A program made the position numbers and the translations under genes. The notes beneath the pieces are model-generated. The model was given only the letters and a program-made list of their open reading frames with translations, searched no databases and was not told the DNA's origin. Shown here piece after piece: positions 1 through 64,000 of a DNA stretch of 64,000 bases; the first letter of the stretch is position 1, and the number at the start of each line of letters is the position of its first letter. This stretch comes from Octopus vulgaris (lineage: Eukaryota). The stretch spans positions 43,338,001 through 43,402,000 of the forward strand of contig OX597833.1 in NCBI GenBank assembly GCA_951406725.2. The letters are read 5' to 3'.

Positions 1-719
1 TAGAGTGAGCTTTTGCCACTTCCTGGTTAGGGAAGCGGACCACTACTGTGTTAAACTGAGGACCCCAGTTTATATATTCGTTTTTTTTTCATTATGTTTT
101 TTAAACATTTTTCTATATCCGTTTTTGTAATCTGTTCATTTTGTTTTTTGTTTTTTCTTATAATTTTATATATAATTGTCTTATTTTCTATTTGTTCCTT
201 TATGTGTTGAGGTGTATGCAGCACTAAATCCTGCCCTTGGGTTGTAAAGAGTGCTCTCGTTTCTATTAACTCTTCATTCGTAAATTTTATTATTTCTTTT
301 TTCTGACGCAGAGTATCAGCGAAATTTACTGGTACTGTTGATTCTTTTATATTAATATCTTCACTATTAGATGGTAAAATATTTTTTTCATTTTTGTTGT
401 TGTTCTTCTTGTTGCTGTTGTTTTTGTTAATAGTATTCGCGTGAGTTTCATTTTTATCATTTATGTTGGTCGTGGTGGTGGTGGTGGTGGTGGTGGTAGC
501 AGTAGTAGTTTCGTTGTTGTTGTTGTTAGTGGTGGTGGTGGTGGTGACAGGGCTGTTACCGCGAGCGGTTGCAGCGTTCACCACCACGTCACTTAGGTTT
601 GTCTTTGTCGAATGTGTGTGCGTGCATAAGTTCTTTTTTTCTCGTAGCGTTTCAAGTCTAGGAAAATGCTGGTCCATAAAGGAACGCGACCAGCGTTCTA
701 CAATAACATTTCTCGACAT
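1..719 (-). pseudogene. ORF1/gag-like region of a non-LTR retrotransposon (L1/Tx1-like), frameshifted, running off the window
   Basis: 222-aa ORF with a low-complexity Thr/Asn N-terminus and a basic region. Removing one base from the poly-T at 81-89 continues the frame as KKNEYINWGPQFNTVVVRFPNQEVAKAHS to the window edge, an RRM-like pattern typical of LINE ORF1. Family assignment is inference. Confidence 0.45.
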
Positions 720-918
720 TTTTTAATGTCGAGAAGAAAAATACACAAATTAAATAGGGTTGAAACTGCCCCTAGGGGCGAATTCCTCCCTTGGAAAAGC
801 ACTCAAACGAAAGTTGGGTGCCTTACACACCTTATTTACAACAATTTACACAAAATATGGGCTATAAATAGTCAAAATAAACGATTACCTTCGGAACCGA
901 GGTGACAACACGTCAGTC

Positions 919-1062
<144 letters not shown>

Positions 1063-1321
1063 TGCTTGGATATATGCATACGTGTTTGTACAAAATACAT
1101 ATGTATGTATGCTTGTTCGTGTACGTACATATATAAAGATGATATAAAATTTAGAGGAATGACTACTAAAGTGGACACCCTATATGCTAAACATAGACGT
1201 CAAATCACTATTACCACGAAGAATTTGGTCATTACTCTAAATTTTGTATGCTAGGCCACTGGTTTTAATTGATTAACATCAATTTCTAACCTTATTATTT
1301 AATTTTGAAATATATAAAGAT

Positions 1322-1414
<93 letters not shown>

Positions 1415-2004
1415 GTGCATACATACATACATATGTACATGCATACATTTATACATAGACTTTCATTTGTTCCTATTATCAGTTGGTGCACAGGGATTAC
1501 GTAACAACTGTGTTACGTAAAACACTAGAAATACTTGGTCTCTCCAGAAAAAAAGGGGGACAGAACAGACTAATTCACATTTACCTGGTACAATCGATCA
1601 GAGGAACAAGAAAATTTGTAAAATATTTCAAGGGGGTGAACATGTGCGCATAACCGCACAATCACGCAATCACATATACACATGGAATAACCACAGGTCC
1701 CAAGATCTGCTTTGGCTTAAATATATATTTCTTTACTGCCCACAAGGGGCTAAACATGGAGGGGACAAACAAGGACAGACGAAGGGATTAAGTCGATTAT
1801 ATCGCCCCCAGTTCGAAACTGGTACTTTATTTATCGACCCCGAAAGGATGAAAGGCAAGAGCCTTGATGTTTTGTTAATGACTAGCTTGAATTCTCTTAG
1901 AACGCAAAGACTTAAAATAAATATCAAAGAAGTATACACGCACGAATGCTAGCATTCCCACACACACACACGTGTGTGCGCGTGTGCTTTAGAATGTATG
2001 TTAC

Positions 2005-2411
2005 AGGCGCAGGAGTAGCTGTGTGGTAAGTAGCTTGTTTACCAACCACATGGTTCCGGGTTCAGTCCCACTGTGTGGCACCTTGGGCAAGTGTCTTCTA
2101 TTATAGCCTCGGGCCGACCGAAAGCCTTGTGAGTGGATATGGTAGACGGAAACTGAAAGAAGCCCGTCGTATATATGTACATGTATATATGTGTGTGGGT
2201 GTTTGTGTGTCTCTGTTTTTCATCCTAGCATTGCTTGACAACCGATGCTGGTGTGTTTATGTCCCCGTTACTTAGCGGTTCGGCAAAGAGAGACTGATAG
2301 AATAAGTACTGGGCTTACAAAAGAATAAGTCCCGGGGTCGAGTTGCTCGATTAAAGGCAGTGCTCCAGCATGGCCGCAGTCAAATCACTGAAACAAGTAA
2401 AAGATAAAGAG
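2005..2411 (+). mobile_element. SINE family A (tRNA-like head, CORE-like box, internal microsatellite), near full length
   Basis: Head GGCGCAGGAGTAGCTGTGTGGTAAG with B-box-like GGTTCAGTCCC, then GCACCTTGGGCAAGTG; tail GGCCGCAGTCAAATCACTGAAACAAGTAAAAGA. Many homologous copies in the window. Confidence 0.85.
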
Positions 2412-2571
2412 TTATGCCTCTACCGCCATCACTTCGTCTCAAATAAATCCTATGGTTGTCACTGCTGATGTGAAAGTTGCCAATTGGTGCTCAGTACTTT
2501 TCTTGTGTTAATATCCAGGTGGCAGATTTCGTAAGTGTCCACTCCAATATCCCCACAATTGGTACTAGCAC

Positions 2572-2731
2572 TGTATGTATGTATGTATGTATGTATGTAT
2601 GTATGTATGTATGTATTTATGTATGTGTGTGTATGTATGTATGTATTTATGTATGTATGTATGTATGTATGCATGCATGTATGTATGTAAGTATGTATGT
2701 ATGCATGCATGTATGCATGTATGTATGTATG

Positions 2732-2762
<31 letters not shown>

Positions 2763-2938
2763 GAATATATGTATGCATGTAAGCATGTATGTATGTATAT
2801 ATGTATGCATGTGTGTATGTATGTATGTTTGTATGTATGCATGTATGTATGCATGCATGTATGTATGTATGTGTGTGTATGTATGTATGCATGTATATAT
2901 GTATGTATGTTTGTATGTATGCATGTATGTATGTATGC

Positions 2939-2971
<33 letters not shown>

Positions 2972-3012
2972 TGTATGTATGTATGTATGTATGTATGTAT
3001 GTATTATGTATG
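2572..3012. repeat. (TATG)n microsatellite, imperfect
   Basis: Direct reading; source of the YVCM/HTYI ORFs. Confidence 0.95.
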
Positions 3013-3274
3013 TGTTGTGTTATGTTTTGTGTTATAATGAAGACACGAATACATTCAATGCAGATTTTTCGTATAATCAGTCCTTTACTATGCAGCCACC
3101 TAGCAGAATCGATAGAACGTCGGAAAAATGTATTTTGCGATATTTGTTCCGGCTGTTAATATTCTGAGTTCAAATCTCGCCGTACATTTTTGACATAATC
3201 ACTGCAGTATGTAATAACAGCTCAAGAAACATATCTAAATAGAAGTCTACAAGGCAAGCATCCTATTCTGTTAT

Positions 3275-5066
3275 TCTTTTACTTGCGTCAGTAATGTGAC
3301 TGTGGCCATGCTGGGGCACCGCCTTTAGTCGAGCAAATCGACCGCAGGACTTATTCTTTGTAAGCCTAGTACTTATTCTCTCGGTCTCTCTTGCCGAACC
3401 GCTAAGTTACGTGGACGTAAACACACTAGCATCGGTTGTCAAAACGTTGCTTACTTTTCACTCAACCATATATACATATACCAGCAGAGGTACCCGGCGT
3501 TGCTCGGGATTAAAAGAACATAGTTTGTATACATGTTACAGTTATGTTGAAACAGGTGATACAGGAAAGTGCAGCATTGATGGCAAAACATTTGTGGAGT
3601 AGCTGATGGGCTAATTCGACTAAGCGACATGCCATTCGTCCGTTTGGAGTATTCCAGGTCGTAACCTGTCATGGAGAATTGGAGGTGGGGGCTATATGAT
3701 TTTTGAAAACACCGGAAAGCTGTCAGTAGATATACTCTCCTTTGCAGCAGTCGGCGCTGCTGTCTAATACGACCCATCGTCTGAAGTTTGGACGCCTCCT
3801 TTGGGTTTGTTGTCCTATAACACTCATAAAGTAAATTTAGAGGAACTGTGGCTGTTCATTTGTGGGTAACAGGGAAGCAATGAGGTAATTGACTTGCCCT
3901 TGAACTTTGAACGTCGGTGTTTTTCCATGTTCAATTATCTCCTTAGATGCACCAAACGATGTTATTTGAATCGCAGGGTTGTATTGTCTGATATTGTTCA
4001 GAAAATCCTTTGACTGGATGGAGGTACTCTCCAGAAGACCCATTAGAGGTTGCGGAGGTTCTGGTAGTTCTGGCAATCTTACCTTACCTCCTGGGCAGCA
4101 CATGTCATTAGTTTTATTTGGAAACTTTAAAGCTTTGCAGAAACGACAATTTGAGTTTAGTACACCAATTTGGACAAAATTATCATTTTTATAAGAATGG
4201 GATAGATCATATCTGAAAGCAGTTCCAGGGGTTGTGAAGAACGAATTTGTACGTAGTCTATTCGACCGCTAGTCTATTGGACCGCTAGTCTATTGGACCA
4301 CTGTCTAATCAGTAAAACGTTGTTTTAATGATTCAGCATTAAGTGCAGTAACATGCCTTTGCTGATGTTGGGAAAGTCTCATCTCCCTTCTCTCTTCAGA
4401 CTCCATCTGACGTGTTGTAGCATGTATTCGCTGATCTTGGGAAAGTCTAATCTCCCTCCACTCATCAGACGCCAACTGACTTGCTGTAGCATACCTTTGC
4501 TGATCTTGAGAAAGCCTCATCGCGCTTCTGTTTTGAGACTGCATTTGATGTGCTGTAGCATGCGTATGTTGATCTTGGGTAAGTCTCATAAATATAATAG
4601 AAATAAGATGATCTTAGTGTTATCACATTAGAATTAAAAGTGGAAGAATAAAAGTGAAACAATATTATATCACATTACAGTATAGATCTTATTCTTTCAC
4701 TTTTGACACGCAATACCAAACCAGTGCCAATGTTATATTGATTTAATCCAAATGAAACAAAAATTACATGTTGTCACTTATGGGGTCTGATACTATTACC
4801 TTGTAAAATTTGATTTGATTTGGTCGAGCCGTTTGAGAATGCATAGGGAACAGAGACACAAAGAATTTTATATGTATGTATAGATACACACACACACACA
4901 CACATACAACGGGTTACTTTCAGTTTCCATCTGCCAAATTCACTCACAAGGCTGTGGAAGGCTCAAGGCTTTAGAAGATATTTGCCCAAGGTGCCACGCA
5001 GTAGGACTGAACACGAAGCCATATGGTTGGAAAGCAAGCTTCTTACCACAGAGCCACGCCTACGCG
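3275..5066 (-). mobile_element. SINE family A copy split by a Helitron
   Basis: The 3' half at ~3275-3450 and the 5' half at ~4900-5066 match the reverse complement of 2005-2411; the Helitron lies between them. Confidence 0.8.
3481..4884 (-). mobile_element. Internally deleted Helitron with a RepHel N-terminal remnant
   Basis: On the minus strand it begins A|TCTATACATACATATAAAATT (4884) and ends with hairpin CCCGAGCAACGCCGGG plus CTGG|T (CTRR, 3481). It encodes ~22-aa repeats (RLSQDQQRHATA...; 4305-4589) and CCPGGKVRLPELPEPPQPL...IRQYN...TSFGA...PTFKVQGQV..IASLLP...PQFL (3837-4103), the conserved Helitron N-terminal block. Confidence 0.9.
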
Positions 5067-5284
5067 TATTGTTTAAATTTGTAATCCAGCGATATTGTTA
5101 GTAACAACGTAATTCCCATGAGCTTGCTACCAATGATAAAAACGTAGTAAATATAAGACGCCACTGACAATCACTTCGCACTGTAAATAGGACAGCAGAG
5201 TTCTTGACAGGCTTAAAATATTTTGCTTTGAAATATGGAACTGGTCTCCTCCTGTGTTTTCCTTTTTTTTCTTTATCTTTTTTT

Positions 5285-5627
5285 TTTTTACTTATTTCAG
5301 TTATTAGACTGCGGCCATGCTGGGACACCGCCTTGTGGAATTTTAGTCCAAAGAATCGACCCCAGAACTAATTTTTTGAAAGTCTGGTACTTATAGTATC
5401 GTTCTTTTTTGCCGAATTACTAAACACACCAATGCCGGTCAAGTGATGCTGGGGAACACACACACACACATATGACGGGCTTTTTTTCAGTTTCCTTCTA
5501 GCAAATCTACTCACAAGGCTTTGGTCGGTACGAGGCTATAGCAGAAGACACTTGCCCAAGGTGTCATGCAGCGGGACTGAACCCGGAACCATGTGCTTAG
5601 CAAGCAAACTTCTTACCACACAACTAC
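5285..5627 (-). mobile_element. SINE family A copy
   Basis: Homologous to the reverse complement of 2005-2411. Confidence 0.8.
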
Positions 5628-5965
5628 TCTTTTTTTGTTGTTGTTTTTGTTACAAATTAACCAAAGCAGTTATTTTACTATTTGAACAGTTGGTTTGTGA
5701 ATTTTGTTAACAGGAATTTTGTTTATCAGTTTGTTGTTGTTTTTCTTCAGTTTCTAAGTCCTTTTGGCTTGTTTTATACAGTTAATCGTTCTAACAGAAA
5801 AATTATATTAACAACAATGTGTGCATCTCTAAATGTGAGCATATGTGTGTATGTGTGAGGGGGATGAATGAGTGCATATCTGTGTTTGAGGATGTGCGCA
5901 TGTATGTGTGTCAATATATGTTTAGACCCTTTTGGGCAACAAAGAAATATATCTGTATGTTGTTT

Positions 5966-6084
5966 GCTTACGGCCGTATCACGTGAAAGCTCCAGTTCTC
6001 GTCTGATCACCGTAGTTAAGCAACATCGAGCCTAGTGAGTACTTAGACGAGTGACCGTTTGGGAAAACCTAGGTGCTGTAAGCA
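5966..6084 (+). pseudogene. 5S rRNA pseudogene / orphan copy
   Basis: 119 nt, GCTTACGGCCGTATCACG...CTCGTCTGATCACCGTAGTTAAGCAA...AGTACTTAGACGAGTGACC...TGGGAAAACC..GGTGCTGTAAGC, colinear with metazoan 5S. Box C is diverged, there is no oligo-T terminator and it is not in an array. Confidence 0.88.
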
Positions 6085-6099
6085 TCTCACACGTTTGAA

Positions 6100-6705
6100 G
6101 GCGGCGAGCTAGCAGAAACGTTAGCACGCCGGACGAAATGCTTAGCGATATTTCGTCTGCCGTTACGTTCTGAGTTCAAATTCCGCCGAGGTCGACTTTG
6201 CCTTTCAGCCTTTCGGGGTCGATTGAATAAGTACCAGTACGCACTGGGGTCGATATAATCGATTTAATCCGTTTGTCTGTCCTTGTTTGTCCCCTCTGTG
6301 TTTAGCCCCTTGTGGGCAGTAAAGAAATAGGTATTTCGTCTGCCGTTACGTCCTGAGTTCAAGTTCCGCCAAGATCGACTTTTGCCTTTCATCCTTTCGG
6401 GGTCGATAAATTAAGTTCCAGTTATACATTGGGGTCGATGAAATCGACTTAATCCGTTTGTCTGTCCTTGTTTGTCTCCTCTATGTTTAGCCCCTTGTAG
6501 GCAGTAAAGAAATAAGAAACTTTAGCACGCCGAGTGAAATGCTTCGTCCGTCTTTACGTTCTGAGTTCAAATTTTGCCGAAGTCGACTTTGCCTTTCATC
6601 CTTTCGGGGTCGATAAATCAAGTATCAGTTGCATACTGGGGTCGATCTAATCGACTGGTCCCCTCCTCAAAAATGTCGAGCCTTGTGTCTAGAGTAGAAA
6701 AGAAT
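6100..6705 (+). mobile_element. SINE family B: head plus two tandem ~182-bp bodies, followed by a variant copy
   Basis: GGCGGCGAGCTAGCAGAAACGTTAGC head, GAGTTCAAATTCC B-box, core GTCGACTTTGCCTTTCATCCTTTCGGGGTCGAT..AAGTACCAG; the body restarts at ~6330. Confidence 0.88.
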
Positions 6706-8825
6706 ATATGCATGTTGTGTCTATGAATGTGGGTAAGTACAAGTCTGTAAAATACATGAATGTGTGTATCTGTGAAGACATGCATCTGTACATCTATGAA
6801 TGTGTGCATGTGTTACCTATATGGTGACCTGTGAAATATAGCAGCATTGTTGTTGTTGTTATTTTTCGAAGACCTTTGCAGTCCCTTGGAGACTAACGGA
6901 ACCGATGCCATTAACGAACGCCATATGTCCTTTAAGCAATTTCCTTTAACCTTCTACCGCATACGTTCTCTCTCTTTCTCTCTCTCTATTTCACTTCCTC
7001 TCCTTTTCGCTGTCTTCTCCCCTCCTCCTTTTATCTTTCTTATCTCTTTCTTCTCTCCTCTTTCTTTCCATACAAACACACAAACACAAAAACAAACATA
7101 TACACATCCAAATATACACATGAAGTTCAACAGTACCATCCGACCATTCGGCGCCGCCATTTACCCCTCTCTCATCTCACACCCTCATCTCATTCTTTAC
7201 GCCGCGAACTGATGAATGGGCCAACAGCTACTCACTCGATCTGCTAGAAATATAACCAAATTTCCCTCAAACCACATCTGAACGTAGGGTTTCTTGTACA
7301 TGAGTAAAAAACACAAGATAGTTATTTGCTGGAACGCCTTTGATCATAGGTCTACGTGATCCGGTTGACCTAGAGTTAAACAGTAGCAGCAACAGCAACG
7401 ACGTGGATAACAACAACAACAACAACAGCAACAACAGCAACAACAACAACAACAACAACACAACAAACAACAACAAAAACAGCAAAAACAGCAACACAAC
7501 AAACAACAATAACAATAAACCATATGCCACCAAATCTGTCACCACGATAAGGAAACTAGATTTTTTAGAGATCAATCGGTCTATAATGACTTAACCGTTC
7601 GTCAAATGGTTTAAATAGCCCACCCATTACCAAACCACCACTACAACGCCCATCACTACCACCGCCACCACCACTATCACCATCACCACCATCACCATCA
7701 TCATCGTTATCATCATCATCATCGTTGTCACCATGTCCTAATACGATCACCACCATCATCCCAACCGCCGCCACCAATACTATCACCATTGCCACCACAA
7801 TCACAACCACAACCGCCACCATCACCATCACTACCATTACCTGCACTATCACCATCGCCATGATCAACATCACTGCAAACACCTCCACTATCGACATTAC
7901 GGCCCATTACCGCCCGTCACAATTACAACAATCGTTGCCATTTAACATCAACGCCACCACCTTCAACATCAACATCATCCATACCGCAACAAACATTTCC
8001 GCCGCCGCCACCACGTCACTACCACTACCACTACCATGGCCAACATCATTTCACAGACTTTGCGAGCAAGCACTTCCAGAACTAACACACATGCACACAT
8101 CACTTCCACGATCACCTCCACCTCATCCACCTTTTCTTCAACCTTCTCTTTCTCTTCTTCTTCTACTTCTTCCTCCTCCTCCTCCTCCTCCACTACCACC
8201 TCCACCACTACCAGAAACACACCTACTACTGCCACACCCAAAGATCTGACAGCGTCTCATGTGACAAGTGTCACAGATAATAGTGGAATTAAAGGGAGGG
8301 GGAGAAGTTGTAAGGGGAGGAGGAGAGATTTGAAGGTTACACCGAAAATGTTTACACATGCGCACACAAACGCAAACATGTGTGCGTATATAAGTATGCA
8401 CGTGTGTATATATACGTATGTATGCACACATTCATGTATATATGTATGTGTGGTTTGTGTATATGTGTATATGATTGTATGTATGTACATTTGTATGTAT
8501 ATGTGTATGTAGATGTATGTATGCATGCATGTATGTATCTATGTTTGTATGTTTCTTTGTTCGACCAACCACTGTCTGCTCTGCTTTACTTCAGTCGCGC
8601 AAGACTTTCAATGTTTATTTGTTATCTTTCATTATTCTGCCCAGTGCTTTGTTTGATTTGACTAAAACAGCTTATTATTCTTTTTCGTGCTCTGTCTCGT
8701 GATATGTACGCCCAATCTCAAGTCCCTTCTCTTAATCCTTTGTTATCATCCTGTTTTTTCAAGCGCCGAAATCGTAATGACTTTGGATAAAAGTTAGCTG
8801 ATATAACGGTATTACCCGCATCTTA

Positions 8826-9243
8826 AGGCGGCGAGCTGGCAGAAACGTTAGCACGCCAGGCGAAATGCTTAGCGGTATTTCGTCTGCCGCTACGTTCTGA
8901 GTTCAAATTCCGCCGAGGTCGACTTTGCCTTTCATCCTTTCGGGGTCGATTAAGTAAATACTAGTTATGCACTGGGGTCGATATAATCGACTTGATCCGT
9001 TTGTCTGTCCTTGTTTGCCCCCTCTATGTTTAGCTCCTTGTGGGCAATAAAGAAATAGGTATTTCGTCTGCCGCTACGTTCTGAGTTCAAATTCCGCCGA
9101 GGTCCACTTTGCCTTTCATCCTTTCGGGGTCGATTAAATAAGTACCAGTTACACACTGGGGTCGATATAATCGACTTAATCCGTTTGTCTGTCCTTGTTT
9201 GTCCTCTCTGTGTTTAGTCCCTCGTGGGTAGTAAAGAAATAGA
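8826..9243 (+). mobile_element. SINE family B dimer with a 14-bp target-site duplication
   Basis: Body repeats at 8874 and 9058 (184-bp period); TSD TATTACCCGCATCT at 8810-8823 and 9244-9257. Confidence 0.92.
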
Positions 9244-9389
9244 TATTACCCGCATCTAATTTTGTCCTTTCTGTTAATTGCCGTACGCGTCATTTGCCTT
9301 TACTTTGGTGTGTGTGTGTCCGTTGTATTATAAAAAAAAATGTGTGCAAAGCAATTAACAAGAGTAGTCAATAACTGTGGAAATAAAAA

Positions 9390-10155
9390 CTGGCACTCCG
9401 TCGGTTATTAGGACAAGGGTTCCAGTTGATCAACAGAACAGCCTACTCGTGAAATTAACGTTCAAGCGAGTGGGCACTCCACAGACACGTATACCCTTCA
9501 CGTAGTTCTCAAGGATATTCAGCGTGACACAGAATATGTTAAGGCTGGCCCTTTGAATTACAAGTACCGTAAATCCTCGAGTATAGTCCTCCTTTGAGTA
9601 TAATACGCAGGGGATTTTTAGGGGGCTGCACCTCTGAAAAACCTAAACCTTGTGTATAATACGCACATCTTCTCTAACTTGAGTCAAGGAGGTCTATATA
9701 ACGTTCTTGGTTTGTAAAAAGATGTATGCAGTAACATCCTTTATTATTATTGCATATCTAACATAATGCAAACGTGTAGCATTTTTGTGCATTTTGTTTG
9801 CAGAAAATAAAGAAATAACAGTAATAATAGTAATAACGTTTAATAAATTTTGCTTACAGCAAGTTACAGATGATTCTTTTATGAGTTCATTGCTTTCAGG
9901 CTTAGCTTAAGGTATTTTCACACCCGACATCACAAAATGCATCTGAATAAACATTGCTGGACAGCAAATAGAGACTCGGACATTGCTTAGAAATTAATTT
10001 TCATTTTTAACCTCGTATATAGTACGCACTAGGGATTTTGACCTTTAAATTTCGGGGGGAAAATGCGGATTATACTTGAGGATTTACGGTACTACTCAAT
10101 TTTTCCACCTTGAGATCGTGAGCTAAATACCCTAACTACTAAGCCACGTGCCTTC
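9390..10155 (-). mobile_element. SINE family C-related copy interrupted by a MITE
   Basis: The flanks join to CCCTTTGAATTACAAGTA|CTACTCAATTTTT, matching the uninterrupted relative at ~57440-57755; tRNA-like head at ~10110-10155. Confidence 0.72.
9567..10089. mobile_element. Tc1/mariner-pogo-type MITE
   Basis: TIRs CCGTAAATCCTCGAGTATA / TATACTTGAGGATTTACGG with TA duplication (9565-9566, 10090-10091); no ORF. Confidence 0.88.
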
Positions 10156-10687
10156 GTAGAAGGAAAAAAAAAACAGGTTTAAAGAAATGGTGTGATAATA
10201 CTTAAGTACTAACTTATACAAAGAGACACTGGAACATATATAAAGCTACTTATGGAATAAATATATACTACATTCTGTCTTCGGATACAAATGTATTTCT
10301 AGCGATATAAATGTATATGGATATGCGAAGCTTCCATCGACAGAATTGAAAGGGGAGTTGTGTGACTTGCATGACATGGTACTTCTCGTAACATAGAAGC
10401 CGGTAAAATACGAAAGCAGTCAAAATATCAGGAACAGAAATACACTCGCTCTGCTTTGCATAAGAGACTTTACAAGAGAGAGAATGAGAGAGAAGGGGAG
10501 AGAGAGAGAGAGTAGAGAGTAAGAGGGTGAGAGAAATCTTCATTTACTGAAATTAATATTAAGAATTGAATTTAAAATTAACTTTTCGCAATCAGCTGTT
10601 ATAGTAATTATAGTAATAATTATTTTGCAACCATAACGGATTTAATGTCTATGCGTGTGTATATGCGTATACACACGCACACTCACA

Positions 10688-10819
<132 letters not shown>

Positions 10820-11217
10820 ATACACACACACACACGAGTTGTCGTCATATTAAATTATAATTATTTAATTATAATCATTACTACAACGGAAATGTGTGTG
10901 TGTGTGTGTGTGTGTGTGTCTGAGTATTTATGTATGTATTCATGTATGTATACATATATATCAGCTGTGCATTATTAAATTGAAGCAATATTACTCAACT
11001 ATAACGGAAATACACACATATATATACATATATATACACATACATAAGCCTACGTTTTTGTGCCGAAGGCTTATATGCCCCATTATTAGACTATTTCCCT
11101 TAGTCATTTGCACGGTGATTGCTATAAGCTTTAAGCTTATAACAAAAATACCATTATTGTTTTTTTACACAATTGTAAAACTCAACACCGCTTAACAAAA
11201 TCATATATATATACATG

Positions 11218-11261
<44 letters not shown>

Positions 11262-11263
<2 letters not shown>

Positions 11264-11433
11264 AAATACAAAATGGGGCAAGAACGCAAAACATCCAGAC
11301 AGTTAGGTGATACAAAAAAGGGACAACAAAACATCCAGATAGAGATACGAAGAAAAACAAGGAGGGGTTATTCGGAGTTTTCTTTCCTCAGTCGAGTTTC
11401 AGATTATCTTTGCAATTTCTGCTGGTTATACTC
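11262..11433 (-). mobile_element. Fragment of the non-coding structured-repeat family also at 19306-20543 and 46292-46565
   Basis: Shares GAAATTGC...AATC...GACTGAGGA...CGAATAA (minus strand) and the ACAAAACATCCAGA tail with 46292-46565; flanked by (TG)n/(TA)n. Confidence 0.7.
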
Positions 11434-11443
11434 GATATATATA

Positions 11444-11490
<47 letters not shown>

Positions 11491-12104
11491 TTAAATGATT
11501 AGTGAAAGCATAATAAATGTATAAAAGTGAAAATAATATTTAGCACTACAGCATGAGAGATTTGAATAAAAGAACGGAAATCTGATTTCAACTAAGAATA
11601 TGAGAATGAAACATTTATTTAGTATCCGTGTGTTAGTATCAGTGTGTGTGTGTTCGTGTACGTGTAAATATAGACATACACACGTATAGATGTGTGTGCG
11701 TGTGTGTGTGTGTGGCGGGGTGTCTGGTCAGCACAGAGATTTCTCGTTTTGGCTAGAACAAAAAACAAAAGACAAAAAAAAAACAATCTTCCAGTGCAGC
11801 CTCATGTCTAACGTTTCTTTTGTATTCATTATCAAAGGTTTCTTTAACATTTTACGAAGTATAAGATGCAGTGAAAGCCAGATGGAAATTAGAAATGCCA
11901 AAGTCCACTGTTGCTGTTATTGATCTTCTTCTTCTTCTTCTTCTTCTTCTTCTTCTTCTTCTTCTTCTTCTTCTTCTTCTTCTTCATCATCTTCATCTTC
12001 ATCTTTATCTTTATCTTCATCTTCATCTTCATCTTCATCTTCTTCTTCTTCTTCTTCTTCTTTTTCTTCTCGTTATTATTATTATTATTATTATTATCGT
12101 TTAT

Positions 12105-12360
12105 TTTCTTTGAACAGCGTCCACGGTGCCAGCTGTTCACCACTAGTGAACTAAGGTAACACCCCTTATTTTTCGAGCACCATCCGGAGTATTCGAGCGG
12201 TTCCAAGCAGTGCCATTTTCTGCAAGTGCTCCACTCTTATTGCAGCCCCTATTTCTTCCATGTACTCAAGATTTTTACTCACTGTTCCCAGGGCTCCGAC
12301 AATTATTGGTACTACTACCACCTTTTTTCATCGACCACAACTGCTTAACCTCCCAATCAT
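12105..12360 (-). mobile_element. R4/Dong-like RLE LINE 3' fragment
   Basis: The minus strand reads VVVPIIVGALGTVSKNLEYMEEIGAAIRVEHLQKMALLGTARILRMVLEK*, then a short 3'UTR and (TAA)n. Confidence 0.8.
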
Positions 12361-12688
12361 ATCACAGGTTTTTGTTGGAACTCCTGGAGTCTTGCATGTG
12401 CAGTGGGCTTAACTATCTGTAGCCTACTGTACCATGCTATTCGTTCTTATTATTTTCATTATCATCTTCTTTAAATTCTGTTTCCATTTCTTGCCGAGTG
12501 TCTCCCTGATACCTAGGGCAGAGAAACGTTCTGTAAACATTGGTAGAGCCATTAAAATAAACACACCAGATTGTTCATTTACAAAGTCATGTGACAGAGA
12601 AAAAAGGGGAAGAAGGACAGAAGGAAAAGGGAAAAACTAAAAAATAAAAAGTAAATAATGAAAATAACGGGGGAAAAGGAAAGATAAT

Positions 12689-12965
12689 TCACAGCGACAA
12701 TGTTCTTCTCGGTACGTATGACGTAACAGTAAAGACATTCTTTTGGACTTCCTGCATGGATGGTAAGCCAGGGATCATTCTTAAATAGTTTTCAGTTCCA
12801 TTTTTTATGATTCCAAGTGCTCCTACAATCACTGGTATTATAACCGTCTTGAGACGCCTCATCTTTTCGATTTCGATTAGCAAATGTTTATATTTTCTGC
12901 GCTTATCAAATTCTTTTGCCGAGATATTATCGTCACAGGGTACGCTCATGTCAAGCAACATGGTT
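12689..12965 (-). mobile_element. R4/Dong-like RLE LINE 3' fragment
   Basis: LLDMSVPCDDNISAKEFDKRRKYKHL.IEIEKM...VIIPVIVGALG...QK: restriction-like endonuclease C-terminus. Confidence 0.85.
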
Positions 12966-13002
12966 ACTTATTATTATTATTATGATTATTATTATTATTA
13001 TT

Positions 13003-14121
13003 CAGTAGTTTTATTTTTATTTTTATAGCGTGCTTTCACTTCACTACCGAGCGCAGCTCTGTGTGCCTTGGGTATGTGCTGTGATTTGTTGTGATGCTCT
13101 GATGGTTATTGTATGGAAAGTGTTCTGCGTAGGATGTGTGCAGTGCCTAGTAGTGCAATTTTCTGTATGTTATATGTGTTTGTAAATCCTGGTGTTTTTG
13201 TTATGTATTTGTCTGAATATTTTTTTATCATGCCTAATGCACCTACTATGATAGGAATTGTTTCTGTTTTCAGATTCCACATTCTAGTTACCTCTATTTC
13301 CAGGTCTTTGTATTTTGAGAGTTTCTCCATTTCTTTTAGAGACACGTTGTCATCTGCCGGTACTGATACATCAATTAGAAAGCATTTTTTTTCTTCATGG
13401 TCTCTGACAACTATATCTGGTCTGTTGGCCTTAATTTCTCTATCTGTGTGTATCGGCATATCCCAGAGTATGGTTGCTTTCTCGTTTTCTGTGACCTTTT
13501 CTGGTGTGTGCCTATACCATCTTTTTTCTGTTGTTATTCCATAATGTTGGCATAGCTTCCAATGTATGTAAGTTCCAACTCTGTCATGTCTGTGAATATA
13601 TTCCTTCTTAGCCAGGACTGGGCAGCTAGAGATAATATGATTTATTGTTTCTTGTCCATCTCCACATATTCTGCAGTTACTTGTAATATTTCTTTTCATT
13701 ACATGTTTTTGGTAATTTCTGGTGGGGAGGCTTTGGTCTTATGCTGCAATTAAAAATCCCTCTGTTTCTGCTTTGAGTCCTGAGCTTCTCAACCATTGCT
13801 GGGATTTTTCTTTGTCTATTTCTTTTGCGTTTAGTTTAGTCCAGTATTTACCATGAAGGGGCTTTTCTTGCCATCGTTTTATCATGGTTCGTTGCTGTTC
13901 TATTTTTAGTTTGGATTTCATTTTTTTTATAGCTTTTGTTGTTTCTTCATCTTCTTCTTCTTCTTCTTCTTCATGTTTATTAGGTGGTATGATTTCTTGT
14001 TTGTATTTGTCAGCTTCCTTAAATACTGAGAACAGTTTTTTGTTTTGCTCGTGTTTTGCCGCTATCTGGATCAGTTTTCCTTCCTTCTGAAGTAGATATT
14101 TTTGCAGTCCTATGGTGGTTA

Positions 14122-14122
<1 letters not shown>
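13003..14122 (-). mobile_element. 5'-truncated R4/Dong-clade LINE (zinc knuckle + RLE), single nonsense mutation, embedded in (TAA)n
   Basis: Frame reads ...WQEKPLHGKY...ETEGFLIAA*DQSLPTRNY...CRICGDGQETINHIISSC...RHD...RPDIVV...LIDVSVP..EKLSKYKDL...PIIVGALG...QKIALLGTAHILRRTL; TAA runs on both sides. Confidence 0.93.
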
Positions 14123-14166
<44 letters not shown>

Positions 14167-14331
14167 CGTCATCATCATCACATGATTATTATTATTAGTA
14201 GTATTAGCATTATTATTATTATTATTATCATCATTATTATCGTCATCATCATCACATTATTATTAGTAGTAGCATTAGCATTATTATTATCATCATCATC
14301 ATCCTTATTATTATTATTATTATTATTATTA

Positions 14332-14362
<31 letters not shown>

Positions 14363-14569
14363 CATCATCATCATCATCATCATCATCATTATTGCTGTTG
14401 GATTCTTTTTGTTACTCTTATTGTTTGTGTGCTGTCTCATGTCAGTTCCGATCCAACAGACTTGTGATCAAAGGCGTTCCAGCTGTCATCATGCCGTCTT
14501 GTATATCAAGGACTGCATTATTCAGCATAGTCCTTCATATACAAAACGGAATGAGGTATCTGGATAGCA

Positions 14570-15095
14570 TGACGCTGACATCTTGGTACGGATTGGTTAA
14601 GGAAGAATTAAATTTAGTATCGTCGCCATTGAAGTGAGCATTGCTGGCTGGTGACAGGATGTGGGTCGTTGGTGATAGAAGAATGTGGGGAACAAAGCCG
14701 AGTGCTCCGGTAGATGATGGGATGAGGGCTAGAGAAAATTCCATCATCATACGTCGCAATGGAGCCATCTCACAGGAACCCTCCGAAAGAAGGTGGAATA
14801 GATGCATTCCATAGGTAGCAATTTTGCGTGAAGATCTGCATGCCAAATATGTTCGAAAGCTTGTACTGCTATCAAGTGCAATAAAAATGTTTTCGTTAAA
14901 TTCTCGTGTGCCCACTGAGTGTAATGTCCCAATTAGATCAGGCTTTCCGAAATCCGTGAAAGGATTAGGGATGAAGATGGAGTAAAGATGTTAGGGAATA
15001 TGGTTGTTTATAATTGTCTCAATCACTTTTGGTATGTTGAATGTTATAGCAACTGGACAACAGTAGATAGTGTCAGAAGGATTGCCGTTCCCAGA
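14570..15095 (-). mobile_element. Decayed CR1/L2/Jockey-group LINE reverse-transcriptase fragment
   Basis: Frameshifted motifs PKVIETIINNH, FIALDSS/AFEHIWHADLHAKL and a final NAHFNGDDTK, in RT order (ALDISKAFDRVWH...FADD). Confidence 0.6.
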
Positions 15096-15104
15096 ATCAA
15101 GATA

Positions 15105-15349
15105 TCTTTTACTTAACCCAGTCACTGGGCTGCGGCTATGCTTGGGAACCACCTTGAAGGGTTTAGTCGCCCATTACATATTATGGGTGTTTTCTTTTTT
15201 AAGCTTAGTACTATTCTCTCTCGTGTATTTCTTACCGAACCACCAAGTTACAGGGACGTAAACGAACCAAAACTGGTTGTCAAGCAATGGTGGAGGACAA
15301 AAACTGACTCAAAAACACACACGCGCGCAGGTATATATATATATATATA

Positions 15350-15389
<40 letters not shown>

Positions 15390-15601
15390 CACACACACAC
15401 AAATACATACACACATACACATACATATATATATACGTATATATATACATAAGACTGGCCTTTATCATTTTGCAAATCCACTCACAAGGCATTGTTCAGC
15501 CCAGGGCTGTAGGTGACACTCGCCCAAGGTACCACGCAGTGTGAATTAACTCGGAATCTTGTTTGGCTGGGAAGCAAACCTCTTACCACACGGCCACGCC
15601 T
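15105..15601 (-). mobile_element. SINE family A copy
   Basis: Homologous to 2005-2411, with an expanded internal microsatellite. Confidence 0.8.
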
Positions 15602-16711
15602 TGGGGAGAAAGAATGGAAAACAGAAGAAAGAAATAAACCTTGAACAGCACAAGCGCCAACTTTAGGGTATATTATTATAGGGTAATAGAAGGGATATTA
15701 TCAGAAATTGTAACCTTAATAGTTTAAAGCAAACTGAAAGCACCTTTGTATGTTAATTATTTGGATGTAGGCATTGCTTTGAGCTCTTTCTTAGGAGCGC
15801 CATGACGGTTGTTTTAAACATTTTAGGCCAACCATGTATGATCACGGCCGATTTTTGCTGAAAGAGAGAAAAAGAGCGAGTGAGAAAGAGAGTGCATGTG
15901 TGTGTGTGTGAAAGAGACAGACGGGGTAGTGAGATTGAGGGTGTAGTGAGAGAGAGAGAGAGAGAAAGAATGAAAAGAGAAGAACTGACTGTTGTACAGA
16001 AAAGGCACTCTTTTATTGACCCCAAGAAGATGAAGGCAAGGTTGACCATAGCAGTATTTGAACTCATAGCGAAGAGAACCGGAGCGAATAACGCAAGGAA
16101 TTCTAACCAAGATTTTAACAACTCCACCAGTCCTTCTTTAGAAAACTATGGGGGGAAAGTATGGTATTTTAAGTCCGACAGCGGTATTTCGTCCGTCTTA
16201 ACGTTCTGTGTTCAAATTCCGCCTAGGTCGACTTTGCCTTTCATCCTTTCGCGGTCGATCAGTTAAGTACCAGTGAAACTTTGGGGTCGATGTAATTGAC
16301 TAGTCTCCTTCCCCAAAATGTCAGACCTTGCATCTATAGTAGAAAAGATTATATTTTGTATTTCCTGTGCTCCATATATTTGTATCAAGCACAGTTGTGT
16401 CTATTACCATTAACACCTGCAGCTTGATGAGGATTTTCCATATAGCCACTGTTGACGCTGGGGTTCTTGCCCTCCACGAAGAATTTGGAGTATAAGTCCA
16501 AATCCTTTATTGTTCTACTATGTGTTTCCTATTATGTGTATACCCAGCTCTCACCTATTGTGTATTTACAACCCACAAAACAACCCATCAAATACACAAT
16601 TACACACACACATACACACACACACACACACGCACATACACACACTCATATATACACACATATATTAAATATGTATGCATATATCTATATACATACATAC
16701 ATACATATATA

Positions 16712-16766
<55 letters not shown>

Positions 16767-16769
<3 letters not shown>

Positions 16770-16965
16770 TAGTTTTATTTTTATAGCGTGCTTTCACTTC
16801 ACTACCGAGTGCAGCTCTGTGTGCCTTGGGTATGTGCTGTGATTTGTTGTGATGCTCTGATGGTTATTGTATGGAAAGTGTTCTGCGTAGAATGTGTGCA
16901 GTGCCTAGTAGTGCAATTTTCTGTATGTTATATGTGTTTGTAAGTCCTGGTGTTTTTGTTATGTT
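16767..16965 (-). mobile_element. R4/Dong-like LINE 3' end, near-identical to 13003-13205
   Basis: Same 3'UTR (…GTGAAGTGAAAGCACGCTATAAAAATAAAACTACTG) running into (TAA)n. Confidence 0.9.
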
Positions 16966-17045
16966 TTCCTTCCATATTTTATATGTATGTGTTGTATTTT
17001 CATTTTGTGGGTAGAGCATTGCTGTGAAGTATGCGTGTAAGATAG

Positions 17046-17095
<50 letters not shown>

Positions 17096-17123
17096 GATTA
17101 TTAAAAAGCAGCAAAAAATTACG

Positions 17124-17169
17124 AAAACTGTTACTCAGAGTTTCACGTTCCCGTTCGTCGGACAGTTTT
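17124..17169 (-). ncRNA. Type I hammerhead ribozyme (U4C core variant)
   Basis: Minus strand AAAACUGU-CCGACGA-ACG(GGAA)CGU-GAAA-CUCUGAG-UA-ACAGUUUU: 8-bp stem I, GNRA-capped stem II, near-palindromic stem III, GUA cleavage triplet. Confidence 0.82.
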
Positions 17170-17980
17170 GTTTAGATGTATGTATGTATGTATGTATGTA
17201 TGTATGTATGTATGTATGTATGTATGTTTGTATGTATGTATGTATGTATGTATGTATGTATGTATGTATGTATGTATTCGTGCATTCAAGAATGTGATAT
17301 ATAAAGAAGCCTCTAAGTTGTCATTTCACCTGCTAGTCGGAGCAGCCAATTCTCATTCAAATTACATACTAATATCTTGCAAATGGAAGGCTAGAAATGT
17401 GTGTATATATATATATATATTTATGCTGAAACATAGAAATATACGATATGACTGCTGCGTATGCCTGGAATGCGTTTGATCATGGTTCTGCTCCTACGGG
17501 GAACACACGGGATTAAACAACGATTGTCACCATCCTACCCAACCAACCAACCGGCTTATCTAACCACTCGTTCTCATAAGCTACGCGGAATATTCACTTT
17601 GACGAGTCCGGCAGACGAAAACGGTAACTGGATAGCATAGCTCCATTATTTTCAATCATCGCCCGAATCTCTCTCCCATTCCTAAGAGAAACAAAGGATG
17701 CTGTGTGCGAGATTTTTTTTTGCGATCTACGAACGCATATATATATCTGTTGGTACATGTGTATATGTGTGCCTGCGGAGTTTGTGTGTGTGTGATGGGG
17801 TCTGATAGCTGGGAGAGAATGAAATGAGGTAGACTGGATCACGTGATCATTGCATAAAAACGATGCGGGGACATGAGATAAATAGTGTGTTTGTATTTCT
17901 ATCTCTCCACTATACACACACACATAAACACACGCATACACACACACAATCACACACACATACACACACTCACACACACA

Positions 17981-18157
17981 CGAAAGGGTGCTGAAATATT
18001 CCTGGTTCCAATGGCTTTAAATGTATGGCGAAAGACTTAGGTAGAAGAGCTTAGACAAAGTGAATCTGAGAGAGGAATATATTGAATAAAATCATAGTTA
18101 ACTGATCCCCTTGTATTCTCTTTTAACCAAAGCCAGAAACTTTTCAATGCCCTCTCA
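17981..18157. mobile_element. Mariner-type MITE, degenerate
   Basis: Ends resemble the TIRs of 31760-31976 (CGA.GGG.TGCTGAAA…CCTGG / CCAGAAACTTTTCA..CCCTC). Confidence 0.6.
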
Positions 18158-18163
18158 TATTTT

Positions 18164-18572
18164 GTCTTTTACATGTTTCAGTCATTAAACTGCTTCCAAG
18201 CCGAGGCACCACCATGAAGGCTTTAGTCAAACAAATCGACTCCACTGCTTTTTTTCAAGAATGGTACTTATTCTATCGATGTCTTTTCCCGAATCGCTAG
18301 CTTACGAGGATGTAAACAATCCAACACCGGTTGTCAAACAGTGGTGGGAGACGAACAAGCACAAAGACATTCAGACTCACACATACATACATATATACAC
18401 GCGCGCACACACACACATATATTACGGGCTTCTTTCAGTTTCCATCTACAAAATCTACACCCAAGTCTTTGCCCGGCTCGTGGCAGTGGTTGAGAAGCAA
18501 GTTTCTAGTCAGGCCTCAAAACATCAAAACCCAGTTACCAGCGTAGTAGGCAGGTATACTTACCACCACACT
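18164..18572 (-). mobile_element. SINE family A copy, decayed
   Basis: Homologous to 2005-2411. Confidence 0.72.
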
Positions 18573-18699
18573 ACATACATACATACATACATACATACAT
18601 ACATACATACATACATACATACATACATACATACATACATACATTCATAGACACGTATATCACTTTGTATATATAACATTGTATACACCCGTTCATTGA

Positions 18700-18972
18700 A
18701 TTCGGTCAGACCTGGCTGCGGTCCGTGATGTCTGGCGCCACACGATCTTCAACACAGTCAGCAAGTTTGAGAAACAAAGAAGAGATGCACTTAAAGACAA
18801 GAGACGCAAGAGAAAGGTGCAAGCCACCTCTGACACCACACCGGATGTTACCTTCGTCTGTGGACACTGCTCACGGACCTGCCTTTCCCACATTGGACTT
18901 GTCAGTCATGAGCGTGAATGCACGCGACGTGGACAGCCTTCCTAATCTTCGTTCGCGAAGCCAAGCCATGCC
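18700..18972 (+). mobile_element. RTE (BovB-like) LINE 3' end
   Basis: Reads AAVRDVWRHTI...KFEKQRRDALKDKRRKRK...TFVCGHCSRTCLSHIGLVSHEREC (C2H2-like tail), then TAATCTTCGTTCGCGAAGCCAAGCC. Confidence 0.8.
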
Positions 18973-18984
18973 ATATACATATAT

Positions 18985-19232
18985 GGTACAGGACGTCACA
19001 AAACGTAAACAACATAAAATACGAGGCAAACTTGGGTATGCGAACAACGAGAGAAACAAATAGAAAACAAGACAAGTAACATAAAGAAATGTGAAGTAGA
19101 TGAACAGCCGACAACTGATGAAGGGGCGTTCTTTATGTTGCTTGTCTTGTTTTCCATTTATTTCTCTCATTGTTCGCATACCCAAGTTTGTCTCGTATTT
19201 CATGTTGTTTACGTTTTGTGACATCCTGTACC
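18985..19232. repeat. Fold-back element: 104-bp inverted arms around a 40-nt loop (Penelope pLTR-like)
   Basis: 18985-19088 is the near-perfect reverse complement of 19129-19232; the loop contains CAGCCGACAACTGATGAAGGGG. Confidence 0.85.
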
Positions 19233-19305
19233 CATATATGCATATATATATTTACATATATATGTAAGTATGTACATATATGTATGTGTAAACATATATA
19301 TATAT

Positions 19306-20538
19306 CTGATTCTGTCCCCTGCCTTCCACCCTCTTTGATTCCCTCTCTCTCTGTCTCTCTTTCTCTCTCTCTCTCCTGCAACCTGCTGCTTCTTAACCAT
19401 TCTGTTGGCCATCGTATCTCGACCAACATGTGTCCCCGCTACCGAAACGGTAATTATTTCTACGCCAGCTGCTATGTTGTTGTTGTTTTTGTCTCATTTG
19501 GTCTAAAGTCGTATGACAACCACCGTTATATATATTTTGTTTATTCATTACTGTTTTCAATTTCGTTTTCGTCTCTTGTATTTACATCCGTCTTGTGCGT
19601 TCACATTCCTGTCTTCTACCAAGAAATCTAATGCTTACAGCTTAGTTTTTTTCTTGGGGCTGGCCGAGTTGGAGCAAATATCAGAATTGAACAGCCGAAA
19701 TTTGCTATGATGATTCGGTGTCTGACTGAAGATTGAAGGCTTCGAATGATTTGTCTGTGTTCCGTGTTCGTCCCTTCCTGTATTTCACGTTCATTATATA
19801 TAAAAACATTTATTCTTATATTATTGCGGCGTTACGTGCACCCACCCCCCGTTTGTTTGTCCAATTTTAAACCCTGCACGACTTCTATACACACTGTCTT
19901 TCCTACCCGCCATTGCTTCTTCACCAAACTATTTTGGCGCCCTCCGATTCTTCCCCCTCTTCCTCCCATCCTCCTCCCCTCTTCCTCCCATCCTCCTTAA
20001 TCCCTTCTTTCTCCTTTTCTCTTGGTCACTGATTCTGTCCCCTGCCTTCCACCCTCTTTGATTCCCTCTCTCTCTGTCTCTCTTTCTCTCTCTCTCTCCT
20101 GCAACCTGCTGCTTCTTAACCATTCTGTTGGCCATCGTATCTCGACCAACATGTGTCCCCGCTACCGAAACGGTAATTATTTCTACGCCAGCTGCTATGT
20201 TGTTGTTGTTTTTGTCTCATTTGGTCTAAAGTCGTATGACAACCACCGTTATATATATTTTGTTTATTCATTACTGTTTTCAATTTCGTTTTCGTCTCTT
20301 GTATTTACATCCGTCTTGTGCGTTCACATTCCTGTCTTCTACCAAGAAATCTAATGCTTACAGCTTAGTTTTTTTTCTTGGGGCTGGCCGAGTTGGAGCA
20401 AATATCAGAATTGAACAGCCGAAATTTGCTATGATGATTCGGTGTCTGACTGAAGATTGAAGGCTTCGAATGATTTGTCTGTGTTCCGTGTTCGTCCCTT
20501 CCTGTATTTCACGTTCATTATATATAAAAACATTTATT

Positions 20539-20543
<5 letters not shown>
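19306..20543 (+). repeat. Tandem non-coding repeat, 723-bp period (~1.7 units), flanked by (TA)n
   Basis: CTGATTCTGTCCCCTGCC starts at 19306 and 20029; copies are almost identical. Confidence 0.93.
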
Positions 20544-20588
<45 letters not shown>

Positions 20589-20662
20589 GATTGAACGCCA
20601 CACATCCATTTCCAAGTAAGTTTATCTTATATATATATATGTATATCTTTACATCTCTCTCT

Positions 20663-20716
<54 letters not shown>

Positions 20717-20739
20717 CTTTGGCGTTTAAAATTACAATG

Positions 20740-21590
20740 TTGACATCAAATGTAAACTTCCACAAAAATAATTATATTGGCAGGCTTAAGATCAGTGTAA
20801 AGAACCTTCGAGCGTTGTATGATATCATTCAGATAGCATCTGCAAAAAAATAGCTACAATAGTTAAATACATCGACTAAGTGTTCAAAAGTGAAGGGTAA
20901 AACATTTTGAAGGTCGATAATGAGCTCCTCAAGAAACTCCCACTTCCTAATGACTTCATTTAAGAATCCAGAAGAACAGGATGAGCATATCTCAGCAAAG
21001 ACCTAGTAGAGAAACAGTTTGCATTCACAGAAAGGTTATGACTTGGTATATTCTAGTAAATCTGCAGATGATAATAATAACTTGATGGGTCGCCTCTCTT
21101 GAATGCGTAGCCGTTACATTATGTCACATTTCGAAAGTTTTACTTTTGTAATCGAAGAGCAGAAGATAGCTACGAAATATCTTGTGAACAAACGAACGAT
21201 GAAGGCAAGATACAATTGCAAACATCGTTTATGCCATTATTCTGTCGAGGATATGAGAAAATATAACCAGAAATTCATCAGAAATATCATCGAGGTACTA
21301 CCTCCCATTGCAACACGATGTTGTTGCTGAAACAATATACAATGCCATCCGCTGAAAAGGGATATATAAAAAACATTTCTACTGAATACATATATATGGG
21401 AGCAAGGAATATTAGCGGAGCATTCCTATCAAAACTGCTACTAAGTTTAAATATAATAGACCTGATATAGTTATTTGAGACAGAAAAATTAGAGAGGTGA
21501 GTTGCCCTGTAGATGTGAACTTCTCTTTCGGAATCAGAGAGGTTAAATATTTATGGATAACTGCTTCAAAACCTGCAACTTTTCTATCCT
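20740..21590 (+). mobile_element. Decayed R4/Dong-like RLE LINE fragment
   Basis: SHFESFTFVIEEQKIATKYLVNKR...CKHRLCHYSVED...SRYYLPLQHDVVAETIYNAIR...RPDIVI...SCPVDVN, with stops and frameshifts. Confidence 0.75.
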
Positions 21591-22273
21591 TAAATCCTTA
21601 AAAATGTCTTAGCCAGAAGGCCGCGGCCATGCTGGGGCACCACCGCTGATAATTTATACAAATAATTTATACCAATAAGCATCTGTGCACTTGGTTATGT
21701 TAATAAATATCGAAGCAAAACCTGGAAAAGCTAAGATATTCAAGCAAAGAAAGAGACCAGTTAACACGAACTTTACTAATGCAGTCTATAAGTGGAATAG
21801 TAAAAATATCCAAGATTTTCCAAAGGTCTCGGATATTTTTACAATGATTCAATTATCACTGTTATTAATCAAACTTTGGTGATGACGTTTCTGTTTCCTT
21901 GTTAGAAACCATTTCCCACCTTCTAGGAAGAATTCTTAATAGATTAAAAAAAAGAGTGAAGGCATACGGATGTAGATGAAGATAAGCAAGAGGATGGGTT
22001 TTACCCTACATTTTGAGCTGAAGGGACTTAGAGTGCTTATAGCACTTAATGCACCCTCTTTCTCAACCTCAAACTCACGAATGTATTTGCATGCCTCTAG
22101 TTCCTAAAACACATATTCATGGTTGTATTCAGGCTAAATGGCTAAGAAGTTCGCTTTGTATCTACGTGATTATGGTTTCAGTCTTATTGCGCTTCGCCTT
22201 GAGCAAGTGCCTTTCACTATAGCACTGATATAAAAACGGTTTGTGGTAAACGAAAACTATGTGGAAACCCATC

Positions 22274-22383
<110 letters not shown>

Positions 22384-22699
22384 TCCCCAGTTAGTAAGTA
22401 CTATACCTACTCATAATAAGTGATAGTCTCTTTCTCCAAATTTGAATAAATTTTAGATTTATATTTTTTCCTTTATTCTAACGTGTCAAAGTACTTAGAA
22501 CTTATAGACCACTGTTGTGATGATGTGCATAGGGTTTGTAAGGTCTCTTGATTTTGTCGACTACACAGTATAGTAGGATCAGTTGGGTACCGTCTGAGAG
22601 AAAAACAGCACCATGGCACAATTCACTCAGCCAGAAATTTGGAAACGATATGCTGTACTGCTTGGCATTTGCATGTGGTTGAGAAGCATGATTGCGAAT

Positions 22700-22840
22700 T
22701 CAATCCCACTGCATGGCACCTTGGGCAAGTGTCTTCTACAATAACTTCAGGCTGACCAAAGTCTTGACTGGATTTGGTTGACAGAAACTGAAAGAAGCCT
22801 GTCGTGTATGTATATATTTGTTTGTGTGTGCACGTGTTCG

Positions 22841-22887
<47 letters not shown>

Positions 22888-23097
22888 GTGTGTGTGTGTG
22901 TCTGTGTTTGTCCCCCGACGCCGCTTGACGACCGGTATTAATGTGTATATGTCCTTGTAACTCAGCGGTTCGCCAAATAAGTCCAATAGAATAAGTACCA
23001 GACTTCCAAAAAAATAAGCACTGGAATCGACTTGTTCAACACAAATTCCTCAAGTGGTGACCCAGTATGGCCACAATCTAATGACTAAAACAAGTGA
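22700..23097 (+). mobile_element. SINE family A copy
   Basis: Homologous to 2005-2411. Confidence 0.78.
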
Positions 23098-23131
23098 ACG
23101 AGTGTGTGTGTGTGTGTGTGTGTGTGCGTGT

Positions 23132-23177
<46 letters not shown>

Positions 23178-23927
23178 ACAAGTATGCACGTACGAGTGTG
23201 TTTAGCAGCGGTAGCAATGGTGGTGTTAGTGTTACTCCTAACTGTAGAGCTGAGAGGAGATAGGACTACTGCTGCTGCTACTGCTACTGCTGCTGCTGCT
23301 GCTGCTGCTGGCAATAAGGAGGTGGAGCAAGAGAAGGAAGTCTGTAGTGATGAGGAAGACGGTGAAAGCGAGAGAAATGGTGAAGACGTAGGTAATGGCA
23401 ATGCGTGAGAATTTTCTTAATTTTCATAACAAGGCCATTTTTTGTGCTTCGAAGTCTGAAGTCTGTCTCTGCGTGCGTAAGTGTATGTGTGTGATTGTAC
23501 GTGTTTGTGCGTGTGTGCGTGTTATGTTCATGTGTATGTGTGTAGCGGGGAGGGGGTAGTGTGAGTGTGTTATGCGTTTGTGAGTTTTGTGCGTATGTGA
23601 GATTGGGCTGTGTAATTGTGTGTATGCAATTGTGTATATATACTTGCACACGCGCACATGTAATGTGTGTGTGTGTGTATAAATATGAATGTATATACGT
23701 ATATGTGCGTATGTAAGATTATCAAGATGTGTGTGTGTATGTGTGTGTGTGTATATGTGTGTTTGTAACGACAGATATATATGCGTGTATAATATATTAG
23801 GTTAATTGTAGGCAATGAGTCACACACGCATACACATACATATACATACTTGTAACATTGTTTTTGTATATATGACAATACGTTATTTATGTGTCAGTGT
23901 GTATGAGTGTATTAGTGTGTGTATGTA

Positions 23928-23972
<45 letters not shown>

Positions 23973-24094
23973 TATATTATATAATATATATTAAATATAT
24001 ATATGTATGTGTTTATGTATATATATATATGTGTATATATGTATTTATATGGATATGTATACTTTATTTAAAGCAGCAGAAAATTTAACAAAGC

Positions 24095-24132
24095 CTGTTA
24101 CTCTGAGTTTCCCGTTGCCGTTCATCGGACAG
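24095..24132 (-). ncRNA. Type I hammerhead ribozyme, same family as 17124-17169
   Basis: Minus strand CUGU-CCGAUGA-ACG(GCAA)CGG-GAAA-CUCAGAG-UA-ACAG; one mismatch at the base of stem II. Confidence 0.72.
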
Positions 24133-24142
24133 TTTTTGCTAG

Positions 24143-24228
<86 letters not shown>

Positions 24229-24879
24229 AGATAGATAGATACATACATACATACATACATACATACATCTAATAACGAAAAATAGAAGAGTCATACATAC
24301 GTTCACACGCATATACACACAGATACGCACGCATACATATATATATATGTGTGTATGCTTATATGTATGTGTATATATGCTTACATGTATGTGTATATAT
24401 GTGTGTGTTTGCGTGCACGTGTACATGTTAAAGACAATATGGCGTTTGTGTTTGAGCTCAAAATTTTTCTATTCAAAATTTTTCACATTCCCTTTGCGTT
24501 TATGTTTGGAACAATAATGTCCCTATGTCCATTGATGTTTCGAAATCTTCTCGACCTCAAATTCTGAATGAACTGGTGATTGTAGTAGGCAGCAAGAGGT
24601 TATGGGAATGATATCGTAACCGATAAAGATCAACATTGCCAGATTTAACACTGACTAACGGTTCAACTCTTCGTTACTACCATAGTTTATTTCCACGTGT
24701 GCTGTATCTGTGTTGATTTTAGGTTTGTATTTTACTATCAATAAAGCCTCCATTGTTAATCTCTCAGGTTTACATGGCGGAATTCTCTATAGGATAGAAG
24801 TGTTATCGACTGATATTTTTTATATAACTTCTATAAAAGCATGGTCTTTCTTATATGCCTGTTATATCAATTTTTTTCT

Positions 24880-25121
24880 CTGCCTACCCGAGTCATGCTG
24901 ACTCATAAGGGCTGGTTTCCCGATTTCATGACGTATAAATTTCCCACCTGGATGGGGCGCCGGTCTGTCGTAGGATTACTCATTTTTGCCAGCAGAGTAG
25001 AGTGTAGCGACGTGAAATGATGTGTTTTGCTCAAGAACACAACGTGTCGCCCGGTCCAGGAATCGAAACCACAATCTTACGATCATGAGTCCAACACCCT
25101 AACCACAAACTCACGCACTTC
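24880..25121 (-). mobile_element. SINE family C copy
   Basis: Matches 31212-31451 (TTTTGCTCAAGAACACAACG..CGCCCGGTCCAGGAATCGAAACCACAATCTTACGATCATGA). Confidence 0.8.
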
Positions 25122-25339
25122 TTATAACAATAGTAAGTACTGTCTCATGCCCAAGGTTTCACAGAGTCAGAATCCAGTTCCTATGACATATATATGACCT
25201 AGAACACATTTTCCGCTCAACTGGATGCCAGTCCTTCTCGCCCGGTTTTGGAATCGAAACGATGATGTTGCTATCATAAGTGCAACACGTGTTCTACTGT
25301 TATAATAATGCTTGCTTACTTGCTTCATGCTCTAGCTCG

Positions 25340-25590
25340 ACTTGGCTGGAGTCACTCCGGGTTAGTGGCACCAGAGACGGCATTTGAGCCTCTGGAGATC
25401 TTCCCCATTCACATCCAGCCATCTGGTGAAGTGCCTGCCATGAGGCCTCTTCCAGCCCACAGCTGCTGCGTCGAATGAGAGTAAAGCCCTGGTAGAATGA
25501 TCTAGTGGGAGATGTAAGACGTCCGCAGCAGCGCATTCGAGGGAGTGCGACGGATAGCTATGAGGTGGGAGGCTACGGGCTGATTGCGGG
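25340..25590 (-). mobile_element. RTE LINE 3' fragment
   Basis: DVLHLPLDHSTRALLSFDAAAVGWKRPHGRHFTRWLDVNGEDL resembles the RTE GHV.R...W.RPRGRP..RW.D motif. Confidence 0.65.
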
Positions 25591-25984
25591 TGCGCACGCA
25601 GTTTTTTGTTATAACAATACAAAAACTAATTCATTGACACATATGCACCAATACAAATTCCAATAAAAGCATAAAAATTGCACATAATACGCCACATGAA
25701 GCAAATTCACACTAGTTGTAGAATTAATAAATACGTTATTCAAACATATAAAACGGAATATGTGAATCATTTCTAACCGTAATCTAAGTTACAACTATAT
25801 TACAAAAACACTAAAATTTAAAGAAAAAAAGCCTTTTTACTGATATGAAACCGCAAACCTCAAACCTGTAAACTTCTACTTTGCAAGCTACAAACTTGCA
25901 AGCCACAATCAATCTCATTATACAAATTTCAATGTAAATACGGAAGTTTTAAATGCCATTACTCAAATTATCATACTGGACACA

Positions 25985-26680
25985 TGACCGTTTGACCCAC
26001 TATGTGATTGCAGTGCCAGTACTTATTCAAACATTTGGGCTGCTTAATTGGATGTTTCATGAGATCCTAGCCATGGATGGGAAAACTCGAAAGATAATAA
26101 CAAACACTCATAATTTCCACATCAATAGTGACGTAGACAGCCTCTACCTAAAACGAAAACAAGGCAACAGAGGCCTAACATCGATCCAAACTGCCTTTGA
26201 ATGTCGTGTCATATGCCTTCGGCAACATAACCACCAAGTGTCAAAGTGCATCCCTTGACTAAGTTTGCATACATGAGGCTGATAACATCATAAGATTTGG
26301 AAGGCAACTCTTTGAGCAGCATTCCTTGTCTGATAATCTTAAATACATGTCCAAAAATGTCGCACGGCTCCTCCGCAACATATCAGATGAAAGGATGAAC
26401 GTATATGAGCAGAAGACCTTGCATGGATATGCTACTAGAAAACTCCGAGATGGTAGTAACATTGATGATTAAAGTGGTCTATCATGGACCAACAACTGGA
26501 TTACTACCTCCCACTTTGTAAGGTATGCGTTTGCAATCCAGGAACAGGAAATATCAACCAAACATTTGATGCATAAAAGGGACAGAAATGCAGAAAATGC
26601 AGTAAAATGTGACAGTCGATGCAGACTTTGTGGAGTTAACACCGAACATATCACCTACGTCATAAACAGTTGTCCAAATA
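25985..26680 (+). mobile_element. R4/Dong-like LINE fragment (RT thumb to zinc knuckle)
   Basis: AVPVLIQTFGLLNW...DGKTRK...HINSDVDSLYLKRKQGNRGL; KTLHGY; FAIQEQEISTK; [19 protein letters not shown]. Confidence 0.85.
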
Positions 26681-26700
26681 TGTATGTGTGTATATATATA

Positions 26701-26845
<145 letters not shown>

Positions 26846-27799
26846 TATATCAGGTCGCTTTTGGGCTCTACTGGTAACTTGTAAGTCAGTACAACTTGTT
26901 GCATGATCGGGTATCGGCGACTTAACTGACCCATCAAGCTTGCTTGGTGAGGAGAGTAACTGTTGGACAACATGCAGGACGAAAAATAAGACATACATAC
27001 ACACATCCCTACATACATAAACGTACAGAGTAAACAATCGACCCTCGCACTGTCATTTTGGGATGAGACGTCTAGCCAGCTGGACGTTATTTTTTCTCTT
27101 CTATTTATTCTAATTCCTTGAAAAAATTTCTCCCAGGCGTTACCCATTACAATTCGTCTTGATCTAAGGGCCCTTAATGTTTGTCTTCGTTGATTGTTTA
27201 CTCTGTACATCCATTCTGGTGTCGTTTGTTCGTTCGAAGCCCTAACTCTCCATAAATTCTATACTTTTAAAACATCTGGATGCTGCTGTCTTATGAAGTT
27301 TTCCTGTCTTGTCGTTGAAAGCTCGATACAGGTAGAAATAAACAGTCGACAACCGAGGAGGAGGCAGACTTCCTTTGGTATTTTATCCCTTACTTATCTC
27401 AGTGTGTTTACGTATTTTTCACTCGTTGGTAATATCCTGTACTAAATGCGTATATTTTTTGTAAATGTCCTGTACTTATCCGTCGTGCATTTACGTATTT
27501 GTCACTTGCTGGTGATGTCCTGTACTAAATGTGCATTTTTAATCATATACAATTGAACGCCAGGCGTTACCCATTACAATTCACGCACACACGCACAAAA
27601 TACACCCATACACGCGTGTGTATCGTTGGCGATTTTCTTCCTCCGTCTTCCCGCCCTTTGAATTTTTCCTCTATTTCTGAAGAAGTGCCAGACTCGAAAC
27701 TTTAAATCCTCTTTCCTTCCTTTCCTGAGCGTCTGATAATACAGTACTTGTACCACGTCCTTGCGTTATTGTTTTTCCTTGTTTGTCCTTTGTTTGGAT

Positions 27800-27861
<62 letters not shown>

Positions 27862-28058
27862 TAATACTAAGTAATTAAGGGTTTAGCAACGAATTGCCTC
27901 ACCAACACACCGAATTTAGAAATAGCAGTCAAAGAGATATAGCTATTCCTTCTACTAAAAGGGGGATCTCAGTAAAAACACAGCACTTGAAAGGCAAACA
28001 CAGACAGGTAAGAAAGAAAGAATGGAATGACGGCAATCCATCATGCAATTTTAAGTTA

Positions 28059-28150
28059 CCTACGGACGTACGTTTCGAGATCAAGTTTTAGGATAGCATA
28101 AGAATTAGAAAATTCTACTTTACCCAAACTTCTTCTCTCATCGGCGCAGG
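28059..28150 (-). ncRNA. Type I hammerhead ribozyme with a long stem II (copy 1)
   Basis: Minus strand CCUGCG-CCGAUGA-GAGA…AAGUUU…AGAAUU(UUCU)AAUUCU…AAACUU…UCUC-GAAA-CGUACG-UC-CGUAGG; palindromic stem III ACGUACGU, GUC triplet. Confidence 0.85.
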
Positions 28151-28646
28151 ATACCACAATTATGAATAATTGTATATTAAATTTTGAGATACTAGAATGC
28201 ATCATCTCAACTCAGTGTCAGAGCGAGCCAAAGCATGACCAGTACCACGAAATTCAAAGTTTGAATGAAAGTTTGTGTCACCAGCCCCCTTCCACCCGCG
28301 TGTAGCCAAGACAAAATGCTGCGGTCATTTACTGGGATAAAATATGGTTATCAGTAATAATAAAGGGTGAAATTAATTAATTAGGGATAATTATCAATTA
28401 CACCAAGTAGATTTCGGCATGTAAAAGCCCCATTCGAGGAAAATTTAAGTAATACTAAGTAATTAAGGGTTTAGCAACGAATTGCCTCACCAACCCACCG
28501 AATTTAGAAATAGCAGTCAAAGAGATATAGCTATTCCTTCTACTAAAAGGGGGATCTCAGTAAAAACACAGCACTTGAAAGGCAAACACAGACAGGTAAG
28601 AAAGAAAGAATGGAATGACGGCAATCCATCATGCAATTTTAAGTTA

Positions 28647-28738
28647 CCTACGGACGTACGTTTCGAGATCAAGTTTTAGGATAGCATAAGAATTAGAAAA
28701 TTCTACTTTACCCAAACTTCTTCTCTCATCGGCGCAGG
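28647..28738 (-). ncRNA. Type I hammerhead ribozyme (copy 2)
   Basis: Same sequence as 28059-28150, shifted by 588 bp. Confidence 0.85.
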
Positions 28739-29080
28739 ATACCACAATTATGAATAATTGTATATTAAATTTTGAGATACTAGAATGCATCATATCAACT
28801 CAGTGTCAGAGCGAGCCAAAGCATGACCAGTACCACGAAATTCAAAGTTTGAATGAAAGTTTGTGTCACCAGCCCCCTTCCACCCGCGTGTAGCCAAGAC
28901 AAAATGCTGCGGTCATTTACTGGGATAAAATATGGTTATCAGTAATAATAAAGGGTGAAATTAATTAATTAGGGATAATTATCAATTACACCAAGTAGAT
29001 TTCGGCATGTAAAAGCCCCATTCGAGGAAAATTTAAGTAATACTAAGTAATTAAGGGTTTAGCAACGAATTGCCTCACCA

Positions 29081-29183
<103 letters not shown>

Positions 29184-29270
29184 TGTATGTATGTATCATA
29201 AATGTTAGCGCACGAAACGAAATTCTCTGCCCTTGAGTCATTCTGTTGTTTCTGCTAATATCAATAAAAA

Positions 29271-29988
<718 letters not shown>

Positions 29989-31211
29989 TGGTCATGTTTT
30001 GAGTTTTGTCTTCCTTGTTTGCATCATGAAACGTGTGTGTGTGAGCGTGCGCGCGTATGTGCGTGTGTTTGTGTGCATGTGACTCTGAATCACACACACC
30101 CACACACATTCATAGGCTCATATCAGAACGTTAACATGTGCATGCAGGATTGCGTAAATGGTGTACATTGGTGTTTTGTGCATGTGATTATACATATTTA
30201 TGATATGTACATAAAATAAGGTTGGGTATGATATAAAGTAAAACGAACAAGCGAGTGACCCTGTCCTACTTTTGACTATACACTCATTTTTTCCTTCCTT
30301 AATTTCTTGTCATCGTACCATTTCTCAATTTTCTGAAATGAATAATGTAGACGATAAAACTTCACAGTTGATACGTCTTCCTTCTAAACCATTTAAATTC
30401 GACGCTCAAAAGATGAACTAACATTATTGTTGTTTGATCAGCCTCGATCAAGAAGGCTTATAGCTATATAGGTTTCTGTTTCTTTCTCATTTTCTCTTAT
30501 TAATTTATTTATTTTCTCGAGTCAGTCAGGTGGGGTTCTTTTGAGAAAAACTTGCAGAAATTTCTTGGTCAAACGATAATGTAAGGGCATTCATCGTTGT
30601 TCTGTTATTGATATCCAAGCACAATTGGCTGGATAATTTGGCGGAGCAAAAAAAAAAACGAAAACTTGATTTTTTTTTATTCTAAGCTCACTTCTAAATT
30701 TAACACTAATTTCAAGGTCAATCCTAAATTTTAATCCTTACCCTACATTCTTATCCTAGAATGGCACTTTCCCTAGCGCAAATCCTATCTCGAAACTTAT
30801 CTACGCTTTAATTAGTCATAAACCTAAATCATAATTTAATCTTATTCTTAACTCTAGGTGTTACGCTAACACGACAGTTAGTTTAAACACAAACCCTAGC
30901 CCTAAATGGTATTCCAACCGATGTCTGAAACTCTGCCCTGAAGTTTAACCGAATACTTACCTTAACTCAAACTCTCACGCTCCCTTGAATACTAACAATA
31001 ACGTTGCTTTGAACTTTAATGAGTTTGAAATATTAGAAGTGAAAATGGAATGAAATGACGATACTTCATAAATATACTGTCAAAAAAGAATGATATGGCA
31101 ATATTTCCTAAATATATTGTCAAAAAAGAAGTTTGTTTGCTCCCTTTATTGACTAATGTAGTGAACCATGTCTTACCCTATACCGTCAACATAAAATAAT
31201 CAATGCGCCCT

Positions 31212-31451
31212 TTTAAAGCCTAGCCAGGCTCATGGGCCCGGTTTCCCGATTTCTATGGCGTATGTGTTCCCCAGCTGGACGGGAAGCCAGTCCATCGCAG
31301 CGTTACTCATTTTTACCAGATGAGTGGACTGGAGCAACGTGAAATGAAGTGTTTTGCTCAAGAACACAACGCGTCGCCCGGTCCAGGAATCGAAACCACA
31401 ATCTTACGATCATGATGCTGACACCCTAACCACTAAGCCACGCGCCTCCAC
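31212..31451 (-). mobile_element. SINE family C, near full length
   Basis: Minus-strand head TGGAGGCGCGTGGCTTAGTGGTTAGGG…GGTTTCGATTCC has tRNA-like A and B boxes; relatives at 32085-32425, 36133-36320, 53244-53500 and 57440-57755. Confidence 0.85.
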
Positions 31452-31759
31452 TACCGTCAACATAATAAACCAGATTGATGCCTACCACATATGTCGGTGA
31501 TGTTAAACAGGTGTGAGTTGTCTTCCGTTGTACAGGACACCAATCTATCATGTCCATCGCGGAAGGATTTGGTTTTGATTTGCTGAGCAACGATAATCTC
31601 ATCTATTTTTTATTTTTTTCAGACTAGAATTGCTTATAGTGACGAATTAAATTCCGCACTGATGTACCTACAGCTAAGTTGACTGCATTGTTGAAAGTTT
31701 ACCGTCTTGAACAGGGACACTGTACAGGGACGTCTTGAACAGGGACACTGAGGAACATA

Positions 31760-31976
31760 CGAGGGGGTACTGAAAAGTTTCTGCCTTAGGGTAAGAGAAA
31801 ATACAGGAGGATCAGTTAATCATGATTTTATCCAGCATATTCCGCTCTCAGATTGATACACTTATTGCAGAGGTCCTTCAGTTTTCCTAAGCCACGAAAA
31901 GGAACGCGGAAGGTTAGGATTCCAACCAAGCTTTTCGTGATACCCTAAAAGCCAGGAACTTTTCAGCAACCCCTCG
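31760..31976. mobile_element. Mariner-type MITE
   Basis: TA|CGAGGGGGTACTGAAAAGTTTCTG … CCAGGAACTTTTCAGCAACCCCTCG|TA. Confidence 0.85.
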
Positions 31977-32887
31977 TAATTCCATCTCGGTAGGCCGAGC
32001 AATTGTGTATTAAATGCCACAGCCATGGAACACATTAATAATCTATGATACTGTTCAGTACTTATATACACGTAAGTCGGGACGGGTCGGGACCCCCGTC
32101 GGTCACGACACTGACCATGGGATTGCACCTAGAAAGTTACCCTCAGGCACAAGTCTGGGCAAGGTGGTTTATGGAAGACCAGCAGTCACCCATGCATACC
32201 AGCCTCTCCTCTCCACGCCACCAGTGTTATCCAAGGGAAAGGCAAAGGCCGATACAGCTTGGCACATGTGACATCGCAACTCATTTCTACAGCTGAATTA
32301 ACTGGAGCAACGTGAAATAAAGTGTCTTGCTCAAGAACACAACACGCAGCCCGGTCCGGGATTCGAGCTCACAACCTCACGATTGTAAACTCGACGCTCT
32401 AACCACTGAGCTATGCGCCTTCACACGTAGGTAGGCTCTGGGTTTTAAGAACTTTACGATCCTGAAGTAAATACCTACAGTTTAATGCAATGGGTCGTTG
32501 GCAATTGAGTTTATTGGCCAGCGACTCAGTAAGAAGAACTATATAATTTTGTAGTAATTACAGCTAGGTCGACTGAGGTAGAAATAATAGCCCAATGAAT
32601 TATACTAGACTGTTGTACATATATATAGCTGAGTGGACTGAGTTATGGCACAGTTTAATGCATCTTGTTGCAGAAACAACTCAATGATGGTGCCAGAATA
32701 TGAATCACGTCTCACTAACTGTATGATATAATAATTATAATGAAATTATTGTATACAGTGCTCAGGTGCACCACAACATGATCATACAGTACAACAGGTA
32801 ACGAATCACTTATTAAATTTTACAGTGAAGTTGCTGTTTGTAGCAATATGTTACACTCATACTATGATACTGAGTTGATACCTACTT

Positions 32888-33052
32888 GCTATTTAAGGGT
32901 TAAATGTATCTTAGATACGGGCTATTTAAGGGTTAAATGTATCTTAGATACGGGCTATTGAAGGATTAAATGTATCTTAGATACGGTCTATTTAAGAATT
33001 AAATGTATTTTAGATACGGGCTATTTAAGGGTTAAATGTATCTTAGATACGG
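32888..33052. repeat. 33-bp minisatellite x5
   Basis: Unit GCTATTTAAGGGTTAAATGTATCTTAGATACGG, contiguous with no spacers. Confidence 0.92.
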
Positions 33053-33358
33053 ACACAACACAACCTTGCATACAAGAAGAGAACATCACAAACTTATGCT
33101 GTTCTTCGTGTAAATCCATTAATTGACATAAATTTACATCGCGGGGTTCCCTCGTGAATTATCTCCCTTCTGAAGTTGCTGATATTGTTGTTCAGCTTGA
33201 CGTTAACATTGATCGAGATTATCAACAATCAAATACCTCCCAGCTAATACCATTTCTTAGATATACAGTATTTAGGACCACTTTATTCAATGTTTGCTTA
33301 TTTTCAAAAGACCATAACGCATGATTTCTAGCTGAGCAAACGATCAGGTAGATGCTCT

Positions 33359-33461
<103 letters not shown>

Positions 33462-33620
33462 GCTGTCGCTCGCTCGCTTCTACGGTCCTCGGTGTACTGG
33501 TTTTCAAACCGAATATCAATTGTGGAATGATTTACGAATAGATGTCTTAGGGGTACCCCATCCTCCTCCAGCTGAATTAACAAAACCTAAATATCAATAA
33601 AAACGCAGCAACCATTTTAA

Positions 33621-33693
<73 letters not shown>

Positions 33694-34165
33694 TGTGTGT
33701 GCATGCCTATATATATGTGCAAGCCTCGGATGTCTTTTGAAGTTTTGCATTATTTATCCTTGTTTTCCAATGTAGATGACTGCTACGAATAGTTATATAC
33801 AGAGACTAAGAGTTATGTCCCTTGAATAAATACTTGCGCGATATTCTTTTCTCCTCTAAGCACAAGACCCGAAATTTGTAGGGAGGGGGCCAGTCGATTA
33901 TATCGACCCAGTATGCAACTGGTACTTAATTTATCGACTCCGAAGTGATGGCAAAGGTGACCTCGGCAGAATTTGAACTCAGAACGTAAAGACAGATGAA
34001 ATACTGCTAGGCATTTCGCCCAGCGTCCTAACGTTTCTGCCAACTCGACGCCTTAGAAATAAAAATAATATTAAGGTTGGGAATGGCAGGTGAACTCCCT
34101 TCAAACAAAATTGATCACTCTTTAAGTAACAATGCATGTATGTATAAAACTATAGTCTCTCTCTT

Positions 34166-34519
<354 letters not shown>

Positions 34520-35454
34520 TTTTTTATTAAAACTGCAAATATATCACATATTACTCTAGGTTCGGTATTCGAGTATATTTTTTCCACGTTGTTTTACATT
34601 TATGTACTTGCTCGTGTGTGTGTGTGTGTGTACATTTGTAGATACATATATATATATACTTATACATGTATGTGTGTGCATATGTGTGCGTGCTCGCGAG
34701 TGTGGAAGTGTATGCATTTAGTGTGTAATTTAAGAGTAGTCTCCCATGATACTCTTTAGTCTATAAAGAGTTGTATTTCCTTTAAAATTAACTCTCTTAT
34801 TAACGTAGGCGCTTTATTGCTGAATAGTTAAGGAGTTCGTTTCGCCATGACATCCTTGGTCGATTCTACAGCATGGCATCTTGGTCAAGCGTGATATTCT
34901 ACAGCTTCGAGCTGGCTGATACTTCATCAGAGAAAAAGGCGATATCTAATCTTAATAATAGCATTGTTTCATGCTGAAATGGCCTGAAAATTACTTGGAA
35001 TATTCAACCACGTAACCTTAATTTAGGAGCAGAAAATTCAGTCGATCGAATAACTGAATCTTCTCCGTCGAACGATGGATATTCACCACATGCAGGGCTA
35101 AATTTATTTATGAGTTAATATGGGCCATAGCCCAGGGCCCCAGGCTTGGAGGGTCCCAAACTCTGAGGACCATTGTAATTCAAATAAGCCTAAAGCTTGG
35201 AGTTAAAAATTCAAAAAATATATTAAAAACAATCACATAAATAATTTGCAATTTCCATTTTCTTGTATCAGTTTTTTCTAATCCAAGAGAGATCTTTTAA
35301 GATTATTGAACTCTTTTCTTTTTATTGAGATTCTTTAAATTTAAAAAACAAAAAGGCACCTTCTGAGTCTATCTATGTCATTTTAAGTTTCAGGAAACCG
35401 CGTTCTTACGACCGCGAGTCCGCTGCCCTAACCACTGGTCCATTGCGCCTCCTC

Positions 35455-35681
<227 letters not shown>

Positions 35682-37084
35682 TGAAGTTACCTGGATCGTC
35701 AAAGTTACCATCCGTGACCAAGTCTTCGTTTTTTCTTCTCTATTTTGCTATGTGCCCAAGATAGTGGGGCGTTATTTAAGAAAGATTTAGCTACGACTTC
35801 TAGCATATTAAGTGTATACGTAAATGCCTTTCTCATTGGCTCGCAACCAACTAGGTGATGACTCTACGTAGCTGGTTTCGAGACTAGATTCAGCGGCGAA
35901 ATATCATTCAAAGAAACAGAACGTAAATAATTAGATGAATAAATAAATAGATACATGACATGTTGGATAATGTTGGATAAAATAAAAGCAAAATAGAATG
36001 GCCACTGCTGGATCGAGTTCGTTTCATCTTCGGTGTTTGTGCAATTACTGTTGACTTTAGAAATACACAACCCAATGGTGGAAGCAGTAGCAGCAGGTGT
36101 TACCGTAGCAGTAACAGCACAGCAGCAGCGGCGTGGAGGCGCAATGGCCCAGTGCTTAGGGCAGTGGACTCGCGGCTGTAAGAACGCGGTTTCGATTCCC
36201 AGACCGAGCATTGTGAGTGTTTATTGAGCAAAAACACCTAAGTTCCACGAGGCTCCAGCGGGGGGAGAGGATGGTGAACCCCGCTGTACTCTTTCACCAC
36301 AACTTTCTCTCACTCTTTCTTCCTACTTCTGTCACAAAGCAGAGGAACCATGGTGTAAACCACTATGGTGTGGTAAACTTTCAGACCCTAGTCTGGATTG
36401 CGAATCCTCTGTACCCCAGGATGGTTCAGCTCTCAACCCATTAAAACCAACTGTTTACGGAATGAGGATAACAACGTAGTTTTCGCACCCGTGCATCCGC
36501 CAGTCTATCGCATGTGGTGGGTGGATCTTCAAGTTGTCACACGCATTCTTAGTAGCTTAGAGTAAGCTCGAAGAAGAAGAAGAAGAAGAAGAAGAAGAAG
36601 AAGAAGAAGAAGAAGAAGAAGAAGAAGAAGAGCAGCGGTTACGATATCGGTACCGACAGCGCAGCGGTGAGGTAGCAGCGGTGGTGGTGGTGGTGGCTGT
36701 CCATCTCTTGCTCTCATGCCTTTCCCTTTTTCTCCTTATACTTTTCTCTGTCTGTCTGTCTCTCTCTCTCTCCATCTCTCTCCTACTCTCCCTCTCCATC
36801 TCTCTCTCTCTTCATCTCTCTCTTTCTCCAGCTCTCTCTCCAACTTTCTCTCCTACTCTCTCTCTCCATCTCTCTCCTACTCTCCCTCTCCATCTCTCTC
36901 TCTCCCATTCTCTCTCATCTCTCTCTTTCTCCATCTCTCTCTCCATCTTTCTCTCCTACTCTCTCTCTCCATCTCTCTCTCCCACTCGCTCTCTCCCTCT
37001 CCATCTTTCTCTCCCACCCTCTCTCTCCATCTCTCCATATCTCTCTCCTACTCTCTCTCCCACTCTCTCAATCTGTCTTTCGCT

Positions 37085-37120
<36 letters not shown>

Positions 37121-37304
37121 CCGTCACTCCTACACACCATTATTCCCTTTTATTCCCTTTTCTTCCTCATTCTATTTCTTTCTTCCATCATATTCCCTTT
37201 CTTCCTTTCTTTCTTTTCTTTCTTCTATTTTCCTTTCCCCACCACTCCCTTAACTTCTCCAATCCTGACAGTACACACACACACACACACATTCGCATTC
37301 ACAA

Positions 37305-37346
<42 letters not shown>

Positions 37347-37750
37347 TCACATACACACACATTCGCATTCACAAACATACACATACACACTCACACAAGC
37401 GCGCACAGTGACACACACACACGTTTCATTTCATTAACATTGGTCAGCCAACCATCACTATACTCACAAATACTAATACAAACACCCAATATCCATCCAT
37501 TGCTCACTTTATCTTTAAGAAGACAAACTATTGTCTTTATCAGTTTGGCCCCATTCATGAATTAACAACTCCTTCAAACAGATGCACACACTCAAACACT
37601 TTCTCTATCACTCACCACCGTTTTCTCTCTCCCTCTCTTTCTTTCTCTCCGTCTCTCACTCTTTTTCTCTCTCCCTCTCTCACACACACACAGACGCACG
37701 CACGCACGCACACACACATGTATACATATATACACCAGCTGGCATATATA

Positions 37751-37978
37751 CGGCGAGCTCGCAGAACCGTTAGCACGCCGGGCGAAATGCGTAGCCGTAT
37801 TTCGTCTGCCGTTACATTCTGAGTTCAAATTCCGCCGAGGTCGACTTTGCCTTTCATCCTTTCGGGGTCGATAAATTAAGTACCAGTTACGCACTGGGGT
37901 CGATGTAATCGGCTTAATCCGTTTGTCTGTCCTTGTTTGTCCTCTCTGTGTTTAGCCCCTTGTGGGCAATAAAGAAAT
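37751..37978 (+). mobile_element. SINE family B monomer
   Basis: Head and one body; ATATATACACCAGCT occurs on both sides. Confidence 0.88.
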
Positions 37979-38360
37979 ATATATACACCAGCTCGCCAAA
38001 AAGACCGACAGAACAGGCTTTAAAATGATTATACATATTTACGATATGTACATAAAATAAGGTTGGGTATGATATAAAGTAAAACGAACAAGCGAGTGAC
38101 CCTGTCCTACTTTTGACTATACACTCATTTTTTCCTTCCTTAATTTCTTGTCAGGGAGGGGATAATTTGTTCGACTAAACCCTTCCTTCACAGAGGTGCT
38201 CCAGCATGGCTGCAGTCTAAATGAATGAAACAAGTAAAAGATAAAAGAACATCTCTCTCTCTCTCTCTCCTTCTCTCTCTCTCTCGCTCTCTCTCTCCTT
38301 CTCTCTCTCTCTCTCGCTCTCTCTCTCTCTCCTTCTCTCTCTCTCTCGCTCTCTCTCTAC

Positions 38361-38413
<53 letters not shown>

Positions 38414-39068
38414 TTATATGATTGATCGATGGCTCCAAAAGCTTGTTCAATTTGCTAGAAATAACAGCCAAACTTCCCTCATACTATGCTCTTGGTAGTA
38501 TTAAGGTATGGGAAAATGTTTACTCCGCTCCACCATTACGATTGAAATTAATAATTTTTTTTATTTTGTTCGGCTCTATGAATTTAATTTTTTTTTTTTT
38601 TTTTTTAATGTTACTGCCCATTGCTTGATACAGGAACTTGGAATATCTTGACCAAAACAGAGGAATTCTAACTTAACAAAAACGTAAAAGTTCTGTTTTC
38701 CAAAGCCAAAAGATGTGTTTTTAGCTGGGGTGTAGTTTTATAATTGAAACATTCAAAATTTAAATTTCAGGACATAAGACTTACCATATCATCTGGTATA
38801 TAGCTGCAGTTCAAATGAGTACAAAACCTAAAACAAATTTGTGTGTGAGTGTGTGTGTGCGTGTGTGTGTGCGCGTGCGTGTGTGGTTGGGTCTTTAATA
38901 GCCAGGAGTCAATTTAGATTTGCAGAAAGGAGTTCAAAACGGCAACACACGCAATCATATATATACAAACATACCCATACATGCCCACACATACACAAAT
39001 ATATACCTATCAGCTACTCCCAAAAGCCATTTTGATCCAAAATTCTGACCACCATTCTTTATATATAT

Positions 39069-39104
<36 letters not shown>

Positions 39105-39153
39105 ATACACACACACACACACACACAAACACACATACACACACACACACAAA

Positions 39154-39197
<44 letters not shown>

Positions 39198-39863
39198 TTC
39201 AGCTTTTCGCTTTTATCCATTACTTTTCTTTTAATTGTCTATCACTATTCATCTGTTTTTAGTTTTTGTTTTTGTTTGGGGGGGTTCACTTTAGCGACAC
39301 CAGTTACAGAAAAAAGTTTTTTTAAATTTGAAACAAAAAGGCATGGCTTTTTAAACTGACTGTCGCAGGGATGTGAAAATATGGCTACTACTCGTTAATT
39401 TGAAATTAAACATACCAAAGACGAGGGTCTTCCATCGCCCCTAGCGCCCCCTAAGTCTCTTAACACTTCCCTAGTGCCCCTTTGCACCAAAACGCCCCCT
39501 CAAGTTCCAAATGGCCCTCCGGAGGCCATATGATCCCTGTTGAGAACATTTGGTCTAAATGACTGAAACAAAGTAAAAAGGTGCAGTTCTATATTTAAGA
39601 GATGAGGAATTATGTACACTATTTACATTATTTACATTTGACGGATATTTATCCTTATCTTGTTTGTTGTTATTAACACATATGCTAAGACCGAGTGCAG
39701 ATATGAATAGCATATGGGAACCGGTATTAAGGGAAGATGGGAAAATATTAGATTTATGAGCCCTAAAATTCACTGCATAATTGCCCTCGGGCATATGGCG
39801 TAGTGGTTAAGAGCGCGGGCTACCAACCCCAAGATTCCGAGTCCGATTACAGGCAGTGACCTA

Positions 39864-39901
<38 letters not shown>

Positions 39902-39909
39902 TACCCAAG

Positions 39910-39953
39910 ACACCTGATGAAGGCTGGAGAATATATCAACCGAAACGTTGTGT
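39910..39953 (+). ncRNA. Minimal type I hammerhead ribozyme, Penelope pLTR type
   Basis: ACAC-CUGAUGA-A-GGCUGG(…)UCAACC-GAAA-CG-UU-GUGU; one stem II mismatch. The downstream tail 39949-40002 has an inverted copy at ~39627-39680. Confidence 0.72.
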
Positions 39954-40020
39954 TAGCAACAAACAAGATGAGGACAAATATCCGTCAAATGTAAATAATG
40001 TACAGTAAAAGGCATACATA

Positions 40021-41196
40021 CATGGTGGGTAAGGTATTTGAGAACACACCTATTTGGGGTCATTGCTACATTTTTGCTAACACTGTATAATATTTGTTTC
40101 AGAAAATAATAATGGCAAACTCTCAGCTTACACAAGAAATGAAGAGGCATGCTCATAGCGATTGAGAAATATCTCGATTTTCAAAAGTTGCCAGATCTTT
40201 CATCAACAAGGTTTGTAAGGAACTAGAGACTGAAGATGGAAACGTATCACCAGTATCAAAGCATAAAAAGCATTTTAAACGCTATGAAACCATGAGAACA
40301 CCTATCCAACAAGTTTAATAGACCATTGATTGCAATCCCTGAAAGTCCATGAGGCCACTTGCAAAAGATCTCCATGTGTCAGAAGGAATAGTCAGAAATG
40401 TTGTCCGCGAAGACGTAAGATATAAGTCTTATATGATGAGGAAAAGTCAATTTGTCAGAAAAATCAAAAGAAATTCACTACATCAGATCTAGAAGGCTCT
40501 TGAACAAACTGAAAAATCCAGCAATTCATTTGTTTTTTCTCAAACGAGAAAATCTTCGATTAAGATCAGAAAGTTGAGAGAAGAAATGACAGATGTTTAT
40601 GTGCACACCCTTATGAAGTTACAAGTGTTATGCATACAAAATTTTCTTCAACTGTCATGGTGTTAAGGGTTGTTAGCAATGAAGGTCATGTGATGCCTCC
40701 TTACTTCTTTCCACAAGGCCTTAGAGTTAACTCTGCCGCCTACAATGAGGTCCTGGAAATAATTGTTAAGCCTTGGATAGACAGTATATGCAATAGAAGG
40801 CCATATGTGTTTCAATAAGACTCCGCACAATCACACATGTCTTTAGTAACACAGGAATGGATGGCTGAAAATTTTCATGATCACATAACCCCTAACATTC
40901 GGCCTCCTAATTCCCCAGATCTCAATCCATTGGACTATTACATGTAGAACATTGTTGAGAGAGAGTTGAATGAACACCAAAGATTCTTTGCAAGCTGCAT
41001 TAGTCAGAGTAATGTCCAAAAGGAACCAGGACCACTTGATTCGAGCATGTAGATGATTTAGATCTCATATAGAAGCAGTTGATGAAGCTGAAGATTTATT
41101 TTTATCCTCATGGTATTTTTTGATAAAGTTATTTGTTATTATATACCTGTTTTTTTTTATAAACATAAATCTGTCCTGAAATATCTTACGCACTCA

Positions 41197-41197
<1 letters not shown>
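40021..41197 (+). mobile_element. Decayed DD37D (maT-type) Tc1/mariner transposon
   Basis: TA-flanked imperfect TIRs; remnants FFSNEK, HTKFSSTVMVLRVVSNEGHVMPPYFF, YVFQ*DSAQSH…PPNSPDLNPLDYY with 37 residues between the second and third Asp. Confidence 0.88.
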
Positions 41198-41231
<34 letters not shown>

Positions 41232-41875
41232 AGATAAGGGCAGAAGAAAAAATCTAATGCCAGATACGTAAATTATGTATAAATTTTACCTTTAAAGGCA
41301 TTTTTTGATATGCTGGCCATTGATAAAATTTTTTTCCCGAAAAAATTTTATCCTATATCAATTATATATATATATATATATATTATATAAACGAGGCATA
41401 ACGAGATTAATATAAATGAACACACACGCTGTGTGCATGCTTGTATGTGTGTGTGAGTATGGATGTATATAATATATATATATATTTAAACACACGCGCG
41501 CGCGCGCGCGCACATACACAGAGAGTGGGGAAAAGTTTCTGGAAATTAAACGAGCGTATCATTTTTCGTCTTAAACTACACGGAATACCACGAGGAAATC
41601 GTTACCCAATCTGCTACTTTCGTCACGACCGAACTGACACCTTTAATCACAACTGACACATTTTTGACACTGACATATGCTGACATATCGCTTACTTAAC
41701 CAGTTTCCATAGATTTGGAAGTTGTGGTAAAGGAAGAACTATATAGCAATATATTTCACAGCGGCACTCAAAAGAATCGGATAAAATTTGAAACATGAAA
41801 AAAACTGGTGGATGTCAATGTCGACAAAACTAATGATAATGAATGTAAAGAAGGCGTTTGTCATCTATTATCTTT

Positions 41876-42499
41876 TCTTACTTGCTTCAGTCACTGGACT
41901 GCGACCATGCTTGGGCATCACCTTGAAGTGTTATGTCCAACAAGACAAGTTCAGTTCATATTTTTTTTATTAAGTCCGTTGGGGTCTTGCCGAAACCGCT
42001 AAGTTACGGGCACGTAAACAAACCAACCCCGGTTGTCAGGTGGTGGGGGACTGCAAACAAACGGAAAGACATATTGACACATACTTGCATGCATGCATAC
42101 ATACATACACACACACACACATACATGCATACATACATGCATATATGCATACATACATACATGCATACATACATGCATACATACATACATACATACATAC
42201 ATACATACATACATACATGCATGCATGCATGCATGCATGCATGAATACATACATACATACATACATACATACATACATACATACATACATACATACATAC
42301 ATACATACATACATTTATTATTACGTACGTATATGTGTATGCGACAGTTTCCACGCGTTTTCTGTCAACACCAAGTTCACACACAAGACACCAATCGGCC
42401 CGAAGCTATATTAAAAGATACTTGGCTCGATATGCCGCATAGTGGGAGTGAACCCAACGCATCGTAGTGACAAAGCGAGCTTCTTAACCACACAGCTAT
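41876..42499 (-). mobile_element. SINE family A copy with an expanded (CATA)n interior
   Basis: Homologous to 2005-2411. Confidence 0.75.
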
Positions 42500-43689
42500 G
42501 TTGAACATCAGCAAAATTATTTGTTTGATTGTATCGTTTAGTCGAGAGAGAAAGGCAGTGTTCATCGCCCTTTACAGGGTCTCCGAGACTGGTGAGAGAA
42601 AAAGAAAAAGTTATAGTCATGTAGGAAACCCGACCAAAATGCTTGCAACATTTTATTAAAGGTACCAAAGGGGAAGGAGAGGGCCCTTTTAAACAGAGTG
42701 GTGGGTTACGTATATCACCCATGTATTTATGTAGGCTACTGTTGGATTTGCACTCAAGAGCAAAATTCCGGAACAAAGACCGCAAGGCATCTTGTCCTAC
42801 GCTCTAACGTTTCCATCAGGTAACCGCTGTATTCTATTAATTTATTAATCAACCCCAGTAAGAAGAAGGACAAAGCGGACTTCCACAGAATTTGAATTCT
42901 CTTGGTAATGTTCCGGAATTAATAATCCTTTCTACTATAGGCACAAGGTCTGATATTTGGTGGGTGGAAACTCATCGATTACACCGATACCAGTACTTGA
43001 CTGATAGTTACTCCCGAAAGAATGAAAGGCAGAGTCGACGTCGGCGGAATTTGAACCGGAAGAAATGTCACTAAGCATTTTGTCCGGCGTGCTAACGTTA
43101 CATGTGACGGAATAAAAATTGTTTCAAAATTTTGACACAAGGCCAGCAATTTTAGGGGAAGGGGTAAGTCGATTAAGTTGAACACAATGCTCAACACGTA
43201 CTTATTTTATCGACCACGAAATGATGAAAGTCAAAGTCGACCTCAGTGAAATTTGAACTCAGAACGTAAAGGCGGACGAAATATTGCTAAGCATTTTTCC
43301 CAGCGTACGCTTAACTACCTCTTTCAACCTGTACCTAAAGTTTCTTTTTATACACCCACAAAAATACAAACATACTCTAGTCGTTATCGAGACACAGTTA
43401 CCCAACGCCTCCAGTAGTACAAAAGTCACCAAGAAGAGAATTTAACTCCGTATCAATGCAGCATCTACCAATGCTATTATCACTCTTTCTTACCAGCAAC
43501 ACTACAAAGCATCATGTAAAACCAACTCTCAAACTCAATAATATGATCATATTCGTATCACACACAGAAAGGTACCACACACTAAGATCTGTATAAAACA
43601 CTGCTCACAACATTCGCAACGCACAAAAGAAAGCAAAATGACGATACACAAGATTGCCCTTTTTTTCGAATAGAAAGAAACTTTCTTTC

Positions 43690-44150
43690 TTCTTTATGCC
43701 TTTAACCCTCCAACGCGGAGTATAGGCCACTTATAGTTGAATTCCATGTCGCATAATTTTTCGCTTCTGTACTTATACTCTGCCATGAATGTCCCCCTTT
43801 CTCTAGTTCCTTTTGTGTTGATCTCCGCCATGAGTTCTTAGGCCTACCTTTCTTTCTATATCCATCCGTTTTCCACTGTAAAGCACTTTTCGCTACATTT
43901 GGTGTGTCTTTTCTAATTGTGCTACCAATCCACTTCCACTTTTTCTTAAATATTTGCTCCCTAATCGAAACTTCATTTGTCCTTAGCCATAGCTCCATAT
44001 TGCTTATGTGTTCGGGCCATCTAATTTTAAGTATACTACGCAAGCATCTGTTGATGAATGTTGTATTTGCTTATTTGATTTAACTGTTGTTCGCCATGTC
44101 TCAGCCCCATACAATAACACCGCTTTTACGTTAGTATTAAACATTCTTAT
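43690..44150 (-). mobile_element. RTE LINE 3' fragment
   Basis: FNTNVKAVLLYGAETWRTT / RSILKIRWPEHISNMELW…WKWIG…RKKGRPKNSWRRS. Confidence 0.88.
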
Positions 44151-44506
44151 TATTCTTATTACTATTCTTAGAAAGAAACGGCAACACATGAAATTAATCA
44201 AATGCGAGCTGCGTTGAACTTAATACTTTTTCTTAGACAATACCCAAACAATTTGCAATTTCAGTCGCTCGAATGAATGTCCATCCAACCTTAAATGTAC
44301 TTCTCAACATCTTATTTACAATTCTTCGGTTACAATTAACAGTTTTTAGAACATGCGTCAGATTAACTTCAATTGTTTCTTCTTTTTTTTTTAATTACTC
44401 CGCCATCAACATTTAGACACTTTACATCATCCTTTTAGACGCAACACACGGAAATTACATTGTCAAAAAATAAATGGAGTCATGAATCCAGAAAGACGGA
44501 CAATAA

Positions 44507-44887
44507 TCTATATATATAAAGCTGATGTTGTTTGTGTGTGGCAGGTTTGGTAGCCTTCACCGAACACTATCTCCTCCGAGACCCAGCGGCGCAAGTTGAC
44601 CAAAATTGAGAGTATGATAGAAGATTTGCTCTTCATTCCGTAGAAGATAAAATTCAAATCGGACCATGTTAAGACCAAAAATTATTTACATAAAAAAGGT
44701 GCTTTTTTTCTATGAAAATCCTTATTTTTTACGATTTTTTGACTGCTGTGTCGCCATTTTTCGGTGTATTTCAACCAGAAAAATGTTCGCTTAAAGAGAA
44801 TAACGAGCTACATAATGCAAAACTTTTCAAAAGTTTCAATTCTAAAGGGTCGAAACAAACCCGAGCAATGCCGGGCGATGTTGCTAG
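44507..44887 (+). mobile_element. Non-autonomous Helitron
   Basis: A|TCTATATATATAAAGCTG start; hairpin CCCGAGCAATGCCGGG (44860-44875) followed by CTAG|T end. Confidence 0.9.
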
Positions 44888-45546
44888 TATCAAATAAAGT
44901 AATATACTGGAGTTTTGAATTTCTTTTTTTTTTCTTTCTTACCAAATATTACTGCCATTTCAACAAACCGTGTCTGCTTTGCAGTTTTGGAGTGTGTGAA
45001 ATATAATTTCCCATTCTCTTCTTTCTCAATCGTTATTCACAACTAGTATCTACTTGTTTGCAAAAATGCTTTAACTCATTCAAATATGTAAAACCAGTTA
45101 TCCAACCCAACTGTTGAATTTCATCAATGAGAGCTGCTTCACTTCCCATGCAATTTATTCTCGAATATATCGTTTTGTTACATGAAGACCACACTTTGCC
45201 TCGTTTCAGTCTAATCATTTCATAACTATTTGAACCAATTGCGTCACTTTCAATATTATGAAATCGTCAGCGTTGATTGAGTCAGCTGATTCACCGTTGA
45301 TCACTTACCTTTCCCTTAACCTTTTTCTGTTCATTCGCACATTCCTGTTCCACCCCCTTTCTACCCCTCTCTCTTTCTTTCTCTCTCTCTCTTTCTCTCT
45401 CAGTAACTCACATTACATATCCATTTGTTCCTCGGAAATTCTTCGTCATAATTTGATAATCTTAATGATAAAACTTGTAATTTTAATCCAGAGCTTTTTC
45501 AGGTGTAAACATTTTATGCACACGTACACACACTTACGACTACCTA

Positions 45547-45580
<34 letters not shown>

Positions 45581-45681
45581 CTTATATTGTATATATTGCA
45601 TATATATAGAGAGAGAGGAGGAAAGAGAGTGAGGGAGAAATACATGTACATAAATATATGTATATATATATACATATATAG

Positions 45682-45731
<50 letters not shown>

Positions 45732-45889
45732 CTAGGGTTAGGGTTAGGACTTTGGGTACATGTCTGTTAGTATGTCGATTAGAGCACGTTCACCACTTGG
45801 GCAACCCGAGGACATCTTCAGTTACGATATATGTTTCACTGGATCTACATAAGGAAATTCACTGTGTTTGTTGAGTTTAGACTTGATTA

Positions 45890-45969
45890 GGAAAACGAAA
45901 GATGGATTTAGTACGAATCTTTATTCTTTGTGCTGAACAAAGATTCGTACTAAATCCATCTTCGTTTCC
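45890..45969. repeat. Short perfect hairpin (24-bp stem, 16-nt loop)
   Basis: 45899-45922 AAGATGGATTTAGTACGAATCTTT pairs exactly with 45939-45962. Confidence 0.9.
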
Positions 45970-46045
45970 CTCATCAATTACACAAACATACACACATACA
46001 CACACATACACCCACACACATACACACATACACACACACACCCAC

Positions 46046-46238
<193 letters not shown>

Positions 46239-46291
46239 TATATATATATACATATATATATACATATATATATATATATGTATATATATAT

Positions 46292-46565
46292 AATGGGACA
46301 AGAACGCAAAACATCCGGACAACTAGATGATACAAAAAGGGACAACAAAGTATCCAGATAGACGATACAAAAAAACAAGGACGGGTCATTCGAAGGCTTT
46401 TATCCTCAGTCAAGAACCAGATCATCCTCGCAATTTCAGCTGATTAATCTTGAGATTGCTCCAATCTGGCCAGCCCCAAGGAAAAACTAAGCTAAGAGCA
46501 TTAGATTCCTTGGAAAAAAGCATCGAATGTATACGAAAACAAGGACGGAAAAACAAACGATGTTA
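46292..46565 (-). mobile_element. Member of the structured non-coding repeat family (cf. 19306-20543), within (TA)n
   Basis: Minus strand CCAAGGAATCTAATGCTCTTAGCTTAGTTTTTCCTTGGGGCTGGCC…GAAATTGC…GACTGAGGA…TTCGAATGA aligns with 19619-19750. Confidence 0.82.
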
Positions 46566-46695
46566 CACATATATATATATGAGAGTGTTTGTGTGTCTTT
46601 TGTATGGTATTGTATTTTTAAGATTGCAGTGTATTGTAACAGTCATTTCTGTTGCTCCAGTGACACAAGTAATTATGAATAATATTAATAATGAT

Positions 46696-46743
<48 letters not shown>

Positions 46744-47507
46744 TTTATTATTATTACTAAACCAAATCACTATTATTTGCACTGCTATCATTATTAGTAC
46801 TATTAATAAAAACAAACCATTATTATTTACACTGCTATCATTACTGGTATTATTGTTATTTATGCTTTTCTGTTTATTCGTTTTCTATATTGGAACATCT
46901 GGTGAAATTCTAAGCATAGAGCGTTTTTATGACTCTTCAAGCATCGACACGGATTGATCCTTGAACCACTACAACTGACAGGATCGATTGACTGACCTGG
47001 GAAGACCCACCTTGGTTTAGACGTTATGTTTATATTTAGTCAGTGTGTATGTGTATGCGTATGTATATTTGTGTGTGTGTGTGTGCGTGCGTGCGTGTGT
47101 GTGTGTGTGTGTGTTTATGTCTATATGTCCAAGGCAGGTGAGATATAAAATAAAAAGAATAAACAAGACAGTGCCCGGAGCTAGGGACAGTGTACTCATT
47201 CTCTTGCGACGCACATGCGCACACATACACACACATACACACTACTCACAGCCTCTCTCAACCCTACCTCTTTCTTTCTCTCTCTCCCTCACTCTCCTAT
47301 ATATGTCTGTGTATACATACACGCACACACAAATATATAATAAATATATATTTATACATACATACATATATATACATATATATATATAATAAATATGTAT
47401 ATATATACACATATATATGTATGTATATATATATATGTATATGTATATATATATATACATATTCACACACATATATATATATGTATATATATATGTATAT
47501 ATATATG

Positions 47508-47550
<43 letters not shown>

Positions 47551-48154
47551 GTATATATGTATGTATATATATATATATATGTGTGTGTGTATGTGTGTGT
47601 ATATATATATATATATGTGATCAAATGGATATGTGTGTGTTTGTGTATATTGCAGGAACAGAGTAAATTTTTTTATGCTATGTATTCATGCCTAAACACG
47701 CGTGCGTGCACACACATATGTTGACTATTATATATATATGTATATATAATTGTATATATACATGTGTGTGTGTGCGTATACACATGCATCTATTTAAACG
47801 AATGTACATAATATACGTACATATATGTTAAGGCGACAGAGTAAATATGGTATAGATTCATGCATAAACACCCGCCCGCCCACAAGCACACACGCACACA
47901 CAGGGAGACATTCATAAACACATACACACATGCACACATACATACATACATACATACATACATACATACATACATACATACATACATACATACATACATG
48001 TGCATATTCGGTATAGAAAAAAATCCCTCCATCTAACTATCTGTTGTTGCTCCCTTTTAATCACAAAAGTTTATAGCCGCAATTACGTCCTATTATCCAA
48101 CATTTACCATACAATAACTGAAAATGTGACGAAGTTTCTCTTTTTCCTATACAC

Positions 48155-48210
<56 letters not shown>

Positions 48211-48451
48211 CATCTTCCTCTCGTTTCTTCTCTTTTTCTCCTTTGCTCTCTCCCTCATTTTTGTTATCAATCTATCAATCTATCTATCTACCTATCTATC
48301 TATTTATTTATCTATCTGTCAATCAAACGTAGTTTAGATAGATTTACTTCAACGATCATTGAAGTATATTCTTTCGGTTTTGCTCATTAAGTAAACTAAA
48401 CATAACAGCAAGAAATATTAACATCATTATTATTACATATCCTCATCATCG

Positions 48452-48490
<39 letters not shown>

Positions 48491-48796
48491 CCGTTATATT
48501 GCTATTCGTAATCGAACGACTACATTCGCAGTAGCAGTAACAACCACAGCAACAGTGAAACAAGAACCACAGTAACAACAATACCAAAAGCAAGTGCAAG
48601 CTCATCTGTCTCACGAAGATATAAAACAAGAAAAGTAACACTAAAATCAAAAAGAAAAAAACTAATACTACCAACGTTTACCATCATCACCACTACCACC
48701 ACCAACACCACCAACACCTTCACCACACTGCCACCAGAATTAAGAAGAGAAACACTGCCATCAACAATCGTTAGAACAACAAACAATAACTACAAT

Positions 48797-49205
48797 TATT
48801 TCTTTACTACCCACAAGGGGCTAAACACAAAGTGGACAAACGAGGACAGACAAACGGATTAAGTCGATTACATCGACTCCAGTGCGTAACTGGTACTTAA
48901 CTTATCGACCCCGAAAGGATGAAAGGCAAAGTCGACCTCGGTGGAATTTGAACTCAGAACGTAACGGCAGACGAAATACCTATTTCTTTATTACCCACAA
49001 GGGGCTAAACATAGAGAGGACAAACAAGGACAGACAAACGGATTAAGTCGATTACATCGACCCCCAGTGAGTAACTGGTACTTAATTTATCGACCCCGAA
49101 AGGATGAAAGGCAAAGTCGACCTCGGTGGAATTTGAACTCAGAACGTAACGGCAGACGAAATACTGCTAAGTATTTCGCCCGGCGTGTTCACGTTTCTGC
49201 CAGCT
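48797..49205 (-). mobile_element. SINE family B dimer
   Basis: Two tandem bodies and one head. Confidence 0.88.
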
Positions 49206-49776
49206 ATGACGACGTCAACAATAATGGCATAACAACCATAACCATTTAAAACTATAACAATAGTAATAACAGCAAAATCAACCACTACATCAACAATAAA
49301 AGCACCAGCTATGCAACAACACTAACAAGAACTATCTCTACAATACCAACACGAACACTAAATGACCACTACCAATACTACCACGACAGCTGCATTTCCG
49401 ACCTCAGTATCAAGAACGATTACACCAAAATTATTTAAAAAATAGTCAAAGAGAGGACGATTTTGTGGTCGTTCAACCTGTTGGAAATAGCAACCAAAAC
49501 TTCCTCAAGTTATGCCATTTAAAGGGTAGGCGAAGACATAGCATCCGAGAAGTGCTGGGGGCCCCTCATACTGTAAAGAAAGGCAGGATACTACAAAGCT
49601 GGAACTATCTGAAACGTGTTTGGCTGTACATCTGCCCAATCAGAATTGACCAGGATGTAAGCAAGAATAACAAAAACATAGATAACACATATACAAAAAA
49701 CAAAAACTACAAGCACAAAAAGACAAAGCAATCACTACCGCTTCAATAGACCATAAACAATCCTCATTGCGCAAAA

Positions 49777-49931
49777 ATGGACGTTCCGGCTGGAAATGAC
49801 AAGACGTCCATACATGAATATAGACATACAGCGCCCAGTGTTGTTCCTGAATTGGTGTCGGAGTTCTGTCAAGAAACCAGTCTGCATGGGGTGCGAAACG
49901 CGTATGATTCCAAAAAATACAAACTTCGAGG
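49777..49931 (+). CDS. DEG/ENaC (ASIC-like) channel, coding exon 1 (not in the ORF track)
   Basis: ATG at 49777 reads MDVPAGNDKTSIHEYRHTAPSVVPELVSEFCQETSLHGVRNAYDSKKYKLR(G), containing the conserved pre-TM1 F..xTSLHG motif. Donor GG|GTGAGT, phase 2, joins 55451 in frame. Confidence 0.88.
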
Positions 49932-50276
49932 GTGAGTTTTTATTTATGATTTGGATGCACAAGGTCAGACGCACGTAAATATGACTTAACTTGTTCTCTC
50001 GTTCTTCAGAATTCCATTGAATCAAGTGCAGGGTTACCAGACTGGGTTACAAGAGGCAACTTAGTAAAATGCACTCTTATGCAGAACTGCACGCTACTGT
50101 TTCTTTATCTGTTTTTTTATATTTTGTTTTTATTTAGTCATATATTATTTTTTTATTGATTTGGTTGTTTTCTTACTTTCAAATTTATAATTCTTAAAGA
50201 TGATAATCCAATTGGATATCATTTAATTATCAACTAAATTAGAGCCTATCTACAGGCAATCCATTTATATGTGTGA

Positions 50277-50322
<46 letters not shown>

Positions 50323-50342
50323 GTATATGTATATATTTATAC

Positions 50343-50378
<36 letters not shown>

Positions 50379-50384
50379 ATGTAT

Positions 50385-50418
<34 letters not shown>

Positions 50419-50492
50419 ATATATGTGTGTATCTATATATATACATATACACATATATATATATATATATGTGTGTATGTATGTATATATAT

Positions 50493-50590
<98 letters not shown>

Positions 50591-51300
50591 CATATGTGTG
50601 TATTAAGAGTCTATGAATAGGCATTCATACAAATATTCTTCTATAAGTGCAAGCCTAATATTTATATATGTATATGTATACCTATGTAGGTATATGTATG
50701 TTTATGTATGTATATATGTAAATGTATATCTATCTATCTCTATATATATAAGGGTGTATGTAAGCAGGTATACATACATTCATATATACTTACACACACA
50801 CACACGCGCGCACACAAACACACACACATGTATATACACTCACACATACATATGTATATAATAGGAGATACTGAAATCCTGGAATCACGGAATCACGTCA
50901 GTGCATGATCTGGCAATCCAGATGAGCAATGGTGCATCATTCCGTGTGAATATTATTAATATGGCACCTATATAGAAACAGCTGACTTATAATTTAATAG
51001 TGAAAAAAGGTCCCTTGTTATTGGGATGTCTATGCTTTATCTCAGTGTAATTCATATGGTAAGTGAAGTTATGTGACTTCTTGAACAGAGACTCGAAACT
51101 ATGCTTGCACGGGGAAAAGTATGAAGCATTAGCTACAAACGTCACGTAGTTGAATAAAAGAAAGAAGTTGTTTTCTTTTTCTTACTTTCTTGCCTTTCTC
51201 AAGGTCATTAGTGACGTAGGTGAACGTTGATACATATCTTTATGCAAGAATCAAATCGATTTTGCTTCCTTTGAATATGTGGAAGAACCGCATATTTACC

Positions 51301-51527
51301 GCGAGCTGGCAGAAACGTTAGCACGCCAGGCGAAATGCGTAGCCGTATTTCGTCTGCCGTTACGTTCTGAGTTCAAATTCTGCTGAGGTCGACTTTACCT
51401 TTCATCCTTTCGGGGTCGATTAAATAAGTACCAGTTACGCACTGGGGTTGATATAATCGACTTAATCCGTTTGTCTGTCCTTGTTTGTCCCCTCTGTTTT
51501 TAGCCCCTTGTGGATAGTAAAGAAATA
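51301..51527 (+). mobile_element. SINE family B monomer in intron 1
   Basis: ATATTTACCG duplicated at both ends. Confidence 0.88.
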
Positions 51528-51769
51528 TATTTACCGGAATAGGGGGAAAGTGTGATGATGTAATATTTATGCCTCACAGAAAACTATAGACTATGAAAGT
51601 TATGTAAAATGTAGCAATCAATTCAAATAAAGACAATACATGCATACATATACTCACACACAAACACACACATAGCTGTACCGCAATTATGGTTCAGCAT
51701 TTTCTAACGTTCTAGATAAACTAAGATCATCGTAGAACCTTAAAAAAAACTTTGACTTGATAACTGAAA

Positions 51770-51880
51770 ATCTTCCGCATTAACTTCCTGGGCGTTTCCT
51801 TGTATCTCAACAAATAAATAGAAACAATACAGAAACAAAACGAACAAGTTACCTTATACTGACAAAAACTCCTCTCACAT
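51770..51880 (+). mobile_element. Possible Penelope-like RT remnant
   Basis: Frameshifted INFLGVSLYLN…YRNK…TDKNSSH resembles the PLE RT motif NFLDVTL.L…YRKP…SNHP. Confidence 0.4.
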
Positions 51881-51917
51881 GAACATATACACCACTCTTT
51901 AGAATCCAGTCAACAAT

Positions 51918-52695
51918 ATTCTTCTCTACTCTAGGCACAAGGCCCGAGATTTTGGGGGAGGGAGCCACTCGATTATATCGACCCCGGTACGCAACTGGTA
52001 CTTAATTTATCGGCCCCGAAAGGATGAAGGGCAAGGTCAACCTCGGAGGAATTTGAACTCAGAACGTAAAGACAAAATACCTATTTCTTTACTACCCACA
52101 AGGGCCTAAACACAGTGGGGATAAGCAAGGACAGACAAACAGATTAAGTCGACTATATCGACCCCAGTGCGTAACTGGTACTTATTTAAACGACCCCGAA
52201 AGGATGAAAGGCAAAGTCGACCTCGGCGGAATTTGAACTCAGAACGTAGCGGCAGACGAAATACCTATTTCTTTACTACCCACAAGGGGCTAAAGACAGA
52301 GAGGACAAACAAGAACAGACAGACGGATTAAGTCGATTATATCGACCCCAGTGCGTAACTGGTACTTAATTCATCGACCCCGAAAGGATGAAAGGCAAAG
52401 TAGACCTCGGTGGAATTTGAACTCAGAACGTAATGGCAGACGAAATACAGCTACGCATTTCGCCCGGCGTGCTAACATTTCTTAATACTGCCAACAATTT
52501 TTTTCTACTCTAAGCACAAGGCCCGAAATTTTGTGTAAGGGGACCGGTCGATTAGATTGACACCAATACGCAACTGGTACTTAATTTATCGACCTCGAAA
52601 GGATGAAAGGTAAAGTCGACTTTGGCGGAATTTGAATTCAGAACGTAAAGACGGACGAAATACTGCTAAGTATTTCGCCCGGCGTGCCAACGCTT
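51918..52695 (-). mobile_element. SINE family B multimer (three bodies) plus an adjacent variant copy
   Basis: CGACCCCGAAAGGATGAAAGGCAAAGTCGACCTCGG repeats about every 180 bp. Confidence 0.85.
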
Positions 52696-53884
52696 CTTAA
52701 TCTTGTCATTTATATAGATTTTTCTACTGATATCAGTAGAAAAATCTCTGATAGAGTTACAAAATACTGTTATAAAGCGCTAGAGAATAATGGACTGATA
52801 GGAAAAGTTAAGTTCACCCAAAAACTGATCTGTTCTCACCAAATAAAACCAAAATCCTCAAAACCACATGACACAAATTATCAAACATTACGACCGAAAA
52901 ATGTCTAAAACAATCTGCAGCTGTATGACGAACGTAGGAAATTCATCTCAGGTTGTAGATGGGGTCCGAATTAACTAATACACCCAAGAATATGGAAGCC
53001 AATTCTGTGGATAGTTCTCGATTGTCCTCAACAACCTAGAAATATAGAAATAAATAACTACACTTCCTGGGTATTTTAGACAGTTTTTTCTTTTCTTTTT
53101 TTTTTGAGATTGAGTTGTTGAACTACGATGTTAGTCCCATGAGATATAGAACCCCCTTCAATCATATATCAGAAAATCATAATGTGCAAGGGCAACTTCA
53201 AGAGCTGGTAGGCAGTGAGAGGTAAACTATTCCACCATCCACATGAAGCCGCGTGGCTTAGTGGTTAGGGTGTTGGACTCATGATCGTAAGATTGTGGTT
53301 TCGATTTCTATACTGTGCGGCGCGTTGTGTTCTTGAGCAAAACGCTTCATTTCACGTTGATCCAGCTCATTCAGCTGGCAAAAATGAGTAATCCTGCGAC
53401 GAACCGGCGTCCCGTCCACGAGGAGAATATATACGCCATGAAAGCAGGAAATCGGTCCCTATGAGTCGGTAAGACTCGAGAAGGTAACTTTACCTTTTTA
53501 TTTTACCAGCCATGTCATCTGATGTTTCGCAACGACTGAATCATAAAACTTTTTAAACCCTTTGGCATCGAGATTACTTTATCTAATCTAATGTCTTTTC
53601 TTTTATTCACACTGTTTTAAATTAATCATACATTATCTTGTGGCTTTCAAATTTCGAGGATATGATTGTTTATTTTCCTGAATGACATTGTTGGGTAGGT
53701 GTGAGAGTCCAGATCTGTCCTGTTAAATGGTTAAATGTTAAATGGTTAATGAATATAACAGTATCAAATGTGCTGAGTTCACTGTTACTTTTTCCTAAGC
53801 ATTGCCATGTAGGTAATAACGCTTATAAACATAACATAACTACTACAACAAACCACTACTGCAACTACTACTACTACTACTAAC

Positions 53885-53937
<53 letters not shown>

Positions 53938-53939
53938 GC

Positions 53940-54302
53940 CTTTCTACTATAGGCACAAGGCCTGAAATTTGGTGGGAGGGGGCCATTCGATTATATCGAC
54001 CCCAGTACGCAGCTGGTAGTTAATTCATCAACCCCGAAAAGATGAAAGGCAAAGTCGACTTCGGTGGAATTTGAACTCAGAATATAGCGACGGGCGAAAT
54101 ACATATTTCTTTACTACCCACAAGGGGCTAAACACAGAGAGGACAAACAATGACAGACAAACGGATTAAGGCTATTATATCGACCCCAGTGCATAACAGG
54201 TACTTATTTAATCGACCCCGAAAGGATGAAAGGCAAAGTCGACCTCGGCGGAATTTGAACTCAGAACGTAACGGCAGGCGAGATACGGCTATGCATTTCG
54301 CC
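53940..54302 (-). mobile_element. SINE family B dimer
   Basis: Two bodies; followed by a SINE A 3' half at 54310-54490. Confidence 0.83.
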
Positions 54303-54494
54303 TATGCATTTGTCCCCTAGCATTGCTTGACAACCGATGCTGGTGTGTTTATGTCCCCGTTACTTAGCGGTTCGGCAAAAGAGACCGATAGAATAAGTAC
54401 TGGGCTTACAAAAGAATAAGTCCCGGGGTCGAGTTGGTCGATTAAAGGCGGTGCTTCAGCATGGCCGCAGTCAAATGACTGAAACAAGTATAAT

Positions 54495-54890
54495 GTGTTC
54501 CCACTGATAAAAATATATCTGTAAAGGAATTTCACAAACTTAGTAAAATATAAGAATCTGGAAAATGAAATACAAAAGATGTGGCGTCTTAAAATAAAAA
54601 CTGTTTCTATTATTGTAGATGCCCTAGGTATGATAAAAAAATGTTGGAGTATCTGAAGCATCAAGACAACATCCCAACTTGTGCTGACAAGTACTACTCA
54701 CATCCTTAGAAAAACCTTATCAATTTAAATGCTTAAGTTGTATTATACTGAAGAATTTCTGTACAGCCCTCACCACTTCTCCTCTCTAAGCTTTCACTTA
54801 TATTTCAGCATTTCTTAACCTTCATTTGCCCTGTGGCACTGGGTGTGTCCTGACAAGTGATTACATCAAACATACGGATTAAAAATAAAC
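54495..54890 (+). mobile_element. R4/Dong-like RLE LINE 3' fragment
   Basis: VPTDKNISVKEFHKLSKYKNLENEIQKMWRLKIKTVSIIVDALGMIKK…HILRKTLSI*; ends in (CAA)n(TAA)n. Confidence 0.8.
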
Positions 54891-54908
54891 AACAACAACT
54901 ACAACAGC

Positions 54909-54950
<42 letters not shown>

Positions 54951-54984
54951 AATAATAATAATGATATTAATAATTGGTTGGAAT

Positions 54985-55361
54985 CCTTTTTGTCTCGGGA
55001 GACAATGGAGTTGCGCATAAAGTAGTCTAGTCCGGCTTTTACATTTCATGTCCTAATACATTTCCTGCTGTGGCTGTGTAGTCCTATCCTAGACAAACAC
55101 TCCCTCTGGCAGGTGCCGCAAATGTAGCGAAGACTGTTCCTGGCTGGTTGTAATGTCATAGTATCTTGTTGACGTCTTTTTTTGTCTTTCCATTTCTCCT
55201 CTCTCTGTCACTCCTTTGTATTCCCCTTTTACGGTACGTCGCCAATCACCACGGTTGCTGGCAACTGCTTCCCAATTGCTAATATTGATGCTGCGGGCCT
55301 TCATGTCCCTTTTGCAAACATCCTAGTAACGTAAGAACGGTCTTCCCACAGACATAGTACC

Positions 55362-55362
<1 letters not shown>
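54985..55362 (-). mobile_element. RTE LINE 3' fragment
   Basis: GRPFLRY*DVCKRDMKARSINISNWEAVASNRGDWRRTVK. Confidence 0.8.
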
Positions 55363-55400
<38 letters not shown>

Positions 55401-55450
55401 CAGTCAGAATCTTCATACATTTTGCTTTGTTCTGTTTTTCTTACTTTCAG

Positions 55451-56021
55451 AGTGGTGTGGTCTGTGGCCCTCATCTGTATGACATTTACCATGATTATCT
55501 CAATGGCAGATATATTTACTGAATTTTACCAATACCCGCTTCTCACCCGAATCAATGTCGGATTTGCCGAAAAGCTGCCTTTCCCTGCTGTCACATTGTG
55601 CAATTTAAACCCGGTTGATCGTACGAAGGTAGAATTCAAAAAACTGGAGCCGTACTTTCTAGCTTTCACTCAGATTGATGACAATGTGAGCAAATCTCTC
55701 ATTAATTGGGATGACCCTGCACTACTACCTTTCAAACTACCCATGAATAAAAGCTACGTGCGTCAAATCAGCCCCAATTTAAATTCGATGTTATATTCAT
55801 GTCTGTGGGAAGGAAAATATTTGAAGTCGAAATGTTCGAAGAATTTCACTGAAAATTTTACAGAATTGGGTATCTGTTATACGTTTAACAGCGCCAGCTA
55901 CAGTGAACTCTACGGACCGCTGTACACGTCACACACAGGTAGCAGTACTGGGTTAGTACTCTATTTTTACATCAACGAAAGCACTTACATTTACAATGAA
56001 GACATGGCATCTGGTGTTAAG
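55451..56021 (+). CDS. DEG/ENaC (ASIC-like) channel, coding exon 2 (TM1 and start of ectodomain)
   Basis: Acceptor TTACTTTCAG|A; VVWSVALICMTFTMII…FYQYP…LPFPAVTLCNLNP…MLYSCLWEG…ELGICYTFN…GSSTGLVL…GVK; donor AAG|GTAAGT. Confidence 0.95.
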
Positions 56022-56114
56022 GTAAGTAATTATAATACTAAATAAATAAATGGAAGAAATTTAAAAGAAATAAACAACGTATTCAGTAAATTACAGAGAA
56101 ACTATACTTGACAG

Positions 56115-56213
56115 ATCTTACTACATCATCCACAAGAAGTACCCGATGCAAAGAGGGAAGGAATTTTCATGTCGCCTGGTTTTGCAACAAGAGTCAACCT
56201 GAAATTTCTTAGT
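56115..56213 (+). CDS. DEG/ENaC (ASIC-like) channel, coding exon 3
   Basis: After a 93-bp intron (acceptor TTGACAG|), reads ILLHHPQEVPDAKREGIFMSPGFATRVNLKFLS in phase 0; donor GTGAGT at 56214. Confidence 0.93.
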
Positions 56214-56518
56214 GTGAGTATACTATATATGGTGGTGGTTGTGGTGGTGGTGGTGGTGGTGGTGGTGGTGGTCGTCGTCGTCGTCGTGGCGGAGGCGGCA
56301 GTGGGGGCGGAGGCGGCAGTGGGGGCGGAGGCGGCAGTGGGGGCGGAGGCGGCAGTGGGGGCGGAGGCGGCAGTGGGGGCGGGAGCGGTGGCGGTGGCGG
56401 TGGGAGTACTGGTTATGGTGGTGGCGTGGTGGTAATTGTAGCAGTGGTAGTTGTGATGGTGGTGGTTGTGACGGTAGTGTTAGTGGCAGTGGTGATATTA
56501 ACAACTTTTTTCCCTAGT

Positions 56519-56881
56519 TATTTCTTTACTTCCCACAAGGGGCTAAACATAGTGCGTCAATGGTTCTTATTTAATCGACCCCAAAAGGATGAAAGGCAAA
56601 GTCGACCTCGGCGGAATTTGAGCTCAGAACGTAACGGCAGACGAAATACCTATTTCTTTATTACCCACAAGGGGCTAAACACAGAGGGGACAAACAAGGA
56701 CAGACATAGGTATTAAGTTGATTACATCGACTCCAGTGCGTAACTGGTACTTAATTTATCGACCCCGAAAGGGTGAAAGGCAAAGTCGACCTCGGCGGAA
56801 TTTGAACTCAGAACGTAACGGCAGACGAAATACCGCTATGCATTTCGCCCGGTGTGCTAACGTTCCTGCCAGCTCGCCGCC
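56519..56881 (-). mobile_element. SINE family B dimer
   Basis: Two bodies and one head; TTTTTCCTAGT-like duplication at both ends. Confidence 0.85.
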
Positions 56882-57147
56882 TTTTTTTTCCTAGTGGCAA
56901 TAACGTGAGTGGCTGTAGTGATGGTGTGATTGGCTCTAGGGGTGGTATGAATGATCGTGGCTGTGACGTGAGCGGTTTTAGTGGTGTGAGTAGTTGTAAC
57001 AGAAAAAAACTTTAAAAATCACAATAACATCGGATATTTCTCATCAAGGGTGTTACTGAATATCCTGAGGTCTTCGTATCGTGTTCATATCAGAAACAGA
57101 GAAGCCTTCATTTCTAATACGAAGTATCATCAAGACCTGATGATAGA

Positions 57148-57261
57148 ATGAAGAATGTGCAATACATAACAAAATGCGAAGCACATATAACACTTAAAGA
57201 CCACAAGGAAAATTTCGTTACAAACGCGAAGTTAATGAGACTAGTTGGCCAGGCCATGTAA
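57148..57261 (+). mobile_element. Penelope-like RT N-terminal remnant
   Basis: YITKCEAHITLKDHKENFVTNAKLMRLV matches the PLE RT motif A.ITLKDHK.NF..NPK.RLI. Confidence 0.62.
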
Positions 57262-58693
57262 CAGTCAGGTTATCGCGATGCAGGAACAACATAGCCTAAA
57301 GATCAATACCAACAGGAATTAAGAAAAGGAACTGAAAACCACAGGCCACATGCTGTCGAACCGTCGTGGGAGATATGAAGGCTGTTGACAAACATAACCT
57401 ATTAAAAATACTGAAGGCGAACTGTGTTAACTGACATTCTGTCGCTTACGGCGTCATGGGTTGCAGTTGATCTGATCAATGGAACAGTCTGCTCATGAAA
57501 TTAACTTGTAAGTGGCTGAGTACTCCACAGATACGCATATTCTTAACGTAGTTCTCAAGGAGATTCGGCGCGACACAGAATGTGACAAGGCTGACCCTTT
57601 GAAATACTGGTACAGCTCATTTTTGTCAGCTGAGAGGACTGGAGCAACATGAAATAAAGTGTCTTGCTCAAGTACACAACGCGTCCCCGGGAATCGAACT
57701 CGCGACCTTATGATCGTGAGTTAAATACCCTAACCACTGAGCCACGCGCTTTCACTGAGAAAACTACTACAGATGTGAAAACGTGCGTAAGGTGGATTGA
57801 CAAACTGATAACTTTTTGTTGATAGCTAAAATCTCTCTAAACCAGTTCGTTGATGAGGAGGGTTGATTCTTGTAGTCCCGAAGTAGCGTGAAATATTTTC
57901 AAGACAAAGGATGTTTATGATGAGTTCTCATTTGTTTGCTTAAGATGAGTTTTGAGCATTTTGTTAAAAGTATTTGTTTCCACTGTACAGATTATGTGAT
58001 ACACTATGATATCACATGGATGTTTGGGCTCTCATAAACCACTATCTTCCATATTTTCTGAGACAGAGCCTGTTGATATCCTTATTTCTGTGGAAACTAC
58101 CAGATGGTGTTAGGGTCATTGCTGAATTTATTATGAATGGTGTATAGAGAAAATCTCTATAGTCGAGACGAATACCCTAAATAGTACTTCAAAGTTATTG
58201 TGGGATATTCACTTGTTATACGAAAGCATCAACTGCTCTGTCTTTAAAAAAATATACACTAACACCCTTTGGTCACTCTTTGTTCACACTATCCCTGCAT
58301 ATGTATGTATGGCTGCATGTATATATGTATGTACGTATGTACGAACGAACGGATAAATTGTAGGATGGATAGTTATTTGCTTAGATGAAAGTAAACATCA
58401 CGTTACAGTTATTATTTTAATGCAAGTCACAGAATAACGTAACATTTACTAATAATAGACTCAATAATGAAGTGCAGATTGAAAAATTCTTTTTGACAGG
58501 GATTTTAAGTTTCGCCTAACGGCTTATTCAACCAGTCGATTGAGCTGATTGGATTTTTGTATGCATGTATGTATATGTGTACGTTTTTCATTGTGATGGT
58601 CACTAAGATTGGTCGCTAAGAATGGAACAAGCCTTTTTTTGTATGAATCAAAACAGTTCCAGATATCTGTGAATATATGAATGAATTAGTGAG

Positions 58694-58797
58694 TGCCTTC
58701 AAATCAAACCCGATACCTGGGAAATGCAAGCACAGGACCGCCCTGCCTGGTATAGCTGCACCAACAGAGGTGCAACCTCTTGCAAACAGAATAGGAT
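58694..58797 (+). mobile_element. RTE LINE 3' fragment
   Basis: PDTWEMQAQDRPAWYSCTNRGATSCKQNR. Confidence 0.6.
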
Positions 58798-59251
58798 ACA
58801 CACACACACACACACACACACACATTCTTTGTTTTGTCCTGTATTGTCCATAATGTTTTCCTTAATGTAAACCCTTGTGGTTAATAAAGAAATTATTATT
58901 ATTTTGTGAGGTATACTACCCACCTCAATATGGCTAACCACTAAGGGTGGGTGTTACTGTAGCTTGTAGCCCCTGGAGAGCATCGTCTCCAGCTGGCTTT
59001 AGGCACACTTTCTGTGCCCTTATGGTATTTGCAAAGGGAGGCCATCCCTCTCTCGTAAACCTAAGTGATACGCACGGACTGCAGTTTCTAGGTAGCTTGT
59101 ACCCCACATTGTCGTGCAATTACTGTTTACATCTCGTTCAGAGACTTATTATTGCTTACTATTATTTCAATAAATAGGAATACGAATGTTTATTTCCATG
59201 GATAGCTGTATCTTAACGTGTGAGTGTATGCATGTGTACGCGTGTGTGTGT

Positions 59252-59294
<43 letters not shown>

Positions 59295-59643
59295 TGTGTG
59301 TGAAAGAGAGATAGAGAGAGAGATAGAGAGAGAACGTACTTATGTCTAAAATTGATAGTTTACTTGTGTGTCACCTAGCAGCTGAACGCGACCAGCCCCT
59401 TGACGAGGCTCGAGTAAGCTGTCACTTGTTGATATAATAAACACATCTTAAGAGCTTACTCCAGGTATACAGTTCTACATCAGAGAATTCACCTTATATA
59501 AAATATATTTGTATTTTACAATTTATACATTATGAATTATAAGAGCGTATATGTGTGCATAATACGTAGTGGTGTATGCGTTGTGTATACATACACCTAC
59601 ACACACATCATTTGTATATATATATATATATAACAATGATAAA

Positions 59644-59688
<45 letters not shown>

Positions 59689-59928
59689 CATACATATGTA
59701 TGTATGTATGTATGTATCTCTTTTACTCTTTTACTTGTTTCAGTCATTTGACTGTAGCCATGCTGGAGCACTGCCTTTAGTCGAGCAAATCGACCACAGG
59801 ACTTATTCTTATTCTATCGGCCTCATTTGCCGAACCGCTAAGTCACAGTGACGTAAACACACCAGTATCGGTTGTCAAGCGATGTTGAGGGGACAAACAC
59901 AGACACACAAACATACACACACACATAC

Positions 59929-59962
<34 letters not shown>

Positions 59963-60140
59963 ATAATAAATATTAGGGAATAAATCCAAATTTACAGGGA
60001 AAAAATCAGATTTAGGATTAAATCCAATTTTATAGTAAAATATTATATAATATTATTAGAGACAAAACCACTATTTTGCAAAACAAACAAGGAAAGACTT
60101 AATCAATACATAAAATTTTAATAAAAAGTCAAAAAAACCG

Positions 60141-60183
60141 CCACTACAATTGTTTCTTGTCCTGATCGACAATCTTCAGGTGG
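60141..60183 (-). ncRNA. Canonical minimal type I hammerhead ribozyme (inverted copy)
   Basis: Exact reverse complement of 63102-63144. Confidence 0.88.
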
Positions 60184-60272
60184 ACTTCCAATCTAAAATA
60201 TCAATATTTTAAAATATAAAAATAATAATTTTAAAATAATTAAAGTATTAATGAAAAAATATAAATATATAT

Positions 60273-60492
60273 ATTTCTTTATTGCCCACAAGGGGCTAAA
60301 CATAGAGGGGACAAACAAGGACAGACGAAGGGATTAATTCGATTATATCGCCCCCAGTGCGAAACTGGTACTTTATTTATCGACCCCGAAAGGATGAAAG
60401 GCAAAGTTGACCTCGGCGGAATTTGAACTCAGAACGTAACGACAGACGAAATACCGCTAAGCATTTCGCCCGGCGCGCTAACGTGTCTGCCA
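60273..60492 (-). mobile_element. SINE family B inserted in the left inverted arm only
   Basis: Absent from the corresponding position (~63000-63025) of the right arm. Confidence 0.88.
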
Positions 60493-63101
60493 TATATATA
60501 ACCTATATATAATCCATATATAATCAATATATAAACAATATATAAACTAAAATAAACCTATCAACAATTAAATATAAAACAAAACAAAAAATAAACTATA
60601 TATACACCCATACACATATAACTAATTATATATGACCATATCTAAATACATACACTAAATCACACACCTATATATATATCCCTATACATACACATAAAAA
60701 CGTCTAGGCAACGATAAATAAATAAAATAGCCAAATACTTCAACACAATACTTATTCATACTCCCTCACACACACATACAACCCACATTCCCGCTCTAGA
60801 AACGAACATCATTTTTTTTATATATCGTATTATGTGTAATAATGTTGTTTTTCTTTGGAGTGTTTATGTATGTGGGAATGTGTGTAAGTATGTGTGTATT
60901 TTAGTTGTATAATTTATTTATCTGTATGAGTGTGGGTGTGTAAATATTGTTGTATATATCGAGTTTAGTGAGTATGTATATGCGTATATGTGAGGGAGTA
61001 TATGTATATGTTGTGTGTGTGTGTGTTTTACGTATGTATATTTGTGTGTGAATGTGTATATGGGTTTGTTATATAGGTTTGGGGATGTATGTGTTAATTT
61101 ATCTGTGTGGGGTGGGAGTGGGTTTTTGGTGTATATTGAGGTTTATACGTTAGTATAGGTATGTGTGAGTGAGGTGGGTATTTGTATAAGTCGTGGGTCT
61201 GTGGTTTACGTGTGTGTATTTGTGTGTGAATGTTTAGGTTAGGGGGATTGCTATATAGGTTTGTTATAGAGTTTAGCAAAGGGAGATTTTATCATTATAT
61301 GTTTTTATGAGTTTTAATTTATCATGGTAGTTTTATTAAAGAATTCGTAGTAATTTGTCTATTTACGATGTTTGTTATTTTATTACATTATTTCATTCAT
61401 AATTTTTAAGTAATGTTCGTTTTACCACGTGAATATAATTTTTAATTCCATTTATTCCATTTCTCCATTCATAATTTTAAAAGATGTTCGTTTCCAGAGC
61501 GGGAATACTTTTTATACATATGTTAGGTTCCTTGGTAACGTAATTTTGTTTGGTGTATATGTTGAGGCTTATATGTACTTATAGGTATGTGTGAATGAGG
61601 TGGGTATTTGTATTTGTTATGGGTGTGTGGTTTACGTGTGTGTATTTGTGTGTGAATGTATAGGTTAAAGGGATTGCTATATAGGTATGTTATAGGGTTT
61701 AGTAAAGGGAGGTTTTATCATTTATGTTTTTATGAGTTTTAATTTATCATGGTAGTTTTATTAAAGAATCCATTCATAATTTTTTAAAATAATGTTAGTT
61801 TACCGCGTGAATATAATTTTTAATTCCATTTATTCTATTTCTCCATTCATAATTTTAAATGAAGTTTGTTTCCATAGCGCGTATTCTTTTTATACATATG
61901 TTAGGTTCCTATGGTAACGTAATTTTGGTTTGATGTTTTTAACGGCTTAGAATTTAATTTCACTTCATAATTTGAAACTGACTTGAAAGTATGTATATTA
62001 TTTCTCCTTAGGTCATATTGTTATTTTTGATATTCTGGTTACTTACGATGTATTTTATATATCGTATTATGTGTAATAATGTTGTTTTTCTTGGAGTGTT
62101 TATGTATGTGGGATTGTGTGTGAGTGTGTGCGTATTTTAGTTGTATAATTTATTTATCTGTATGAGTGTGGGTGTGTTAATATTGTTGTATATATCGAGT
62201 TTAGTGAGTATGTATATGTATATGGTGTGTGTTTTACGTATGTATATTTGTGTGTGAATGTGTTTATGGGTTTGCTATATAGGTTTGGGGATGTATGTGT
62301 TTATTTATCTGTGTGGGGTTGAGTGGGTTTTTGGAGTATATATTGAGGTTTATATGTATGTATAGGTATGTGTGAGTGAGGTGGGTATTTGTATATGTCG
62401 TGGGTCTGTGGTTTACGTGTGTGTATTTGTGTGTGAATGTTTAGGTTTAGGGGGATTGCTATATAGGTATGTTATAGAGTTTAGTAAAGGGAGATTTTAT
62501 CATTATATGTTTTTATGAGTTTTAGTTTATCATGGTAGTTTTATTAAAGAATTCGTAGTAATTTATGTCTATTTACGATGTCTGTTATTTTATTACATTA
62601 TTTCATTCATAATTTTTAAGTAATGTTCGTTTTACCAAGTGAATATAATTTTTAATTCCATTTATTCCATTTCTCCATTCATAATTTTAAATGATGTTCG
62701 TTTCTAGAGCGGGAATGTGGGTTGTATGTGTGTGTGAGGGAGTATGAATAAGTATTGTGTTGAAGTATTTGGCTATTTTATTTATTTATCGTTGCCTAGA
62801 CGTTTTTATGTGTATGTATAGGGATATATATATAGGTGTGTGATTTAGTGTATGTATTTAGATATGGTTATATATAATTAGTTATATGTGTATGGGTGTA
62901 TATATAGTTTATTTTTTGTTTTGTTTTATATTTAATTGTTGATAGGTTTATTTTAGTTTATATATTGTTTATATATTGATTATATATGGATTATATATAG
63001 GTTATATATAGATTATATATTTATATTTTTTCATTAATACTTTAATTATTTTAAAATTATTATTTTTATATTTTAAAATATTGATATTTTAGATTGGAAG
63101 T

Positions 63102-63144
63102 CCACCTGAAGATTGTCGATCAGGACAAGAAACAATTGTAGTGG
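63102..63144 (+). ncRNA. Canonical minimal type I hammerhead ribozyme
   Basis: CCAC-CUGAAGA-UUGUC(GAUCAG)GACAA-GAAA-CAAUUG-UA-GUGG: all core nucleotides intact, palindromic stem III ACAAUUGU, GUA triplet (cleavage after 63140). Confidence 0.9.
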
Positions 63145-63263
63145 CGGTTTTTTTGACTTTTTATTAAAATTTTATGTATTGATTAAGTCTTTCCTTGTTT
63201 GTTTTGCAAAATAGTGGTTTTGTCTCTAATAATATTATATATATATATATATATATACACATA

Positions 63264-64000
63264 CACTACCGTCAGAAATTAATTAGCACCCTTGATTTGC
63301 TCTTCACTCAAGGTATTTGCTGTCACCTAGTGGCCATACCTCGAACTATTGCTTTGTTGCGAGTTCACTGTTGCGCAGAACGATGACGTAACTTTGTTTG
63401 CAGAGCGATTTGAGAGTCTACAGCCTAATGATGTTGACATAGCAGTGCAACAACAACTTGGAGTGCGGATGCAGACAAATCTTCCTTTGTTTAATAGATA
63501 TAGGTAGCGCCTCGCAAGGACCGAAATCACACCATACTAAGTTTTCTCATCGCGTAAGACGTTTTGAACAGCTCGTAGGTTAATTGATTTGTGTATTTGC
63601 AAGACTTTTTTTCCTCACAAATTCTCCTACACTCTGCTTTGTGACGTCACTTCCGGTCCACAAAACTTTCTGTTATACATCAAATAAGGTGAGAAATTCT
63701 GCTTTCTTTCTTTTTTTGTTTAATGAATAATAACTCATAGTAGTTTTGTTATAGCATAACATTATTCAAATGAATAGTTTTAATGAAAATAACTGGTTTT
63801 TATCGTTCATTCCTAGATGGGCCCAAGACCTCGCATGACCTTGGAGAGACGGTACGAGGCTCTCTCGTGGCGTGACAAGCTGTCGGAGGTTGCAATAGCC
63901 AGAAAACTTGGTGTAGCCAGGCGCACAATTCAGTGCTTATTTAAGAAATACGAGGAAACCGGATCAGCAGCTGACAAAAACGGTAGGGGACGGAAGAGGC
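63264..64000 (+). mobile_element. Tc1-like transposon 5' end; transposase ORF open from 63817 to the window edge
   Basis: TA|CACTACCGTCAGAAATTAATTAGCACCC TIR-like start; MGPRPRMTLERRYEALSWRDKLSEVAIARKLGVARRTIQCLFKKYEETGSAADKNGRGRKR is a paired-like HTH with a GRPR-like motif. Confidence 0.85.

What the first reader, a model, noticed from the sequence alone, without database searches (positions are those of the whole stretch)
19306..20543. 723-bp tandem family carrying a conserved, covarying RNA structure that is not a canonical hammerhead
Seen: the same architecture as the retrozymes (1.7 tandem units in (TA)n; relatives at 46292-46565 and 11262-11433). The block 19619-19750 is conserved. Stem CCAAGAAA/UUUCUUGG becomes CCAAGGAA/UUCCUUGG in the 46.4-kb copy, a compensatory change. 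Its loop UGCUU/UGCUC is complementary to GAGCA inside the next hairpin GGCUG…CAGCC, a possible kissing loop. Then come GAAAUU..GC, GACUGA(A/G)GA and CGAAU(G/A)A. Hammerhead-like words occur, but I cannot fold a valid type I, II or III core. Inference: a candidate atypical or new self-cleaving or processing RNA motif.
Basis: partly seen in the sequence, partly recalled or inferred. Interest (0 to 1): 0.75.

Follow-up and report, generated by a model that had tools for sequence, protein, structure and literature searches.

The report
Split-core knotted hammerhead in jumping repeat
This tandem jumping repeat carries every catalytic letter of a hammerhead self-cutting RNA, wired in a knotted order with the catalytic strand opened, and truncated copies of its sister families often begin exactly at the predicted cut, so it likely cuts itself in the cell and is likely the ribozyme that Naiad retrotransposons were reported to lack.

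Summary
The repeat, its relatives and the covarying hairpin are real; the kissing loop is not supported. The motif is a hammerhead in the non-circular order cleavage-site → GAAA → CUGANGA (as in type SGC, Eckert 2023), with a twist: A9 is not joined to G10.1. Stem II's 5' strand lies upstream (G10.1–C11.1 in 12 of 12 family representatives, against 1 of 12 after A9), and two outer helices close the gap. Predicted cut: 19680/19681. The architecture recurs in sequence-unrelated repeat families here (218 descriptor hits in 892 kb; 0 reversed) and, read by eye, in published Naiad 3' ends from cnidarians to octopus, which were reported to lack canonical hammerheads. New functional clue: in sister families B/C, 673 TA-junction matches lie in the window holding the cut, against 60 upstream and 47 downstream; 29 of 95 mapped copies start exactly at the cut. 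Likely a non-coding Naiad-type retrozyme copied from a circle. Cleavage is untested and the mobilising enzyme unidentified. Not found in my paper searches, but this scan already noted the motif on other DNA (59 findings, at least 7 genomes).

The parts
19306..20545 (+). Whole insertion: 1.7 tandem units of family A in (TA)n; variable 5' end, shared 3' end at unit position about 516
19306..20028 (+). 723-nt unit; non-coding (longest Met-started frame 84 aa)
19604..19748 (+). Split-core S-G-C hammerhead, copy 1
19604..19616 (+). Stem IV 5' strands (CAUUC, GUCUUC); pair with 19744-19748 and 19735-19740, which follow A9
   Evidence: pair probability 0.97 and 0.99
19619..19657 (+).
19658..19662 (+). 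Stem II 5' strand GGCUG (G10.1 = 19658); pairs with CAGCC 19692-19696 (C11.1 = 19696)
   Evidence: 3 of 5 pairs change on both sides
19663..19669 (+). Helix X strand; pairs with 19713-19719; counterpart of the helix that bridges stems I and II in type SGC
   Evidence: 3 of 6 pairs change on both sides, 84.9% paired
19673..19685 (+). Block S: stem III 5' strand (U16.1 = 19679), A17 = 19680, predicted cut 19680/19681, stem I 5' strand UCAGA
   Evidence: junction peak in sister families
19692..19706 (+). Block G: stem II 3' strand, GAAA 19697-19700, stem III 3' strand
19721..19732 (+). Block C: stem I 3' strand UCUGA and CUGAAGA 19726-19732; A9 runs on into stem IV, not stem II
   Evidence: stem I 100% paired, 3 of 5 pairs change on both sides
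20327..20472 (+). Copy 2 of the ribozyme, predicted cut 20404/20405
46292..46565 (-). Family B copy with a complete motif (C3 at 46409)
11262..11435 (-). Family C copy that starts at the predicted cut (nucleotide 1.1 = 11435, one T shared with the TA run)
19086..19235 (+). Truncated copy of a further (E-type) family: blocks G and C only (GAAA 19086, CUGAUGA 19115), preceded by an inverted piece
   Evidence: read by eye

Best explanation
The 723-nt unit is a non-coding, (TA)n-inserted tandem repeat that carries all hammerhead core letters in the order cleavage site, GAAA, CUGANGA with the A9-G10.1 link opened, and it likely self-cleaves after 19680 and is likely a non-autonomous passenger of Naiad-type Penelope-like retrotransposons. 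Shown from sequence: stems I, II and III, helix X, P0 and stem IV. Stem II's 5' strand lies about 20 nt upstream of the cut, and stem IV plus P0 join A9 back to G10.1. Inferred: transcription through tandem units gives cut-to-cut monomers. A partner reverse transcriptase primes at an internal TA-like site (the shared 3' end). On a cleaved linear RNA it runs off at the cut, giving short copies that start at +1. On a re-ligated circle or uncut multimer it runs past the cut, giving arrays of 1-3 units like this one.
For: Core letters and G10.1-C11.1 via the upstream strand in 12 of 12 hand-picked family representatives (stem II was not a selection criterion, though the best upstream partner was fitted), against 1 of 12 pairing after A9; strand-permutation tests 0 of 5000 for stems I, II and III. 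Covariation on an unfitted MAFFT alignment. Descriptor: 218 hits in 892 kb, 0 in reversed sequence, 4 in 10 shuffles. Junction matches: 673 in the 32-nt window holding the cut against 60 upstream and 47 downstream. Of 95 mapped loci, 29 start at +1, 82 at +1 to +12 and 13 upstream; matched ATC site at -3: 1; ATT at +6 against -12: 23 against 4. Family-A-like copies: 22 of 24 listed loci start at or after the cut (hand count). Fixed internal 3' end in 29 of 30 loci, arrays up to about 3 units. The same architecture read by eye in published Naiad 3' ends; Naiads prefer (TA)n and were reported to lack canonical hammerheads. A 23-nt motif from Naiad_Ovul has 902 matches in this genome.
Against: No cleavage assay and no usable RNA data. 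The descriptor required stems I and III, so their pairing is partly by selection; 25 of 83 unique hits had an upstream stem II under 4 bp. The junction pattern favours T followed by a non-A base, and +6 (23 loci, 2-nt microhomology) nearly matches +1 (29). The junction test is clean for families B/C, not for A, whose cut has ATA microhomology (5 of 24 at +1). In the window copy a nested-only fold hides CUGA in a hairpin and stem I has probability 0 (pseudoknots not modelled; z = -1.04). Unit A has no nucleotide likeness to the Naiad 3' ends apart from a CT repeat. Craig 2021 calls cephalopod Naiads inactive remnants, yet A and E copies are 100% identical across contigs. The intact Penelope-like element found here is Neptune-like and lacks this motif. 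In E families a weaker stem II can also form after A9 (7 of 83 hits).
Confidence: 0.8

Rival explanations
1. Ordinary type-SGC hammerhead: stem II forms with the strand after A9 (GGCU, after a 5-nt insert), and the upstream GGCUG strand and stem IV are an off switch.
For: AGCC/GGCU can pair in families A and B (76% of cells; 9 of 500 shuffles as high). E families can form a 4-5 bp G-U-rich stem II right after A9.
Against: The pairing is lost in families C and D and at 11.1 in 9 of 21 copies. The base after A9 pairs with 11.1 in 1 of 12 representatives. The same letters pair in stem IV. Eckert saw no insert over 1-2 nt there.
Confidence: 0.07
2. The ribozyme reading is right but the mobilising partner is not Naiad: the active Neptune-like element or a HERO-type retrotransposon copies these RNAs.
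For: Many copies of an intact 781-aa RT + GIY-YIG frame with a C-terminal endonuclease, one beside (TA)n. Naiad copies seen here are diverged and short. Earlier scan notes report a rearranged hammerhead in HERO elements (unchecked).
Against: The split motif is absent from the 40 GIY-YIG loci and regions scanned, and one Neptune-like family there has a type I-like core instead. The HERO-like element in the window lies in (TAA)n, not (TA)n. The architecture matches Naiad 3' ends.
Confidence: 0.25
3. The structure is a non-catalytic protein-binding or RT-recruiting element descended from a hammerhead; 5' ends cluster through a host nuclease, a promoter or RT stalling.
For: No assay. Conserved letters outside the core (P0 loop, GAAUGA) suggest other roles. 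A k-turn-like GA/GA junction is possible in A and B.
Against: C3-U4-G5-A6, G8-A9, G12-A13-A14, A15.1-U16.1 and H17 persist while the stems change completely across families and phyla. The 5'-end peak falls on the nucleotide that hammerhead numbering predicts. RT stalling would be expected on the 3' side of the structure, where counts are low.
Confidence: 0.08
4. A core assembled in cyclic order from two neighbouring tandem units (S and C from unit 1, G from unit 2).
For: Units are tandem, so such pairings are possible on paper.
Against: It still leaves no stem II after A9. Single-copy Naiad 3' ends hold the full architecture. Short local links of 13-16 and 27-30 nt are conserved.
Confidence: 0.03

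Closest known systems
Type-SGC hammerhead (HRIMA-1 and variants; Eckert et al. 2023, PMC10085705; read: introduction, sections 7, 13, 14, 15, first part of 18, and passages; figures and supplements not seen)
   Same: Block order S, G, C; all core letters; short link from stem I to stem II; an extra helix tying the far sides of stems I and II.
   Different: Block C is interrupted: the 10.x strand and the bridging-helix strand lie at the 5' end, and A9 runs into stem IV. The paper assumes block C cannot be interrupted and found no SGC RNA in genomes of known organisms. Here the motif is in thousands of animal genomic copies.
Type-CSG hammerhead (same paper)
   Same: Same anti-cyclic wiring class. 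Four nematode Naiad consensi show C-S-G order with block C intact (by eye).
   Different: The split form is that circle opened between A9 and G10.1 and closed by stem IV and P0.
Non-LTR (animal) retrozymes (bioRxiv 10.64898/2026.07.22.740005; read parts 1-2 of 5; PMC7229834 seen as a search listing only)
   Same: Non-coding tandem units of a few hundred nt, one ribozyme per unit, proposed passengers of Penelope-like elements.
   Different: Defined and searched with type I hammerheads, so such pipelines would miss this motif.
Naiad Penelope-like elements (Craig et al. 2021, PMC8557442; read: passages, and supplement parts 1, 9, 12, 24 plus motif searches)
   Same: (TA)n targets, tandem and inverted 5'-truncated insertions, the same ribozyme architecture at the 3' end of at least 9 of 54 consensi (by eye).
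   Different: Family A encodes no protein and shares no detectable sequence with the Naiad 3' end. The paper reports no canonical hammerhead and only flags 'HHR_half_core'.

Membership tests
Hammerhead ribozyme (core) | CUGANGA, GAAA, A15.1-U16.1, H17 | tested here: met
   12 of 12 representatives (required by the descriptor); family D majority from plain BLAST hits also keeps them
Hammerhead ribozyme (core) | Stems I, II, III around the core, with covariation; R10.1-Y11.1 pair | tested here: met
   G-C at 10.1-11.1 in 12 of 12 through the upstream strand
Hammerhead ribozyme (core) | A9 followed within 0-2 nt by stem II | tested here: not met
   base after A9 pairs with 11.1 in 1 of 12; 7 of 83 unique hits allow it
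Hammerhead ribozyme (core) | Self-cleavage after H17 | not testable with these tools
   indirect support only: 29 of 95 truncated B/C copies start at +1
Type I, II or III hammerhead | Block order CGS, GSC or SCG | tested here: not met
   order is S-G-C; no Rfam hammerhead hit
Type-SGC hammerhead | Block order S, G, C | tested here: met
Type-SGC hammerhead | Helix joining the far sides of stems I and II | tested here: met
   helix X, 84.9% paired, 3 of 6 pairs change on both sides
Type-SGC hammerhead | Uninterrupted block C (stem I, CUGAnGA, stem II) | tested here: not met
Non-LTR retrozyme | Non-coding tandem units, one ribozyme per unit, dispersed copies | tested here: met
Non-LTR retrozyme | Type I hammerhead | tested here: not met
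Non-LTR retrozyme | Circular RNA in cells | tested here: inconclusive
   only contigs of runs guessed to be RNA; arrays of up to about 3 units with a fixed internal 3' end fit a circle or multimer
Non-autonomous Naiad derivative | (TA)n target, fixed 3' end, variable or inverted 5' end | tested here: met
   inverted forms in L032, L036
Non-autonomous Naiad derivative | Sequence descent from a Naiad 3' end | tested here: inconclusive
   architecture shared, sequence not (only 30 loci of one Naiad family compared)
Non-autonomous Naiad derivative | An intact Naiad enzyme present to mobilise it | tested here: inconclusive
   29 of the top 30 GIY-YIG loci read as C-terminal (Neptune-like) or unreadable, one is not a retroelement; 150 of 6136 candidates scored

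The most novel reading that the evidence does not exclude
The A9-G10.1 backbone link of the hammerhead core is dispensable in nature. Naiad retrotransposons across animal phyla and their many non-coding passengers use a knotted, core-opened hammerhead that both cuts and re-closes their RNA, so they are copied by rolling reverse transcription from a circle. This is a wiring outside the six permutations thought possible and the missing ribozyme of Naiads.
Probability: 0.55. Interest if true: 0.9.

Novelty: new variant of a known kind. Interest (0 to 1): 0.8.

Why it matters
The six-permutation scheme for hammerheads assumes that CUGAnGA and stem II cannot be separated; this natural family separates them and keeps every catalytic letter. 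Non-circular hammerheads with covariation support were known only from environmental sequence, whereas these sit in thousands of copies in an animal genome. It answers an explicit puzzle (Naiads 'lack canonical HHR', 'half cores') and means hammerhead censuses of animal genomes miss a large class. The pile-up of genomic 5' ends at the predicted cut is indirect in vivo evidence on what Penelope-like ribozymes do, which Craig 2021 calls unclear. A 150-nt transcript makes all of it testable in a day.

Tried and rejected
Rfam: whole window showed a 5S rRNA copy and microsatellite-driven miRNA hits among the 150 of 271 rows listed; the element alone gave 6 weak non-ribozyme hits. HDV-like, twister and type I/II/III readings were tried by eye with recalled consensus features and dropped: the needed helices were not conserved between families. 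Kissing loop rejected. Stem II after A9 rejected as the general fold. RNA: no RNA holder listed on record; contigs of four guessed-RNA runs cannot show ends; no evidence either way. Single-sequence folding is unremarkable (z = -1.04) because the core is pseudoknotted. Stem III and inner stem IV were misaligned by MAFFT and left out; they rest, where the automatic IV, P0 or II assignment was wrong or weak for A2, E2, E4, E5 and the Naiad copy. Search for the autonomous partner by GIY-YIG found Neptune-like elements without the motif. None of 30 Naiad-motif loci showed shared sequence more than about 460 nt upstream, so linkage to a reverse transcriptase rests on the published consensi. I first took one published hit for a ctenophore and one for Clytia; reading the files showed Naiad-3_Chem (Clytia) and the consensus before Naiad_Plae. 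Literature searches without a prior description: (open-access library only; Eckert supplements not read).

Full report
Observation. The window holds a 723-nt unit (19306-20028) and 0.7 of a second copy, 99.6% alike, between (TA)n runs. Relatives lie on the minus strand at 46.3-46.6 kb and 11.3-11.4 kb. The genome has 2.8 Gb in 227 contigs. First-look candidates numbered 1974 for this family (A), 4057 for the 46.4-kb family (B), 1602 for the 11.3-kb family (C), 1903 for a further family D and 1642 for a sequence-unrelated family E; only 40 were scored each time and the sets may overlap. The 40 best A matches are 100% identical by the tool's rounding, so the family is young. Of 30 A loci (27 separate insertions), 29 end at unit position 512-520 in a TA run, 5' ends vary, and arrays reach about 3 units. 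The unit has no Met-started frame over 84 aa. Rfam finds no ribozyme. The host looks like an octopus: a motif from the published Naiad_Ovul consensus has 902 matches.

Structure. Comparing families gives one fold. In window numbers: stem IV 5' strands 19604-19616; P0 hairpin 19619-19657; stem II 5' strand GGCUG 19658-19662; helix X 19663-19669; stem III 5' strand to U16.1 at 19679; A17 at 19680; stem I 19681-19685; stem II 3' strand and GAAA 19692-19700; stem III 3' strand to 19706; helix X partner 19713-19719; stem I partner 19721-19725; CUGAAGA 19726-19732; stem IV partners 19735-19748. One thing differs: the base after A9 pairs with 11.1 in 1 of 12 representatives, whereas a strand 15-25 nt upstream of U16.1 gives G10.1-C11.1 in 12 of 12 (representatives hand-picked, partner fitted, E4 assigned wrongly by the script). 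The sequence after A9 pairs instead with the sequence just 5' of P0. So the catalytic strand is opened between A9 and G10.1 and closed by stem IV and P0. Eckert et al. assume this block cannot be interrupted.

Is it chance? A descriptor needing S-G-C order with stems I and III of 4 bp or more gave 218 hits (83 unique) in 892 kb of window and loci, 0 in reversed sequence and 4 in ten shuffled sets; 58 of the 83 had an upstream stem II of 4 bp or more, 7 of 83 allowed one after A9. The loci were chosen for these families, so the count shows specificity, not frequency. On a plain MAFFT alignment of 21 copies from A-D, six helices were 92.5% paired with 44 cells changed on both sides (shuffles 15 +/- 2.9, 0 of 500 as high); pairs with such a change were 11 against 8.6 (26 of 500), further pair types were not above shuffles (157 of 500), and slid controls fell to 26-46% paired. 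Stem I, stem II and helix X each have 3 pairs changed on both sides. Copies are related, so these are not probabilities. The rival stem II after a 5-nt insert is 76% paired and fails at 11.1 in 9 of 21 copies.

Evidence that it cuts. If the template RNA ends at the cut, truncated genomic copies should start there. One pattern design (a TA run, up to 31 letters, a 13-letter anchor) gave 673 matches for the window holding the cut in families B/C, 60 for a window upstream and 47 for one downstream; anchors differ in family coverage and no denominators were taken. I fetched the 95 distinct loci among the first 100 rows (5 duplicate rows dropped) and mapped the first element base: 29 at +1, 82 at +1 to +12, 13 over the 20 positions upstream (binomial p about 1e-20 against a flat rate). 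The pattern favours T followed by a non-A base and microhomology matters: +6 (ATT) has 23. Matched sites still show a step: ATC at -3 has 1, ATT at -12 has 4. The +1 T can be shared with the TA run, so +1 and +2 are not separable. For A-like copies, 24 distinct loci were listed among the first 100 of 467 rows: 5 at +1, 17 after it, 2 before it (hand count); the cut there has ATA microhomology. The window's own 11.3-kb copy starts at +1. RNA data gave nothing usable.

Link to Naiads. Craig et al. 2021 (PMC8557442) report that Naiads target (TA)n, lack canonical hammerheads and in eight cases show a 'half core' with the second half 35-50 nt away. Reading their consensus file by eye, the full split architecture is at the 3' end of Naiad_Ovul and Naiad_Obim, Naiad-3_Chem, Naiad_Plae and the consensus before it (Naiad-2_Movir by file order), three Acropora consensi and one arthropod consensus whose header I did not see: 9 of 54. 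Two more fit imperfectly (Naiad_Bfor, short stem I; a consensus near part 25, weak stem II). Four nematode consensi show C-S-G order with block C intact. I saw no such motif in the 3' ends of Naiad-1_Chem, Naiad-2_Chem, Naiad_Dcar or Naiad_Omin. I viewed only part of the motif hits (30 of 62 plus the first 7 for one word; 16 each of 43, 25 and 23 for the others), and these parses were not computed. In this genome the Naiad_Ovul motif passes the descriptor, but unit A shares no sequence with it and no intact Naiad was found; the intact element is Neptune-like and lacks the motif. The mobilising enzyme is therefore inferred.

Mechanism. Shown: the fold's pairings, the tandem layout, the fixed internal 3' end and the 5'-end peak. 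Inferred from hammerhead chemistry (established knowledge) and from how Penelope-like elements insert: transcripts are cut after H17; a partner enzyme nicks (TA)n and primes at the TA-like site about 140 nt downstream of the cut; on a cut linear RNA it runs off at +1; on a circle or uncut multimer it passes the cut and lays down 1-3 units. The window insertion spans two cut sites, so it needs the second route. A competing hairpin over CUGA in family A could slow cleavage.

Novelty. Ten searches of the open library found no description of this wiring or of a Naiad hammerhead; subscription papers and the Eckert supplements were not seen. I had reached this reading before opening the scan's notes. 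Those notes show the scan found the same motif many times on other DNA: 59 findings in at least 7 genomes, several in this genome. They are unchecked AI notes and not independent support. They added two leads: a kink-turn between helix X and stem III (a 3-nt bulge with GA/GA fits A and B, not clearly C, D, E or Naiad) and HERO elements as further carriers (the HERO-like 3' end at 13000-13060 shows partial S and G words only). Verdict: a new variant of the hammerhead, strongly supported by comparison, indirectly supported as active, untested at the bench.

Noticed in passing
window 18980-19240: Right beside the finding lies a truncated copy of an E-type family (blocks G and C only) with an inverted 5' piece, the layout typical of Penelope-like insertions.
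   Followed up: partly
PMC8557442 supplement S5, nematode Naiads: Four consensi (three Nippostrongylus, one Haemonchus, by file order) show a hammerhead in C-S-G order with block C intact; Eckert et al. knew only two CSG sequences, from metagenomes.
   Followed up: partly
PMC8557442 supplement S5, parts 16-18: Spider and ostracod Naiad ends seem to use yet another wiring: the strand after A9 pairs upstream of stem I and stem II looks local. Read by eye only.
   Followed up: no
PMC8557442 supplement S5, Naiad-1_Chem and Naiad-2_Chem 3' ends: Two shared structured motifs without CUGANGA; one resembles an HDV-like ribozyme by recalled pattern. Not tested.
   Followed up: no
L211-L215 (G000 C16, C17, C6, C5): Young Neptune-like Penelope element with intact 781-aa RT + GIY-YIG frame and an upstream frame of 330-480 aa; no hammerhead detected by my scans. 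A related family (L184, L218, L219) has a type I-like core.
   Followed up: partly
window 12968-13738 (-), repeat at 16732-16967: 3' part of a HERO-like retrotransposon (zf-RVT, E 2.5e-5; name recalled) in (TAA)n; its end has UC, GAAA and stem-I-like words but no complete CUGANGA.
   Followed up: partly
window 27677 (+), 39914 (+), 60179 (-), 63106 (+): CUGANGA followed by GAAA at canonical spacing: candidate ordinary minimal hammerheads.
   Followed up: no
window 27855-29081: Another tandem element (588-nt offset, 99.5% alike) in (TA)n, related to 34298-34472; motif not examined.
   Followed up: no
window 5966-6084 (+): 5S rRNA-like copy (Rfam 75.9 bits), directly before a 185-nt repeat family that is abundant in the window.
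   Followed up: no
window 55398-56042 (+): Exon of an amiloride-sensitive sodium channel (Pfam ASC, E 5e-33).
   Followed up: no
families A-D, P0 loop and the word after stem IV: CUAAUGC in P0 and GAAUGA after stem IV are conserved in A-D without a pairing role found; they may be tertiary or protein contacts.
   Followed up: no

Follow-up and report, generated by a model that had tools for sequence, protein, structure and literature searches.

A hammerhead pair in an octopus DEG/ENaC intron read as a recent Penelope-like insertion, with probable ADAR scars in a sister branch of the family

Penelope-like elements (PLEs) of the Hydra clade, among them Hydra-1_Obim of octopus, have been described (Craig et al. 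2021, PMC8557442, with the motifs in its section 11) as carrying RxxWK, DKT, CxCx5C, CxxC-E and CxH motifs and no CCHH, a canonical hammerhead, a preference for (TA)n targets, partial tandems, an inverted truncated copy and a tail of 30–40 nt at one end; their short length, generally <3 kb, appears there as a tendency and not as a diagnostic. The type I hammerheads of metazoan PLEs (Cervera and De la Pena 2014, PMC4209133) are a motif of the pseudo-LTR (pLTR), have a short helix I and a palindromic helix III, occur in opposite-strand pairs and are expected to depend on dimers, the monomer being described there as giving no cleavage. In vitro work on PAc, a Poseidon element and thus of another clade (Frangieh et al. 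2024, PMC11167929), showed that two RT start sites define the tail and that both strands of AT-rich DNA are cut, with a hammerhead that needed protein and was dispensable for insertion. Two further precedents concern RNA editing: inverted repeats are generally edited and octopus hyper-editing is very strong (PMC5625713), and for the avian retroviruses RAV and ALV a review (PMC12925331) describes ADAR-type A-to-G changes in an inverted repeat of reverse-transcribed RNA, recorded in DNA.

We analysed a window of 64,000 nt from Octopus vulgaris (contig OX597833.1), in which an earlier note had pointed out a perfect-core hammerhead and its exact reverse complement within inverted arms of about 550 bp. 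Both hammerheads are present, as the sole two such motifs in the window, and the arms indeed match over two blocks (Table 1); the left arm is interrupted by a SINE-like repeat and also bears a tail of ~85 nt that the right arm lacks, neither of which the earlier note mentions. We are confident that 59960–63241 represents one recent insertion of a Hydra-clade PLE into intron 3 of a DEG/ENaC channel gene, with a ribozyme that is likely silent in the host pre-mRNA. This reading is based on a sequence identical to the 3′ region of elements of 7.2 kb that encode an 840-aa RT plus GIY-YIG protein, on one long (tailed) and one short end, and on contigs in which exons 3 and 4 are spliced.

Table 1. 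Features of the insertion and its host gene, in window positions
Feature	Position	Strand	Remark
DEG/ENaC exon 1, coding part	49777–49931	+	
DEG/ENaC exon 2	55451–56021	+	TM1, PF00858
DEG/ENaC exon 3	56115–56213	+	
(TA)n target, left side	59930–59959		
PLE tail, on left arm only	59960–60043	−	continues, in full copies, into the 5′ UTR that precedes the ORF; aligns with L044 2186–2280 and 9024–9128
Left arm, outer part (pseudo-LTR)	60044–60271	−	inverted copy of 63014–63241, 0 mismatches in 228 nt
Left-arm type I hammerhead	60141–60183	−	antisense in channel pre-mRNA
SINE-like repeat within left arm	60272–60492	−	221 nt, B-box-like motif; no clear target duplication
Left arm, inner part	60493–60814	−	inverted copy of 62689–63010, 1 mismatch in 322 nt
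Right arm, 5′-truncated PLE copy	60816–63241	+	short end, no tail; G/T-rich internally repeated 3′ UTR plus pseudo-LTR; 96.5% identical to L044 6580–9028, 99.1% to L060
Right-arm type I hammerhead	63102–63144	+	predicted cut 63140/63141
(TA)n target, right side	63242–63262		
Broken Tc1/mariner transposon, start	63263–64000	+	adjoins the insertion, separate from it
DEG/ENaC exons 4–8, starts	65252, 69962, 73877, 76982, 78023	+	extended coordinates, beyond the window

The hammerhead core is complete (CUGAAGA, GAAA, GUA) and three stems can be drawn, stem I as CCAC/GUGG, stem II as 5 bp closed by U-A, and stem III as 2 bp within the self-complementary ACAAUUGU; by sequence, the conserved core and three stems make this a type I hammerhead. 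It shares with the metazoan PLE hammerheads (PMC4209133) a place in the pLTR, the short helix I, the palindromic helix III, the opposite-strand pairs and the expected dependence on dimers. It departs from those described there in that stem II follows directly, with the unpaired base missing, and in having U-A, not G-C, at 10.1–11.1. Rfam at gathering threshold reported no hammerhead in the window, its only match being 5S rRNA (a single copy at 5966–6084, 75.9 bits, adjoining a SINE tandem). Free folding gave a stability no better than that of shuffles (z −0.3 to 0.3), and the hammerhead structure differs from the minimum-energy fold. The motif is nevertheless more than chance, since its 43-mer has 178 exact copies in the genome and the reversed control pattern has none.

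A 191-nt piece of the arm has 41 listed matches at 99–100% identity (1203 candidates, 40 scored). Identity of 99% between the window copy and copies on other chromosomes leads us to call the insertion young. The SINE-like repeat in the left arm has at least 12 relatives in the window and is 88–92% identical to the other window copies; on our reading it may be a tRNA-derived SINE. It is present in the left arm only, stands 8–12% off its neighbours and lacks a target duplication, while the arms are near-identical; it may have entered the left arm afterwards, from a subfamily still active, or have been captured as the arm was reverse-transcribed.

The window copy is 5′-truncated and has no ORF, so the element is better seen in the full copy L044, whose order is pLTR, 840-aa ORF (2325–4847), repeated 3′ UTR, pLTR and tail. 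Its two pLTRs (1961–2285 and 8799–9122) match and each holds a hammerhead, as expected of pseudo-LTRs arising from partial tandems. Elements of this type measure ~7.2 kb with a pLTR, on a unit of ~6.8 kb with ~4 kb of repeated 3′ UTR, and at least 10 other copies have frames >800 aa. The single ORF contains YRDD (RT) and, C-terminally, VY..YIG (GIY-YIG), where a single C separates the GIY half from the YIG half. Pfam on the 840-aa ORF itself found neither an RT nor a GIY-YIG domain, and a PDB sequence search with the protein named no domain; its relatives carry the GIY-YIG, RVT_1 and HTH_animal families. Named relatives of the proteins encoded here come from Octopus bimaculoides and Argonauta. 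The Hydra-clade motifs can be read as RIKWK at 42, DKT at 129, CTCRDKSNC at 692, CYLCSNE at 798 and CRH at 827, with no CCHH. An ORF with RT and GIY-YIG in full copies, hammerhead-bearing pLTR tandems, and an inverted truncated copy with a tail at one end are all what EN+ PLEs display, and the clade's preference for (TA)n appears in 84 of 85 ends running into TA-rich repeats, as judged by eye. By motifs, layout and target, with the reference proteins compared by eye, we class the element as a Hydra-clade EN+ Penelope-like retrotransposon.

It departs from the Hydra-clade elements of PMC8557442 in its greater length (unit ~6.8 kb, including ~4 kb of repeated 3′ UTR), in a tail of ~85–100 nt, and in an N-rich stretch between RT and EN; on comparison by eye of protein and hammerhead, it is a family separate from Hydra-1_Obim. 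The asparagine-rich stretch, encoded by (AAT)n at L044 3860–4100, resembles the N-rich inserts of rotifer Penelope ORFs (PMC3846280). We rejected three other candidates for the arms: a non-LTR retrozyme, because the internal repeats have no hammerhead and autonomous copies exist; a non-autonomous retrozyme or MITE, because autonomous copies share the sequence; and an assembly artefact, because many loci show the same layout.

That layout is the rule for the family. Among the first 100 listed of the 178 exact hammerhead copies, 42 lie in inverted pairs, and neighbours within 10 kb are minus/plus in 21 cases, plus/plus in one and plus/minus in none. In a set of 65 sequences we counted 44 long and 41 short ends, besides 13 pLTRs in internal position; every head-to-head neighbour pair in it, the window included, has one long and one short end (22/22), and two neighbours are tail to tail. 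The same PLE layout is described in PMC8557442 and PMC3846280, and a tail set by a pair of RT start sites is also what PAc showed in vitro (PMC11167929). Unlike in PAc, the two ends here lie ~100 nt apart, with one of each in every two-armed insertion scored. In the window, two 5′-truncated copies lie head to head in (TA)n, and the repeat with the hammerhead closes each of them. As to mechanism, we envisage that the element protein would nick both strands of (TA)n and prime two cDNAs from a single sense RNA, their start sites being ~100 nt apart; the two unfinished cDNA copies would then be joined.

We turn to the host gene. The earlier note had found the channel incomplete after exon 3, which holds inside the window only; exons 4–8 lie 1.2–14 kb beyond it. 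Mapping of homologues gives eight exons, which join into an open frame of 482 aa with GT-AG introns, a Cys-rich domain and TM2. The insertion does lie in intron 3, as had been suspected, with exon 4 now located downstream; this intron (56214–65251, 9038 nt) extends past the window. Splicing was judged from contigs assembled from four runs presumed to be RNA, from animals of whatever insertion genotype: intron 2 is spliced in contigs from all four runs, and exon 3 is joined to exon 4 in contigs from three of the four (two studies). The channel gene is intact and, on these presumed-RNA runs, transcribed. The case that would have undone the earlier note, a gene ending or a pseudogene before 59960, does not hold, and we rejected a pseudogene on the open frame and the splicing.

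Several other features of this gene deserve mention. The Tc1/mariner relic right of the insertion (continuing as L035 1–940) is broken and has imperfect terminal repeats; in a database gene model, P0018, its transposase is spliced to the channel and replaces exons 3–4, a join that the contigs do not show. An intronless DEG/ENaC paralogue with a 680-aa frame is found elsewhere in the genome (L061 815–2857). A SINE-like repeat of ~184 nt occurs in the channel gene at 48797–49202, 51969–52482, 53985–54302 and 56551–56871, in head-to-tail tandems and in both orientations, so that further duplexes in the pre-mRNA are possible.

In the channel pre-mRNA the antisense arm would emerge ahead of the sense arm; the two would pair and bury the hammerhead, which would in any case require either a dimer partner or the protein of the element. 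The stable arm duplex that the earlier note envisaged is possible, with predicted energies of −336 and −518 kcal/mol, whereas the ribozyme folded as a monomer reaches −5.5. No second sense hammerhead was found in the gene span 49000–79000. Since the predicted duplex far outweighs the ribozyme fold, since there is no second sense copy to serve as dimer partner, and since in relatives the monomer is described as inert (PMC4209133) or in need of protein (PMC11167929), this dimer-type ribozyme is probably silent in the channel pre-mRNA, as the earlier note had allowed. The duplex is also a likely ADAR substrate, as the earlier note had it; in line with inverted repeats at large (PMC5625713), it is probably edited as a bystander, a by-product of the arms' pairing.

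Might the insertion nevertheless affect its host? One alternative is an unselected side effect, in which the 550-bp duplex, with the adjoining Tc1 relic, interferes to a measurable degree with the splicing of intron 3, as by loss of exon 4. A single contig of depth 3 in run X11 does join exon 3 (56213) to exon 5; exon 4 is left out, the frame shifts and a stop follows after 286 aa. However, this is one contig in one of four runs, and the normal exon 3–4 join, present in three of four runs, has a depth of 6.8 in X11 too. We think such an effect unlikely.

The orientation of the hammerhead, stressed earlier as sense to the gene, carries no information, since a head-to-head pair gives antisense before sense whichever strand is read. 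The Cpeb3 ribozyme belongs to the HDV-like class. The weakest reading, which the earlier note raised as possible, is a co-opted switch in which the antisense arm and ADAR control cleavage so as to tune channel expression: the geometry permits it, an intronic self-cleaving motif in a gene of neuronal type modulates its host mRNA in Cpeb3 (PMC10919898), and octopus hyper-editing is very strong (PMC5625713), but the layout is the retrotransposon's orientation-neutral default, the insertion appears young and is one of hundreds of mobile copies lying in duplex (the Cpeb3 ribozyme is described as active and single-copy, with an effect shown), stem III is of the dimer type, U-A replaces the usual G-C as first pair of stem II, the gene has no second sense hammerhead and the contigs show normal exon 3–4 splicing, and we regard it as highly improbable. 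The locus is ordinary, and it cautions against reading octopus intronic hammerhead-plus-antisense pairs as switches.

Comparison of the family copies revealed a second phenomenon, which concerns a sister branch of the window copy. The L044-type elements contain an internal inverted repeat, produced by an inversion of ~960 nt, which would give a hairpin in the 3′ UTR; the segment is un-inverted in L094, L097, L100, L102 and L060. These loci were picked by similarity to one query, so the branch counts are not relative abundances. The right arm of the window belongs to the A-rich, unedited branch; the window copy is cut before the inversion, and its kinship (17 differences in 1811 nt to L094) suggests that it is un-inverted and unedited.

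Differences between A and G are concentrated in the 3′ UTR: among the variable columns that copies share, they account there for 27 of 43 and 86 of 177, and within the ORF for 18 of 89. When all 20 inverted-branch copies were compared by site with L094, the inverted segment had A>G at 112 of 389 sites and T>C at 1 of 171; 24 were fixed. Per copy and per ~900 nt, 38–81 A>G and 0–1 T>C were counted in the eight scored copies, the other 12 of 20 having fallen under an 84% identity filter, and in a single copy up to 81 of the 397 adenosines of one segment were changed. The partner repeats show 22–50 A>G per copy in 19 of the 20 inverted-branch copies (10 in one short match), against 0–3 in the nine scored un-inverted copies (three of 12 had no scorable repeat part), the window copy having two; flanks have 0–4 per copy. 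Set against the A-rich subgroup, the paired repeats are changed at 80 of 450 A and 6 of 922 T, and beyond the paired region at 6 of 182 A. The changes are A>G on the sense strand on both sides of the hairpin.

ADAR favours U or A over G as 5′ neighbour. By 5′ neighbour, our two comparisons gave 22 and 42% for U, 20 and 39% for A, 6 and 16% for C, and 6 and 8% for G. For the younger part of the arm, U faces 38 of 40 sites on the partner strand, and where the partner differs (24 and 28 mismatches) A>G is again the main change; for the older part, pairing would call for G at 15 of 23 sites. Among outgroup copies, A stands at 13/21, 1/1, 5/9 (twice) and 11/16 scar sites. Four-gamete conflicts were found for 575 of 2152 A/G comparisons and 12 of 252 at other sites, and these A/G tree conflicts fit repeated hits at the same sites. 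The sister branch, not the window copy, therefore displays A>G on one strand, confined to the duplex, on both of its sides and with avoidance of 5′ G. Hairpin energies of edited copies range from −153 to −185, against −178 for the unedited form, with some copies paired with the wrong partner. The inverted segment (L044 5277–6265) also has raised C>T, at 56 of 283 sites, in more derived subfamilies, which ADAR does not explain.

The scars are very probably of ADAR origin: ADAR would have edited the element RNA, and reverse transcription would have fixed the edits in DNA over several rounds. An origin in strand-biased RT errors combined with selection for pair-keeping G-U, or in loss by G>A in the A-rich branch, would accord with a sense strand that is G/T-skewed throughout, with the rise in C>T, with the mixed polarity of the older arm part, and with private (single-copy) changes, among which A>G is not in excess (19 of 319 A and 9 of 200 T in the inverted arm). 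Such an origin would, however, have to accommodate a repeat that is unchanged in the un-inverted branch, an ORF and pLTR that are unchanged in the inverted branch, the near absence of T>C, the avoidance of 5′ G, and changes on the same strand on both sides of the duplex with U opposite at 38 of 40 sites; we consider it improbable. ADAR editing remains our preferred reading, and quite likely the autonomous lineage, having acquired a hairpin by inversion in its ~3-kb 3′ UTR, had A-to-I edits copied repeatedly into germline DNA, by sense-RNA descent and with both arms of an insertion coming from one edited molecule, while the un-inverted sister stayed clean.

The element class, the hammerhead and the head-to-head layout are already known; to these the family adds the inversion, with an unedited sister branch, within an autonomous lineage. 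We found no description of ADAR edits fixed in PLE copies in the literature, most subscription papers lying outside our search. Compared with RAV and ALV (PMC12925331), the host of the putative edits is a germline retrotransposon with intact ORFs, the edits would be cumulative over rounds, and an unedited sister branch serves as control. If so, the family shows RNA edits passing directly into inherited DNA, in the group of animals that edits most heavily and with a control branch built in.

The scars also bear on the template. An antisense template was argued for Penelope in PMC3846280, which left sense versus antisense undecided; edit patterns, as barcodes on single template molecules, speak to that question. 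The scars lie on the ORF-sense strand (112 A>G against 1 T>C), so the RNA copied in the inverted-branch lineage was likely the sense transcript. The two arms of one insertion, moreover, share their pattern of G: L031 has 0 of 19 sites discordant (12 for the nearest other locus), L075 has 1 of 15, L092 has 2 of 17 and 0 of 11, and the tandem L044 has 0 of 16. Five other inverted pairs were uninformative, their neighbours being identical. One private source locus per insertion is an alternative explanation of matching arms; the simplest reading of the matching edit patterns, to our mind, is one template molecule per insertion. Two repeat units of L092 disagree at 12 of 21 sites and are possibly paralogous units.
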